NCBI GenBank assembly: GCA_013416795.1
Contig: RQSC01000518.1
Span: forward strand, 162,533-226,532
Reading direction: 5' to 3'
DNA: 64,000 bases
Origin: Prasinococcaceae sp. CCMP 1430
Lineage: Eukaryota > Plantae > Prasinodermophyta
The position numbers and the translations under genes are program-made. Shown here one piece after another: positions 1 to 64,000 of the stretch; position 1 is the first letter of the stretch, and the number at the start of each line of letters is the position of its first letter. The notes beneath the pieces are model-generated. The model was not told the DNA's origin. It saw nothing but the letters and a program-made list of their open reading frames with translations, and did no database searches.

Positions 1-1
1 C

Positions 2-3000
2 TACTGTGGTGCAGGTGTCACAACAGATGTACCGATCCTGAACAACTTCACGACCCCCCAGCCCTGCTTTGGCGGGTATCTCTGTGAGCCAGGCTCGTCG
101 ACGCCTCAGGGCAGTGGGCCATGCCCAAGTGGTCACTACTGCCCGCCTGGTCAAGTCGTGCCATGTCCACCTCGCACATATTGCCCGAACGTTGGCAATG
201 TTGAACCGAAGCCATGCGAGCCAGGTCAGTACAACCAGGAATACGGTCAAGCAAATTGCAAGCTCTGCCCGCGTGGTACGATCTGTCCCGGCTTCGCGCG
301 GCTCTTACCGGAGAAGTGCCCCGCTGGGTCGGTGTGCGACGTGGATGGCTTGCCGATTCCAAACAAGCGCTGCCCTGCGGGCCACTTCTGCCTGGGCAAC
401 ACGGTCACGCGTGACCCGCTCGCCCAGCTGGACGAGAGCTCACTGCAGCGTTCAAGCCCTATCGAGCTCGTCGCCTCCAACTTCCGCCCGCGCCCTTGCC
501 TGCCTGCAACGTACTGCATGGAGGGTGTCGCCACCAACATTACCAATAAGGGCGTCATCACAGCTCCGCAGCCGTGCAAGGAAGGCTCGTTGTGCGAATG
601 GGGCACAGGCGACACGACTACAGCACCAGATCGCAGCCTCTTCGGGCCAGACGATGTTTACTCAAACCCTATCACATCGTGCCCGCCTGGAACATTCTGC
701 CCCGAAGGCACGTACATTCCCGTCCCAGCGCCGCGTGGCTCGTTCGCGCGTGGCGTGGGCAACGCCGCGGCGGTGTACTGCCTGCCCGGCACTTACACGC
801 ACTATGAGGGGTTCGCTTCGTGTCTTCAGTGCCCAAGCGGTTACGAGTGCGTGAACGATGGCACGTTCATACCAGAAATCTGTGACAGTGGTGAGTATCG
901 CTCGCAGGCTGATTCAGTGACATGCAGGCAGTGCCCGCTCGGCACGTGGAATCCTTTCAAGGGCATGACTGCGCGCGTGTACTGCATTCCGTGCAATCCT
1001 GGCACTGTGTGTGGTATCGAGGGCATGTCCAACAATAAGCCTTTCGGCGACAATCGTGAGCAGAAGATCAATGATCACACCTTGGTGGAGCTTCAGCCGC
1101 TGGGGCAGGCGACGCTCTGTCCAGAGGGTTACGTGTGTGACGCCGGCACTAGCGTGGCGACTGTCAAATGCCCTGACAAGTTCTACTGCGGCTATGGCAC
1201 GACCCCGGAGACGCAGTTTAACAACCCGTGCCCTGAGGGCTACTACTGCCCTGAGGGCACTTCAGAGAGTGGCCGATTCCAGTTCTCCTGCCTTCCTTGC
1301 TTCTACTGCCCTGAGGGTACAGGCTTGATTCTGCCACGCTGCCCGACGGGCACGAAGTCTGAGTCGAAGTCAACCAGCCTGATGGACTGCGAGGCCGATG
1401 GTATTACTTTCTGGCGAGTGCAACCCCTTCTCGACGAGCTCATGTTATTCACGCAGATGAATCTCACTGAATACCAGGAAATGCTGGACGCCGAAGAAGC
1501 CGAGCTCGCGCTGCCTGATGGCGATGGCGCACTCCTGGGCGGTAGCTCCGATGCGCCTAGGCTCGACGATGGACAGAGCACTTTGAACCTCGAATCGCGC
1601 AGGCGACTCATGTCAAACGAAAGTGATGCACCTCGCGACATCGACATTGATGAGGAGTTTGGCCATTGTGTTGGCCAAGACTTCCACATGCTCGAGCCAG
1701 AAGTGGTCGTGCGCCCTGACGGCTCTGGGCCGTCCGTGGATGAGATGGGCAACAACATGACGTGGTATAAGCTGCCGCGCTACTACATGGCGAAGCTCTC
1801 CTTCGACTTTCGCAACCTCACCGACGATCTCGTATACGGTGAGCACTTTGGCATTTACGTCTTTGTCGGTGACCGTTCCACCAAGGTTGACTGTGACACC
1901 GCTGAGCTCAGAGAGGTGCCTTGCAAGCCGTATATCCCAGATCCTAATGGCCTTGTGGTCGGAAGAGACGATGAGACTCGCCGCTTTGAGCAGAAATGTC
2001 CCGCTTCCACGGACGCCGAGGAATTGCCCTTCTGGCTGGAGCAGGTGGTGGACGGCGAGTTCGTCTCAAAACGTGGCATCGTTGAGATCAACATCATGTC
2101 TAATGGTGACATCAATGTACCTAACACTGGCTACGTCAAGTTCCGCGTGGAGGTCCGGATGTTGCATGGTCAATACCAGCACTACAAGACGCAGATTTCA
2201 AATACGCTCTGCATTGACGTCCTGCGGCCGAAGCGCGTGAGCCCGGTGGTCGACCATGCCTTCCAAGTCATCATGCCGCGCGTCGATGGTCTCATGCTTC
2301 CACTCAATGCCCCGCAGCGTGATCCTTTGCATCGTGACGTCGGCCGCCAGTACTTCACGTGCAATGAGGCGCTCGGCGCGATTGGGCTTAGCGCGGGCTG
2401 CAGGCGGAAGGACCCGTCGATCACCATGTCATTTAATGTGACGCCGACGGCCCTCAGCTTGGGCTATGAGTACGTCAACGAGGACGAAAATGTGCTCAGC
2501 TTGCGGCGCATGCTCTCGTCGGGTGCCGGTGGCATGGCGTCGCCCGGCGTGGTGCCACCGATACCCACTGTCTCGTCCGGTCTCGTCGCGGCGCGGAGGC
2601 AGCTTGTTGAGGCTATTGGCTCCATCGGTGTCTTCAGCACCTCCACCAGCGAAGGCAAGGGCGACTACGGCGCCTCCGCGACGAGGCGGCGCCTATCGGA
2701 AGCTGCGGCGCCTGGCGCGGGCATCCCCATACCCTCGAAGGCTGACTTGGACGGTGTGGTCAACACCGTGCCGGACCTGCGTGAGGAGGAGGAAAGGGTG
2801 CTCGAGGATCCTTCCCTTTACTGGACCGGAACCGGCGACATCATCGCTATGAAGTACCTGCCTTACTTTTCGAACTGCCGCGGCACGGACTCGAACATCT
2901 TCCTTTATCAGCTGCTCGAGACCAACCCCAGTTGCTCGCTTGTGAGTCAGAACGAGACCATCTTCATCGACCAGTGGGACCCACAGGTTTTCGAGCCGGA

Positions 3001-6000
3001 AGCTGACTCGTGCGACATCGAATTCACGTGTTTCTACGAGGAGTACTACAAAGAGCAGGCGGCCGTGTTGCGATGGTTCGAAGTGGAGGCGGAGGTGCTC
3101 TTCTACCTGACGCCGGATGGCACCAGCCCTGACGAGCAGTTTGTGGCAGACATCCAGGCTTCTGAAACGACATCTCCGCAGCTTGCCCCGGGTGCCCTTC
3201 AGGGCAAGATCGCCACGCAGCAGCTGATTCCAGTAGAGTTCGCAGCCAGTGAAGTGGGCGAAGGCATTGTGCCGACCGAAGTCTCCCTGGCCATCGATTA
3301 TTACCAGATGACGCCGCAGGCGAAGCGCCTCATCACAGCTGGCGTCGAAATGGGCGAATATGTGAATGCCAAGAAGCATGACAGTGGCGACTACAAGCTC
3401 ACAGTCAGTTACAGCCCATTGAACTTCTTCAACCTGCTCAACTCCTTCGCCTTCGACTATGCCTTCTACGTGATTCTATTCCTTGGCATTGGCACGTTTG
3501 CTGTGCTCATCGTGCTCATGTTCTTTATCTTCAACCGCCTCTTCACCCGCTTGCGGGACCCGCCGCCGTTCCGCTTCTTCCCGTACCTGCGCATCGCGGC
3601 ATCGGGCCCGTTCGTGGGCGTCGGCCTGGCGCTGGTGCCCTTCATGGCTGGCTGTCTGGCCGTGCAATTTTTCGTGCAGGGCGTGCAGATCTTTAGCTTC
3701 GTGCCGCAAGACATTGACGACCCCACAGATGACCCGGTGCTACTCGAAGTGCGCGACAATGGCCGCATGGCGGTAGGCTTCCTCACGCTGGCGCTGTATA
3801 TGGTGTGGATTTCCGCCAAGATCCTGGTGCCCAAGCGCCAGTCCGAGGACGAGGAGGAGGACGAGGACTCGACGTGGGAGCCCGAGGCGTGGAGGCGTTC
3901 ACACTACATCGTCGCGGTGGTCGCCATCCAGATGGTCAATGTTGCGCTCATTGAGTTCTCCTTCACTGATCTCTATGGCGAGATGTTCTTCACGTGCTTC
4001 CTGATCATGAAGGTTTTCCACATCGTGCTCGACAAGTACATCGAAGGCTTCCTCAAGGAGGTGCTGCTGTGCACGCCAGTGTCCATCTCGCTGGCAATGA
4101 CTGCGGGTTTGGTGACCATTTCCGCAGATGACTTCACTGATTTCACTCTGGGTTTCTTCCTGGAGCTTCTGATCGGCCTCTCGGAGTATGTGTATCTCGA
4201 CGCTGCCATGGCCTCTGTGTCGGAACAGCTTCCCAAGATCAAGCGATTCATCGATCGCTTGTACTACCGCGTGCGCCGTCGCACCAACATGGAGGACCTG
4301 TTGGCTGGTGAGGTGGCCGAGGAGGACAGCGTGGTGGAGGACCTCATGGGCTTCCTGACGTCCTACGGAGCAAACAACGTCGTGCTGCTCCTCACCGTAC
4401 CATACATCTTCTTCTACTACTACTTCAACTCGCAGCTGCGCTTATCGTTCCTTTTCGGCATCCGCCAGCGTGACTTGCTCATCTACCTCATTTTCGCGGT
4501 AGTCATCATTTTCTTCCAGGTGATCTGCGACGTCTTCACGTTCAACATCCAGGAGCTTTTCCACGGGTGGAATCTGTACGAGTACATGAAGTACGCCCGG
4601 TACCGCTTCGTGCATCGCACGGCGCGCTGGAAGGGTCTCGAGACTCAATTTGATGAGTCCATCGAGGAGGGGCTGCGCTCTGTTGATCAGATGTGCTTCT
4701 CGAGCCAGTTTTACTTCGTGCTCGCGCTGGGCGGCGCGGGTGCGTTCCTGATCACGCTTGCGATCTCGATGATGCTGCGTGCACAGTACAACATGTTCGC
4801 CGACCCGGCCTTCCTTATGGTCATCGGGCTCATGTGCGCTTTCTGCGAGGCTGGCCAGAAGCTGGGCCTGGTGCTCGCGGACCTGGGAGGACTCTGGAAG
4901 CTCAAGGAGTTCGGTGTAGATGGGGCAGAGCGCCTCGCGCAGGAGTCCGACATGCCGGTGGAGTTCCAGCAATTCGTGGACGCGGGCTCGAAGGCCGCTG
5001 CGGTGGCGCAGCGCCGCGAGTGGGACGGCGACTACGACGGGCCGCTCACAACCGCGCGCATGACCAGTGACGCGTTCAGACACGAATTCCTGGACAAGAA
5101 TCGCCTGTGGCTCCTCGAGCAGATGGGTGACCTGCTCACGCCGCGCACTGCGGACAAGCTGAAGAGGATGGGCATCGGCGCTAAGATCTACGTGCGCGCT
5201 GACTCGGATGATAGCGACACTGAGGACCGTGGGCGCTTTGGACCGGTGACAGTTGAGCCCGCCGCAGCGCATCTGGCACGCATGTGGCTCACAGAAGCGC
5301 GTAGGCGCGCGCCCGGCCGCGGCCGCCTGCTCATCTCGTCGTCGGACTCCGAAGAGGATGGTGGCGGCCGCTTTGGCCGCGCGCAGATCAGCTATTCGAC
5401 CCACGCACTTCTGCGCGCGTGGCTTGCCAAGAGCCGCCAGGCCGCGGAGGGCGGCGGCGTGGCCCACGCGATCTCATCGGAGGACGACACCGATGCCGAG
5501 ACCTCGCGTTTCGGGGCGCCCGCGACCGTGAGCCGCGCGAGTCACGCGCTGCTGCGCACCTGGTTGGCCGCTGTGCGGGCCGACGTCCTGGCGATGGCAG
5601 CGAGGGCCGAGCCCCAGGGGCGAGTGCCCATACGGCGCGGTGGTGCGCTTGGCACGTCGAGCTCCGAGTCTGACTCGGACCTTGGCGGTGGCGGAGCTCC
5701 CGCGGCGCGCTTCGGCAGGGTCAGGCTTTCCCAGAGCACCCACGCGGTGCTGCGCACCTGGGTGCGCTCCATGCGCGCGCAGTCTACCGAGGGTGTCGCG
5801 AGGCCCAGTCGGGGACGCGCCGCGCTAGCTCTCAGCAGCGATGAGAGCGACGCAGAGACTGCCGTGGGCAGCGCGACCGCGCGCGGGGGCTCGCGCTTTG
5901 GCCCGCTGCGCCCCGTGGTCAGCCGCGGAAGCCACGCATTGCTGCGAGCGTGGGTAGCAGCTACAAGGGAGCAAATTCGGGAGGACACTGGAGCAAATGA

Positions 6001-6088
6001 GCTCGAAATGCGGGACGAAGCCGTCCCAGTCGACGAGGAGGAAGGAGAAGGATCTTATCAGGAGGGCGATAACGACTTTGAGTCCTAG
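2..6088 (+). CDS. Giant cysteine-rich repeat (GCC2/GCC3, ephrin-receptor-like) multi-pass membrane protein; 5' partial, frame open from window start
   Basis: 1976-aa ORF, open upstream to nt 2 (YCGAGVTT...CPSGHYCPPG). Many CPxGxYCPxG repeats, then about 10 hydrophobic segments (approx. 3430-4900), then an acidic repeat tail. Intronless. Confidence 0.85.
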   Translation, partial: YCGAGVTTDVPILNNFTTPQPCFGGYLCEPGSSTPQGSGPCPSGHYCPPGQVVPCPPRTYCPNVGNVEPKPCEPGQYNQEYGQANCKLCPRGTICPGFARLLPEKCPAGSVCDVDGLPIPNKRCPAGHFCLGNTVTRDPLAQLDESSLQRSSPIELVASNFRPRPCLPATYCMEGVATNITNKGVITAPQPCKEGSLCEWGTGDTTTAPDRSLFGPDDVYSNPITSCPPGTFCPEGTYIPVPAPRGSFARGVGNAAAVYCLPGTYTHYEGFASCLQCPSGYECVNDGTFIPEICDSGEYRSQADSVTCRQCPLGTWNPFKGMTARVYCIPCNPGTVCGIEGMSNNKPFGDNREQKINDHTLVELQPLGQATLCPEGYVCDAGTSVATVKCPDKFYCGYGTTPETQFNNPCPEGYYCPEGTSESGRFQFSCLPCFYCPEGTGLILPRCPTGTKSESKSTSLMDCEADGITFWRVQPLLDELMLFTQMNLTEYQEMLDAEEAELALPDGDGALLGGSSDAPRLDDGQSTLNLESRRRLMSNESDAPRDIDIDEEFGHCVGQDFHMLEPEVVVRPDGSGPSVDEMGNNMTWYKLPRYYMAKLSFDFRNLTDDLVYGEHFGIYVFVGDRSTKVDCDTAELREVPCKPYIPDPNGLVVGRDDETRRFEQKCPASTDAEELPFWLEQVVDGEFVSKRGIVEINIMSNGDINVPNTGYVKFRVEVRMLHGQYQHYKTQISNTLCIDVLRPKRVSPVVDHAFQVIMPRVDGLMLPLNAPQRDPLHRDVGRQYFTCNEALGAIGLSAGCRRKDPSITMSFNVTPTALSLGYEYVNEDENVLSLRRMLSSGAGGMASPGVVPPIPTVSSGLVAARRQLVEAIGSIGVFSTSTSEGKGDYGASATRRRLSEAAAPGAGIPIPSKADLDGVVNTVPDLREEEERVLEDPSLYWTGTGDIIAMKYLPYFSNCRGTDSNIFLYQLLETNPSCSLVSQNETIFIDQWDPQVFEPEADSCDIEFTCFYEEYYKEQAAVLRWFEVEAEVLFYLTPDGTSPDEQFVADIQASETTSPQLAPGALQGKIATQQLIPVEFAASEVGEGIVPTEVSLAIDYYQMTPQAKRLITAGVEMGEYVNAKKHDSGDYKLTVSYSPLNFFNLLNSFAFDYAFYVILFLGIGTFAVLIVLMFFIFNRLFTRLRDPPPFRFFPYLRIAASGPFVGVGLALVPFMAGCLAVQFFVQGVQIFSFVPQDIDDPTDDPVLLEVRDNGRMAVGFLTLALYMVWISAKILVPKRQSEDEEEDEDSTWEPEAWRRSHYIVAVVAIQMVNVALIEFSFTDLYGEMFFTCFLIMKVFHIVLDKYIEGFLKEVLLCTPVSISLAMTAGLVTISADDFTDFTLGFFLELLIGLSEYVYLDAAMASVSEQLPKIKRFIDRLYYRVRRRTNMEDLLAGEVAEEDSVVEDLMGFLTSYGANNVVLLLTVPYIFFYYYFNSQLRLSFLFGIRQRDLLIYLIFAVVIIFFQVICDVFTFNIQELFHGWNLYEYMKYARYRFVHRTARWKGLETQFDESIEEGLRSVDQMCFSSQFYFVLALGGAGAFLITLAISMMLRAQYNMFADPAFLMVIGLMCAFCEAGQKLGLVLADLGGLWKLKEFGVDGAERLAQESDMPVEFQQFVDAGSKAAAVAQRREWDGDYDGPLTTARMTSDAFRHEFLDKNRLWLLEQMGDLLTPRTADKLKRMGIGAKIYVRADSDDSDTEDRGRFGPVTVEPAAAHLARMWLTEARRRAPGRGRLLISSSDSEEDGGGRFGRAQISYSTHALLRAWLAKSRQAAEGGGVAHAISSEDDTDAETSRFGAPATVSRASHALLRTWLAAVRADVLAMAARAEPQGRVPIRRGGALGTSSSESDSDLGGGGAPAARFGRVRLSQSTHAVLRTWVRSMRAQSTEGVARPSRGRAALALSSDESDAETAVGSATARGGSRFGPLRPVVSRGSHALLRAWVAATREQIREDTGANELEMRDEAVPVDEEEGEGSYQEGDNDFES

Positions 6089-6220
6089 TTATAGCTAGTG
6101 ACTAGTCCTAGAGAGAGAGTGAGCAAGCTCTGGAGCTGGCGCGGATTGTTGTAATTTCGCAAGCACTAGATACAGCATCGGTGCGGCGCCGCAATCGACA
6201 GTGTGCGAGCACGGGCGCCC

Positions 6221-7687
6221 TCAGTTGACGCCGAACCTGTCCTGAAGCGCATTGATGCTCCATCCGACGTCGCTTGTTGGTAACCTGCAGTCGGGCGCCT
6301 TGCCGCCAGTGAAATTCGCTCTGTAGTTGTTCTCCCTCTGCTCGCGCTCCGCGCGGAAATGCGTACACAGCCTGTAATCGAGCATCCGCGCGAGCTCCTT
6401 GAACCCGCCCCAGCACTCAAATACGTCCCCAGCGAGCGAGTGCTCCCCCTTGAGGTCCACCTCCCTCCTCTTGACGGGCAGGCCTGTGTCCTCGTCGATG
6501 CGCTGCAGGCGCTCGGGCAGCGGCATGCCTGACAGCAGCGCGTGCGCGTCGCATCCGCGCTTGGCACTACGGAGCGCCGCGCGCATGGCTCCAGCCGTGA
6601 CACCCGACACGAAGAAGTCGTCGGGCGTGCGGAAGCGATACACGGCATCCCCCTCCGCAGCGTCGGGATCCCTCTCGAGTGCGTGTGCGAGCAGCGGGGC
6701 GATCGCCTCGGGCGTTGTTGTGCGCGAAGAAGCTTCGTACAGAAACTGCGCGGCCTCCACGCGCGAGTTGAAGCGGGCCGCCTGCACGGGGCAATATCTG
6801 ACAACCGAGCTCGGTGCGTCCGGCTCGAACTCGACGAGCGCCACGGAGCGCACGCGCCCGCGTGCGAAGCCACCGCGTATGTCGCGGCGCGTCTGTTTTC
6901 CGGCGTAGGCCGCTGCTACGGCCGCGCCCAGTCCCACGCCGGCGACAGACCAGTGCGCCTGATAAATGGAAGATGCGTCCCGCAGCAGGTCATCCCTGAT
7001 GCCTCCGATGAGGCAGTACTGTCTGGTCTCTTCGCGGTCGGCGTTGAGCTCGAGGGCCTCCGCGAACGCCTCGAGGTCTTCTACGAGCTCGTCGATGTGT
7101 ACAGGCCCCTGCCTGCCACCTGTGGTGCCACCGTGGCCGCGCATGTCAATGGCAATGACATGGTACCAGCTCATGAGCAGGTGGTCAAGGTCCAGCGCGC
7201 GCTCGTCACCAGTGAGGTGCCAAGCCATCCGGCTCCATACCTGGCGGCACTCGCCCGCGCCATGCAGCAGCATAAGTGTCTGCTTCTCGCCAGGTCCACC
7301 ACGCCTGCGGTCGACTCGCAGTTCTCCCCACTCGCTGTAGGCCATGCGGATGCCCGTGCGTAGCTGCACGCTCTTTGCGAGACCCGCCGAATGGTCGCCG
7401 CGGCGTGAGCCGGGCCACGTGTTGGCGAGCTCGAGCGCGCGAAAGATGAAGGCCTCGTCGGCGCCACCGTCGTCGGGGGTGCCATTAGCCACGATCCCTT
7501 CGCCAAGGGGGGGGAGCTGCTCCACTCTGGCCGCCCTCGCACGCGCCATGCCCAGCAGCTGCCCATGCCTCAGCACCGGCCGCGGGCGCAGGCAGTGGCT
7601 GCCCGCGGCGATCTCTCCCGTTGCCGAGCCTCGCCTTGGTGCGCTGCATGATGCGCTCACAGAATGCCAGCGACGCGAGCTTGGCAT
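6221..7687 (-). CDS. Alpha/beta-hydrolase fold protein; start uncertain
   Basis: LLHGAGECRQVW, VIAIDMRGHG and VRSVALVE motifs; nucleophile elbow reads GVGLG. Confidence 0.75.
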   Translation of the reverse strand: MPSSRRWHSVSASCSAPRRGSATGEIAAGSHCLRPRPVLRHGQLLGMARARAARVEQLPPLGEGIVANGTPDDGGADEAFIFRALELANTWPGSRRGDHSAGLAKSVQLRTGIRMAYSEWGELRVDRRRGGPGEKQTLMLLHGAGECRQVWSRMAWHLTGDERALDLDHLLMSWYHVIAIDMRGHGGTTGGRQGPVHIDELVEDLEAFAEALELNADREETRQYCLIGGIRDDLLRDASSIYQAHWSVAGVGLGAAVAAAYAGKQTRRDIRGGFARGRVRSVALVEFEPDAPSSVVRYCPVQAARFNSRVEAAQFLYEASSRTTTPEAIAPLLAHALERDPDAAEGDAVYRFRTPDDFFVSGVTAGAMRAALRSAKRGCDAHALLSGMPLPERLQRIDEDTGLPVKRREVDLKGEHSLAGDVFECWGGFKELARMLDYRLCTHFRAEREQRENNYRANFTGGKAPDCRLPTSDVGWSINALQDRFGVN

Positions 7688-8243
7688 CGCGTGCGCTATT
7701 TATGAGCTCGCCCATCTGCGAAGGCCGGCGTTGTGTGTCGACGAGGCGAATTGCCGGTCGCTTGCCCGTCGGGTGAAAGCCGGGCGCTGCGAGGAAGTCG
7801 CCGGGCAAGGCGCTGGCTGGCGATTCCGAAGTGACCGACCCCACTTCGCTCGCGCGGTCGTCGAGGTCCGTGGTGGCCGCAAGTCGCTCCGCGCGCACTT
7901 CTTCACCGTCTAAGAGAGCCGCCCAGTGCGGTGTGGCGCTGCCACCCACGCGCGAGAAGTTCTTGGCGAGGCTGATCACCAATTTCTTGGGCGCGTGGCG
8001 TCCCACGTGCTCGACGCTCCAGCTGCTCTCGGCTGGGTCCACGCAGCCACCGGTTGCACCGTCGAGCACGACGCCGACGCCCTCGATCGCCAGGCGCAGC
8101 TCATGCGCGCCTATTAGGCAGCGCACGTCGCGCCCGCCGAGCCGCCTGCCCACTGGGCCACAGCCGCCGGTGGGCAAGTCGAGCTCGACCGTTACCTCGG
8201 CCTCCGTCTGTGACCACCTGTACGGCAGGCCCGACGCAGGCAT
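7485..8243 (-). CDS. CS (p23/NudC-like) domain protein, possibly the N-terminal part of the adjacent hydrolase gene
   Basis: ATG at 8243: MPASGLPYRWSQTEAEVTVELDLP...CVDPAESSWSVE...LVISLAK...HWAALL, a typical CS-domain pattern (YxWxQT..V; ESSW; LxK; W). Confidence 0.7.
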   Translation of the reverse strand: MPASGLPYRWSQTEAEVTVELDLPTGGCGPVGRRLGGRDVRCLIGAHELRLAIEGVGVVLDGATGGCVDPAESSWSVEHVGRHAPKKLVISLAKNFSRVGGSATPHWAALLDGEEVRAERLAATTDLDDRASEVGSVTSESPASALPGDFLAAPGFHPTGKRPAIRLVDTQRRPSQMGELINSARDAKLASLAFCERIMQRTKARLGNGRDRRGQPLPAPAAGAEAWAAAGHGACEGGQSGAAPPPWRRDRG

Positions 8244-8359
8244 GGCTGCCCGCCCTCCCCACCCACCCGCGACGCACAGGAGCCGAGGCGGGCGTCTCCT
8301 TTTTCGGAATCTCGCCCGCGCGTGCCCGCCGGAGCAGCCCGGCAGGGGGGGGGGGGGGG

Positions 8360-8605
8360 NNNNNNNNNNNNNNNNNNNNNNNNNNNNNNNNNNNNNNNNN
8401 NNNNNNNNNNNNNNNNNNNNNNNNNNNNNNNNNNNNNNNNNNNNNNNNNNNNNNNNNNNNNNNNNNNNNNNNNNNNNNNNNNNNNNNNNNNNNNNNNNNN
8501 NNNNNNNNNNNNNNNNNNNNNNNNNNNNNNNNNNNNNNNNNNNNNNNNNNNNNNNNNNNNNNNNNNNNNNNNNNNNNNNNNNNNNNNNNNNNNNNNNNNN
8601 NNNNN
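8360..8605. other. Assembly gap (N run)
   Basis: Run of n. Confidence 1.
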
Positions 8606-9076
8606 CGGCGCACACGCGGGGCGGCACGCCGCGGGGCACGCGGGGGCGCGGGCGGGTAGGGAGGGGGAAATGAGGATGCCACAGCGCGCAGGGAGGGCGC
8701 GAGACGGCGGCGAGAGGAGGGCCAAGCCGCGGCTCGGAGTGCGTCTCGAAGGCGGGGGGTGGGGGGGCGCGTGCGGCTACGTGCGCGCCAGGCAGGACGG
8801 CAGGGGAGGGCCGCAGGCAGCGCGCCGCAGGCGGAGCGCTCGAGGAGCCGGCACCGCGCGTCGCCTGGTCCAGCCCAGGCTGGGGGCCTGGGCACGCCCC
8901 GCGGCGGGGGTGCGACTCGTCCGAGTTGCCTCCAGGGGCCGCGGCGTCCGCGCTTGAGCGGCAGTCCGCCGGCAGGGCCGGGGGCGCAGGCGGTGCGCGT
9001 GCCCGGGCGCCGGGCGCTCTCACCGGCGCGGCCCGCGCAGAGGAGCGAGAGGGGGGCGCCAGCGAGCCTGCACACC

Positions 9077-9499
9077 ATGCTCGACCCGCTGAGCATTGCA
9101 CTGATTTCGTTCGCGGCCGCGGGTGTGGGTGGCAGCATTGGCTTCGGTTGCGGCGCGGCCGCGCGGAAGCTTCGAGACGACAGGCAGTGGCGTGCTCTCA
9201 ACTCGCAGCTGTCGACGTATTTCGCGCGCCCGCGCGACTTCGAGCGACTGGCCATGGATGGCGACGGGTACGGACTTGACCTGTCCCACCTGTCCAAGGC
9301 GGACATGTGCGCGCCGCTAGGGGTGGAAGACAGCCTGCTGCCCGCATCGCACGGCAGCGCTTTCGTCGCGAGTAGCTCCAGTGCGACCGGTTGGAACTCG
9401 CGCAGCAACCCCTTGCGGGAGTCAGCTGAGGACCTCGCCTCGCAGGCGCACGTTGGGGGGGAGGACTTCGCCGTCGATGTGGGCGAGCGCCGCAGATAG
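9077..9499 (+). CDS. Hypothetical protein (140 aa) with N-terminal hydrophobic anchor
   Basis: caccATG context; MLDPLSIALISFAAAGVGGSIGFGCG followed by a charged, natural-looking sequence. Confidence 0.5.
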   Translation: MLDPLSIALISFAAAGVGGSIGFGCGAAARKLRDDRQWRALNSQLSTYFARPRDFERLAMDGDGYGLDLSHLSKADMCAPLGVEDSLLPASHGSAFVASSSSATGWNSRSNPLRESAEDLASQAHVGGEDFAVDVGERRR

Positions 9500-9841
9500 T
9501 GCACGCCAGCAGCAGCCGCACTCGCGAACGCACCGCCCTCGCACCTGCACTCTCTGCTGTACTGCGCGCCACCTATGTGTGCGTCCCCGCCCTTTTTTGT
9601 ATATGGCACTCCGTTCGAGCTGAGAGCGACCGCGTCGCTCGTCGTAAGCATGGGAGCGTTTCCACGATGGTTTCGTGTGCGGACCGCCGCACGCGCAGAT
9701 CTAGCTAGGGCCTGGGCGAACGTAGAGGACGGGTGAGGGGGGTAGCGCAGTCGCTCGGACATCTCTCTGCTGCCTTGTGTATTAACCTGGTGTGTGTGCG
9801 CGAGCGCGCGAGTTGCGCAAGTGGTGCGCGTACGCTCTCCC

Positions 9842-10189
9842 TCACCACGTATCGGCGTAGCCGCTGCTGTGCCAGAACGCGAGCCGTCCTACCAGAAAGA
9901 AGACAATCGCGACGACCACGAAGGCGCCGAAGCCAATAGCCTCGTCGTCGTCGAGCAGGTTCGCGACGCTGCCCTCCTCCTCTCGCTCCACCTGCCCCAA
10001 GCGTGCTTTCAGCAGGTCCATGTCCGCCGTCGCGCCGGCACCGTCCTTGTCGGCCTCTTCTTCGCGCACGCCATCACCCCCGTCGCCGGTCTCGCCGCGC
10101 ACGACCACCGCTGCCCGCCGCGCCGCCCATCCCGGCCTCCGCCGCGCCGCCGCCCCCGCTGCGGCAACCGCCCGCGCCGCTGCCGCCAT
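9842..10189 (-). CDS. Small hypothetical protein, transit-peptide-like N-terminus and C-terminal TM helix (probably plastid)
   Basis: MAAAARAVAAAGAAARRR... Ala/Arg-rich presequence, acidic middle, IGFGAFVVVAIVFFLVG TM segment. Confidence 0.55.
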   Translation of the reverse strand: MAAAARAVAAAGAAARRRPGWAARRAAVVVRGETGDGGDGVREEEADKDGAGATADMDLLKARLGQVEREEEGSVANLLDDDEAIGFGAFVVVAIVFFLVGRLAFWHSSGYADTW

Positions 10190-10892
10190 GAGCGACCGCC
10201 GCGCCGCGCGCCCTGCGCGCCCCGCCCCGGACCAGACGCTCCCGCCCTTTCTATGACCCGTCCCCCGAGGTCCCTCCCCTGCCGCTCGCGCGGGGCCCCG
10301 CCTTGTGGCGCCCCTCCCCGCCCACCCTCCCACTGACACAAGCGCTGGCGCTGGCGCTGGCGCTCCTGCTGCTGCGCTCTGCGCGCGCGCGCGCCGCGCC
10401 CCCAGGCGAGCGGATAAAACCCTTGCGGGCTCGTGCACCTGAGGAGGGTGCCGCGCTCGCCGCACGCGCGGAGTTGCGAACTGATGGTGATGACCGGGCT
10501 GGTCAACCAGAACTGCACCCGCGAGCTCCATTAGGGTTGCGATTGTAAGGGTTTGGATGGCGCCCTCATTTTTCGATCGCGATCGACGTGCGTGCCGATC
10601 GGATCGGGGGGGGGCGGTCGAGGCGCGCGGCGTGCGACACGGTGGCTGAGAGAGGGGCCTCGGGAGTGCGCTCAAGGGCTGCGTCGGTGACCGCGCGCAC
10701 TGTCTCTTCGTCGCTCCCGCGGCGTCGCGCGCGCGCGCGGACGAGAGGCGGCGACGGAGAGCAGCGGCGACGGTCTTGCTCTCGTGCTGGTGGTTTGCTT
10801 TAAATTTTCTGCTACAGTAAGTTCGGTCGTGTGGCATGCGTCTGCGCACACTCAGGGGCTGCGTGCTAGATGATGATGTGATGGCACTCTAT

Positions 10893-12784
10893 CTACTCGT
10901 GGTTCTTGTGTGTATACGCCGTCCCCCTGTAGACGAACGAAGGCGCCTGTGTGGGCGCGCTAGCCCTGAAGGATGGGGGAGGCGTCAAAGTGGTAGGTGA
11001 AGGCACGCCAGCTGACCCCACCAGCTCAGCAGCAGGCACCGAAGGGTCGAGCATGGAAAGGGGAGCCAGTGGTTGTGGGTGGAGGTGGTGCGTCGCCGCT
11101 GTTGAGGGAAGCGTCTGAGGCCAGGCGGTGTGGATGTGGCCATGCACGGTGTTGGTGGTCGGTGACAGCTGCGGCGCGCCGATGGTGGGCGGCGCGCCCG
11201 CTGCAGCGATCGCTACTTGGTGCGGCGGGGCTGCAAGTGATAGGCCGCCATCTCCGAACGAGGCACCTGCGAGTGCCTGATCGAACGTCTGCGGTGGCGA
11301 GTGTCCGTATCGCTGTGGGGAATGGTTGTGCCCGATTGGGGACAAGCTCGGCGGCGTGTGGGCTTGCGCGTGCCCGAACGGCGCATGTGCCGCCACGTGC
11401 AGGCTGGTGCCGCCGAACGGCAGCACGCTGGCGGGTGTCGCCAGCGGTGACACGGGTGGCTTGTGCTGCATCGGCAGTGGTGGTGGTGGCATTTGCGCGA
11501 GCTGCTGGTGGTGGTGTGCCGCCTGCCCCTGCTGCTGGCGCACGGCGGCATGCTGCGCGGCCTGCGCGGCCTGCGCCGCGCGCTGCTGTGCCTGCGTAAT
11601 GGCTTCGGGCGCGATGGGGCTCGGCAAGGGCTCCACTACCGATGTGTTGGTGGGGAGGTGGTTGTGCTGGCCCTCGTAGACGGTGATGATCTGCGCAGGG
11701 TTGTTGGGGTGTCGCTCCATGTGCTTGCGCACGTTGCATCCCGGGTGGGTGCATTTGAAGTAGGAGCGCGGGTACTTGTTGTTCTTCAAAGACTTCTGGC
11801 CGTACTTCCTCCAGCGGTACCCGTCGCGTCCGATCTCGTGCGCGTCGAACGCGGGATGCGCGCCTGCGCGGCCCCCGGAGCTGTGGCCGCTGCTTCCGGG
11901 CGAGGTCGTCGAGTGGTCGCCCTTGCGGGCCTTTTTCGCTGGGGGCTCGCACTCAGTGGCGGTCGCGTCCTCCCCCGCGTTCGCGAGGCGCAGCTGGTCG
12001 TCGGCGGGCGTCCCAGCCGCCGTGGGCGAGACCGATGACTGCTTGCGCGCGCCTTGCGTGGCCTCGGGGGTGGGGGGTGGAGCATCGCTCATCGAGTACA
12101 CCGTGGTGATGGATTGCGCCTCCACGCGCGCGCGCAGCTGCTCCGGCGACGCACTGCTGGGCTCGTGGTTGTGCTTGCCCTCGTAGGTGACGCTCAGCAC
12201 CTCGGTGTCGGACTTCTCGACCTTGCGGCGCGCGGTGCACCCCTTGACGGTGCAGCGATAGTAGCTGCGCATGACCGGAATCTTCTCCGCGCCGTGGATG
12301 GGCTGGCCAAGCGCATCCCTCGGCAGCACGTAGCCGTGCTTCTGCCCGTACTTCCTCCACGAGTAGCCGTCAGTCACTACGATTAAACAGGCAGGTTGTT
12401 GGTGCGCCGTCAGCACTCGCAATAGCGTACGCCGATAGCGAGTGCGGGGGCGACCAAACCGAGCGCGGGCGCTCGCGCCGCACCCCTGAGCTTGAAGCCG
12501 TTGCTGTACACGGACGCGACCGTCCCCTGCCGCCCGATGAGCGTCCCAGCCGGCTGTAGCGTGCCGCCCGACTGCACGGGCTGGAAGTCGGCCGAGGGGC
12601 CTGGCAGCGAGCCAGTTGCGCCCGGAGCGGGCGCATCGGTGGCGGTGGCCCCGGAGCGCCCCTGCGTCACCGGCGTCGCCTGCGTCGCAGCCATGGCTAG
12701 CGCCTGTTGGCGATCAGGGTCGTCCACCAGCTGCATCGCCCGCGCGGGAACGTTTCCGGCGCCCCCCCCGGCGGACGCCATCAC
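10893..12784 (-). CDS. WRKY: Group I (two-domain) WRKY transcription factor; exons 12784-12484 and 12376-10893
   Basis: Two WRKYGQK motifs, each followed by a C-x4-C...H-x-H zinc finger. The GT-AG intron 12483-12377 joins KLR|V-TDGYSWRKYGQK in frame. Confidence 0.93.
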
Positions 12785-13705
12785 GCGCTGTCAGCTGCAC
12801 CAAATGTAGCAGTCGCCACCAGCCCACCCCTGCGGCCGGCGCTGGAGGAGCACAGCACGCGGCGACGCGGCGGCTGCCGGTCTCCGGGAGTTGGAGGCGG
12901 TGCCAGCAAAGCGGTGCGCGCGTGCTATGTGGCACGCCGCGCGCGACATGCCCCCCGCCCGCCCCTCCTGCCCGCAGCAAGAGCCGCTCTCGGGCGCCGG
13001 CGCTCGCGCGCTCGCCGCGCGCGGCCTCCGCGCGTTCGCGNTTGCAAGAGTCCCGCAGAGCGTACCAGGAGCGCGCCCGAGACTGCCAGCCAGCCAACGC
13101 GGTAGGCGGACACACAGGAGGGAGGGGGGGGGCATGCGCGCGCCTGCCGCCGCCACCGAGGACCGCACGCGCCGCCGCGGCCCCGCCGCCTGCGCACACC
13201 CCGGCTTTGTGTCTGCAATTGTGCGCGGCAGGACGTACAGTACCATCATGGCACAGTACTGTGCCATGATGGCACTGTACAGGATACCGTATCGGACAGT
13301 GACCATCGAGACTGACCGGCGCAGAGATCGCAGAGAGGTGCTGACGCCGAGGTCCGCCCATACCCCGGACGTGGCGACCACCCTCGATCGAGCCGGAAGC
13401 GCGGACAATGCTCGAATTGCAGATCGGAATGGGGGCGACGAAAAAAAAGGCAGTGGTCAAATCGTTTGGCATTAATGGGTTGGTCGCCGAGCTGCTTGGC
13501 GCAGCGTGTGTTTCGAGGCACAGCGGCAGCGCTGAATTTTTTTGGCGTGGTGGCGCAGCAGAGAGCCAGAGTGCGCGCCGTCAAGCCGCGGGGCCTCTCC
13601 TCCCACCCGGCCGGCGCCCCGCGGTCGTCGCGCCGGTCGCGCGGTCCCAGCCGGTGCCCACGCGCCGCCGCGGCATCTGGTAGCGCCCCCCAGCCAGCGG
13701 TGGCC

Positions 13706-14806
13706 ATGGCCACCGGCGATTCGGACGGACTCCCGGAGGAGAGGGCTGCCAAGAGGGCGCGCCAGTGGTACTCGTTGTGGAGCGAGGCGTGCGAGAAGGC
13801 GGGCCGGCCCGGCGCGGCGCGCGCGGGCGCCACGCTCGCTGCGCACGACGCAGCGTGCCGCAAGGGAGCGGCGCCCGCGGTCCCAGTCGCGGTGCGCTCG
13901 CCCGGCGGTGCCGTCACGGCCCTGGCGACGCCGGTCGCGGTTGTGGAGGCGAGCGCCGACGCTGGCGCGGTGGCCGTCGCGTCGTGCTGCTTCAACCAGG
14001 CCAACGACCCGTCACACGAGGTGCCGGCGCTGCACGCGGTGCCCGCCACGCACCTGGAGCTCGCGCTGCCACCCCCGAGCCCGCAGTGGGGTGCTTCGCG
14101 CTACTCGGAGGGCACGCTGCTCCTGCGCAACCCATCGAGCGACAGCGAGGTCGCCTTCGCGGCGACGGTCGAGGACGCACACGGAGGGCGCACGCCCGGC
14201 GCGATCGCGGTGCTGTCGCCGCAGGTTGGGCTAGTGCCGTGCTGCGCCACAGGTGCGGGCGTCGCGCCTGCCTTTGTGCCTTTATCATTTTCCCGCACTG
14301 CCCAGGGGGATGTACGAACTGACGGCGACTACTATCCCCCCCCCCCCTCCACACGCACGCACGCTTTCGGCACGCTTTCTTTGCTTCGCGCGGTCTGTGC
14401 CACACGCACGTGCGCGCGCTCTCGACGTTCACGCGTATCGTCGCCAACTCCTCGCACTGCCAACGCAGTCGCTGTGCGCGTGTCGGTCCGGGACGACGCG
14501 TTGCCGCGCGCACCCACGGGCGGGGCGGGCGGCTCGACCAGTGACTCCGCCGCCAGTCCCACGGGTGACACGACGGCCGTCACGCTGCGCGTGCTAAGCG
14601 CCTTCACGCCGAAGGAAGGGGAGCTCGCGGGAGTCGACCGCGGCCACATGGACGCGTTCGACAGGCTTTGGCAGTCGGGCGCGAGGGACGCCGCTGCGCA
14701 CGCGCGCCGACACTCGCTACCGGGAAGCGGCGACGCGGGCGGCAAGGACGCCAAGTACGCGCGCGTCGCGGTCCTGACCTTGCCGCTGCAGGCGCGTGTG
14801 CGCTGA
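13706..14806 (+). CDS. Putative MSP (major sperm protein/VAP-like) domain protein; probable intron around 14253-14470
   Basis: LLLRNPSSDSEVAF...PQVGLVP resembles the MSP-domain pattern; exon structure uncertain. Confidence 0.45.
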   Translation: MATGDSDGLPEERAAKRARQWYSLWSEACEKAGRPGAARAGATLAAHDAACRKGAAPAVPVAVRSPGGAVTALATPVAVVEASADAGAVAVASCCFNQANDPSHEVPALHAVPATHLELALPPPSPQWGASRYSEGTLLLRNPSSDSEVAFAATVEDAHGGRTPGAIAVLSPQVGLVPCCATGAGVAPAFVPLSFSRTAQGDVRTDGDYYPPPPSTRTHAFGTLSLLRAVCATRTCARSRRSRVSSPTPRTANAVAVRVSVRDDALPRAPTGGAGGSTSDSAASPTGDTTAVTLRVLSAFTPKEGELAGVDRGHMDAFDRLWQSGARDAAAHARRHSLPGSGDAGGKDAKYARVAVLTLPLQARVR

Positions 14807-14929
14807 TCGAAGGGGCGACGAGAGCGTTCAAGCACTATATATACAGGTTTACGCCACACGCGATAAGACGACGAGCGGGTTCTCTCTCACCGGGCTAAAC
14901 GCGGTCCATTTAGCCCGAGTGTCAGCTCC

Positions 14930-16957
14930 TCAGTAGCTCGTACCGGTCTTGCGGTGGTGCACAGCCGTGAGCGCGTTCGGCTGGAGGACCTTCCCGTCCG
15001 TCACAGTGGCGTACACCACCCAGTGGTCGCCCGCCTCCATGCGCTTGACCACCTTGCACTCCACCACCGAAGCGGCCTTGGGCAGCACGACGCAGCCGTT
15101 GGCCGCCTCGGTCGTGCCTTCTATGGCCGCGAAGCGGTCCTCACCCGGCGCGAAGGGCTTGCTCATTGCCTTGATGTACTCCATCGCATGCTCCTCGCTG
15201 AGCACGTTGAGGGCAAAGTCCTGGCCCTTGGTGCAGAACGCCTCTACCGCGCGGTCTTTCTTGACGGCCACCGTGAGGCCCGGCGGCACGAAGGTCGCCT
15301 GGCTCACCCAGCTCGCGAGCATGCCGCTGGTGGCCCCGCCGTCCTTCGACTTCGTGGTGAGCACGCACAGCGAGCCCACCACGCGCCCCATCGCGCGCTC
15401 GACGTCACCCACGTTTGCGGCCGACTGCCGCTGCGAGAGCACCTGCTGGCGGTCCTGGCGGATGCGCCTCTTGCGCACCGCCTGGCCCATGTCAGTGCCG
15501 CTCTCCTCGCACACCTGCAGGTCCTTGTCCGCGGGTGTGAACTTGACGCGGATGGGGTCGAACGCCAGCTTGTACCCGCCGTCTCGGAGGCGACGCTCCA
15601 GCTCATCGACGGCCTCGCCCGACCAGCCGAAGGAGCCGAACACGCCGCAGGGCTTCTCGCGCGTCGTCGGATCCGACAGGATTGCACCCAGCGCCTCCTT
15701 GACGGGGGTGGGCATGTGGCCGCCGATCGTCGGGCTGCCAATGGCGAAGGCGTCGCACTCGCTCACAGCGGCCGCCACCTCGGTGCTGCTCATGAACTCG
15801 CAATTGAGACTCTCGACGCCCACGCCGGTCTTGATGGCACCGCGCGCGATGGCCTGCGCGAGCGACGATGTGTTTCCATACGCCGACGCGTAGAGCACCG
15901 CCACGCGGCCGCGCAACGCGTCCGCCGCGCGCCTCTCCGCCCACTTGCCGTAGTCGCGCACGAGCTCTGCCAGGCCGGCGTGCACGACCGGCCCGTGCAT
16001 CGGCGCGATGGTCACAATCTTGGCGGCCGCGGACTCGCCCTCTGCGCCTTCGCTGGACGCGCAGAGGCCGAGGCGCTGCAGCGCAGCCTTGGCCTGCCGC
16101 GCGGCCGGCGCGAGCATGCAGTCGAAGTAGTGACGCCAGTCCTCGCCGAACTCGTCGAACGCCGCGAGGCCATCGTCGGTGGGAGCGTCAGTCGCCACAT
16201 GCGCACTGAAGAACTTCGAGCTGAACAGCGTCCCCGACTGCGTCTCACGCACGCACATAAGGTCGGGCCAGCGCGGCGTCGCAGCGGCGTAGAACTGCAG
16301 CGCCCGCCCGCCGCCGAGGTCCAGCTCGTCGCCCGTCTTGACGCTCTCCAGGACGCACAACTCGAGCGCCTCCGCGTGCAATGACTCCTCGACCGTGCGC
16401 AGCGCCGCAGGGGAGCACAGCACGCGCACGCTGCCGGCCGGAGCACCCGCGTTGCGAAGCGCCGTCAGCACGCCCTCGAGCGTCTGGCACCGCTTGGGGT
16501 CGATGTGCGTCAGCACGATGGCGATGCCCGAACCCCCCTTCGCGATGACATCCACGTCCGCCGCGCCGAGCATCTCGACGAACGCTGCGACGAACGCGCG
16601 GTCGGGCACGTCCACCAGCACCTTGCGCGGCGCAGTGCCCTCGCCCTCGCCGTCGACGACGTAGGCGTTCTCCGTGGTGCCACGCTTGAGGTTGTACTCA
16701 ATCTCAAACTTGAAGCTGTCGCCCGCGCGTCCGCGCACGAGAGACACGCCCGGCGCGATCTCCGCGGCGGTCACGTCCGCCTCTGCCGGCGGGGGCTTCG
16801 ACGGCGGCGGGCCGCCCTGCGGCGGGCCGCCCTTGCCCTGCGCCTGCGCCTGCGCCGCCGGCACGGCGTACGAGCGGTGCGCTGCCGCACCGCGCGCCGC
16901 CCCAGCCCCGGCGGTGCGGTGCGGGCGGCCCGCGGTCGCGCGCCCAAATCGCCACAT
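14930..16957 (-). CDS. flvA: Flavodiiron protein, Flv1/FLVA-type (non-canonical di-iron site), plastid targeted
   Basis: FEIEYNLKRGTTENAY, THIDPKR in place of HTEPDH, RWPD, flavodoxin YASAYGNT..LA, FGSFGWSGEA, C-terminal flavin reductase GDHWVVYA. Confidence 0.9.
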   Translation of the reverse strand: MWRFGRATAGRPHRTAGAGAARGAAAHRSYAVPAAQAQAQGKGGPPQGGPPPSKPPPAEADVTAAEIAPGVSLVRGRAGDSFKFEIEYNLKRGTTENAYVVDGEGEGTAPRKVLVDVPDRAFVAAFVEMLGAADVDVIAKGGSGIAIVLTHIDPKRCQTLEGVLTALRNAGAPAGSVRVLCSPAALRTVEESLHAEALELCVLESVKTGDELDLGGGRALQFYAAATPRWPDLMCVRETQSGTLFSSKFFSAHVATDAPTDDGLAAFDEFGEDWRHYFDCMLAPAARQAKAALQRLGLCASSEGAEGESAAAKIVTIAPMHGPVVHAGLAELVRDYGKWAERRAADALRGRVAVLYASAYGNTSSLAQAIARGAIKTGVGVESLNCEFMSSTEVAAAVSECDAFAIGSPTIGGHMPTPVKEALGAILSDPTTREKPCGVFGSFGWSGEAVDELERRLRDGGYKLAFDPIRVKFTPADKDLQVCEESGTDMGQAVRKRRIRQDRQQVLSQRQSAANVGDVERAMGRVVGSLCVLTTKSKDGGATSGMLASWVSQATFVPPGLTVAVKKDRAVEAFCTKGQDFALNVLSEEHAMEYIKAMSKPFAPGEDRFAAIEGTTEAANGCVVLPKAASVVECKVVKRMEAGDHWVVYATVTDGKVLQPNALTAVHHRKTGTSY

Positions 16958-17595
16958 CACATCAATCAAGCGCCGCGCAACACTCCCCACCCTCGTCGTG
17001 CACCGCCGCACCTCCCCGGCCGGACGGCATTTTCATCCCCAGCCAGATCCAGCCAGAGCGAGACGGACCGACCGATTGATCCATCGATCGGTGGATCTTT
17101 CGATCACTCCCGGCCGGGACGAAATGGGTCCTAGTGTTCATCGTGCACTCCGTCAGTCATTCGCCCAGTCATTCGGTCGGTCCCGCGGCCCCCCGCGGAT
17201 CCGACGCCCGGAGCGCAGATCCAGGAAGGGAACCATGGATTTGTGGATTGCATCAGTCGGTCGGACCACCGCCGCGCGCGCGCCGGCCGGATCCGGATCC
17301 GATCCTAAACCCTATCCGCTCCCGCGCGCGCGCGCGCGCGCGGCGTTCGAGTTGCTATGAGAGCTGCATGCAAGTGTTTGCGGTTTACGCCCCCGGGTGG
17401 CGAGCGCTGGCGCGTGTGGCTGGAAGCTGCTGTGGCGCGGCCCGGGTCCGGCAGGGGATGAACCCGTGCGCGCGCGGGAGCCCGGCGCGAGGTGGGGCTT
17501 GACCGTGGGATGTTTACCAGGGTGGAGCGTGCGTCGAGCAGCGGCAGGGCCAACCAAGGTGATTTCGTTTCGCCGGCGGGCGGCGGGGCGGAGGC

Positions 17596-19458
17596 GTGCG
17601 GGCGCGCCACACGCGCGACGAGCGCGCGCGGGAGCCGGCGGCGACGCAGGGGGCGCGATGGCGGTCGCGTCGGACGGCGCCCCGTGCCGCGGAGGCGGCG
17701 GTGGCCGCGCCGGCGCCGTGCACGGGCACCATCTCCGAGCCGCTGCTGTGGGGCGAGGGCAACAAGCTGCAGACGCAGGTGGTGGAGATAGGCGAGAACA
17801 CCACCGCGATTCGCTGCCTCGACTGGGACCGCGCGCGCTTCGACATCGAGTTCGGCCTGGACAACGGCACGACGTACAACTCCTTCGTCATCAAGGGCGC
17901 GGACAAGATCGCGCTCGTGGACGCGTCGCACGAGAAGTTCGGCACGGACGACCTCTACATGCGCGCGCTTGAGTCGGTGGTCGACCCGGCGGACATCGAC
18001 TACCTCATCTGCTCGCACACCGAGCCCGACCACAGCTTCCTCATTCCGGCAGTGCTCGAGCGCGCACCCAACGCCACCGTGGTGGCCACCAAGGTGGCGC
18101 TCACCTTCCTGGACCAGCAGATCAACGGTGAGTACCCCAAGATGATGGCCAAGCCGGGTGGCAGCCTCGACCTCGGTGGGGGGCACATGCTCCAGTTCAC
18201 GGCGGCGCCCAACCTGCACTGGCCCGACACCATGTTCACCTTCGACGAGAAGACCCAGATCCTGTACACGTGCGATGCCTTCGGCCAGCACCTGTGCACG
18301 GAGGAGACCTTCGACGCCAACCTGCAGGAGATCCTGCCGCACTATCGATTCTACTACGACTGCCTGATGCGCCCCAACGCGCGCTCGGTGGTCACGGCAC
18401 TGCGCAAGAGCAAGGACATGGACTACCTGACCGTGGCCGTGGGCCACGGCCAGCTGCTGCGCCACAACCTGGCCGAGCTCAAGAGCAAGTACGAGACGTG
18501 GTCGGCGGAGGCGCTTGAGAAGGCCGCAGCGAGCGTGTGCGTGCTCTACTGCGCGGACTACGGCTTCTCGGACCGGCTGAGCCAGGCCGTCGCCCGCGGC
18601 ATCACCAAGACGGGCTGTGGCGTGGAGATGCACGACCTCATGAGCACCGAGACGCAGGAGCTCACGGAGGCGATCGCGGGCAGCGCGGGCGTGGTCGTCA
18701 TGGCGCCGCCGCACGACACCGCGGGCGCTGAGGCGCTCGGCACCGTGCTCGCCTCTGTCAACTCCAAGCAGAAGTTCCTCGTGGTAGAGAGTTACGGCGG
18801 CGATGACGAGCCCGTTGACATGATCTCCTCGTCCCTGGCTCAGGCGGGGCTCAGCGTGTCGCTCGACCCCGTCAAGGTGCGCGACGAGCCAACGCAGGCG
18901 ACCTACCAGGAGTGCGAGGAGACCGGCACCGACCTGGGCCAGCTGCTCACCAGCAAGTCGTCCTTGCTGGCGCGCAAGACAGCGATGAGCAATGACGTCG
19001 CAAAGGCCCTCGGCAAGGTGAGCGGCGGGCTGTACGTGGTGACCGCTGCTCAGGGCGACTCGCGCAGCGCCATGATCGCGAGCTGGGTCGCCCAGGCGTC
19101 GTTCGAGCCGCTTGGGCTCACCATCGCCGTCGCCAAGGACCGTGCCATCGAGTCCCTCATGCAGGAGGGCGACGCTTTCGTCCTCAACATGCTGCCGGAG
19201 GGCGACTACGGCGGGACTATGAAGCACTTCCTCAAGCGCTTCCCCCCCGGCGCCGACCGATTCGAGGGCGTGGGCTTCAGGGACGCCGAGTGCGGCTCCC
19301 CGGTGCTCGACGCCGCCAGCGCGCACGTCGAGCTGCGCGTGTCCGACCGCATGGAGACCAGCGACCACTGGATCGTGTACGCGGAGGCGACTGGTGGCGC
19401 CGTCTCCACGACCAAGCCGACCGCCACGCACCGGCGCGCGGTCGCCAGCTACTACTGA
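17596..19458 (+). CDS. flvB: Flavodiiron protein, Flv3/FLVB-type (canonical di-iron site); true start upstream or uncertain
   Basis: IRCLDWDRARFDIEFGLDNGTTYNS, SHTEPDH, NLHWPD, CDAFGQH; flavodoxin and flavin-reductase domains. Confidence 0.92.
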   Translation: MRARHTRDERAREPAATQGARWRSRRTAPRAAEAAVAAPAPCTGTISEPLLWGEGNKLQTQVVEIGENTTAIRCLDWDRARFDIEFGLDNGTTYNSFVIKGADKIALVDASHEKFGTDDLYMRALESVVDPADIDYLICSHTEPDHSFLIPAVLERAPNATVVATKVALTFLDQQINGEYPKMMAKPGGSLDLGGGHMLQFTAAPNLHWPDTMFTFDEKTQILYTCDAFGQHLCTEETFDANLQEILPHYRFYYDCLMRPNARSVVTALRKSKDMDYLTVAVGHGQLLRHNLAELKSKYETWSAEALEKAAASVCVLYCADYGFSDRLSQAVARGITKTGCGVEMHDLMSTETQELTEAIAGSAGVVVMAPPHDTAGAEALGTVLASVNSKQKFLVVESYGGDDEPVDMISSSLAQAGLSVSLDPVKVRDEPTQATYQECEETGTDLGQLLTSKSSLLARKTAMSNDVAKALGKVSGGLYVVTAAQGDSRSAMIASWVAQASFEPLGLTIAVAKDRAIESLMQEGDAFVLNMLPEGDYGGTMKHFLKRFPPGADRFEGVGFRDAECGSPVLDAASAHVELRVSDRMETSDHWIVYAEATGGAVSTTKPTATHRRAVASYY

Positions 19459-19827
19459 GCTGTTTCCGAAGTTGCTTCGAGTGCTTTCACCCCGGGGCCG
19501 CGGCCGCGTTCGACCCCTCTCCCCGCGGGAGCATGCTCCACACGTTTGTAATTGTGATATTATATGAGCTCGCGTGGCATCAGTCGCGAGCGTGCAGGCG
19601 CGAATGGGACTGAGGCTCACGGAGCTGTCCCACGACGGCTCGATTGCGCGATTGAGCGCTCCGCAGGTGACAGCATCAGCTTACTCTGCTTGCCAGCTTG
19701 CTATGGTACACGGGTACATCGTGGGCGCGCGGCGCAACTTGCGCGCGCGTCGCACGCGCGCCGAGGCCAGCGCGTCCGTAGAATGGAGCGGCCACAGCCC
19801 GGCGACCTCTTCGCGTACGCAGGAGGC

Positions 19828-20401
19828 TCACCCCTCGCGCCATCTCGCGCCACACTTGACGCACTTGTAGAAGGTGCTCATTGGCTCGTCCGCAGAGCGG
19901 ATTTGAATCTGCGTTGCGCGTGCGCGCGGGCGCGAGCGCACGCGGCGAGCGCGGCACGCGCGAGGGAAGCATGGTTGGCCGCCATGAGCGCGTCAGCGCT
20001 AGGCGAGTCACGCGTGGCAGGCCCCTCCCCATGGGAGACCCCGCATGGGAGACCCCGCGCCGCGTCGCCCTCACAGCACGCACCTGCATGTAGTACGCCT
20101 CTGTGTGCCCGCAGGTGGGGCACTTGGTGAGCGTCTTGTCGACGTTTTCCCACGCGTCCTCCCCTCCGAGCACGTCGTCCACCTCCTTGCGTCGCAGGGC
20201 GACGTCCTGCGTGAGCGTGCCGCGCAGCGTGTAGCGGTACGTGCACGACGGCGACGTGCACGCGAACTGGAGGTACTGGCCGCTGCCGCCGGCAGTGGCC
20301 GCCGCGGCGCCGGCGGCGCCCCCACCTGCGAAGCCCGACTTGGGCGCGACGACGAGCAGATAGCCGTCGTACGGGCAGAACTGCAGCGGCGCGAGCGTCA
20401 T
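19828..20401 (-). CDS. RPC11: RNA polymerase III subunit C11 (RPC10/RPC11); exons 20401-20084 and 19908-19828
   Basis: FCPYDGYLL, RKEVDDVLGGEDAWENVDKT..CPTCGH..AYYMQ|IQIRSADEPMSTFYKC..C; GT-AG intron in phase 0. Confidence 0.93.
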
Positions 20402-21290
20402 TGCGCCGCGCCGCGCCGCGCCGCGCCGTGACCGCGCAGGGGCGACGCGCTGTGTGGCGCGCAGCCGCCGCGTGCCGCCGCCCCGCCTCGCCTCGCGCAC
20501 GGAAAACGCAAAAAAAAAAAAAAAAGGGTCCCGCTCCCGGCGCACATCACTTTGCATGGCTCCCATACCATATCTAGGGTCTGTATTTCCTTTGCGCGTC
20601 TGACATCTAACATCTAACTTTCGGAAGGCGGCTCGGACTGAGTGTTCGGGTTTGACAACAAACCTAAATTCACCCCAAACCCCAAATGCCCCGTGCGAGT
20701 CCCGTTCCCGGCTGGTGGGCCCTCGCGGAGCCCGTCCGTCCGTCCCGCCCGTCTCGCTCGCGCGGCCGAGGGGCGCGGGCGATTTTGCAGTCGTGTTCTG
20801 GGTTCGCGCCGGGGCGCGCGCGCGGCGCGGCGCGTTGGCCCCCGTCCGTCCGTCCCATTCGCGCCCTGCCGGGCGGCCGCGGGCCGGCGGCGTTGGGGCG
20901 CCCATCAAAACGCACCCGGTCCCGAATCGCGTGCTCTTGGCCACTCGCTGGCTGGTGGCCGCTCGCTGCGCGCGCGCGCGTTTCGCGCGCGGATAAGAAT
21001 TGGTCGCGAGGATTTTCGCGCGCCGGCGGCGCTGTTTGGCGCGCTGGGGGAGAGGTCGGATCGCACAGGGGGAGCGCGCGCGCGAAATCGCGGGGGGAGA
21101 ATTTCGCGCGCGCGCTCAGCGGGAACGCGACCGAAGCGCGGGTGCGGGTGCGCGGCGGCGGCGGCGGCGGCGGCCAGGGCCGCGTGAGCGGCGGAGGAGG
21201 GAGGAGAGGAGGGAAGGAGTCCGAGGGAGCAGGCAGCAGCCACAAAGCACACCAATCGCCGCCGTACCCCACCTCCCCCCGCCGCTCGCC

Positions 21291-22004
21291 ATGGCCGCCG
21301 TGCTCGCCCGCGCCGCCGTGCACACCTCGAACCTCTTCCTGACGGCCTCGGCACAGAACCTGCTGGACGCTCCCGCCGCGCGCCGCTCCGCGCCCCGCGC
21401 TGCTGCGCCCAAGGCCGACACCAAGGCTGCCGGTGCGTTGCGCCGCGCCGTGCAGGGCTGTGCGCGCGGCCTGCCGTGCAGGGGGGGTGTGCGGGGGAAA
21501 GATGTGAAGAGGCGAAGGCGCGACAGTGAAGAGGCGATCGCGCACGCGCGAAGGGCGGTGTGGTGTGAGGCGAGAGATGAGAGGCGCGCACAGGACGGCA
21601 TGCGCTCGGGTGCGCTTGTCTGTCGCAGTGTGTGTGCGGCGGGGGAGGGAGGGCTCGCTTGAGAGCCATGTCCTCCTGCCCCGCGTGAGGGGGGTCACGC
21701 GACACGCCTGGCGCGCGTGCTGTGCGCCGCGCATGTCGCTCGAGCCGAGATCGCGCGCGATGGCCCATCGTGCTGACTTGACTGGCCGTGGCGCGGTGGA
21801 CGCGCCTTGACCCATCTCGCCTCCGCAGTGCTGTCGACCACCGCGGTGACCACCGCGGCGGCCGCCGCGCCCGCGTTCGCTGTGCAGGATGCCGTGTTCG
21901 AGACCGCGAACGCCGCGCAGTGGTACCCGCTCGAGCTCGCGGGCCTGCTGGGCGCCACCGTCGGCATCTACCTGTTCCTCAACAAGGTCGTGAAGCTGAT
22001 CTAA
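21291..22004 (+). CDS. Small (105 aa) plastid-type precursor with bipartite presequence and one C-terminal TM helix; exons 21291-21432 and 21829-22004
   Basis: The GTGCG...CGCAG intron gives an in-frame join. Presequence ends AAAPAFA; predicted mature part VQDAVF...LAGLLGATVGIYLFLNKVVKLI. Confidence 0.7.
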
Positions 22005-22213
22005 ACGCTTTCTGCTCGCGCGCGCTGGCGCGCAAGTGTCACATTTAACAGGTAGGACCAGAACCGCACAGTTTGACCACGCGCGAGCGAGGCACCAGAG
22101 GGTGGCTGCGGTGTTGGGGGGTGGGCACAGGATAGCATACAACGGGCTATTATTACATGGGGCACCGCTCGCGCCACGCACGTCCGTCGACTGGGCGGCC
22201 GCCGCCGCTCACG

Positions 22214-23746
22214 CTAGCATGCCCTGCCGACGCCCTTGGCGACCCCCTGGAGCATGCGCGAGTTCGACAGCGCAGACTCGATGTCCTCGGCGGGCACACG
22301 CAGCGCCACCTTCTGCTTGCGATACGCGCGAGAGTTTCCCGCAATGGCCACCAGCCCTTGGTCGCTGAGCACGCTGATGACGGTCGACATTTCGGGCTCC
22401 GCCAGTGGCGCCAGGCGGGCGGCCGCGCACAGCTGCACGTACGTGTCCCGCAGCTCGCTCACGAGGCACTGCGGCCCAGCCGCGTTGCGCTCCACGCGCC
22501 GCACGACCGCGGCGAGCAACAGCTGCTGCTGCGGCGGCAGCTTCTTGACGAGCGACGACGACTGGTCGCGCAGCACCGCCGACAGAGCAGCGGCCATGTG
22601 ACTCACGGTCACCGTGAGGCGCTTCTTGGGCGCCCCTGATCCGGAGGCCGCCGCCAACTGGGTCGCCTGCTGCGCCTGCGCTCGCTCGAGCGCCGCCGTG
22701 CACACCTGCAGCGCGCGGCGCATGTCACCGGTCGCGGCGGCCACGCGCCGCGCGCAGAGCTGGAGCGCTTGCGGCACGAATCGTGGCGCGTCGGGGTCCT
22801 CCTCCGTGCCCTCCGCCACTTCCTCGCCGAGCCTCGCGCCGAGCAGCGTGGTCAGTTCGGCCGCGGTGTATGCTGGCATCACAACCTCCGCCGGCTCGAT
22901 GCCCGCGGCGCGTAGCTCGTCCCGCGCGTGAATGGCAAAATCGAGCGCGTTCGCGACGCCGACGATGAGCCCGTGGGCGCCCGGCGCGGTCACCATCGCG
23001 AACAGCGCGCACAGCGACGCCAGGCCCTCGGCGCCGCGCAGCATGGCGTCCAGCTCGTCCAGCACGATGACCGGCATGCGCTGCGGGTGCTTGCCGCCGC
23101 GCCCGCCGCCGGCTCCCTTGCCCGCGACCGGCTTGAGCGGCTTCTCCTGGCCCGGTGGCCGATTGTTGAAGCGCTTGCGCACGCGCGCAGCGGCCACGTG
23201 GGGCTCGATCGGGCCCGCGCCCTGCTCGGGCTCCAGGCCCGCCAGCGCCTGCTCCCACACCGCCTCGGGCGCGCGCAGGGCCATGCAGTTCACCCACGCG
23301 ACTGCGGGTGCGGGCATGCGCTCGCTCCGCGCCCACGCCTCCGCCGCCGAGAGCGCGGCGGCCGTCGTCAGGCTCTTGCCCACCCCCGGCACGCCGCTCG
23401 TGAAGATCACGCCTGCTCGCCGCGTCCTGGACACGCGCTGCATTTCCTTGAGCATCGCCGCGTGCTCCGCCTCACGGCACGCTACCCCACAGCCTGCGGC
23501 ACCCGAGGCGCCCGCACGACCCCTGGGTCGCTCCGTCGCGAGGGCGGCGCCCGCAGCGAGGTCGAGCGCCTCAGACACGGCGCGCTGCCGCGCGGCCGTC
23601 TTCCTCCCCCTCCCTGCGCCCGCATCCGCGCCGCTGTCCTCCCTGCCGCGCTTGAGCGCGCCGGCGCCCGCGCCCGCGCCTGCATTCGCGCCCGCTCGCG
23701 TCGCGGGCGTGGCCGGTGGTGCACCGGCTGCAGTCGTTAGCGCCAT
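22214..23746 (-). CDS. CDC6: Cell division control protein 6 (CDC6/Cdc18), AAA+ ATPase with winged-helix domain
   Basis: Walker A SGVPGVGKS, VNCM, Walker B IVLDELD, VANALD, PAYT..EL, GDMRRAL, C-terminal WH domain. Confidence 0.88.
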   Translation of the reverse strand: MALTTAAGAPPATPATRAGANAGAGAGAGALKRGREDSGADAGAGRGRKTAARQRAVSEALDLAAGAALATERPRGRAGASGAAGCGVACREAEHAAMLKEMQRVSRTRRAGVIFTSGVPGVGKSLTTAAALSAAEAWARSERMPAPAVAWVNCMALRAPEAVWEQALAGLEPEQGAGPIEPHVAAARVRKRFNNRPPGQEKPLKPVAGKGAGGGRGGKHPQRMPVIVLDELDAMLRGAEGLASLCALFAMVTAPGAHGLIVGVANALDFAIHARDELRAAGIEPAEVVMPAYTAAELTTLLGARLGEEVAEGTEEDPDAPRFVPQALQLCARRVAAATGDMRRALQVCTAALERAQAQQATQLAAASGSGAPKKRLTVTVSHMAAALSAVLRDQSSSLVKKLPPQQQLLLAAVVRRVERNAAGPQCLVSELRDTYVQLCAAARLAPLAEPEMSTVISVLSDQGLVAIAGNSRAYRKQKVALRVPAEDIESALSNSRMLQGVAKGVGRAC

Positions 23747-24961
23747 GCTCCCCCCTCTTCCCCTCCCCCCCTGCCCCGGCTGCCTGTCACCGGCCGACTT
23801 TTGCCGCCTCGCCGTGGCAGCGCGCTTCGGCACCGGCCTGCGCCCTGCACCTGCCCGTTCCCGGCCTCCGCCGCGGAGGACAAATGTGACGCGGCGCGCC
23901 CCTCGCAGCTTCCCCACCCCTCTCCCACCCCGTCCCTCTTCTTCCCCCACCCACCCCACCCCCCCCCACTCCAGCCTGCCTGCCCTGCCTTCGCCCACGC
24001 CCGCGCGCCCGCGCGCCCGCGGCGGGCGCGGCGCAATTCCAATGGTTTTCGGGTTTTAGGCGCCCGTGCTCGCGGCGGAACGGTGCGCGCCCCGGCGGCT
24101 GGCAGCCCCTGGCTGGCACCCCACAGCCGGCCCTCGCTGCCCGTCCGACCCCTATGTGCCGGCTAGGGTTCGCTTTCAATTACGGTATCTCACTCATCAG
24201 ACCAGGTAAAAGGACGATCCAGGGTCATCACATGTTCGGCGGCCAGGCCAGCGGCGGCCGGCGGCGGCTGTGGGATCACAGTGCGCGCGCCGCCCGCCCC
24301 CCCCCCCCCCCCCCTTTCGCTCTCCTCCCGGGCGTGGCATCGGCGCCGCGGCGGGAGGGGTGGGCTGGGATGGGGGGAGGGAGGGGCTTTGAGGCCAGGG
24401 GCGCAGGCGCGTGAGGGCACGAGGCACTGATGGCCGCGGGACGGTGCGTGCGCTCGCGGGTGCGCAGGGCGCGCAGGTGCTCGTTCTCGCTTAGGGCTGT
24501 GCGCACGGGCGCAGTGCAGTGGCGGCGGCGGCGGCGGCCGCGAGCGGCGGAAGCGTGTGGCAGCGGCGCGTCCCAATGACGATCAAACAATATTAGATGA
24601 CGAAGCTGAGCACGCCTTGCGTGGTGGCACCTACACGCGTTTTGCGTGGCCGCCCGCGTGCGTTGGTGAGACAACGAGGCATTTGTCCGAGGGGAGGCGC
24701 CCGAGCGGGCGCGCAAGTGTATGGCAAGCCGAGGCGCCGGGGCTGACTCGAGCGCTCTTCGCGCGGCGCACACAGCCCGGGCCCCAGGCCGCGTCTCAGG
24801 TGACGGAACGCACACAGCCGTCGGGTCGTCAAGGACTGCCAAGGTGAGCCGCGGCCCCCCACCAGGCCAGGAGGCTGGAAGCGCCGCTCGCCCCGTCGTT
24901 GTAAATCATGTACTTCCCCACCACACCCCAAATAGTTATTACAGTAGTTATGCGCCGCACG

Positions 24962-27097
24962 TCAAGGGGCCGCGCCGCGGACGGTGTCGTCGCTGGCCTC
25001 GCCCATGCTCGCCTCAGTTGGGTCGACGTTGCGGGTGGCCTCTGGCTCGACCGTGGCGCCGATGGGCTCGATGTAGCTCCACTCTCCGGTGCCCTTATCG
25101 AGGAACATATTGCACGAGACGTCAAACGACAGCTTGCGGCGAGCGTGCACCAGGCGCCCATTCGCCGTGCGCGTCCATCCGTCCTCACCCTGGGTGGGCA
25201 CCGCGACGCCATCCTCAACCGCGCGCACGAGCGCGGCGAGCGGCGCGGTGCCTTCGCGGCACGTCAACAGCACGCTGCCTGCGCCGGCAGCCGGCGCCAG
25301 CGTCAGACGCACGGACGCCTCGCTTCCTGGCATCGTCTCAATGCGCGCGATGTCCGCGAGCTTCAACTCGATCGCAGGCTTGCCAAAAAAACCATACAGG
25401 GCCAGCGCCGAACGCGTCAGGTACATGCGCCCGCGTGCGCGCGCGTGCGCGGCGGGCAGGTCCTCCAGCCCGAGTGCACCGCTAGCGTCAAACGTTGCCT
25501 CGGCGTCGGCGAGCAGCGCGCGTGCCCCTCCGAGCGAGGGGAACGAACGCCCGAACGCCGCGCCCGTTGCAACCGCCCTCCACTCGGACACCACCCGCCA
25601 GCAGGCGAGGATCACCAGGGCGGCGAGCGCTGCCTGCTCAAGCGGCGCTTTGTACGCCCATGGAAGCACGCACTTCACGCCCACCATGAGTGCCGCGAAC
25701 GCCAGCAGGCGCGCGACGACGTCCGCACGGCGAAGGGCGCTACTCATGGCGGCGAAGACCTGCGGCAGGCTCGCCGCGGCCTTATCCGATCGCGCCGATG
25801 CGGGCCGCGGCGCGCCGAGCGCATCGTCCTCCTTCGCTCGCGTTTTGCCCCGCCGCCGCTGTCGCGCCGCCGGCCGCGCCGCTACGCGGCTCTGCATGCC
25901 CCTGGCGGCGAACACGAGCGCGGCGACACCCACGCCGACGGTCGCCGCTGTGGCGACCAGCACTCGCAGAGTCGCGGGAAGCTTTGAGGGCAGCGCGGGC
26001 GTGGTGAGGGTCGCCGGGCGGGACCCACCCTCTGCAGCGGCCTCGAGCGCGCGATCGAAGTCATGGCCGCCCTCCCCGCGATGCGTGCGCGTGGCGAGGC
26101 GGTAGCGCGCGTGCACGGCCGCCAGGCTGTCGGGACGCGGTCCGGTGCTCTCGAGCTTCCGCTTTGGCTCGGCGCCCAAGTACAGAGAGTCAGCCCCCGC
26201 GCCGCCCGTCAGCGGCCGGGCACCCGGCGGCGGGGCCTCCGCAGCCCCCGTGACCCCAGCTCCGTCGAGGGCGTCGAGCGCCGCCGCCTCAGCCCTCGCC
26301 TCCGCCTCGAGCGCCTCGATGTCCACACCCATGCGCGCCGCCTCGCGGCGAAAGCGGTCGACTGCCGCGCTTTGTCCCTCTTCGACTCGTCGTATGGACT
26401 CGCGCAGCTGGGGCGACAGCTCGTTGAGCGCGGCATCCACCTCGCCGCCGCTGCCCATGATGTCCGCGCCCGCGCCGCGTCGCGCGCCGCCGCTGCGCTG
26501 CAGCGCCTCCTGACTCTGACGCAGCAACTCGCGCGCGGCGGCCTTCTCCTCCTCCGTCCAGCGCGTGACCACGCCGAGCTCGTTGTCCGCATCGTCGCCA
26601 CCAAACACGTAGCCCGCCGGGCGCCCATTGACATCGCTGTCAAAGTTGGCGTCGATGGGGTAGTCTGCAGGGAAGTCCTCCGTGCGCGGCACGTACGGCG
26701 CTGCGGCCGAGTCTGCGTCCGCGCCACCGCCGCCGCCACCGCCGCCGCCGCTCCCTCTGCCGCCACCGCCGACGCTGTCCCCAGGCGCACCAACGCCGCC
26801 GCTGGCACGCGAGCGCGTCAGCATGTCGTCTAGCTCCTTGAGCTGGCTCTCCAGTCCCGGCGCAGACTCCAGCGGGGACGCAGTGCGCAGCGGCGGCCTG
26901 CCTGCGCCGCCCACACCCGGCGGCCCGGCCTCGCAGCGGGCCGCAGCGCGTCGCAGCACCGAGGGGGAGCGGCGCGGGCCGCCGCGCCACAGAGCGCGGC
27001 GCGGGCGCGCGGGCGGGAGGGTGCGCACCCCTCCACCGCCCCCACCCAACCGAACAAACGCCCAGACACCCGGACACCTGCCGACCCACTTCACCAT
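24962..27097 (-). CDS. Membrane protein with C-terminal GRAM-like domain; start codon uncertain
   Basis: Long ORF with acidic region, 2-3 TM segments and GRMYLTRSALALYGFFGKPAIELKLADIARIE (GRAM-like). Confidence 0.55.
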   Translation of the reverse strand: MVKWVGRCPGVWAFVRLGGGGGGVRTLPPARPRRALWRGGPRRSPSVLRRAAARCEAGPPGVGGAGRPPLRTASPLESAPGLESQLKELDDMLTRSRASGGVGAPGDSVGGGGRGSGGGGGGGGGADADSAAAPYVPRTEDFPADYPIDANFDSDVNGRPAGYVFGGDDADNELGVVTRWTEEEKAAARELLRQSQEALQRSGGARRGAGADIMGSGGEVDAALNELSPQLRESIRRVEEGQSAAVDRFRREAARMGVDIEALEAEARAEAAALDALDGAGVTGAAEAPPPGARPLTGGAGADSLYLGAEPKRKLESTGPRPDSLAAVHARYRLATRTHRGEGGHDFDRALEAAAEGGSRPATLTTPALPSKLPATLRVLVATAATVGVGVAALVFAARGMQSRVAARPAARQRRRGKTRAKEDDALGAPRPASARSDKAAASLPQVFAAMSSALRRADVVARLLAFAALMVGVKCVLPWAYKAPLEQAALAALVILACWRVVSEWRAVATGAAFGRSFPSLGGARALLADAEATFDASGALGLEDLPAAHARARGRMYLTRSALALYGFFGKPAIELKLADIARIETMPGSEASVRLTLAPAAGAGSVLLTCREGTAPLAALVRAVEDGVAVPTQGEDGWTRTANGRLVHARRKLSFDVSCNMFLDKGTGEWSYIEPIGATVEPEATRNVDPTEASMGEASDDTVRGAAP

Positions 27098-27864
27098 GGG
27101 CAGGGGCGAGGGCAAGGGCGAGGGCATCGAGCCCGTGGCCGGCTCGACGTCCTCGATGACGGCGCTCAACCCGGGCAGCACAGACTCGGACCCGCCGACG
27201 CCGACGCTGGGCGGCGCGCCGCTCGACGCGGACGACGTCCAGGCGAAGCTCTCGGCGCGCTACAAGGTGCGGAGCGCGAGCGCGAGCGCGCGCGCGCAAA
27301 TCAGGCTGCGCTGCGTACTCTTCGAGGGCGCGCTGCCTCGCGCAGCTCGCGCCCCCCCGACGCTCGCTGCGGCGCCTCTGACGGGCGCGGCGGCGCGCGG
27401 CACCGCAGGTGGACAACGGCTTCCACGAGCGCTGGGGCTGGAGCGAGACTGTGTTCGCCGGCTGGCCGTACGTCGCCGCGGGCTTCGCCTTCTACAAGGT
27501 GCGACGGAGAGAGAGAGAGAGAGAGAGCCTGCGCGCCCTCGTGCGCTTTCCCCCCGTCGCCGCCCGCGCCCGCCCGCCCGCCCGCGCGTTGAGAGGGCGA
27601 GGGGCTGACGCGCGCACCCGCGCCGCGCTCGCTCGCTCGCCTGCTTCTAAAACCTAAAATGACAAACCTCAATAGAACCTAACCTCAACCCTCCCCTCCG
27701 CCCCCACCCAGGTCACCTCCCCCCCCACCGACCGACCTCTGCCCACGTGGTACCACGAGGGCGGCAGCTGCCCGGGGTCGCGGATCTCCATCCGATGTCG
27801 GTGCGGCTCCAGCCAGCCACGGCGCGCCTTCACCCGACCCAACGAACCAACCAACCGCATGTGA
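27096..27864 (+). CDS. Small hypothetical spliced protein; exons 27096-27266, 27409-27498, then from about 27712
   Basis: AC-rich leader then caccATG; two clean phase-0 GTGCG...CAG introns; ...LSARYK|VDNGFHERWGWSETVFAGWPYVAAGFAFYK|. Last exon doubtful. Confidence 0.45.
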
Positions 27865-28623
27865 GTTCGGTCGAGTGTATCTATTTACAATATGGATATG
27901 ATGGTACTTCCGACCAACCAACCAGTGCCCCGTCCGTGTGCCGTTCGTGCCACCGTCCGGATCCGGATCTGGATCGTGCTGCGCAGCCTCAGAGCACGCA
28001 GCGATTCTCCAGCCAGTCGAAAGTATCCGTCCGTCCGTCTGTCTGCTGCATTGTCACGATGGCCGACCGAAACCGACCGAACCGACCGAAACCGAACCGA
28101 CCCGACCCGAACGGCTCTCCGGATGGCTCTTTCCGGACCGGGCCCGCTCGCCTCTTTCCCTTTCGGCCTTTCCGCTCTTCTCCCGCGCTCGCGCGCGTGC
28201 CTGCCGGCTGGGTGGGTTGTGTGTGTGGGTGTCTCGTTGGCTTTGCTGCGCCCTCCGGCGGCCGCTTTCGGGGTTTGCGGAGCGGATTTCGCGCCGTCCG
28301 GCGGATGCGGCCGCCGCCCGCGCGCGCCCGCCACGCGCCCCCCTCCCGAAAGCGCGTTTCTGAGGGCGCCTCCGCACTGCGTTCGTCCCGCCTCCGCCCG
28401 AAACGCCCGCGTCCGAAATGCGCGCTCGCCGCAGATTGCTCCCGATCCAAAAATCTGAGGATCAGGCCGGCGGGCGCGCGCGCGCGCGGCGCGCGCGGAC
28501 GGGTCCGGGGTACGCTTCGGAGGATGCGCGTGTTTGAGGTTACATGGTATTAGGGTTCAACATACAGGGGCGACGAACTATCGGCGGCGCCGGCCGGCGG
28601 CGGGCGCGCGGGCGGGCGGGCCA

Positions 28624-28803
28624 NNNNNNNNNNNNNNNNNNNNNNNNNNNNNNNNNNNNNNNNNNNNNNNNNNNNNNNNNNNNNNNNNNNNNNNNNNNNN
28701 NNNNNNNNNNNNNNNNNNNNNNNNNNNNNNNNNNNNNNNNNNNNNNNNNNNNNNNNNNNNNNNNNNNNNNNNNNNNNNNNNNNNNNNNNNNNNNNNNNNN
28801 NNN
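28624..28803. other. Assembly gap (N run)
   Basis: Run of n. Confidence 1.
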
Positions 28804-30295
28804 CGCGCGCGCCGTGCTGTCGCCCTCGCCAGGCGTGTCAGACGCGGCCGCGCCGAGCGCGGGCGCTTCGGCGTCGGGCGACGGCGAGGCCTTGGCGGGC
28901 GTGCCGTGGGAGCCTGACGCGGAGCATCTGTCCGACTGGCACCGCTACAGCTGGCGCGAGCGGCCCATCCTGCAGCAGCCCAACTACCCCGACCGCGCGG
29001 CGGTTGAGGGCGTGGTGGAGGAGCTGCAGCGCGTGCCGCCGCTCGTGTTCGCAGGCGAGGTGCGACGGCTGCAGCAGCGGCTGGCGGCGGCCGCCGAGGG
29101 CAACGGCTTCGTGCTCTTCGGCGGCGACTGTGCCGAGTCGTTTGACAACTTCTCCACCGATGGCATCCGCGACCTCTTCCGCGTCATCCTGCAGATGAGC
29201 GTCGTGCTCATGTACGGCGCCTCCACGCCCGTGGTCAAGGTGGGGCGCGTGGCGGGGCAGTTCGCCAAGCCGCGCTCCTCGGACACCGAGATGGTGGACG
29301 GCGTGGAGCTGCCTTCGTACCGCGGCGACATCATCAACGGCCCCGAGAACACGCCCGAGGCGCGCGTGCCCGACCCCAAGCGGCTCGTGCGCGCGTACAA
29401 CCAGAGCGCCGCCACGCTCAACCTGCTCCGCGCCTTCGCCAGCGGCGGCTACGCCAGCCTGCTGCGAATGGAGAACTGGGAGCTCGACTTCGTGCGCAAC
29501 TCGGAGCAGGGCGAGCGCTTCCACGAGCTCGCCGCCCAGATGCGCCAGGCGATCAAGTTCATGGAGGCCGCCGGCGTCACCGAGAACTCGCCGGCGTTTG
29601 CCGAGACTGAGTTCTACACGAGCCACGAGTGCCTGCTGATGGACTACGAGTCCACGCTCACCCGCGAGGACTCGACGACGGGGCTGTGGTACAACTGCAG
29701 CGCGCACCTCGTGTGGACGGGCGAGCGCACGCGCCAGCTGGACGGCGCGCACATCGAGTTCATGCGCGGTATCGCCAACCCGGTGGGCGTCAAGATCTCC
29801 GACAAGATGGCCACCGATGAGCTCATCGAGCTCGTGCGCGTGATGAACCCCAACAACACGCCGGGGCGGCTCACGCTCATCACCCGCATGGGAGCCGAGA
29901 AGCTGCGCGACCATCTGCCGCGCTTCATTCGCGCCATCAAGGAGGAGGGCGCGGTGGTCACGTGGGTGTGCGACCCCATGCACGGCAACACCATCACCAG
30001 CACGTGCGGTCGCTTCAAGACGCGCAACTACACGGCCATCAAGGAAGAGCTTGAGGCCTTCTTCGACGTGCACGAGACGGAGGGCTCGCACCCGGGCGGC
30101 ATGCACCTCGAGATGACTGGAGCGGACGTCACCGAGTGCGTGGGCGGCGCCAGCGGCGTCAGCATGGAGGACCTCGACAAGGCGTACGAGACGCACTGCG
30201 ACCCGCGCCTCAACTGCGAGCAGGCGCTCGAGGTGGCGTTCATGGTGGCCGACCGCCTGCAACGCCTCAACAAAGCCAAGGAGACGCAGGCCTGA
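28804..30295 (+). CDS. DHS: Class II DAHP synthase (phospho-2-dehydro-3-deoxyheptonate aldolase); N-terminus hidden in gap
   Basis: QQPNYPD, PPLVFAGE, GGDCAESF, KVGRVAGQFAKPRS, YRGDIING, WTGERTRQ, CDPMHGNT, GGMHLEMTG, HCDPRLN. Confidence 0.97.
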
Positions 30296-30582
30296 GCGCA
30301 GGCTTGGGGCGGGCCGAGCTAGCAAGAGGATCTGCGCCAATTTGGCATCGCCCTTGCCTCCTGTGGCTCGCTCGTCACAGTGCCCGTATTTGCGAGTGAT
30401 CTCGTAATTGGTAAAGGAGAGCTCGCAGATGGCCATTTTCTTGACAGGCATAGGCACGTGTCTTAGAATTGCATGGCGTTGCGTGGCGCGCACGGCGGCC
30501 TTCTTATTATTAGGCGGGGCGAGGAGACGCGGGGAGCAGCCGGCGTGGCTGGCGCGCCCATGCGCGCCCGTGACAGATCCGC

Positions 30583-32974
30583 TTACTCGATGCCGAAACC
30601 GCACGCCTCGGCATTGAGAGCGATCAGCACGTACTTCTTGAGGTCCTCCTTGGAGGAATACAGCGGTAGCTCCAACCGGTTGAAGCACGTGTGCGCGCGC
30701 GGTAGCAGACCGGTCGTGCACCCCTCGATGGTAAAGAGCTTGATGTTGCCGTCCGAGCCCTGCAGCGCCTTGAAGCCCTGCACGGGCACCCGGCTCGTGC
30801 CCGTGGCGAACTGCAGCAGCCGCGCGCGCTGCTCGGCGTTCATTTCGTTCTCGACGACCTCCCAGAACCACCGGATGTTCCGGTGGTTGTTCTTCTTGCC
30901 CTCGTACACGCCGCGATAGCGCGTGTGCGCGTGCCAGTCCGCGACATCGATGTCCGGCATGCCGCAAAGCAGCAGCTCGAGCTCGCGCGGGTCGAATACG
31001 GCCAGCAGCGGTGGCGGGATCACGTCGTAGAAGCCTCGCAAGAACCGCCCCAGTGGCCCCTCCACCGTGCTGAAGACGAGATGGCGCAGCATGAGCTCGG
31101 CGTACTCGGCGCGATTCTCGCGCGTGACGTCGACATTGCTGCCACCTGGCTTCAGCTCCTCCTCCACCTGCGCACCGAAGACCGTGCGACCCACCGTGAA
31201 GTCGAGGCAGAGCACCTCAGGGTCCTCCATTTTCATCACCTCCTCGAGCGAGTTGTAGACCGTCTGATCCACAAACTCAAGGTCCCGCTGCATGATAGGC
31301 CACGCGAGCAAATGCTTATAATAGGGCAGCACGAGGTGCGGTGCCACCAGCTGCCCGTCGAAGAGCGCCTTGCCCAGCAGACGTCCGGCAAAGTAGAAGT
31401 ACGCCGCCGCGTTTTCGTTCGCCACCTCCGCCGACGGGTTGATCTTGTACGCGAGGTTGTCCACCGCTCCGTACTCCCACAGCCCCATGTCGACGTTGAA
31501 CAGCTCTTTCGACACCAGCTCGAACCACTCGCGCGCAACGCCGCCCGCGTCTTGCGCGGGCTCGCCCGCGAACTGAAAGCGGAAGATGCGGCGCATGTCG
31601 TCGGCTCCGAGCCGCGCAAAGCACGCGAACGAGTCCTCCAAGAGGTTCGAGCGACGAACGGTGCAGCTGACGTGGCCGGCCTCCCACACGATGCGCAGGC
31701 GGCCGAGCATGCTACGGAACCAACCCACCTTTTGATCGAACGGCAGCGACGCGGCGTCCTTGAGGTCAGCCGCGGTGACATTGATCGGCGGGAAGCACGC
31801 GTCCATGGAGAAGTCCTGCGCGTCCACGAAGGAGAGCGTGAAGTCCGGCTTGACCACGCGCACGAACCCGCGCCCGCCGACGCCGCTGACGGCGATGTAC
31901 TGCAGGCGCTTCAGCAGGTCCCCCTTTTCGAGTACGCCCGCGTTCTTGACGTCCATGCCCATCGACTCAAGGCGTGCCTTGAGCTCTCGCACCGGGAGCT
32001 GACTGAGCTGCGTCGCCGACGTCGCCAGCGCCCGCACGAGATCTTTCTTCTCGATGCAGTTGCGCCCCGTCTCGATCTTCAGCAGCGACAACCGGTGCTT
32101 CAGCTCCTTCACGGGCAGCTCGTTGAGCGTCGACTCAAGGTCGACAGCGGCCTCGGCCTCGGCCTTGTTGTCTTCCTCGTGCTGGCGCATTGCCGCTTGG
32201 TCGTCCTTCGAAAGCACGCGCACCCAGCGCAGCCTGTTGTCCGACGGCCCGACGCGGCGCACCCAGCGCTCGTTGTTCGACGGACTGCTGTCCCACTGAA
32301 GCGCCTCGCCGTGGTTGCGTCTCCGGCCAGGCTCGGGCCCGGGCACGGCCAGGATAGCGTAGCAGTTGAAGCACTGGAACCGCGGCGCATTCGGCGGTAC
32401 CATGAGAAGTGCTTGGCAGCGCGGGCACTGTTGGCACCCCACGCAGGGCGGGCCAGTGGCGGGGAGGGCAGAGATGGGAAGAGGAGGGGGATGCGGTGGT
32501 GTGGGAGGTTAGAGCGGGGGAGCATTCAGCGCGGGTGCGCAAGAGCGTTGGCGGCACGCGAGCAATTGCATGCCTGTGATCACGAGTCGCACGCATTTGT
32601 TTGCGTTCGAGCGCTCCATCCCCGTAACGCGTCCGCATGCCCCCGGCCATGCGCGATTGGCGCGCTTGCGTGCGTGCGATCACACGCACCATAACCGTCC
32701 TGTTCGTCGGCGGCTGCTGCACCTGGGGCGTTGGCCCGCCCGGCATGCTCGGGTAGCTGTGCATCATGTGTTGCGCGCGCCCGCCGCCCCCGGCGACGCT
32801 GTAGTGTGCGTGCGGCGAGGACTGCGATCGGTGCGGAGCGGGTGGGCGCTGCTGCGGGGTGTTTTGCTGATGCTGGAGCGACGACGGACCCGCCGCCGCC
32901 GCCCATGATTGGCGCCGCTGCACCGATGCCCTCGACGACGATGACGACGACGGCGTCGACTGCGAGGAGCCCAT
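30583..32974 (-). CDS. HECT E3 ubiquitin ligase with N-myristoylation motif, LSD1-type zinc finger and two SAP/ARMET-C-like repeats; exons 32974-32690 and 32427-30583
   Basis: MGSSQS start; CPRC...FQCFNC; FAGEPAQDAGGVAREWF; LLQFATGTSRVP; LPRAHTCFNRLELP (catalytic Cys). Confidence 0.92.
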
Positions 32975-33940
32975 GGCTGCGCGCCGCCGCAGCCACGCCC
33001 TCCTCGGCCCCCTTTTTCCCGCCCTGGCGGCGCGCGCAGCGGGGCCTGCTCGGCTCTTTCTCTCTCTACCTCTCGCCCTTGCCCCTTGCCCCTTGCCCCC
33101 CCCCCTCTCCCAAACACACACGCGCGCGCGCGCGCGCGCGCGCCTCACCCCCCCGCCCCCTTTTTCAGATTCTCGCCCGCCCCCTCCCCTCGTAGGCAGG
33201 CGCGCGACGGGCGCCCCCGCCCCCCGCGCCCGCCCCTGCGCGCCACACGCGCAGCACGCGCAGTGGCACTCGCGAGGACGCGCGGCCCTCTCGACCTCCT
33301 CGCGCCACCTGGGGACGACAAAAAAACAAAAACAGAACCACGCACGTCCACAACAAACAACGGGAAAAGAACGCTCAGGGGGGCGCCTGACGACATGCGC
33401 GGCGGGCCGGGCGCCGCGCGGCCTTTTCGGAACGCGCAGCGAAATCGCGTGGCACGCGCGCGCGCGAAAAAAAAAGGCGATGAGCGAGCGCGCGGCGTGG
33501 CGGTGGGCGGCGGTGGCGTCGCGTCGGGGCATCGGCGGCCAAAAAAAAAAAAAAAAGTTGTTTGCGTTTGTGTGGGTGATTAGGGGAAAACTGGGAGGGC
33601 CCGAGGGGGGGGCGAGGCGATGGATGGCAGCGGCGACGCCCGCTGAGCGCGCGGCGCGTGCAGGGGGATGTGCTGGAACGAATCCCGCCCGACGTTGCTC
33701 GCGCCAACCANCACCACCTCTGCGTACTCGGTTTGCAGGTGCGACACGCGCTCGTCGCACGCGGCCACGCAGCCACAACGCGCCGCGCGGGCGCTGGAGG
33801 GCGCGCCGAGGGCGGGCCGGGGCGGGAGGGTGAGCGAGGAGTCTCGGCAGAAAGCCTGTGTGTGTGCGCGCGCGCGTGTGTGTAGGTGCGGGAGTGGGGG
33901 GGGCGGCGATCGCGTGCGCGCGCACCGCAGCAGCGGCCCG

Positions 33941-34687
33941 ATGATTGCGATGTCGGCGGCGCAGGCGCAGATGAGCGACACACGCGCGGCGATGGGCCTG
34001 CTCCACAGGCTGGGCAATCTCGACAAGACCCTCAGCGCGCGGCTCTTCCTCAATGCGCAGCCTGGCACGGCGGTGTACCGTGCTCTGCGGCTCGTCGAGC
34101 TCCTCGGCAACGGCTGGATCTGGCTGCCGCTGCCCGTGCTGGTGGTGCTGCTCACGCCCAAGGTGGCGATGAAGCACCGCTCGCTGCTGCTTTCGCTGGC
34201 CATCGGCTTCGTGTTTGACCTCGCGTGCATGGGCGTGCTCAAAGCCATCTTTCGCCGACCACGCCCGAAATACAACGCGGCCGATGGCCTGCAGCTGCTC
34301 AGCGACAAGTACAGCTTCCCGAGCGGGCACTCCAGCCGCGTGTTCCTTATCTTCGCGCTGGCGGTGGTGCACGAGGGGCGCGCGCTGGGGCTGTCAGGCG
34401 GCTTCCTGGTGTTCTTGTGGGCGTGCATGACAGCGGTGTGCAGGGTGATGCAGGGGCGGCACTACGTCGGCGACATCTTCGTCGGTGCGCTCTGCGGCCT
34501 TCTTGAGGCGGCGGCTGTCATGTACGCGCCGGCGACGGTGCAGCGCGCGCTGGAGCAGCCGCTCACGCAACGGCTGGGGACCGCCGCCGCCAACACGGTG
34601 GCCACGGGAGCCGCGGCGGGTGCGGCGGGAGGCTCGCGATTGAGCAGGCGATTGATGCGGGCCGTTGTCGACCCCCGTGCGGACTGA
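33941..34687 (+). CDS. PAP2-family lipid phosphate phosphatase (PLPP6-like)
   Basis: KAIFRRPRP (C1), SFPSGH (C2), CRVMQGRHYVGD (C3) motifs plus TM segments. Confidence 0.9.
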   Translation: MIAMSAAQAQMSDTRAAMGLLHRLGNLDKTLSARLFLNAQPGTAVYRALRLVELLGNGWIWLPLPVLVVLLTPKVAMKHRSLLLSLAIGFVFDLACMGVLKAIFRRPRPKYNAADGLQLLSDKYSFPSGHSSRVFLIFALAVVHEGRALGLSGGFLVFLWACMTAVCRVMQGRHYVGDIFVGALCGLLEAAAVMYAPATVQRALEQPLTQRLGTAAANTVATGAAAGAAGGSRLSRRLMRAVVDPRAD

Positions 34688-34907
34688 CGGGCGGCGAGGC
34701 AGCGGCGCTCCACGCTCCACTTAATAATAATTATCCGTGTCCACGGCGGCACCCCGGTGTGGCGGGAGTGACGCGGCCACAGAGCGTGCGCACACGCTGC
34801 GCGCGCTCGGCCCATCTTCATGGAGCGTTGGAGCGCGTATACTTACAGGGAATGGAAACAAGAACGGGCCCCGAGGGCGAGCTCGATCGAGCGCCAGCAC
34901 GAGCGTC

Positions 34908-35895
34908 TCAGTCCCTGTGCTCGGCCGCGAGCATTTGGCTGACGCGCCTGAGACCCTGCGACGCCAGCGCAGTGCCCGGCGCGCGCTCCACTGCAGCCTT
35001 GAAGTCGTCGCGCGCGCCGGCAATCTCGCCGAGCGTCTCGCGCGCGAGCCCACGGCGCATGTACGCCTTGACGCTCTCGGGATCGAGCTCGAGCGCAGCC
35101 GTGCAGTCCACCTTGGGAGCGCGGCAGCAATGTCAGCAGCGCGCCGTGGTCGCAGGCGATGGGGCGCGCACATGAAGGTTCTCAAAGAGTAGCATCTGCG
35201 CGGCAACGCACCACCACCAGGTCATGTAGCGCCTGCTGCCTGTAGGCCTCCGCTCGGTTGGTGAGCAAGGTCGCCTTGATGGCGGCGTCAGCGGCGTCGC
35301 AGGACTTGAGCAGGTCCATCGCATACGTGTACCACTTCGAGGCCTCCTCGTATTGCCCGACCTTATACGCTGCGTTGCCCATAGCCTTTGCGTCGGCAGC
35401 GGTCTTCGGGAGCGCTTCTGCCGCGGCGCTCGTGCGCTCGAGCCCCTCGCGCAATTGCGCGTTGGTTGGGTCCGCCTGCGGCAGCGTTTCCAAGCGAGAG
35501 CGCCGCGCAGCGCGCGTCAGCTCAGCCGTCGACGGGCGTGGCGCGACGTTCACGCACGCCTCGCGCGAACATGCGGCGTACGACTCAAGGTTCACCTTCA
35601 GTCCCAACTCGAAGGCCTCAACCGCCGCGGGCAACCTCTCGAGTTTCTCGAGGCACAGCCCGAGGCGATACCACCCCTTCACCCACTTTTCGTCGATGCC
35701 CACCGACGTCTTGGCGTCATCGGCGGCCTCAGAGTACTTGCCCGCGGCGTACAGCGCGGCCGCACGGTTGGTGTAGATCGACGCGACGCTAGGGTCCGCC
35801 TCGATCGCGCGAGTGTACCACTCGGTCGCCTGCGCGTACTGCTTGCGCATGTAGTGCGCATTGCCGCGCTCCTTCAGCTCGCGCGCCGAGCTCAT
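34908..35895 (-). CDS. TPR-repeat co-chaperone-like protein (two TPR clusters), spliced
   Basis: LKERGNAHY..QY..A...YTRAI, IYTNRAAA, KGWYRLG; second cluster KAMGNAAYK...LLTNRAEAY, KAYMRRGLARE. Confidence 0.88.
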
Positions 35896-36326
35896 CGCCC
35901 CTCAGTCGGATCACCTCCCAGCTAGCGCCGCGGGGCGCGCGCGGCCCCTCACGTGGACACCGGGCCGGCCGCTCAGGGGAGTGCAGCCGAGATCCGAGCC
36001 GTGCCCGGATTCGGCCAGCGGGCTGGGGGCCGGGGGCCAAGGGTGAGGAGATGGGGGAGGGCACATGCGCCGTGCGCTCTGTGCCGCACCAGCCGCCCGC
36101 GCCCGCGCTCGTAACGGCCGGCGGCGGTGATAAAACGTAGGGTCTGAAAATCCAAGAAGTGATTTGCTGTGCGTTTGGTTCGGGTTCAATCGCATTACCC
36201 TAAAACATCGCCGGTGGATCATACTGTACATGTAAAGTGATGCGTGAGTGCGCGCGAAGTGCCACTCCGCGCGCCCTGTGTGTGTTCGGTGGGTGGGGGT
36301 AGCTGGGGGGGAGGACGTGCTCAAGG

Positions 36327-37808
36327 GTGCGATGGGCATCGAGGACAGGGGCGGGCGCAGAACGTGCGTTTGGCGCATGGCTCGAGCGCGCGGGCGCGCG
36401 CGGCCACTGGGAGGTCGGCCGCGGCGCCAACGGCCGCGGCGCGTTCGCCACCAAGGCGCTGCGCCGCGATGAGGTGTGCATTGAGGTACCAGATGCGCTG
36501 GTGTTGACGGCCGAGGCCTCAGTGGCGGGCGGCGCGCTCGCGCGCGCCGGCATTGACGAGGGCGCGGACAACCGGCGCACGGACGCGCACGCGCTCGTGC
36601 TCGCGCTCATGGCGGAGCGGTGTGCGGGCGAGGCGAGCCGATGGGCGCCATACATTGCCATGCTGCCCGCGTGCGTCGATCATATGCCGCATGAGTGGCC
36701 CGCGGAAGATCTCAGGCTGCTCGAGGGCACGTCGACGATGCGCGGCCTCCGCGGCGCCGTCGCGCCCGGTGCGGGCGGCCAGTTGCCGTCCCGGGTTGGC
36801 GACGGCTTCGACACCTTCTGCGTGCCGTTCGCGGCAAAGCACGGGGCCAGCTTCGGCTTCCCCGCGGAGCGAGACGAGCTGTACGATCTCTTTTCGTGGG
36901 CAACTGGCGTGGTTGCCTCGTACTCGTTCTCGCTGGGCGACAAACACGAGAGCATGGTGCCCGTGTGGGACATGCTCAACCACGTCAGCGGTGCGGCGAA
37001 CGTGCGTCTCAACCACGACGCCGCGCGCGGCGTGCTGCAAATGCTCGCCACTCGTGAAATCGCGAAAGGGGAAGAGTTGGTCAACTCGTTCGGTGAGCTG
37101 CCGAACGGCGAGCTGCTGCGCAGGTATGGATTCGTCGAGGAGCCCCTGCCCGCCAGCGGGGGCGGCGGCCGTGTAAGCAGGCATCCGCACGAGCGCGCGC
37201 TGCTGCGCTCCAAGGCCGTGGTGAAAGCGGCGGCGCAGCTGGCGTCCTGGCAGAACAAACGTGAGGGCACGCGCAGGCGAAGACTGGTCGTGCGGCGGGG
37301 TCTCTTCAGACCATACTTTGAGGTGCGCCAGGCGCCTGGCGGTGCCGGTGGCGTCGAGCCCGAGCCCGCGCTAGCGGCCTTCCTGTATCTCCTGCTGTGC
37401 AGCCCGACCGAATTCGAGCGCATCGCACGCGGCGGCGCCGAGGGCGCGCGTGGCAAGACCTCGGAGGCGGGAACGTGGCATGCTGTGGCTGTGGCATTGG
37501 CGGGTGCGTGTGCACGTGAGGTGGAGGCACTGACTGACCTCGACCAGGGCTTCGATCCTATCAACGACAGGCAGAGAGCGGCGTCAGTTGTCGTCCGCGC
37601 AGAGCGTGGCTGCCTGTTGGAGCTCGCGCACGCGTGCGAGGCTGGCGAGGCTGCCGCCAGGCTCCAAGCGCGAGGGTGGTGCGCACGTCGCGCTCGCAAC
37701 TTTCTGAGCTTCCGCAGGTGGGCGCTCGTGCGCAACCCCGGCGGCGAGGGCATGAAGCTTGTCCACAGGACTGATGCCGTGCGGCATCTGCGGGCCTTTC
37801 TCAAGTGA
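36327..37808 (+). CDS. SET-domain lysine methyltransferase (SETD6/Rubisco LSMT-like); start uncertain
   Basis: GRGAFATKAL, SRWAPYIAMLP, MVPVWDMLNH, IAKGEELVNSFGELPNGELLRRYGFV. Confidence 0.88.
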   Translation: MRWASRTGAGAERAFGAWLERAGARGHWEVGRGANGRGAFATKALRRDEVCIEVPDALVLTAEASVAGGALARAGIDEGADNRRTDAHALVLALMAERCAGEASRWAPYIAMLPACVDHMPHEWPAEDLRLLEGTSTMRGLRGAVAPGAGGQLPSRVGDGFDTFCVPFAAKHGASFGFPAERDELYDLFSWATGVVASYSFSLGDKHESMVPVWDMLNHVSGAANVRLNHDAARGVLQMLATREIAKGEELVNSFGELPNGELLRRYGFVEEPLPASGGGGRVSRHPHERALLRSKAVVKAAAQLASWQNKREGTRRRRLVVRRGLFRPYFEVRQAPGGAGGVEPEPALAAFLYLLLCSPTEFERIARGGAEGARGKTSEAGTWHAVAVALAGACAREVEALTDLDQGFDPINDRQRAASVVVRAERGCLLELAHACEAGEAAARLQARGWCARRARNFLSFRRWALVRNPGGEGMKLVHRTDAVRHLRAFLK

Positions 37809-38029
37809 CTTGTCTGTGGCGCGCGCCGGCGCGCGCCTTTGCGCTCGCGCAGCGACACACGCGAGCGCTTGTGCTGCCACCCGCGCGAGCATCGACCTGC
37901 GCACGCTCTCTCCTAATATGATGCTCATCTGAGCGCTACGATAAACGGCACCGACCACACAGCGGCGCTTCGCGATGAGCGCACCGCGTGCTAGAGTACG
38001 GGCGTTGCCGCGCCTCCGAATTACAGGTT

Positions 38030-40415
38030 TTAGAGGACCGAGCTCCATGGCCCCTCGATGATCTCCTCAGTGGGCTCGCCGACGGGCTCCTCCATCGTAA
38101 TGGTCTCCACGGTGGTCGACAGCTCCTCGTCCGAGTCGTAGCCGCCGCGCAGCTCCATGCGCCGCGCCTTGGTCTGGGCCTTCTCCGCCTTGCGCTCGTC
38201 GAGAACCGCGTAATACTTGCGCATGAGCTCCACGCGGTCCTCCATGAGCTCCTGGTCCTGGCCGCGCTTGATGAGCTCGTCCTCCTCATCGTAGCGCTTG
38301 GCGTTGGCCTTGGCGAGCTTGTTGACCTTCTTCTCCTCCTCGGCGGGCAGCACCGAGGGCGGGCGCGGGCGCCACAGGAATTGGAAGAAGCGGTCCTTCT
38401 GCACCTTGTACAGCTGCTGGCCGGAGAAGCTCCACATAATGAGGCCGTTCTCCATCTGGTGCACGCTGGTAACCGAGGTCGCCACGAAGCGGCCGGTGGG
38501 GTCCCAGTCGATGTCCGTGCACATGAAGTGCTCGCCGGTCGCCATGGTGTCGAGCGTATCGGCGTCGAAGAACTCGAGCTGGCCGTTGAGGCCCTTGAGG
38601 CCCGCGATGACGAGGTGCCTCCCCGCGGGCGACCAGAAGAGCGCGTTGGCCTGCTTGTTGGGGAAGGTGCCCTTCTTGACGATCTTGGGCTGGCCCTTCT
38701 CGTCGCGCATCGAGTAGATCGACACAGAGGGGCGCGCGCCGTCGCCGTGGATGACGGCGAAGCGGTGGCCCTTGGGCTCCCACGCGAAGTCGAGCACCTT
38801 GTCAGTCTTGTTCTCCGGCGTGAGCACCTCGACGGGAACGTCACGCTCGCCGGTGCGGAACAGCTCGAAGCCGGTGAACAGGGTCTTCTTCGACTTGGTG
38901 TGGCGGGTGACCACGGCCGCGAAGTACTCACCCTGCGGATGCCAGAACATTCGCAGGTCCGACACCATGAAGAGGTTCTTCGAGCGCACGTCCTTTCGGG
39001 TGGTCACGTCGAGGATGGCCACGCGCGCCGGGGTGTTGCCGTTGCCGCTTTCCTCCAGGAACATCGACATCCAGGGCTTCTTCGGCGACCAGAGGAACTC
39101 CTTGAGGCCCTCGAGCTTGAACGACTTCTTGCCCACGAGCCCCATAGACGGCGCCTCGTAGCAGCTGATCACGTCCTTGCCCATGCGCGCGAAGTACTTG
39201 TCCTGCGCGCCCTCCTCTGTGCCCGCCCACTGGAAGAGCGGCCAGCTGATCTGGCCGTTCTCAGAGCCAGAGAACTCGGCGACTGTGCCCTCGAACGTGC
39301 GCATCTTGCGCCCCGACGCCGTGTCCCACACGTTGAGCAGCACGGACGGACTGTCGCCCGCCTTCTTCGCATCGTGGCTGCTGTAGGTAACGATGTAGCC
39401 CTCGTTGGGCGAGAAGTCGATGAGGCGCACGCCCGGGTGGTTGAAGCGAGTCACGCGCTGGAACGGCACGTGGCGGCCGCCCGGCCAGCCCCACAGCGCC
39501 GCGCCCTGCCGATGCATGGTCGCGAGGAAGTAGCCGTGCGAACTCCACTGCACGAACGACTCGGTCCAGAACTCGCGCGAGAACACGGCGTCCATCTTGC
39601 CCTGCTTGTGGTCGTTCCACCCGATCTCCGTCATGTCCTGGTACCGAATGGCGAACTGGTCGCGCGCGCGGTCGTCGATGAGCCAGGCGTGCAGCGTCTC
39701 CATCGGGTTGAACGACTTCTGAGCGGGAGCCTGATACTCGTCGGGCACGCCCATGAAGTGCGCGAACGCCGACATCGGCACCACGCGGAAGGTGTGCGCC
39801 TTGTCAAGCTTGTAGCCATCCGTCTGCTGCACCGCGACCTTCGCCTCGTCGGGGGTGGTGAACTCGATGAAGCAGTAGCCCTTCGTCGATCCGGTCTCGC
39901 TGTCCTTCGGCATCACCAGGTCGCGGATGGTGCCCACCTGCGAGAAAATCTTGCGCAGCACATTGCACAGCTGTTGGGCGCGCGAGGGGCGGCGGCGACG
40001 GCGAGGCAGGGCATCGCAGGCGGGCGGAAGCGATGCGGAGCGCGGATCGAGTCAGCGCGAGAGCGCGAGAAGCGCGGCCCGATCTCTCTCTCTCCCCCGG
40101 CGGCCACCGGCTCGTGCGCGCGGCGCGTCCTCGGCGCAGCGGCGCGACGCGCCGAGCGCCTGCGCGTACTTTGTCATACTTGGTCTCCGGAATTGCCGGC
40201 ACATTGTCCACACAGATCACGCTGTCGAGTCCCTGCTCCTCCTCGATGTCCTCCTCCTCGTCGGCGCCGTCGTCGCTCGCGTAGCCGTAGTCCTCGCCTG
40301 GCTCGAGGTGCAGGAGGTCGACGTCGAACGAGCCGTCCTCGAGCTGCAGCTGCTTGAGCACCTCACGCGGGTCCTTGCCCGCCGCGGGCACGCTTCCCAC
40401 CGCAGCGTCCGCCAT
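38030..40415 (-). CDS. eIF3B: Eukaryotic translation initiation factor 3 subunit B; exons 40415-40170 and 39970-38030
   Basis: RRM (ICVDNVP...KYDK|LCNVLRKIFSQVG, TKGYCFIEF, YKLDKAHTF) followed by the beta-propeller (FAWEPKGHRF, FWSPAGR, WDPTGRF, FQFLWRPRP). Confidence 0.96.
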
Positions 40416-40823
40416 GGCTCGCCGCGGGCGCCACCGCCCCCCGCGCGCGCTGTGCCCCAGAGCCCACCCACCCACCCTCACCCACCTTACAAACACACAC
40501 ACACACGTGGCCTTCCTCCCCCGCCTTCCCTGCGGGCAGTCGCGCGCGCGTTCGCGCGATCGCAGCGCGGCCGCGGCCGCCGACCCGCTGCCCGCTGCGC
40601 GCTGCAGCGCAGGGCTCGAGGTGCAGCCAGGCTGACGCGCGCGACGCACGCCCACGCGCGCGCACACATGGCACATGTGCGTGCGCGCCCATGCTCGTGC
40701 CCACGAACCCGGACGGCATCTCGCACGTGCCAGACCAGCACACATCCCCGCCCGCCCACCCCTTTGCACACGCGCGCGCGCTCGCGCGCTCATACGCCAC
40801 AGGCCCCGCCCCGGCCCGCGGCG

Positions 40824-43395
40824 ATGTCATCTCACGACGCAGTGAGCGCGGTCGGCGCCGCGCGCGCTGCGTTCGGCGGCCTCACCGACCGCGTGCGCGT
40901 GGGCGCCAGCCGCCTCACCCTCAAGGGCGAGGCCAAGGACCTGGCCGTGGCCGTCACCAAGGCGACCAATCACGACGTGGTGCCGCCCAAGGAGAAGCAC
41001 GTCCAGGTGCGGGCGGGCGCCCTTGCGTGGATACGACGCACGCGCGCGCGCGCGTGCCCCAGCGAGCGCCCGTCTGCGCTCGCGTTCTGACGCGCGCGCA
41101 TCCTCGGAACCTCGCAGACGCTCGTCAAGTGCCTCGCGCAGACAGGCAGCGGCATGGGCGGCGGCCGCGACTCGCCGCAGTCCTTCGCCCTGCATGAGAT
41201 AGCGCAGCGCCTGGACGCGCGCAACGACTGGCTGGTGGCCGCCAAGGCGCTCACGCTGGTGCATCGGTGCATGAGCGAGGCGCCGCGCTTCGTGCTCGAC
41301 TTCGCACGCGCGGGGCCCATGGGCGTGGACAAGGGAGCGGGAGGGCTCGGCGCGGGCTTCGCGCCCACCCCCTTCGAGATGCTCAAGGCGCTCGAGGCGT
41401 ACAAGGACGACAGCTCGGCCGAAACGCAAGACTACGTGGCGTGGATCCGCTCGCACGCCGCCTATTTGTGCACGCGCGTTGCCACGGCGAAGTTGAACGG
41501 CTGGGACGTGGCGTCGGCCGTCGGCGCCAGCGGCGGTGCCGGGTCTGGGGCCCCGCCCAACGGTCCGTGGCGCGGCCCGCAGCGCGCGCGCACTCGCACA
41601 CGCGCCCTCACGCTGACGCGCGCACGCTCACCAACGCGCGCTCTTGAATCGCCCTCCTAACGATCGCATCCCCGCAAACCCACGCGTCGCATGCGCGCTG
41701 CGACGCCGCACGCACAGTGCGCACGCAGCCCTTCGAAAAGCTCGTCGATGACCTGCCGCGGTGCCACGCACTGGTCATCAAGGCGGGGATGTGCGCACCG
41801 TCCGGCAAGGCGAAAACATCCGGCGTCGTGGGATTCGCGCTGAGCCTGGTGCTGCGCGACACCTTCCGCGCGTACCGTGTCGTGCAGGACGGCCAGGCGA
41901 CTATCGCCGACAAGTACTTCGACCTTTCGCGCGCGCAGGCCCACTCGGGCCTTGAGTGCTACAAGTCGGGCGAGCGCGCTACCAGCGCGCTGCGCGAGCT
42001 CTACGAGCGCGCCAAGCGCGAGCGAATGGAGTACGTTGGTTCCATCTCGATGCCCGCCCTCGAAGAGGCGCCTGCGAGCTTCATTGCCACCATGGAGGAG
42101 TACGCCAGGGGCGCCGCACCCGCGGCGGGAGAAGCGGAGGAGGCGCAGGGTGCGGCCGCCGGCCCCTCCCCGGGGACAGCGGGCTTCGGCAATGGCGGCG
42201 TCAAGCTGCGTGCGGGCGCCCACGGGAAGTTCGGCGCGCTGCGAAGCACCCGCGGACGCAACCTCCTGTCGAGCGCCCCGCCGGCCGGCGGGGCCAAGTC
42301 GCCGCTCGCGTTCAAAGCTTCGCCGTCGCCGGCGGCCGCGCCCGCGGCGCCCGTCACGCCCATCACCGCCGTGCCGACCGACGCCTTCGCCGCGCTGTCG
42401 GTGGCCCCGGGAACGGCCGCCTCCGACCCGTTCGCGGCCGGCAGCGGCGGCTTCGGCGCGGCGGCCGGGGCGACGGGCTCAGTGACCTCGCCCACGGCGC
42501 CCAAGGGCGCCAACGCTGCCGCGGCATTCGCCGATCCGTCGCCGTTCGGCGACGACGCGTTTGGCGGCAGCGCCTTCGGAGGGAACGGCAGCGCCGCATG
42601 TGCGTCGGCGCCTGCGCCCGTACCCGCGACCGTGCCTGCGCGCTCCGTCGCGGGTGCGCGTGCGCGATCGCGAGCGTGATCGCGCGCGCACGTGGCCCGC
42701 CTGCGCGCGAGCGCCCCTTCGCTGACGCACGCGCGAGCGCCCACACCAAAATCTGGACGCGCGCGCGCACAGCGCCTGCTGCCGCTACCACCTCGGACCC
42801 CTTCGCCGCCGCGGCATCGCCGGCTGCGCCGACCGCCGCCGCCTCGGACCCTTTCGCGGCTGCGAGCGGCGGCGCCGACCCTTTCGGCGGCAGCGCCTTC
42901 GGCGGCGGCGCTCCGGCCGAGGCCACTCCCAAGGGGCCCGCGGCGCTCACGGGGTCGACGCTGGACGCGCTCTACAGCGCCGGCGCGCAGCAGCAGATGC
43001 AGGGCTCGGCCGGCAGCGCGGGCGCGCCCTCCCCCAGCCCCTTCGGGGCGTCGACGCCGCCGCGCGCGCCCAACCTCGACGCGGCCGCGCACGGCTCGCC
43101 CTTCGGCGCGGCCGCGCCGTCCCCCTACGGCGCCCCGACGGCCGGCGATCCCTTCGGTGACGCGCCCAGCCCGTTTGTGAACGGGAGCGCCGGCGGCTCG
43201 CCCGCGGTCGCGCTCGACTCGAGCAACCCTTTCGGCCCGACGTCCACGCCGATGCGCGTCCCCGCCGCCGCGGGCGGCGGCGCCGGCACGCCATCGCCGT
43301 CCAAGCTCGCCGAGGCGGCCGCCGGCGACCCGTTCGCCGCGCTCACGTCGCTGAGCCCCACGCGCTCTGCCATGGGCCCGGGCATGCGCCGGTAG
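40824..43395 (+). CDS. ANTH/AP180-like clathrin assembly protein, multi-exon
   Basis: AVTKATNHDVVPPKEKHV, DWLVAAKALTLVHR, ANTH helices, and a low-complexity tail with many DPF motifs and one NPF motif. Confidence 0.9.
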
Positions 43396-43526
43396 AGAGG
43401 CCGCAGGTGGCCTCGCGGCGCACAGGGGAAGGGGAGGTCACGGCGCGCCAGCGTCCCTCGGACGGCACGTCTGCAGCACGCACGCACGCGCGCGCGCGCA
43501 TGCGCGCGAGCGGCACGCACGCACAA

Positions 43527-43552
43527 ACACACACACACACACACACACACAC
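43527..43552 (+). repeat. (AC)n microsatellite
   Basis: acacacac... run about 135 bp before the nuclear-mitochondrial junction. Confidence 0.9.
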
Positions 43553-43687
43553 GTCCCAACACATGCCCTCGGCCAACAGACTCGCACACATGCCACTTCC
43601 TCAGTAGACCACAACGTGTTACGCCCCGCCCCATCCCGCAGCGGAGACGCACGCGGAGCGGGACGCCCGATCGCCCCGCCCGCCCCC

Positions 43688-44110
43688 GAAGATGAGAGAA
43701 GTCTCACTTTGATGGAGGATGTTTTTGAAGGACGGCTTTCTTTCTTTGAGGTTTTTTCTTTGGGAAGAAAGGTCTGAGAAAAGAAGGTCCAGGAAAAGTT
43801 CAAAAACCCTGTATCCGTACCTAAACCGACACTGGTGCGCGGGTCGAACAGACTCAGGCGTCGAGAGACCCATGGTTAAGGAACTCGGCAAATTCACTCC
43901 GTACGTTCGCAAGAAGGAGGGCTCCAGTCTGACTGGAGTCGCAGAAAAATGTGGCCGGGGACTGGTTATTAAAACCACAGGTCTCTGCAAAGTCGAAAGA
44001 CGACGTATAGGGACTGACGTGTGCCCAATGCCCGTCGTTGTACAGGACCGGTGTTTGCCGGAAATCGAAAACCGGGCCAATGGCTGCTGTATCACTGACA
44101 GTACTAAGGT
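43688..44110 (+). rRNA. rnl: Mitochondrial LSU rRNA exon 1, 3' part only (to E. coli position 1931); 5'-truncated at the junction
   Basis: ccgtacctaaaccgacactggt, aaggaactcggcaaa, tattaaaaccacagg, ending ...tactaaggt. Confidence 0.9.
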
Positions 44111-44235
44111 ACACCAAAGCTGCCTTCGAACAGACCACTCTATGCGGGAAAGAATCTTCACCCGCAGGACACCAACGACCCTTTAAGGTCTAGTAGGATC
44201 CTCAGAGACTCTATGTGGTCCACTCTGAATCTTTC
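44111..44235 (+). other. Group I intron L1931, 5' half (P1 to start of P8)
   Basis: P1 aaggU/Gccuu, P tatgcgggaa 44141, Q acccgcagg 44160, R tcagagactc 44202, P3 gaccac/gtggtc. Confidence 0.85.
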
Positions 44236-44291
44236 TTTCTTCTCCGACCACAGGAGAAAAGAGAAAAAACCAGAAAAAAGAACTATTCGTG

Positions 44292-45725
44292 AAAGGACGG
44301 GTTTGATCCTGGCCCAGATGGAACGCTGGCGGTGCGTCTAACACATGCAAGTCGACTGGGCAATGCTCAGGGCGTCCGGGTGAGTAATAGACAGGAAGAC
44401 TACCCAAAGGAAAAACCAAGGGAGAGAGTCCCCCGAATGTTTGGAAAGGAAGCATCCGCCTTTGGAGGGTCCTGTTTCGGATTAGGTCGTAGGTGGTTTG
44501 TGCCCATCCTAGCCGATGATCCGTCGCTGGTATGAGAGTATGATCAGCCACACTGGAACTGAAAAGGGCTCAGACCTGAAATCAGGGCAGCAGTGAAGAA
44601 TCTTGCACACTGGGGGAAACCCTGATGCAGCGACACCGCGTGAAGGAGGTTGACAGCGCACTGTTGTAAACTTCAAGACTTTCTCCTATGATGAAGGAAA
44701 AAAAGAGAAGCCCCGGCAAACTTCGTGCCAGCAGCCGCGGTAATACGAAGGGGGCGAGTGTTCATCGGAATGACTGGGCGTGAAGGGTGTCTAGGCGGAG
44801 GTGCACTCATCGGGTTAAAGCCCTGGAAGAATCGAGGAAAGGCTCGGTGAAAGGCACACTCATGGGTCTGGGAGAGGAAAACGGAAGGCTCGAGGAAGCG
44901 GTGCAATGCAGTGATCTCGAGTCGAAGGCCAATGGGCGAAGGCTGTTTTCTGGCCCAGCACCGACGCTGACGCACGAAAGCGTGGGGAGCGAAGAGGATT
45001 AGAGACCCTCGTAGTCCACAGCTGAAAACGTTGTGCTCCATCTAAGGGTTGAAAAATTCTTAGGGATCAAGGTGTACGCCGGAGAGCACCGCCTGGGGAG
45101 TACGGCGGCAGCGCTGAAACTCAAAGGAATTGACGGGGGTCCACACAAGCAGTGGAGCATGGGGCTTAATGCGATGATACGCGCAAAACCTTACCAACCC
45201 TTCCATCACACCAGTTCTGGTGATGAGGCGTACTGCATGGCTGTCGTCAGTTCGTGATTTGTGTCCTATGATTCATTTCAGAAACGAGCGAAACCCGCCT
45301 TTTCAGATTCTTTCTGACTGAAAAGACTGCCCTCGAGAAGGGGGAGGAAGGCGCGGATGACGTCAAGTCCTTATGGTCGTTATGGGTTGGGCTGCACCTG
45401 TGCTACAATGGAAGCTTCAATAGGTGATCGAAAGGGAAACCTTGAGAGAACCCTCAAAGGCTTCCTTAGTTCGGATCGGGGGCTGCAACTCGCCCTCGTG
45501 AAGGAGGAATTGCGAGTAATCGCGGATCAGAATGCCGCGGTGAACACGTACCTGGACCTTGTACACACCGCCCGTCACACTTTGGAAATTTTTCTCAGGT
45601 GAAGTACAGACATCCTTCTTTTTCTCTTTTCGAGGAAGAAAAGAACTCTGTCCCACCCTGTCAAAAGTAACTGAAGTGAAGTCGTAACAAGGTAAGGGTA
45701 GGGGAACCTGCCCTTGGAAGATGAC
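44292..45725 (+). rRNA. rns: Mitochondrial SSU rRNA
   Basis: gtttgatcctggc, gtgccagcagccgcggtaatac, aaactcaaaggaattgacggg, ttgtacacaccgcccgtca, gtcgtaacaaggta; ends approximate. Confidence 0.97.
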
Positions 45726-46354
45726 CAGAAAGAGAGGGAAAAAACCACCCTCCACTCGGAATGAGAAAGCAAAATGGTTTTGTTTGAATCTTCAAGGATT
45801 CGTAAAAAAAACACAAGAGTCTTTGAAAGAAAAAAAAGACTGAAAACCTTAAACCTTCAGTCTTCCATCATACATGCTAACGAAAGACAGCAGGTTTTTT
45901 ATAGTACTCTTATTAAAACCAAAGAAGAAGAGGGTTCAGGAGGTTTTTTCTTCTTTTGAGTGACCGCTTTCTTGGAGGGGGCGGATGCTTCTTTCCTTCT
46001 TTGGGTTCTCCGGTCTGGTTTCCCTTGTTTGCGAGCGAGAAAACATGTGTTTGTCATAAAGGAAAGGTTTTTTTTTTTGAATCATACACACCACAGAAAA
46101 AAGAGACTCAAGTCTTTGGTCAGACTTTTCTGACCCCTTAGAGATAAAATTTTTTATTTAAGAAAGGAGGTCCATACTTGAGCATATGGAAAAAAAGACA
46201 TAGACTTGACCCTATGGGAAAGGATAGACATGGTTGACCGTACGGGAAAGGATGAATATACCTGAGCTTCAGCGAAAGGGTGTGTGCTCAAGGATTTCTC
46301 AAGAAAAATCCGTTTTCAAGGGCGGTTTTTTTTTGAGACCGCCTTTATGGAATT

Positions 46355-46437
46355 GGCCCCTTTAGAAAATGAAGGAGGACAGTCTTTCGGTGGAAAAACT
46401 GTCGAGATTTCAGATGGAAAAGCGCGTCCATTCAACG
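46355..46437 (+). other. Group I intron L1931, 3' half (P8 3' strand, P7 3', P9, terminal G)
   Basis: Ends ...ttcaacG directly before the resumed rnl sequence agcgaaattcc; S-like gaaggaggacagtct is imperfect; P9-like hairpins. Confidence 0.7.
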
Positions 46438-46728
46438 AGCGAAATTCCTTGTCGCATAAGTAGCGACCCGCATGAATCACGTCACCACCGGCCAGCTGTC
46501 TCAACCATGGACTCGGTGAAATTGAAGTCCCCGTGAAGATGCGGGGTACTCACGGTAAGGCGAGAAGACCCCGTGGACCTTTACTCAAGCCCTGCATTGA
46601 GTGTCGGGACCTGTGTGCGCAGACTAGGTAGGAGCGGTATCCATAGGTTGCGGCCTAGAGGACACGCATCAGTGAGAGACTACCCACACACACCGGCGCT
46701 CTCACCCTGTGGACAGTGCATGGTGGAG

Positions 46729-46768
<40 letters not shown>

Positions 46769-46990
46769 TGTATGCAAGGTAGGCTCACCCCGGACGGCAA
46801 CCGGGCGAGTGGGGAGAATGCCCTATGCCTGCTTGACTGTAAGATGGGCACATCGAGCAGAGACGAAAGTCGATCATACTGAACCGGAGTTTCCTTGTGG
46901 AAGGGGCTTCGCTCAACGGATCAAAGGTACCCCGGGGATAACAGGCTTATACTTCCCGAGAGCTCGAATCGACGGAAGTGTTTGGCACCT
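46438..46990 (+). rRNA. rnl: Mitochondrial LSU rRNA exon 2 (E. coli 1932-2500)
   Basis: agcgaaattccttgtc...gtttgactggggcggtcgcctcctaaa...ggggataacaggct...tttggcacct. Confidence 0.93.
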
Positions 46991-47270
46991 CACACATCGG
47001 GGCAAAGAAGAAACCTTCTTTGATGAAGGCAGAATGCGGGAACCTTCAGAACGAACAATCCGCAGGAAAGAGTGGTCTTTCCTCAACGACTCAACGCCTT
47101 CCTTTCTTTGAAGTGGGGTGACCCACACACAAAGAGAGAAGAGAGAGTCTTTCTTTTCTTGAAAAAGAAAAACGGTCGTCGACCCAAAGACGAACGCACA
47201 CAGAAAAAACATCCTTTCAAAAAAAAGACTTTTTTCCCTGTCTTTTCCTTTGAAGGATAAATAAAAAATA
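46991..47270 (+). other. Group I intron L2500, 5' portion (P1 through P7/P9); 3' limit approximate
   Basis: IGS acatcg/ggg, P aatgcgggaa 47033, Q aatccgcagg 47057, R tcaacgactc 47083, S aagagagagtct 47139; P7 GACTC/GAGTC. Confidence 0.87.
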
Positions 47271-47289
47271 TATCTACTACCTTTCTTTT

Positions 47290-48447
47290 TCATTGAACCT
47301 TCCATCGAAGAAGGAGGTTTTCAAGGCGTCCAAGGACCGGGGTCAGCACAAGGAAGTAGAAAAAGAAGTAAAAGGTCAAAATTTGACCGATTTCAAGGTA
47401 GGGGGACTCGACAGGCATCGCACCAATCCATCCAAGAAGAAGGGCGGTGGCCACAAAGGACCAGTACGCCATTGCTGCCAATGGTCGGAAGGCGTTTGAT
47501 CGAACAGATGCTGTATGAAGCCAAGGCATGAGTCCGAGGCAGACAAAGGTTGCAATCATTGCCACAACCCCAAGAAGTTTGTCTGGAATAGACCGAAGAA
47601 CAGCGTAAAAAGGAAGGACGTAGAACTCTGGAACAATGTGTGCAGGGGTACTCAAAGGGTTTGCTGGAATGTAGTTATCCGCATGCCCCAAATAGTTGGG
47701 TGCATAATGGACAAAGCAAGAGAAAATAATTGCAAAGACCAACCAGGCCACAAGGTCTTTCACATAGAAAAGAGGGTACAAAGGATGCTTGTCTGTGTGT
47801 GAGGGAACTCCCACAGGGTTGTTTGACCCATACTGGTGAAGGGCTGCAATGTGAAGGATAGAAAGTCCAGCAATCACAAAGGGAAGAAGGTAGTGAAGGC
47901 TAAAGAATCGGTTCAAGGTTGCGTTATCCACGGAAAACCCTCCCCACAGCCAGACAACAACGTCATTTCCTACAATTGGAATAACGGATGCAAGGCTGGT
48001 AATCACCGTTGCTCCCCACAGAGACATCTGCCCCCAAGGCAAGACATACCCAATAAAGGCTGTCAAAATCATCAAAAGAAGGAGGACAACCCCAAGAACC
48101 CACACGAGTTCTCGTGGACTTGTGTAAGACCCATAATAGAGTCCTCGAAGAATATGAATATAGACGACGATGAAAAACATTCCGGCTCCATTTGCGTGAA
48201 GATACCGGAGGAACCACCCTCCTTCAACATCTCGCATAATATGCTCAACGCTCGAAAAGGCAAGGTCCACGTGGGGAGTATAATGCATTGCAAGGAAGAT
48301 TCCACTTGCAATTTGGATCCCAAGGCAGATTCCTGCAAGAGATCCGAATCCCCACATATAGGTCAAATTCGAAGGGGTCGGGTAATCACTCACGTGATCA
48401 TTCACCACACTCAAGACTGGTTGAGTGATCAAGGCTGATCGACGCAT
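47290..48447 (-). CDS. cob: Apocytochrome b (possible upstream in-frame ATG at 48618)
   Basis: [45 protein letters not shown] (PEWY-equivalent). Confidence 0.98.
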
Positions 48448-48756
48448 GAAAGGAGTCGGTCGGTGGTTTTCAGTCATCGGTCCGAAGGCTCCTTTTCCAA
48501 AGGCTTCTGTGTCTTGGATGGGTGCATCCCACAAAGGGGCCATTGAAAGGGGTGCGGTAGACGCAGGAAGAAGGGTTGTTTTGTTCCGTGTTCCTGAAAG
48601 TTTCACAAAGGTTGACATAAATCATGAAAAGAATGGAAAGATCATCCCAAGAGATCTCTTTTTTTCTTCTTTTTTTGAAAGATAGAGAGACTTTTTTTTT
48701 CCTGGGAAAAGAGAGTGAGAAAGGAAGAAAGAAAAAGAAAAGATACATTTTTGCTT

Positions 48757-49170
48757 AGGGTTAAAAACTCGTAGAGAGCCTTCTTAGTACAAACTCGCTT
48801 TTCGGTGTACCCGAGACACACGGTTTGCCTATTCTGCGGTGGTCTTCCGCCAGCGCTGATATGTCGTGTCAAAGCTGGTTTCGGGCTTCAGACGCACTCA
48901 GCCCTTCTCCTTTCCGGACGTAGATTCTCTGCCTTGCAGTGGGACTACAACAGACACCCCAGAGGTCCGTTCCACTCGGTCCTCTCGTACTAGAGTGAAA
49001 GCTTCTCACATATACGTCTGGACTCAGTCTGAGTCCAGGGTGTACCCTCACGGTAGGTAGAAACCAAACTGTCTTACGACGTTCTAAACCCATCCGCGTC
49101 CTGTATTAATCGGCGAACAGCCGAACCCTTCGCACCTTCTGCAGCACGAGGACACAGGGAGACGACATCG
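48757..49170 (-). rRNA. rnl: Mitochondrial LSU rRNA exon 3 (E. coli 2501 to 3' end), on the opposite strand
   Basis: Minus strand reads cgatgtcg...ggctgttcgcc...gggtttagaacgtcgtaagacag...gtactaa...ttaaccct. Confidence 0.92.
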
Positions 49171-49200
49171 CGTGTGTGTGCAAGAGAAAGACTGAACCTT
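49171..49200 (-). other. Group I intron L2500, short 3' piece ending in terminal G; 5' limit unknown
   Basis: ...cacacacacG immediately precedes exon 3 cgatgt, which pairs with IGS acatcg at 46994-46999 (P10). Confidence 0.7.
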
Positions 49201-49291
49201 GCGAGAAACCCTTCCTTTATGACAAAGAAAGAAAACCCTTTGCCTATGACAGACAAAGAAAGCCCTCCATCTTTCAGATAAAGAAGGACCC

Positions 49292-49678
49292 TCATTTCCG
49301 ATAATTCTTTGGGTGGGGACACCCATACTTCGACCGTCCTTTCCGCCGTTCAAAGACAGGAAGAAAGTCTTCCTTTGCTCGGACGCAATGGTATTTCACT
49401 CCTGGAAGGTCCTTGACTCGACCCCCTCGAAGAAGAACGTGGGAGTGTTCCTGAAGGGTATGAAAGATCCCTGGAATATAGGCCAACACAGTCTTTCCTG
49501 TGGAAAGTTTTACCTTGGTGATCTTTCGTTGGGCCGAGTTTGGTTTCTTTGGTTTGATCACGTACACCTTCAGACAGATTCCTTTCCGAAAGGGAGACCC
49601 TTCAAAGGCTGGAACGGTAGACTTTTTCTCGGCTTTCATTCGAGGAGCAGTCTTCAAAAGTTGACGAAGAGAGGGCAT
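49292..49678 (-). CDS. rps12: Ribosomal protein S12
   Basis: [11 protein letters not shown]...[36 protein letters not shown]. Confidence 0.97.
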
Positions 49679-49721
49679 AGATCGAAGAGAAGATATCTGA
49701 AGTATCCTTTCTGGAAAGAAA

Positions 49722-49793
49722 CTGGAGTAGAAGGGATCGAACCTTCGCATGTCGGTACCAAAAACCGATGCCTTACCACTTGGCTATACTCCA
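49722..49793 (-). tRNA. trnQ: tRNA-Gln(UUG)
   Basis: Cloverleaf; anticodon arm tcggt-ttTTGgt-accga. Confidence 0.93.
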
Positions 49794-49940
49794 GTCTTTG
49801 ATTTTCTTCTGCTTCAAATGGAAAAAAATCAAAGAAAGGGTTTCCTGTATACTCAAGTATGTGTATCCTTTCCCAAAGGGCGGTCGCTGGGCAACCTTCA
49901 TAGATAGGGTTAACCGGGTTTATAGAGGAAGTCTCCTGTG

Positions 49941-50012
49941 GTGGGTATAGCTCAGTGGTTAGAGCGTCTGTTTGTGGTATAGAAAGCGCGGGTTCGATTC
50001 CCGCTATCCGCC
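49941..50012 (+). tRNA. trnH: tRNA-His(GUG)
   Basis: Cloverleaf; arm tctgt-ttGTGgt-ataga; G at position -1. Confidence 0.92.
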
Positions 50013-50025
50013 CTTCCTTCAAGGT

Positions 50026-50096
50026 GGTCGTGTGGTCCAGGGGTAAGACAGGAGCCTGCAAAGCTCTTAACGGCGGTTCGACTCCGCCCACGGCCT
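50026..50096 (+). tRNA. trnC: tRNA-Cys(GCA)
   Basis: Cloverleaf; arm ggagc-ctGCAaa-gctct. Confidence 0.92.
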
Positions 50097-50299
50097 TTCT
50101 TTCGATCACCCAAACCCTCTTTCAGAAAATCCTGGTGGTCGAGAGAAAGGGTCTTCTAAAAAAAAAACATACTTGACCGCCTTTTCGGAAGCCCTTTTTT
50201 CTTGGAAAAGGTTTTTGTTTTTTCTTTCTGACAAGGAAACCCTTCGTCTGACCAACAAAGAAAATCCTTCATCTTTGTTTTTCCTTTGTTTTTTTGTTT

Positions 50300-50929
50300 A
50301 TGCCATCTACTCTTCCAATCGCTGGATTCGACCGACTTCTTTCAAAACTTTCTCCTAAGGCAGCCCAAGAACTTGCGGGTGGACCTGGTCTTACCCTTGC
50401 CTATGCTCTTCCAACCTCAGTGGACGGAATCCTTCTTCAGGATACCCACCTTCAGATTCACCTTCGACCAAGTCAGTTGAAGGTTGTTCTTCGGTACCTT
50501 CGAGATGAGGAAAGTCTTCAGTACACAACGTTGACTGCGATAAACGTGGTTGATCGACCAACTGCAGCCCTCCGGTTTGGTGTGGTCTACCAACTCCTTT
50601 CCTATACCTTGGAACACCGCCTTCAAGTGATCTGTCTTGTGAATGACCATGAGTCTCTTCCGAGTGTGGTTGATTTGTATCCGAGTGCCCAATGGTCCGA
50701 GTGTGAGAACTGGGATATGTTTGGAATCCATACCTTGGATCACCCAAACCTGTATCGCCTTCTCACAGACTATGGGTTTGAGGGCCATCCCTTGCGAAAG
50801 GATTACCCTCTCTCTGGGTTTACTGAGGTTCGATACGACGAAGACCTTCAACAAGTTGTGAGCACTCCTGTCGAACTCGCTCAGGAATATCGAGTCTTTG
50901 ATTATGCTTCTCCTTGGAAAACCTTTTGA
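50300..50929 (+). CDS. nad9: NADH dehydrogenase subunit 9
   Basis: RFGVVYQLLS, WSECENWDMFGI, RLLTDYGFEGHPLRKDYPLSGFTEVRYD. Confidence 0.97.
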   Translation: MPSTLPIAGFDRLLSKLSPKAAQELAGGPGLTLAYALPTSVDGILLQDTHLQIHLRPSQLKVVLRYLRDEESLQYTTLTAINVVDRPTAALRFGVVYQLLSYTLEHRLQVICLVNDHESLPSVVDLYPSAQWSECENWDMFGIHTLDHPNLYRLLTDYGFEGHPLRKDYPLSGFTEVRYDEDLQQVVSTPVELAQEYRVFDYASPWKTF

Positions 50930-51082
50930 AAGAGAGAACCCTTCCTGAAAACAACCTTCTCAAAAAGAATTCTTGTATGGTTTTTTCCAAAAAAAAGACA
51001 CATACTTGAAAATACGCGAAAGGATAGATATACTTGACTGTATGGGAAAGGATGAACATACTTGAGAATAAGCGAAAGGGGT

Positions 51083-51171
51083 GGAAAAGTGGCTGAGTGG
51101 ACGATAGCGCTGGTTTGCTAAATCAGTATACCGAGTCTTCGGTATCATGGGTTCGAATCCCATCTTTTCCG
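51083..51171 (+). tRNA. trnS: tRNA-Ser(GCU)
   Basis: Cloverleaf with long variable arm; ctggt-ttGCTaa-atcag. Confidence 0.93.
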
Positions 51172-51198
51172 GCACCCTTTCTCTTTGACAGAGAAGGC

Positions 51199-51271
51199 GG
51201 GGGTATAACTCAGTTGGTAGAGTGTTTGCTTTGCACGCAAGAAGCCATCGGTTCGAATCCGGTTATCTCCA
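51199..51271 (+). tRNA. trnA: tRNA-Ala(UGC)
   Basis: Cloverleaf; loop ttTGCac; G3:U70 pair. Confidence 0.92.
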
Positions 51272-51369
51272 CTTTGGTTTCTCGGAACCGAAGGGTTTGT
51301 TTCTGAGAGACTTTTTTCAACCAAGACCTTCTTTCTCAGGGTGTACACAGGTGAGCGTCTGCGAAAAAG

Positions 51370-51441
51370 GCCCTTATGGCTCAGTGGTAGAGCGCACCCA
51401 TGGTAAGGGTGAGGCCCCGAGTTCGATCCTCGGTAAGGGCT
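51370..51441 (+). tRNA. trnT: tRNA-Thr(GGU)
   Basis: Cloverleaf; caccc-atGGTaa-gggtg. Confidence 0.92.
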
Positions 51442-51601
51442 CCCCCTTCTTGAAATCTTTTCTTGGGTTCAAAGGTGGATCAAAAAAGTCTTTTCTTTTA
51501 AAGACAGGGTGACTGACCTTTTCTTTGGTTTCTAAGAACCGAAAAAGACACAGACTTGAGGGTCTGCGCGAAGGATGGACATACTTGAGCGTCTGCGAAA
51601 A

Positions 51602-51674
51602 GGGTGCTTAGCTCAGTTGGTAGAGTGTGTCCCTTACAAGGATACTGTCAGCGGTTCGAGTCCGTTAGCACCTA
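51602..51674 (+). tRNA. trnV: tRNA-Val(UAC)
   Basis: Cloverleaf; tgtcc-ctTACaa-ggata. Confidence 0.92.
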
Positions 51675-51854
51675 CAAAAAACCTTCTTTCTCGGGAAAAA
51701 AGAAAAAAGACAGATTTTTGACCCTCTGGGAAAGGATGGGTATACTTGAGGGTCTGCGAGAAGGGTATCCATCCTTGAGCGTTTGCGAGAAGGGAAGAAG
51801 GTGAAAGAGTCTTCCCTTTTGTTTTTTCCTCTCTCCTTTTTTTTCATCTTTTTT

Positions 51855-52205
51855 ATGGATTTTGGTTCTGTTTTTGTTCTTCTCTTGATTGCCGCTGTTC
51901 TTGCCCTTGCTATTCTTGCTGCCTCCCTTCTTGTGGGTCAACCTCGACGAGCAGACATTGATACCGAAGCTGCCTATGAGTGTGGGTTCGAGCCCTTTGA
52001 TGATGCTCGAGGCCGGTTTGATATTAAGTTTTACTTGGTCGCCATTCTTTTCATTATCTTTGATTTGGAGGTTTCCTTCCTTTTCCCTTGGGCTCTTTCT
52101 CTCAGTCACACAGGAATCTTTGGGTTTTATGTGATGATGGTCTTTCTCGGTGTGCTGACCGTGGGATTCGTCTACGAGTGGACCAAAGGTGCCCTTGATT
52201 GGTGA
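51855..52205 (+). CDS. nad3: NADH dehydrogenase subunit 3
   Basis: [38 protein letters not shown]. Confidence 0.98.
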
Positions 52206-52234
52206 AGATTCTTTTTCCTTTCTTTTTTTGCTCG

Positions 52235-52306
52235 GGAGACGTACTTCAGTGGTAGAAGGCCCGCCTGTCACGCGGGAGGCCGCCGGTTCGAATCCGGTCG
52301 TTTCCG
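52235..52306 (+). tRNA. trnD: tRNA-Asp(GUC)
   Basis: Cloverleaf; cccgc-ctGTCac-gcggg. Confidence 0.93.
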
Positions 52307-52338
52307 GATGCTATAAAAAATAGAATAAAATCAAAGAA

Positions 52339-52842
52339 TCACTTCTTTTTTCCTTTTGATTTTTTGGACCCATTTGACTTTCCACTCAGGCTCTGGGCTG
52401 CGGTTTGAAAGTAAAGACTTTCAGGAAAGGTCTGTACCCCTGCGTCTGACCCGTAGGCCCCAGAAACTGCAATCGATGCTTGAAGAGGAGCTTGTCCTGC
52501 TTGTTCGAAAATTTCCTTTTGGAAAGCCTTTTTCCAAACCGCATCAATGTCAACAATTTGAAGCTGGAAGGTGTCAAAAGCGGTTGCCAAAGCATGAACA
52601 GACTTTTGTGCATGATCCGTATGGGCTTCAAGGCTTTGTGTAAAGGTATTCATGCTGGTAAGGTCTGAACCAAGGGATTCAACTTCCAAAAGAGAAGAAT
52701 CAACCTCTTGGGCAGCTCGAGTTTTCAAAAGAGTTCCAGTTGTTGGAAGAAGAGAGTGGACAGAAAATACGTAGTAGGTTCCTACCACAAGGGTAAGCCA
52801 CATAAATTGGGCAGCGTACGACACAAGATCGAGTTGAGGCAT
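52339..52842 (-). CDS. atp8: ATP synthase subunit 8 (167 aa, long protist/plant type)
   Basis: Starts MPQLD followed by QF.W and a TM segment. Confidence 0.9.
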   Translation of the reverse strand: MPQLDLVSYAAQFMWLTLVVGTYYVFSVHSLLPTTGTLLKTRAAQEVDSSLLEVESLGSDLTSMNTFTQSLEAHTDHAQKSVHALATAFDTFQLQIVDIDAVWKKAFQKEIFEQAGQAPLQASIAVSGAYGSDAGVQTFPESLYFQTAAQSLSGKSNGSKKSKGKKK

Positions 52843-52978
52843 AAGAAAAACAAAGAAAAGGGAGAAAAAACACACAAGGGGTAAAACCAGGACCCTCTTG
52901 GTCTCTGCCTTCTCGAAAGGAAAGAAGGCGCCCTCCAACGAAGCCCATACACACGGTTTTCTTGGGCCGAAGGGTGTG

Positions 52979-53061
52979 TGAGAAGAGTAGGATTCGAACC
53001 TACGAAGACTTTCGTCCGCGGATTTACAATCAGCTCCAATTGACCACTCTGGCACCTTCTC
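52979..53061 (-). tRNA. trnY: tRNA-Tyr(GUA)
   Basis: Cloverleaf with variable arm; loop ttGTAaa. Confidence 0.9.
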
Positions 53062-53084
53062 GGGTGGGAAAAAAGAAAACCTTC

Positions 53085-53390
53085 TCAATCTCGCAAAAGG
53101 TTCATGTACTCTCCTCCAATAGTTCCCATCAATCGATAGTACACCACAAGGATTGCAAGGCCAATCGCTGATTCTGCGGCAGCGACAGTCAAGACAAAGA
53201 AAGCAAAGACTTGACCTTCGACGTCATGAAGAAGGGAAGAAAGAGAAAGGAGTTGCAAATTGACTGCAAGAAGGATCAATTCAAGACAGAGAAGAACCAA
53301 AAGAATGGACTTTCGATTGAAAACAACCCCCATAACACCGATAACAAAAAAACAAAGGGCAAGGTTCAATGCAAAAACCGGATGAAGCAT
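53085..53390 (-). CDS. nad4L: NADH dehydrogenase subunit 4L
   Basis: NRKSILLVLLCLELILLAVN, GQVFAFFVLTVAAAESAIGLAILV. Confidence 0.97.
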   Translation of the reverse strand: MLHPVFALNLALCFFVIGVMGVVFNRKSILLVLLCLELILLAVNLQLLSLSSLLHDVEGQVFAFFVLTVAAAESAIGLAILVVYYRLMGTIGGEYMNLLRD

Positions 53391-53418
53391 AGAAGAAAAA
53401 AATGGAAAAAGAAAGAAA

Positions 53419-54072
53419 TCAGACCAACGGAGAGGGTCCAGTGTACGCAGCCCAATCCATATACACACAAAGGCCCTCGACACTTGGGACGAGAAGGCCC
53501 AGCAAAAGAAGGCGAAAACACCAGGTCAATCCTTCTCGCAAAGGACGTTGTTGAATACTCATATAATCCAAAGCGATTCCTGTGAAGGATTGTTCCAAAT
53601 GAAGGGCCAAAAGAGGGTAGACCAAAAGAAAGAGCATTCCAACCAAAGGGCCAAACTTGAATCCAACAAGCCAATACAGTCCAAAAAAGAGAACCATCAA
53701 GGTCCACCCAACAAGGCCTGTCTTCGCTTGGGTATGCATCCGATCAATTTGGCGGATTTCCCCTGGGTGGGTTGAGAGAGAAGAAGAAACCAACACAAGA
53801 CCTTGGTGTGGAAGGGCCCACCAAAGAAGAAGGGCTTCAAGATAAGGAACAACCAGGGTTGGATCAAGGGTTTTGGGTTGGGCAAGAAAAAACATGTACA
53901 GGTTGACCAAGAAAATGGGAACGCTTGAGGCAACCACCGTTCGATGCGCAAGATTCCACCACTGGCTCCGAAGGTAGGACCCATACATAAAGAGAGGACG
54001 CCAAACACTCAGTTGAGAAGATGCAACACTCTCTCGATAGGGAAGAAAAACTGGACGTAGAAAATGAGACAT
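53419..54072 (-). CDS. sdh4: Hydrophobic 217-aa ORF, probable enlarged succinate dehydrogenase subunit 4
   Basis: Directly downstream of sdh3; WNLAHRTVVASSVP resembles W..QR.TA..L.P and LHLEQSFTGIALDYM resembles H...G...I..DY; mt-type codon usage. Confidence 0.55.
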   Translation of the reverse strand: MSHFLRPVFLPYRESVASSQLSVWRPLFMYGSYLRSQWWNLAHRTVVASSVPIFLVNLYMFFLAQPKTLDPTLVVPYLEALLLWWALPHQGLVLVSSSLSTHPGEIRQIDRMHTQAKTGLVGWTLMVLFFGLYWLVGFKFGPLVGMLFLLVYPLLALHLEQSFTGIALDYMSIQQRPLREGLTWCFRLLLLGLLVPSVEGLCVYMDWAAYTGPSPLV

Positions 54073-54094
54073 AGAAAAAAGAAAGAAAAAACCT

Positions 54095-54667
54095 TCAGTG
54101 AGACTTTCGATCAAAGGCTGGGCCAAGGTCGTCCTGAACCATACATCCAGCATAGTCTGCATAGGCGTCTGAAAGTTCAAGAAGAAAGTCCAACCAGGTT
54201 CCAATCCCCACACCAAGACCAAAAAGAAAAAGACCAACACAGAGAATATACTGGGTTTTCCAAAAGTCTGGACTAAACTGGTAGGGAGTATTGAGGTACC
54301 AGTCCTCCATAAGAGAGTCGACCAGTGGGTGAATACAATGGTAGACACAAAGGGTCCAGAGAAGGAAAACAAAGAAAGTCCCGCATACAAGACTCCCTTG
54401 GGTTGAAAGATCAAAGGAAGAAGAAAGGGTTTGAAGACTTGTACTCTCTCGAAGACTTTCCAACCCAAAAAGAAGAGGGTTCAAAGAGGATTGAAGAACA
54501 TTCGGAAGGGTCGCCCATCCAGTACTGAGAAAAAGAGGTGCCAATCCACCGTAAAGAAAGGGAAGAAGAAGAATCACTCCCGAAATACGCATGGAAATTG
54601 AAAGAACAGACCCACGTTGGGGACTGTACACAGTAAGGTGAGGAGACAAAGGTCGTTGAAGCTTCAT
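54095..54667 (-). CDS. sdh3: Succinate dehydrogenase subunit 3
   Basis: N-terminal RPLSPHLTVY...SISMRISG and YHCIH, diagnostic of SdhC. Confidence 0.9.
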   Translation of the reverse strand: MKLQRPLSPHLTVYSPQRGSVLSISMRISGVILLLPFLYGGLAPLFLSTGWATLPNVLQSSLNPLLFGLESLRESTSLQTLSSSFDLSTQGSLVCGTFFVFLLWTLCVYHCIHPLVDSLMEDWYLNTPYQFSPDFWKTQYILCVGLFLFGLGVGIGTWLDFLLELSDAYADYAGCMVQDDLGPAFDRKSH

Positions 54668-54725
54668 ACAAAGAAAAAACGAAAAAAGGCTGACCGCCTA
54701 TAGGGAAAGAAAGGGTCTTCTGGGT

Positions 54726-54798
54726 TCAGAGTGACAGGACTCGAACCTGCGACCACTCGGTCCCAAACCGAGCACGCTACCAACTGCGCCACACTCTG
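54726..54798 (-). tRNA. trnP: tRNA-Pro(UGG)
   Basis: Cloverleaf; ctcgg-ttTGGga-ccgag. Confidence 0.93.
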
Positions 54799-54836
54799 AA
54801 AACACATTGGTTTCCCAAGAAGGAGGTAAGACATTC

Positions 54837-54908
54837 GCGGGCATAGATCAAGGGCTAGATTATCAGCCTTCCAAGCTGAAGATATGGGTTCGAATCCCAT
54901 TGCCCGTA
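54837..54908 (+). tRNA. trnG: tRNA-Gly(UCC)
   Basis: Cloverleaf; tcagc-ctTCCaa-gctga. Confidence 0.92.
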
Positions 54909-54995
54909 GACTCCTTTCATTTTCACACCCACTCTTCTTTCTTTTTGAGTTTCTTTAAACACTCAAAAAAGGTCAAAAACTGAAGAAAAAACCTT

Positions 54996-55081
54996 GCTTT
55001 CCTGGTGGAATTGGTAGACACGGTAGATTCAAACTCTGCTCCCAAGTCTTTGGGGTATCGGTTCGACTCCGATGGGAAGCA
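54996..55081 (+). tRNA. trnL: tRNA-Leu(CAA)
   Basis: Cloverleaf with long variable arm; gtaga-ttCAAac-tctgc. Confidence 0.92.
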
Positions 55082-55175
55082 CTTCTCTCTCAAAAATCCT
55101 TCGATTCTTTTTTCTTGAAACCGAGTCAAAAGACTCTTTTTTTCTTTCTTTGGATCTTTACATTTTTTTTCTTCT

Positions 55176-56126
55176 ATGACTCTTCCTTACCCTCGTTTGC
55201 GAACCCTTCGATCTCGATCTGCTCCTGTCTTCCACACAAAAAAGCTTTCTGCAAAACTTGCACGGTTGGTTGAAAGTAAGCGTCTCGGTCGCCCACAACC
55301 ATCCTTTCGAAAGCTCTCTTGGTATAAAGAGCGACTTCAAGCACGTCAAAATGTTCGAGCCTTTTACGGGTGGATGCCAGCAACCTCTCTTGGTCGATTG
55401 ATGAAAAAGGCCCGAGCACATCGACCAACCGCAGGGCCTACCTTTCTTCAAAGTCTTGAACGAATGGCCTTCATGGTTGTATATCGAGCTGGGTTTGCTC
55501 CAACACCTCGAAGTGCGCGCACCCAAGTTCGTCAGGGGTGGTATACTTTGAATGGAAAGGTATTGACCGCTGCGACCCGTATGCTTGATCTTGGGGATAC
55601 CCTCCTTCTTCAGTCCTCCTATCATTCTGCAGCCCACGCCCACCTTCAGTGTACAAAGTATACACATACGACACAGTGGAAGGAGACCGAAAAGTCCGGC
55701 TTTCATACTGGGCTTCAACTCAGTCTTCTTGGAAATGGAGACGGAATGGTGGACCCTTCCTCTTTGGTGTGGCGTCTTCGAATGCTCAGTCTTCAAAAAA
55801 GTACACACCTTTCTTCCGGAAAGAAAGAAGGGTTTTCTCGTCTCCATACTGAAATTGGTCTTCATCAGACCTTTGTTTTGAAAGGAGATACAAGTCTTCT
55901 TCATGACAGCTGGGCTTCTCTCAAAAATCAGTCAAGCTTTTCTCCTCTTTGGTCAAAAAAAGATCGATCAACTGTTGAAAAAATCCTTCCAGGCCGATAC
56001 CTTTCAGGCCACTTGGAAACCAATCCTCGGATTTTTGGACTGACCTTGGTAAGTCCACCATCTCATTTGGTCTACCCAATGAAAGTAAACGAACGAACAT
56101 TGGATCGACTCTATCACAGAAAGTGA
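55176..56126 (+). CDS. rps4: Ribosomal protein S4 (316 aa, internal expansion)
   Basis: YKERLQARQNVRAFYG, FLQSLERMA...VYRAGFA...ARTQVRQGW..LNG (S4 domain). Confidence 0.9.
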   Translation: MTLPYPRLRTLRSRSAPVFHTKKLSAKLARLVESKRLGRPQPSFRKLSWYKERLQARQNVRAFYGWMPATSLGRLMKKARAHRPTAGPTFLQSLERMAFMVVYRAGFAPTPRSARTQVRQGWYTLNGKVLTAATRMLDLGDTLLLQSSYHSAAHAHLQCTKYTHTTQWKETEKSGFHTGLQLSLLGNGDGMVDPSSLVWRLRMLSLQKSTHLSSGKKEGFSRLHTEIGLHQTFVLKGDTSLLHDSWASLKNQSSFSPLWSKKDRSTVEKILPGRYLSGHLETNPRIFGLTLVSPPSHLVYPMKVNERTLDRLYHRK

Positions 56127-56190
56127 AAGATTCTTCAGTTTTCTTTTTTCACACTTTCAAAACCATTCTTTGTCTATAAAAAAATCTTTT

Positions 56191-56961
56191 ATGTCTTTGT
56201 CTCTTCTTCATGCGAAAGAGAGTTTTTCACGATTGGGATGGGCAGGGTGCACCTTTGGAACAAGTCTTTGGTGTGGAACCTTCTATGTGCATGACTTTGT
56301 TGACAGTCTTTTGCTCTTTCCTTCTTTGAGCGGGACTTCTTTTGGGTTTACTGCCCACGCACCAACTGACCTTTTTGAAGTTCTTTTCCGAGTCCTTTTT
56401 TTCTCAACTTTGTGCACCTGCCTTCCAACTCTGATCTGCTTTTTTCTTGAAGCCGCTCACCCTGGGTTGGATCAAAGTGAAACTTGGACTCTTCATTCCT
56501 TTCTTTTTTTCTTTGTTTTTGGGTTTCTTTTTCTTCTTTGGGTGGGAAAAATCCTTCTTTTGAGTACAATCTCTGGATTGGTTTTTTTGTATGGAGTGGA
56601 CCAGAACCATCAAGACATACATACAGGTCTCCTTCCCCTTCTTCGAGGACTTGGGTGGATCCGTTTTCTCACGCACACCCTTTCTTTGGGCTTTTTCATC
56701 TTTCTTCTTTGTGTGTGTCTTCCCTTTCTTTTGAAAAAAACAGGATACACAGTGATTGATGGAAAGAGTCTTCGAAAACTTTGGGCACTTGGAACCCTTG
56801 GATGTTTGAGTTTGGCTCTCCCAACCCCAGACGTTTTTCTCGGTCTTTTGGGAATCTGGATAGGCTTTCTCTTTCTCTTTGAAATCAGTCTGGGTTTTCT
56901 TTTGTACACACAGATCCGTCAGACTGTCCGAAAGACTTTCTCTTTCCAAGAAAGTAGTTTA
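56191..56961 (+). CDS. tatC: Twin-arginine translocase TatC (mttB); ends at TTA 56959-56961 if UUA is stop, otherwise TGA at 57003
   Basis: LHAKE...R, FTAHAPTDLF, PGLDQSE, LPTPDV, FLFEIS pattern; about 6 TM segments. Confidence 0.85.
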
Positions 56962-56996
56962 TTTATATATTTTTTATATAAGTGGGTTTCTTCTTT

Positions 56997-57079
56997 CGGA
57001 TGAAGAGGGATTCGAACCCCCGATACTTCCGTATGTCAGTTTTCAAAACTGATGCCTTCGACCACTCGGCCATTCATCC
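56997..57079 (-). tRNA. trnS: tRNA-Ser(UGA)
   Basis: Cloverleaf; tcagt-ttTGAaa-actga. Confidence 0.93.
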
Positions 57080-57088
57080 AAATCAAGG

Positions 57089-57160
57089 TGGGTTCAGTAG
57101 GACTCGAACCTACGGCCTGTCGGTTAAAAGCCGATTGCTCTCCCACTGAGCTATGAACCC
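57089..57160 (-). tRNA. trnK: tRNA-Lys(UUU)
   Basis: Cloverleaf; loop ctTTTaa. Confidence 0.92.
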
Positions 57161-57235
57161 TCAATAAGAGTACAATCTTTCTTTGAAGAAAGGATGGTTT
57201 TGCTTGTATGTGTACAAAAAAGAAGGAAGAAAAAC

Positions 57236-57317
57236 TACGAATAGAGGGACTCGAACCCCCAAGGCGCAAGCCACTGGTTCCTAAAACCAGCGTGTCTACC
57301 GATTTCACCATATTCGC
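57236..57317 (-). tRNA. trnL: tRNA-Leu(UAG)
   Basis: Cloverleaf; ctggt-ttTAGga-accag. Confidence 0.93.
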
Positions 57318-57369
57318 ATCCGGAAACTCCGGTGTCTTTGTACAAAGACAGATCCATCTTCTGAAGAAA

Positions 57370-57600
<231 letters not shown>

Positions 57601-57787
57601 TCAAAAAAAAGGTCAAGAAAGTCTCCTTCCTTAGGAAACGCCGTACAGAAAGGGTAGAGGGTTTCTTTTCACACGAATACAAAAAAAAAGAAGAAAGACT
57701 TCTTTTCAAAAAATCATTTTTTCTCTATTAGGCGGTTACAAAAGAAAAAACCTTCTTTTCAAATCTTTCTGTTTTTTACCTTGGTTT

Positions 57788-58687
57788 TCACATTCCAAGT
57801 CGAAGAGGTCGAACCTTGGTTTTTCGCCGCTTTCGTCGTTGAGCGGGAAGACGACATCCATTATGGGGTGTTTTCTTGACAAAAAGGGTTCCAACCTTTT
57901 TAAAAGTCGGATGACTTCCTTCCTTTCGGGAAGCCTTCCAATGACGTTGAACAACCTTCATAATCCCTGCTTGGGCTGCAGACCCAGATCGACCCGAACC
58001 AGAGAGAACCAAAAGGAAGGATTTCATTCCACCTTGAAAGGCTTCCTTGGCCATTTTCATTCCAAGAGCAAAGGCTGGGTGTGTCAGTCGTTGTTTTTGG
58101 ATGAACCCAAGACTTCCAGTTGATGCATGGGAAAAGGATCGCCCCCAAATGTCGGTAATTCCAAGAAAACAGTTATTATAGACGGTTGTCACATGGAGAC
58201 ACCCATACGCAGGAAACCGGGTTTTTTGGTCCGGATAAAAGCGAGCGTGAAACCGGGCTTGTTCTTTATGCAAAAGATAGGTTTTTTTTCCTTCCTGTCC
58301 TTCCAAAGTAGGAAGGTTTTCTGAAAACTGAGGGTTTTGAACTCGAGCTTGTGCACTCAGAAGGATTGGAAAAACATCCTTCTTTCCCTCTGCCAAACTT
58401 TGGTTTTTCTCCGAAACAGAACCAAGAAGATTCACAGACTCTGTGTACAAGGTTTGAAGATTGGTTTGGTAGGAAGTATATGGTTTCTGGAAAGAAACCC
58501 CATACCAAGAATTCAAACGAGAGGAAGAAAGACTTCCTGAGGGTGACCATCGACGACGAAGCAAAAATCGGCGAGCCTTTTTCGCTCGGAGCCGGAGACT
58601 TTGAAAAGCAAAGAATCGAAGGTTTGCATGGTTCGAACCCTGGGCTTGGAATTTTTTTTGAAAGGATAGGTCTGAAGAAAAAGACAT
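57788..58687 (-). CDS. rps11: Ribosomal protein S11 with long N-terminal extension (299 aa)
   Basis: C-terminal S11 core: LHVTTVYNNCFLGITD, ASTGSLGF, TPHNGCRLP..RR. Confidence 0.88.
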   Translation of the reverse strand: MSFSSDLSFQKKFQAQGSNHANLRFFAFQSLRLRAKKARRFLLRRRWSPSGSLSSSRLNSWYGVSFQKPYTSYQTNLQTLYTESVNLLGSVSEKNQSLAEGKKDVFPILLSAQARVQNPQFSENLPTLEGQEGKKTYLLHKEQARFHARFYPDQKTRFPAYGCLHVTTVYNNCFLGITDIWGRSFSHASTGSLGFIQKQRLTHPAFALGMKMAKEAFQGGMKSFLLVLSGSGRSGSAAQAGIMKVVQRHWKASRKEGSHPTFKKVGTLFVKKTPHNGCRLPAQRRKRRKTKVRPLRLGM

Positions 58688-58722
58688 GAAAGAAAAAAAT
58701 CAAAAACAAAGAGAAAAAACCT

Positions 58723-59103
58723 TTATTTACTCACTTTTTTTCGAAAAAGATTTGTTTTCCGAAAGGTTCGAGCATTTGATCGTGTTCGTTGACCACGACA
58801 GGGAAGCCCACTTCGGTGTCGAAATCCTCGATATGAGGAGGTTTCCACAAGAGTTTGAAGGTTTTTAAAATGGGCCCGCTTCAAAGCATAGGCCCCCGGA
58901 TAGAGTGCTTCTCCAAGGGCTGTCAATTGCATGGAATGTTCTTTGGAAAGTGCAGACAAAGGGAGGGTTGGAAGAACACCGAGAACTGCACAATATTTTT
59001 GTACACTTTGATGGCCGATCCCATAAAGAGATCGAAGGGCATGGTCAAGAGAGGTTGAAGAGGGAAAAGACTGGCCCAAAAGATTTGTTGTAGGTGTTGG
59101 CAT
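58723..59103 (-). CDS. rps13: Ribosomal protein S13
   Basis: ALRSLYGIG, SYRGFRHRSGLPCRGQRTRSNART. Confidence 0.96.
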   Translation of the reverse strand: MPTPTTNLLGQSFPSSTSLDHALRSLYGIGHQSVQKYCAVLGVLPTLPLSALSKEHSMQLTALGEALYPGAYALKRAHFKNLQTLVETSSYRGFRHRSGLPCRGQRTRSNARTFRKTNLFRKKVSK

Positions 59104-59185
59104 ACAGCGAAAAAAGAAAGACTCACCTTTCCATAAAAGGAAAGAATTTTTTTGAAAGTTTTTTAAAGTGTAGAAAGAAAGAGAA

Positions 59186-59674
59186 TTATTTCTTTTTCCC
59201 TTCACGAAGGGTATACAAAACGCCTTCAACACGAACACCCTTTGCTTTATAAGGATCGGGTCGACGAAGGTCCCGAAGGTGAGCGCCCACAGATCCAACA
59301 ATACCTGGGTGAAGACCATACAAAACAAGGGTTGTTGGACTTTCAATATGAAGCATCCAATCTTCTCCATGGGGAAGAAGAGTATCGTGAGAGTATCCAA
59401 CCTTTACCCGAGTCGAACAAGGGGTTTGATCAGCTTTAAACCCAGTTCCAACAAGGTCAAAGGCTTTTCGACTTCCAACCTGAAGATGGTGAATGCTTGT
59501 TTCAAGAACACGAAGGCTTCGTGGATTGGTACACAAAAGGTTTCGCCCAGAAAGTGTAATCTCTCCTTCACAATCGACAAGAAGGGACCCGAGAGGTCCA
59601 GTGAGAAGACCATGGTGAGATCCAAACATATGAAGGCTTACATCAGGCGGAAGACTAAACACAAAGGGAGGCAT
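59186..59674 (-). CDS. rpl6: Ribosomal protein L6
   Basis: GPLG, LVGTGFKA, VGYSHD, LRRPDPYKAKGV. Confidence 0.93.
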   Translation of the reverse strand: MPPFVFSLPPDVSLHMFGSHHGLLTGPLGSLLVDCEGEITLSGRNLLCTNPRSLRVLETSIHHLQVGSRKAFDLVGTGFKADQTPCSTRVKVGYSHDTLLPHGEDWMLHIESPTTLVLYGLHPGIVGSVGAHLRDLRRPDPYKAKGVRVEGVLYTLREGKKK

Positions 59675-59828
59675 ACGAAAGACGAAGGGTTCTCTTTGTC
59701 GGTCAGACAAAGGAGGAAAAAGAGGTCTACAAAGAATGTGTAAAAGAAAGAAAGGTTTTTTCTCTCATGCAAAAAAACAAAAATATATGAAGGTCAGAAT
59801 CAAAGACCTTTCAAAGAAGAAAAGAATC

Positions 59829-60224
59829 TTATGATCCATTCACTTCAAGAAGGTGCTCCCCTCCTAGGTTCAAGATCCAAGCTTCTGTATGTGAAAGAAT
59901 CCCCTGGTCAGTCGAAAGAACCTTCAGATTCCAATAGGGTGTTCCCTGATCGAGTTGGCGTGCTCGAAGGTACACTCGTTTTTGGGATTTAGAGATCCGA
60001 CGAATAGTACGCAGAGCAGGTTTCCCATCCACATATCGAAGGGTTGCCACACAAAGGTTTTTTTCAAGGATCCACCCATGAAGAAGACCATGAGAGGAAA
60101 GAAGACTGAGGATTGCAGAATTTTGAGCAGTGTGCGGAAGAGAGACCTTTGTTTGTTTCAAGGTTGCTCCTGTGCTCAGTGCGGTGACAAGAGCATCCAA
60201 AGGTTGGTGTCCAAAGTACTTCAT
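59829..60224 (-). CDS. rps8: Ribosomal protein S8
   Basis: LRYVDGKP..RTIRRISK...RVY, VLSTDQGILSH.EA...LGGE.L. Confidence 0.93.
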   Translation of the reverse strand: MKYFGHQPLDALVTALSTGATLKQTKVSLPHTAQNSAILSLLSSHGLLHGWILEKNLCVATLRYVDGKPALRTIRRISKSQKRVYLRARQLDQGTPYWNLKVLSTDQGILSHTEAWILNLGGEHLLEVNGS

Positions 60225-60323
60225 AAAGAGAAAAGAGAGTCTGCTTCTTTGAGGGTTCAGACGAAAAAAAAAGAAAAATATGAAAAAGAAGAAAGAAAGA
60301 TCAACCCAAGAAAAAGGTCTCAC

Positions 60324-60665
60324 TCAGTTTCGCTTCAAGAACCCTGGAATCTGGCCACGATTGGCAAGGCGACGAAGGCTGTGTCGACTCAACCGAGTTT
60401 TTGAAAAAACTCCACGTCCTCGACCCGTGAGTGTACATCGGTTTCGCACACGGGTTGCTGAAGTGTTGCGATCCAGAGAAGCAAGGTAAAGGCCAACCCC
60501 GTATCGATAGTCCGCTGGAAGACGAAGGTTCTTCATCAAAGACCGGAGAAGTCGACGGAAGAACCCCTGTGTACGAACCTTTTCTCGACGAAGACGGTCA
60601 GTGGTGACCTTTCCTTTTCCCGGAAGTCGAGCAATTTCATAGAGATGAAAGCCTTTGAGTGCCAT
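60324..60665 (-). CDS. rps14: Ribosomal protein S14
   Basis: [20 protein letters not shown]...[13 protein letters not shown]. Confidence 0.95.
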
Positions 60666-60676
60666 AGTAGAAAAAA

Positions 60677-61303
60677 TAAAGCCGGAGATTCTTTGAAGAT
60701 TTTTGAAGGCTTTCTTTGAATGTACCTTTGAACAGCCTTCTCAGGAAGGAGAGGAAATTGACGTTCCGTCAAATATCGATACCCCTCTTCCTTTGTTGTT
60801 GTTGGTGTGTGAATACACACTTGAAGGTAAAACCCTTCTTCCAAAAGAGGTTTCAAAGGCTCGAGTTCTGGACAAGAGTCCAAAGAATTCAAAGTAAAAG
60901 AAAGGTCGCCCTGAAGGTTCAATCCCGAAAGAGGAATTCCCTGAAAGGTTGGGTCCAAAGGGAAAAAAGTGTGGATGCATCGGGAAAGAAAGCTTTCAGC
61001 ATACTCCCCCTTCAAAGAAAGTGTAAATCCAAGAAGGTCGTTTTTTCGAAGATGGAAAGAAGCATGATGATTTTCTGCTTGCGCACTTTCAGGGTAGATT
61101 CCTGTAAGAAAACTCATGAGTTTCAAAAAACGAATCCCTTTTTTTGGATCAGATGCCAAGGTTTTTTCTGTACAATGAAGAGAAACCTGGAGAGGGCCGG
61201 TCACCTTTCCAGTATTCAAAAGACTGTCGTACACGCACACAGTTTTTCCATGTGCATGAAGGCGAGACATCAAGGGGTAGGGTGTGTAGGCGTAGGGTGT
61301 CAT
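60677..61303 (-). CDS. rpl5: Ribosomal protein L5; ends at TTA 60679-60677 if UUA is stop, otherwise runs to 60536 inside rps14
   Basis: LTGIYP...A...[12 protein letters not shown]...L.G..AESFL; position between rpl14 and rps14. Confidence 0.85.
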
Positions 61304-61335
61304 AAAAAGCACAAAAAAAGAGAAGGTCAAATCTT

Positions 61336-61710
61336 TCACAAAATTCGGGGTGAAAGACTGAGAATTTTCGTATGTTCACGCCGAAGTTCAACTCCTGCTT
61401 GTGTATGAACTCGGGTGCCCAAAGGCCCGCCTTGAGCATTCAACAACACACAGGCGTTATACCCCTGGGTCACAGAACTTCCATCTGAACGTTGGGATGG
61501 TTTCAAAGTATTGACAATAACTGCCTTGTACATTGAACCAAGACGAACTTTAGGGTTCTGAATCTTTGGACTCAAAGACCGAACACTCACAAGAATGGTG
61601 GCACCCACGCTTCCATATCCCTTTGGTTGGACTCCATAGACTTTGAGACACCGAACCTTTCGGGCTCCAGAGTTATCAACAACGTGTAGTCGACTGCCTG
61701 TAATGATCAT
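61336..61710 (-). CDS. rpl14: Ribosomal protein L14
   Basis: MII.GSRL.VVDNSGARKVRCL, SVG..I.VSV, RSDGS, N.CVLLN...P.GTRV. Confidence 0.96.
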   Translation of the reverse strand: MIITGSRLHVVDNSGARKVRCLKVYGVQPKGYGSVGATILVSVRSLSPKIQNPKVRLGSMYKAVIVNTLKPSQRSDGSSVTQGYNACVLLNAQGGPLGTRVHTQAGVELRREHTKILSLSPRIL

Positions 61711-61751
61711 AAAGAGAAAAAAGAAAGGAAAAAAAGAAGGAAAAACCCAGG

Positions 61752-62192
61752 TCAGTTTTCCGTTCCCCACTCGGCTTTTTTCTGAGAACGATCAATAAAC
61801 CGAAGAGGGACTTTAAACTTTTCTGACAAAAGAGCACAGGCCTCCTGAGCTGCGGTCTTGGAAACCCGGCTCATTTCGAAAAGAACTTCTCCTTTTCGAA
61901 CACGAGCAATCCAATGATGAGGGTTCCCTTTTCCCTTTCCCATTCGTACTTCTTGGGGCTTTCGTGTGACAAGGACGTCTGGAAAGACTCGAATATAGAG
62001 TTTTCCTTGACGCTTCAAAGTTCGGGTAATCACACGACGGGCAGCTTCAAGGGAACGAGCTGGAAGTTTACAAGGGTGGAGTGCTTGAATCCCATAAATC
62101 CCAAACATCAAATCTCCTGTGGTTGCAGTTTTCTGAAAGCTTCCCTTCATTTTCTGATATTTTCGAAAGGGTGTTCGTTTTGGTTGAAGCAT
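61752..62192 (-). CDS. rpl16: Ribosomal protein L16
   Basis: MLQPKRT.FRKYQK, FGIYGIQAL, LEAARR, IRVFPD..VTRKPQEVRMGKGKG. Confidence 0.97.
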   Translation of the reverse strand: MLQPKRTPFRKYQKMKGSFQKTATTGDLMFGIYGIQALHPCKLPARSLEAARRVITRTLKRQGKLYIRVFPDVLVTRKPQEVRMGKGKGNPHHWIARVRKGEVLFEMSRVSKTAAQEACALLSEKFKVPLRFIDRSQKKAEWGTEN

Positions 62193-62409
62193 ACAAAAGA
62201 AAGAAAGGAAAAAGGAGGCAAAAGAAACCACACATACTTTCCCTCCATACGGGGAAAGGGTGAGAAAGGAAAAACCTTACGTACTAGAATGTTTCAAAAA
62301 AACCTTTCTTTCAAGAAAAAAATCTACAAAAGATTCTTTGGTGAGAAACAAAGTGGGAGGAAGGAAAGGAAGTCCAAAGAGAAGAGTCTACCTTTGATTC
62401 AAGGCTTTT

Positions 62410-63116
62410 TAAAAAGGGGTTTTTCTCTGTTGTATCCTTGGTTGGAGCAGTATGAATCCATACTTTTACCCCAATTGTTCCTCGTTTGGTATAGGCAAGA
62501 GACTGGCTATATCCAATCTGGGCAGACAAAGTACTCAAGGGTGTTGATCCAAACTTTTTGACAATGGTTTGTTTTTTCCCTCCACCCTGTTTTCCGAGGG
62601 GACCAGACACTCGAAGGCGGAGGCCAAGAATACGGTTTGAAAGAAGACTATCAGACCCGATCTGCCCTTTGAAACCTTCCTGAGAAAGGGAAGGTTGGGT
62701 TTTTGTGTACAAGGTCCCCAACCGACCTGTAATTGCACGAGGTGAAATTCGATGTTCAAAGGCAAGAGCGATTCCTTTCGAAAGAAGGTCAGGGTGGGCC
62801 AAAAGGTCTTTTGCTTTATGAAATCGAAGGTCCACACGTTGGCCACTATAGGCTTCCAACCCTTGAAGGAAGACCCGAAGAGAGGGACCCCCAGAAAGAC
62901 GACCAAAAGGTCGTCCAAGAACCCCACTTCCCTTTGTTTTTCGGACGGGGTTTTGAGAACTCTCCTTCTGAGGCGGGAAAAAAAAGGAAGTATGTTGAAG
63001 AAGGGTGGTTTTTTCAGAAAGGGAAGGGTTCAACCCTTTCCAAGTCGATCCAGAGAGAGTTTCAAGACCAGTGTTTTCCAAAGGTTTCAGACCATGGAAA
63101 ACCAAAGGTTTTTGAA
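62410..63116 (-). CDS. rps3: Ribosomal protein S3, C-terminal part only (5' cut at n 63117); ends at TTA 62412-62410 if UUA is stop, otherwise 62311
   Basis: ILGLRLRVSG, GSTPLSTLSAQIGYS...AYTKRGTIGVKVWI. Confidence 0.85.
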
Positions 63117-63117
63117 N

Positions 63118-64000
63118 AAAAAAAAACCAAGGCTTGAGCCCAAAGGTGGAGGCAGGAGGAAACCCGAGTTTACAAAGGCTTCTTTCTTGGTTTTCAAAGA
63201 AAGGATTTTCTCTTGAGCGTATGCGATAAGGGTTTTTTCTTTCTTTTCTGTGTATAGGGGGTGTACGACCCGAAGCCAGGCGAGCTTTCCATCTCCAGGT
63301 TGAAGTCGAAAGTCTTTCGATGGAGGACCGAACCGGTGAATGTGGCAAAATTCTCGGATGAGGGGTGGAAAGGAGTGAAAGGCTTACCAAGCCTGGTGAT
63401 AGCTGGTTCTCCGCGAAATCTATGTAGGTAGACTAGACCCAGACTCCTTTTCGGAGGTAGAGCACTTGTTGGATGACGGGAGCCCAAACCTTTACGAAGT
63501 CCAAGAAAACTCCGAAGGCCGACAAAGGGTGGGTATCTGTACAGACTCTGGGCGCGAAGGTCCAGGGTCGAGAGGGGAAGAGCCCAGACCGTCCGTTAAG
63601 GTCCCAAAGTGTGCCCTGAGTGCGCAAGGAAGTCAGAAAACAGAGACATTCAGGAGATGGGCTTGGAAGCAGCCGTTCTATGATGATCGCGTACCAGCGC
63701 ACTGAATGAGTTTTTTGGCGCCGACCATACTCGGGACTGAAGGGCACCACCGAAACGACGGAGAACGATTCGTTCTGGTAGCGGAGCGTCCTGTGTTCCT
63801 TTGAAGGAAAAAGGATACTTTTTCTGGAGGACTCGGGAGTGAGCATGCTGACATGAGTAACGAGGCTCGGGGAGCCAATCCCCGTCGCCGTATGCGCACG
63901 GGTTCCACAGCACTGTTGACCATCTGTGGAAGACACGGATCCTAAGAAGATGAGAGAAGTCTCACTTTGATGGAGGATGTTTTTGAAGGACGGCTTTCTT
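63118..64000 (+). rRNA. rnl: Mitochondrial LSU rRNA exon 1 (from about E. coli 600 onward); second copy, continuing into sequence identical to 43688 onward
   Basis: gacccgaagccaggcga, ggaggaccgaacc, gatagctggttctccgcgaaa, gtagcggagcgt, atgctgacatgagtaacga. Confidence 0.9.
63946..64000 (+). repeat. Exact direct repeat of 43688-43742 (offset 20,258 bp)
   Basis: gaagatgagagaagtctcactttgatggaggatgtttttgaaggacggctttctt occurs at both sites and runs to the window end. Confidence 0.97.

Follow-up and report, generated by a model that had tools for sequence, protein, structure and literature searches.

The closest described system is the split large-subunit ribosomal RNA gene (rnl) of Prasinoderma coloniale mitochondria. 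The mitochondrial genome of strain CCMP 1220 (54,546 bp, 454/Sanger, GenBank KF387569) was reported by Pombert, Otis, Turmel and Lemieux (2013, PLoS One 8:e84325; PMC3873408). As described there, rnl is in three pieces, with rns separating rnl a from rnl b on one strand and rnl c placed on the other strand, with cob and rps12 on either side. Two group I introns are reported in the gene, one at site 1931 and one at site 2500, both spliced in trans and both lacking an ORF. The latter, Pr.rnl.2, is inserted at 2500/2501, is assigned to subgroup IB4, and is "uniquely" broken, in that paper's word, between P9.1 and the 3' terminus. According to the same source, RT-PCR gave products of the expected size for both rnl junctions, exon ligation was confirmed by sequencing, and genomic PCR agrees with the opposite-strand arrangement.

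Group I introns that splice in cis occupy the same insertion site in LSU rRNA genes of organelles and bacteria; one of them is the second intron in the mitochondrial rnl of Nephroselmis olivacea. Compared by description only, they share the IB4 fold (PMC3873408), and each forms one continuous RNA, whereas the intron analysed here is in two pieces on opposite strands. Many of the cis-spliced forms carry a LAGLIDADG homing endonuclease ORF, absent here, and the published account places that ORF at the position where this intron is broken. Other bipartite group I introns are likewise assembled at the RNA level, with their break at the loop in which cis relatives have the ORF. Those introns are broken in L8 or L9, so that each half has part of the fold; here, in contrast, the whole core is on the 5' RNA and the 3' RNA gives only about 41 conserved nt. 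A literature search found no further group I introns of rnl that are trans-spliced.

The window, the whole 64,000-nucleotide stretch of DNA analysed, was scanned in full with Rfam. Four LSU rRNA pieces were matched: model positions 1-1450 at 63110-64000 (+), 2049-2526 at 46529-46990 (+), 2527-2632 at 49170-49066 (-), and 2653-2912 at 49018-48777 (-). A bacterial-type SSU rRNA (rns) was identified at 44291-45729 (+). The rRNA halts at 46990 on the + strand and picks up again at 49170 on the opposite strand. Counted along the Rfam alignment, model position 2526 falls on the last base of exon b (U of GGCACCU) and 2527 on the first base of exon c (C of CGAUGU). Because these positions adjoin, exons b and c are exactly contiguous, with no base lost or duplicated. 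In the established 23S numbering we take A2503 to lie within CGAUGU, which puts the junction at E. coli 2500/2501. The start of exon b was read from CGAAAUUCC at 46440. The genes surrounding the two intron pieces are as follows.

46440..46990, + strand: rnl exon b, E. coli about 1932-2500; Rfam LSU match, ends GGCACCU (U2500)
47290..48618, - strand: cob (cytochrome b), between both intron pieces; Pfam PF00033, PF13631, PF00032
48777..49170, - strand: rnl exon c, E. coli 2501 to the 3' end; Rfam LSU matches, begins CGAUGUC
49292..49678, - strand: rps12, on the strand of the 3' intron piece and immediately upstream of it; Pfam PF00164

Exon c is thus flanked by cob and rps12, both identified with Pfam, and the rps12 stop codon lies 121 nt upstream of exon c on the same strand. 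The true start of cob is likely the ATG at 48477. Exon b and the 5' intron piece (+) and the 3' intron piece and exon c (-) are separate loci with cob between them, so no single transcript can contain both. Also within the window, at 43688-46440, is Pr.rnl.1 (site 1931), the companion trans-spliced intron of the published account: rnl a ends near 44110, rnl b begins at 46440, and the whole of rns (44291-45729) lies between the two Pr.rnl.1 halves.

Directly after exon b is a group I intron. When this region was searched alone, Rfam RF00028 matched 46938-47171 (+) at 51.4 bits (E = 2e-12), the gathering score being 50. The core helices (P, Q, R and S elements; P3-P8) were placed by hand, and P1, P2, P3, P4, P5, P6, P8, P9 and P9.1 were recovered in the MFE fold. 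All features of the 5' piece are on the + strand.

46991..47193, +: 5' piece of Pr.rnl.2 with the catalytic core; Rfam Intron_gpI, MFE fold, helix pairing in variants
46988-46991 / 46999-47002, +: P1, with the U46990-G47000 pair at the splice site
46994-46999, +: P10 guide ACAUCG, abutting the P1 guide; 6/6 pairs with exon c at 49170-49165, its first six bases
47003-47022, +: P2
47025-47030 / 47096-47101, +: P3, GAAGGC / GCCUUC
47035-47040 / 47059-47064, +: P4
47045-47055, +: P5
47065-47082, +: P6
47088-47092 / 47145-47149, +: P7, GACUC / GAGUC
47102-47138, +: P8
47150-47170, +: P9
47176-47193, +: P9.1
47194..47289, +: tail of the 5' piece, ending at the cob stop codon; variable, with a self-hairpin at about 47211-47258 (wild-variant alignment, cofold)

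The hallmarks of a group I intron are present: a conserved P3-P8 core, the P1 U-G pair, a guide that runs into P10, and a terminal G. Both P9 and P9.1 are in the 5' piece; no convincing candidate for P9.0 was found in the intron sequence. The two pieces are 299 nt (5') and 121 nt (3') long, too small for a homing endonuclease gene. No ORF in or across the pieces matched a Pfam family, and we therefore conclude that there is no such gene across the 5' piece. The original prediction, made from the letters of this DNA, had described much of this anatomy, and its points agree with the searches: an exon 2 ending in GGCACCU at 46990 (+) and resuming at CGAUGUC at 49170 (-), now tied to model positions 2526/2527; a group I core with P3 gaaggc/gccuuc and P7 GACUC/GAGUC, now matched above the gathering score by the covariance model it had proposed as a check; a terminal G before exon 3 and a 6/6 P10 pairing of acatcg with cgatgt; an exon 3 lying between rps12 and cob; and the absence of a homing endonuclease ORF.

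We conclude that this stretch is very probably Pr.rnl.2, already published from Prasinoderma coloniale: a group I intron in two pieces, spliced in trans, at E. coli site 2500/2501 of the mitochondrial rnl. The predicted identity with KF387569 draws on three exact primer matches, the gene order and the paper's description. Published primers 1, 2 and 3 match the window at 22/22 positions (49063-49084, 46876-46897 and 46506-46527, respectively). Primers 3 and 2 fall inside exon b and primer 1 inside exon c, so that primers 2 and 1 bracket the exon b/c junction. Primers 4 and 5, as printed, mismatch the window (43933-43998) at 1 and 3 bases. As the same mismatches recur in all wild contigs (L081-L097), they do not point to a different organism and are probably a printing issue, or possibly a difference in strain CCMP 1220. 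The window and Pr.rnl.2 agree in the site (2500/2501), the break after P9.1, the position of rnl c between cob and rps12, the separation of rnl a from rnl b by rns, and the absence of any ORF. Nothing of substance differs from Pr.rnl.2 of CCMP 1220; the window copy is in a scaffold fused to nuclear-like DNA, and the strain may differ. The suspicion, voiced in the original prediction, that this is the Prasinoderma coloniale rnl system broken after P9.1 was thus well founded. The system was already known and its trans-splicing proven at the RNA level in 2013, and no new system is added here.

Wild relatives of the locus were retrieved by exact-protein look-ups with cob and rps12, which returned 18 contigs (L081-L098) from Tara Oceans, other marine metagenomes, ENA and Logan. 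For cob the match was made with the recorded gene call, a longer ORF of 442 aa; an exact look-up of cob starting from the ATG at 48477 gave no match, as the recorded call is that longer ORF. The identical cob protein is on 9 wild contigs, and the identical rps12 protein is in 182 blocks of the searched collection. The wild contigs are 92-99.9% identical to the window. A metagenome scan with cob recovered other algae as best matches (61-73% identical) and found no close relatives; none of the 80 loci from that scan carries any intron at site 2500, and no cis-spliced relative was obtained from it.

Among the 18 contigs, which come from independent assemblies, the layout is the same in every one that reaches the region: cob separates exons b and c, which are on opposite strands. 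The split is therefore common to a range of wild Prasinoderma lineages. This bears on the possibility that an inversion made in assembly produced the opposite-strand layout of an intron that is in fact contiguous and cis-spliced. The scaffold does have other assembly artefacts, the N-join at 63117 among them, but the same split in independent wild contigs excludes an inversion with near certainty, and the 454/Sanger genome and genomic PCR reported for CCMP 1220 also agree with the split (PMC3873408). The doubt about a local inversion that accompanied the original prediction is thus answered in favour of a genuine split, and its central claim, obligate trans-splicing at LSU 2500 over opposite strands, is supported by the wild contigs and the published RT-PCR together.

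Several differences among the wild contigs lie outside the shared arrangement. Contigs L089-L098, with identical intron pieces, diverge about 100 bp past nad3, leading either to cox1-rps19-rps3 or to atp8-nad4L-sdh3. Two neighbourhoods are as expected at the boundary of the 14.4-kb inverted repeat published for this mitochondrial genome (PMC3873408). Over an unchanged stem, the 4-nt loop of P2 (47011-47014) reads AAAC in some wild lineages and, in others, GUUU, its reverse complement, or AUUU (L081, L089, L090, L093). This is a hairpin-loop inversion, a kind of change seen in organelle DNA.

The 5' pieces of the wild contigs and the window align as seven distinct versions, in which the modelled helices are 98.7% paired. 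Variable columns are concentrated outside the helices (6/129 paired versus 16/76 unpaired; Fisher p = 0.0007, seven distinct versions). Four of the six paired changes are in the peripheral P8 extension, one is in P9 (a C-to-U change that retains a G-U pair), and one affects the outermost pair of P3; P4-P7 are invariant in the seven versions. A covariation test on these versions detected no compensatory double changes in the core, because the sequences are too similar or the core too conserved. The pattern of variation is that expected of purifying selection on a working ribozyme, and the core helices are under selection.

Chlamydomonas mitochondria have fragmented rRNA, and the Prasinoderma rRNA might likewise be left in unligated pieces, with the intron-like sequence as a relic. 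The split layout itself is compatible with this and nothing else favours it. We consider it highly improbable, given purifying selection on the core helices in wild populations and the published RT-PCR and sequencing across both junctions, with primers that map on either side of the junction in the window (PMC3873408).

The 3' piece has a different character. Its conservation is confined to the last 41 nt, immediately before exon c, and all of its features are on the - strand.

49171..49211, -: conserved 41-nt end of the 3' piece; near-invariant in 11 distinct wild versions, and fold
49211-49203, -: GGGUUUCUC, the first 9 nt of the conserved end
49202-49197 / 49185-49180, -: 6-bp hairpin GCAAGG / UCUUGC with an 11-nt loop
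49179-49172, -: (CA)n linker
49171, -: terminal G, directly before exon c; invariant across all wild versions
49212..49291, -: variable part, from the rps12 stop codon to the conserved end; short hairpin repeat array

Across the 11 distinct wild versions, differences in the 41-nt end are limited to the length of (CA)n and to two variant lineages in the first 9 nt, one of which has a change that also remodels the hairpin at its base. The whole 3' piece ranges from 93 to 155 nt among wild lineages, and the copy number of the hairpin repeats varies. These spacer repeats between rps12 and the conserved intron end are 25-30-nt hairpins whose copy number depends on the lineage (49172-49291; L085, L089-L096).

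The scaffold itself joins mitochondrial to nuclear-like DNA, a feature that the original prediction does not mention. Positions 1-43687 (43.7 kb) are nuclear-like, with 59-73% GC in 2-kb windows, rising to 70-85% just before the junction, and long N gaps; from about 43685 the DNA is mitochondrial, with about 45-50% GC. No N marks the junction itself, at about 43685-43688 (43640-43745 of the window), which shows a microhomology of 3 nt (GAA) and interrupts rnl exon a midway, at the point where mitochondrial homology begins. Positions 43685-43742 and 63943-64000 have identical sequences. At 63117, one N links the start of rnl a to a rps3-rpl16-rpl14 block (61113-63116) whose orientation is opposite to that in the wild contigs. 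Given the N-join, the inverted block and the repeated 43685-43742 stretch, the mitochondrial part is a mosaic of joined pieces.

Two origins of this scaffold may be considered. The window copy could be a recent nuclear insertion of mitochondrial DNA (NUMT), a silent duplicate without splicing, as might be suggested by the fall in GC from 70-85% to about 50% at 43685-43688 across a junction with GAA microhomology and no N, and by the start of mitochondrial homology mid rnl a. This appears unlikely. The copy has not decayed: cob and rps12 are identical to those of wild contigs, and the DNA is 99.9% identical to contig L086. Moreover, the mosaic, with an N at 63117, an inverted block, and a stretch after the N that overlaps the junction stretch, fits mis-scaffolding of abundant organelle contigs. 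With no decay in the mitochondrial part, we judge a chimeric scaffold more probable than a genuine insertion into the nucleus. A literature search returned nothing on NUMTs in Prasinoderma. Whether the scaffold is a chimera or a NUMT, the window sequence represents the organellar locus faithfully. As the assembly has mitochondrial DNA inside a nuclear-looking scaffold, organelle features are to be expected in "nuclear" windows.

How the two intron RNAs come together was addressed by cofolding the 5' tail with the 3' piece in seven lineages. AGAAA (47202-47206), just past P9.1 in the 5' RNA, often pairs with UUUCU (49208-49204), just before the conserved hairpin in the 3' RNA. This candidate helix has 5 bp in the window type and 9-12 bp in lineages with a 51-nt insertion. 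Set against random 20-nt windows from the same mitochondrial DNA, the complementarity reaches only the top 2-16%; the region is of low complexity, and we regard the helix as doubtful. An unconstrained duplex prediction between the intron RNAs gave many alternative helices, since both RNAs are rich in GAAAGA/UCUUUC runs. The intermolecular P9 pairing that the original prediction proposed to model has thus yielded a 5-bp AGAAA/UUUCU candidate, with this modest ranking and these many competitors set against it.

Several of the alternative duplexes were rejected, as they would disrupt P4, P8 or J8/7 or would use the L2 loop, which wild variants show inverted. A loop-loop contact of the 3' hairpin loop AGUCUUU with AAAGACU in the 5' tail is broken in wild variant L093 and was also set aside. 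Pairing of GAAGGAU (47252-47258) with GUCCUUC (49289-49283) is possible in most variants; it is in the hypervariable part and competes with hairpins inside each RNA.

The 51-nt insertion is a palindromic element in the 5' tail of some wild lineages (L081, L090 and L093, aligned to 47209/47210), and its first bases (CCCUUU) lengthen the complementarity to the 3' piece. Because the two spacers are transcribed from opposite strands, a repeat element present in both gives complementary RNA. In this mitochondrial genome, dispersed palindromic repeats are the probable cause of the break. That such repeats also hold both intron RNAs together, through the candidate helix next to the conserved 3' end, is a tentative suggestion that we regard as doubtful. 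If true, mobile repeats would continually remodel a P9.2-like helix, and the intron would be broken in the loop of that helix. A break in such a loop fits the remark in the published account that the breakpoint corresponds to the ORF position of cis relatives (PMC3873408).

The sequence anatomy, the split retained by wild relatives and the selection on helices were observed here. Splicing most likely proceeds as follows. One RNA contains rnl exon b and the whole core from P1 to P9.1, and the other the conserved 41-nt 3' end and exon c. The latter is transcribed from the opposite strand, probably as part of a rps12 - rnl c - cob transcript, with rps12 as the likely source of co-transcription for the 3' piece. 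The intron presumably has no third piece. The order of splicing events follows general group I chemistry. In step one the core would cut after U2500 at the P1 U-G pair. Two contacts would align exon c: the 6-bp P10 formed with the guide ACAUCG, and the terminal G lodged in the G-binding site. The exons would then be ligated to give a continuous rRNA. The two RNAs may meet via P10, perhaps with the AGAAA/UUUCU helix, and perhaps with protein helpers that assist the association of the halves. Exon ligation itself was demonstrated by RT-PCR in the published work (PMC3873408).

To the published intron, the present analysis adds that the split is common to wild ocean lineages, that the core helices are under selection, and that the 3' piece ends in 41 conserved nt. 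In Pr.rnl.2 the full ribozyme is on one RNA, and the other RNA adds little beyond the terminal G and the exon. Pr.rnl.2 is thus a natural counterpart of engineered trans-splicing ribozymes.
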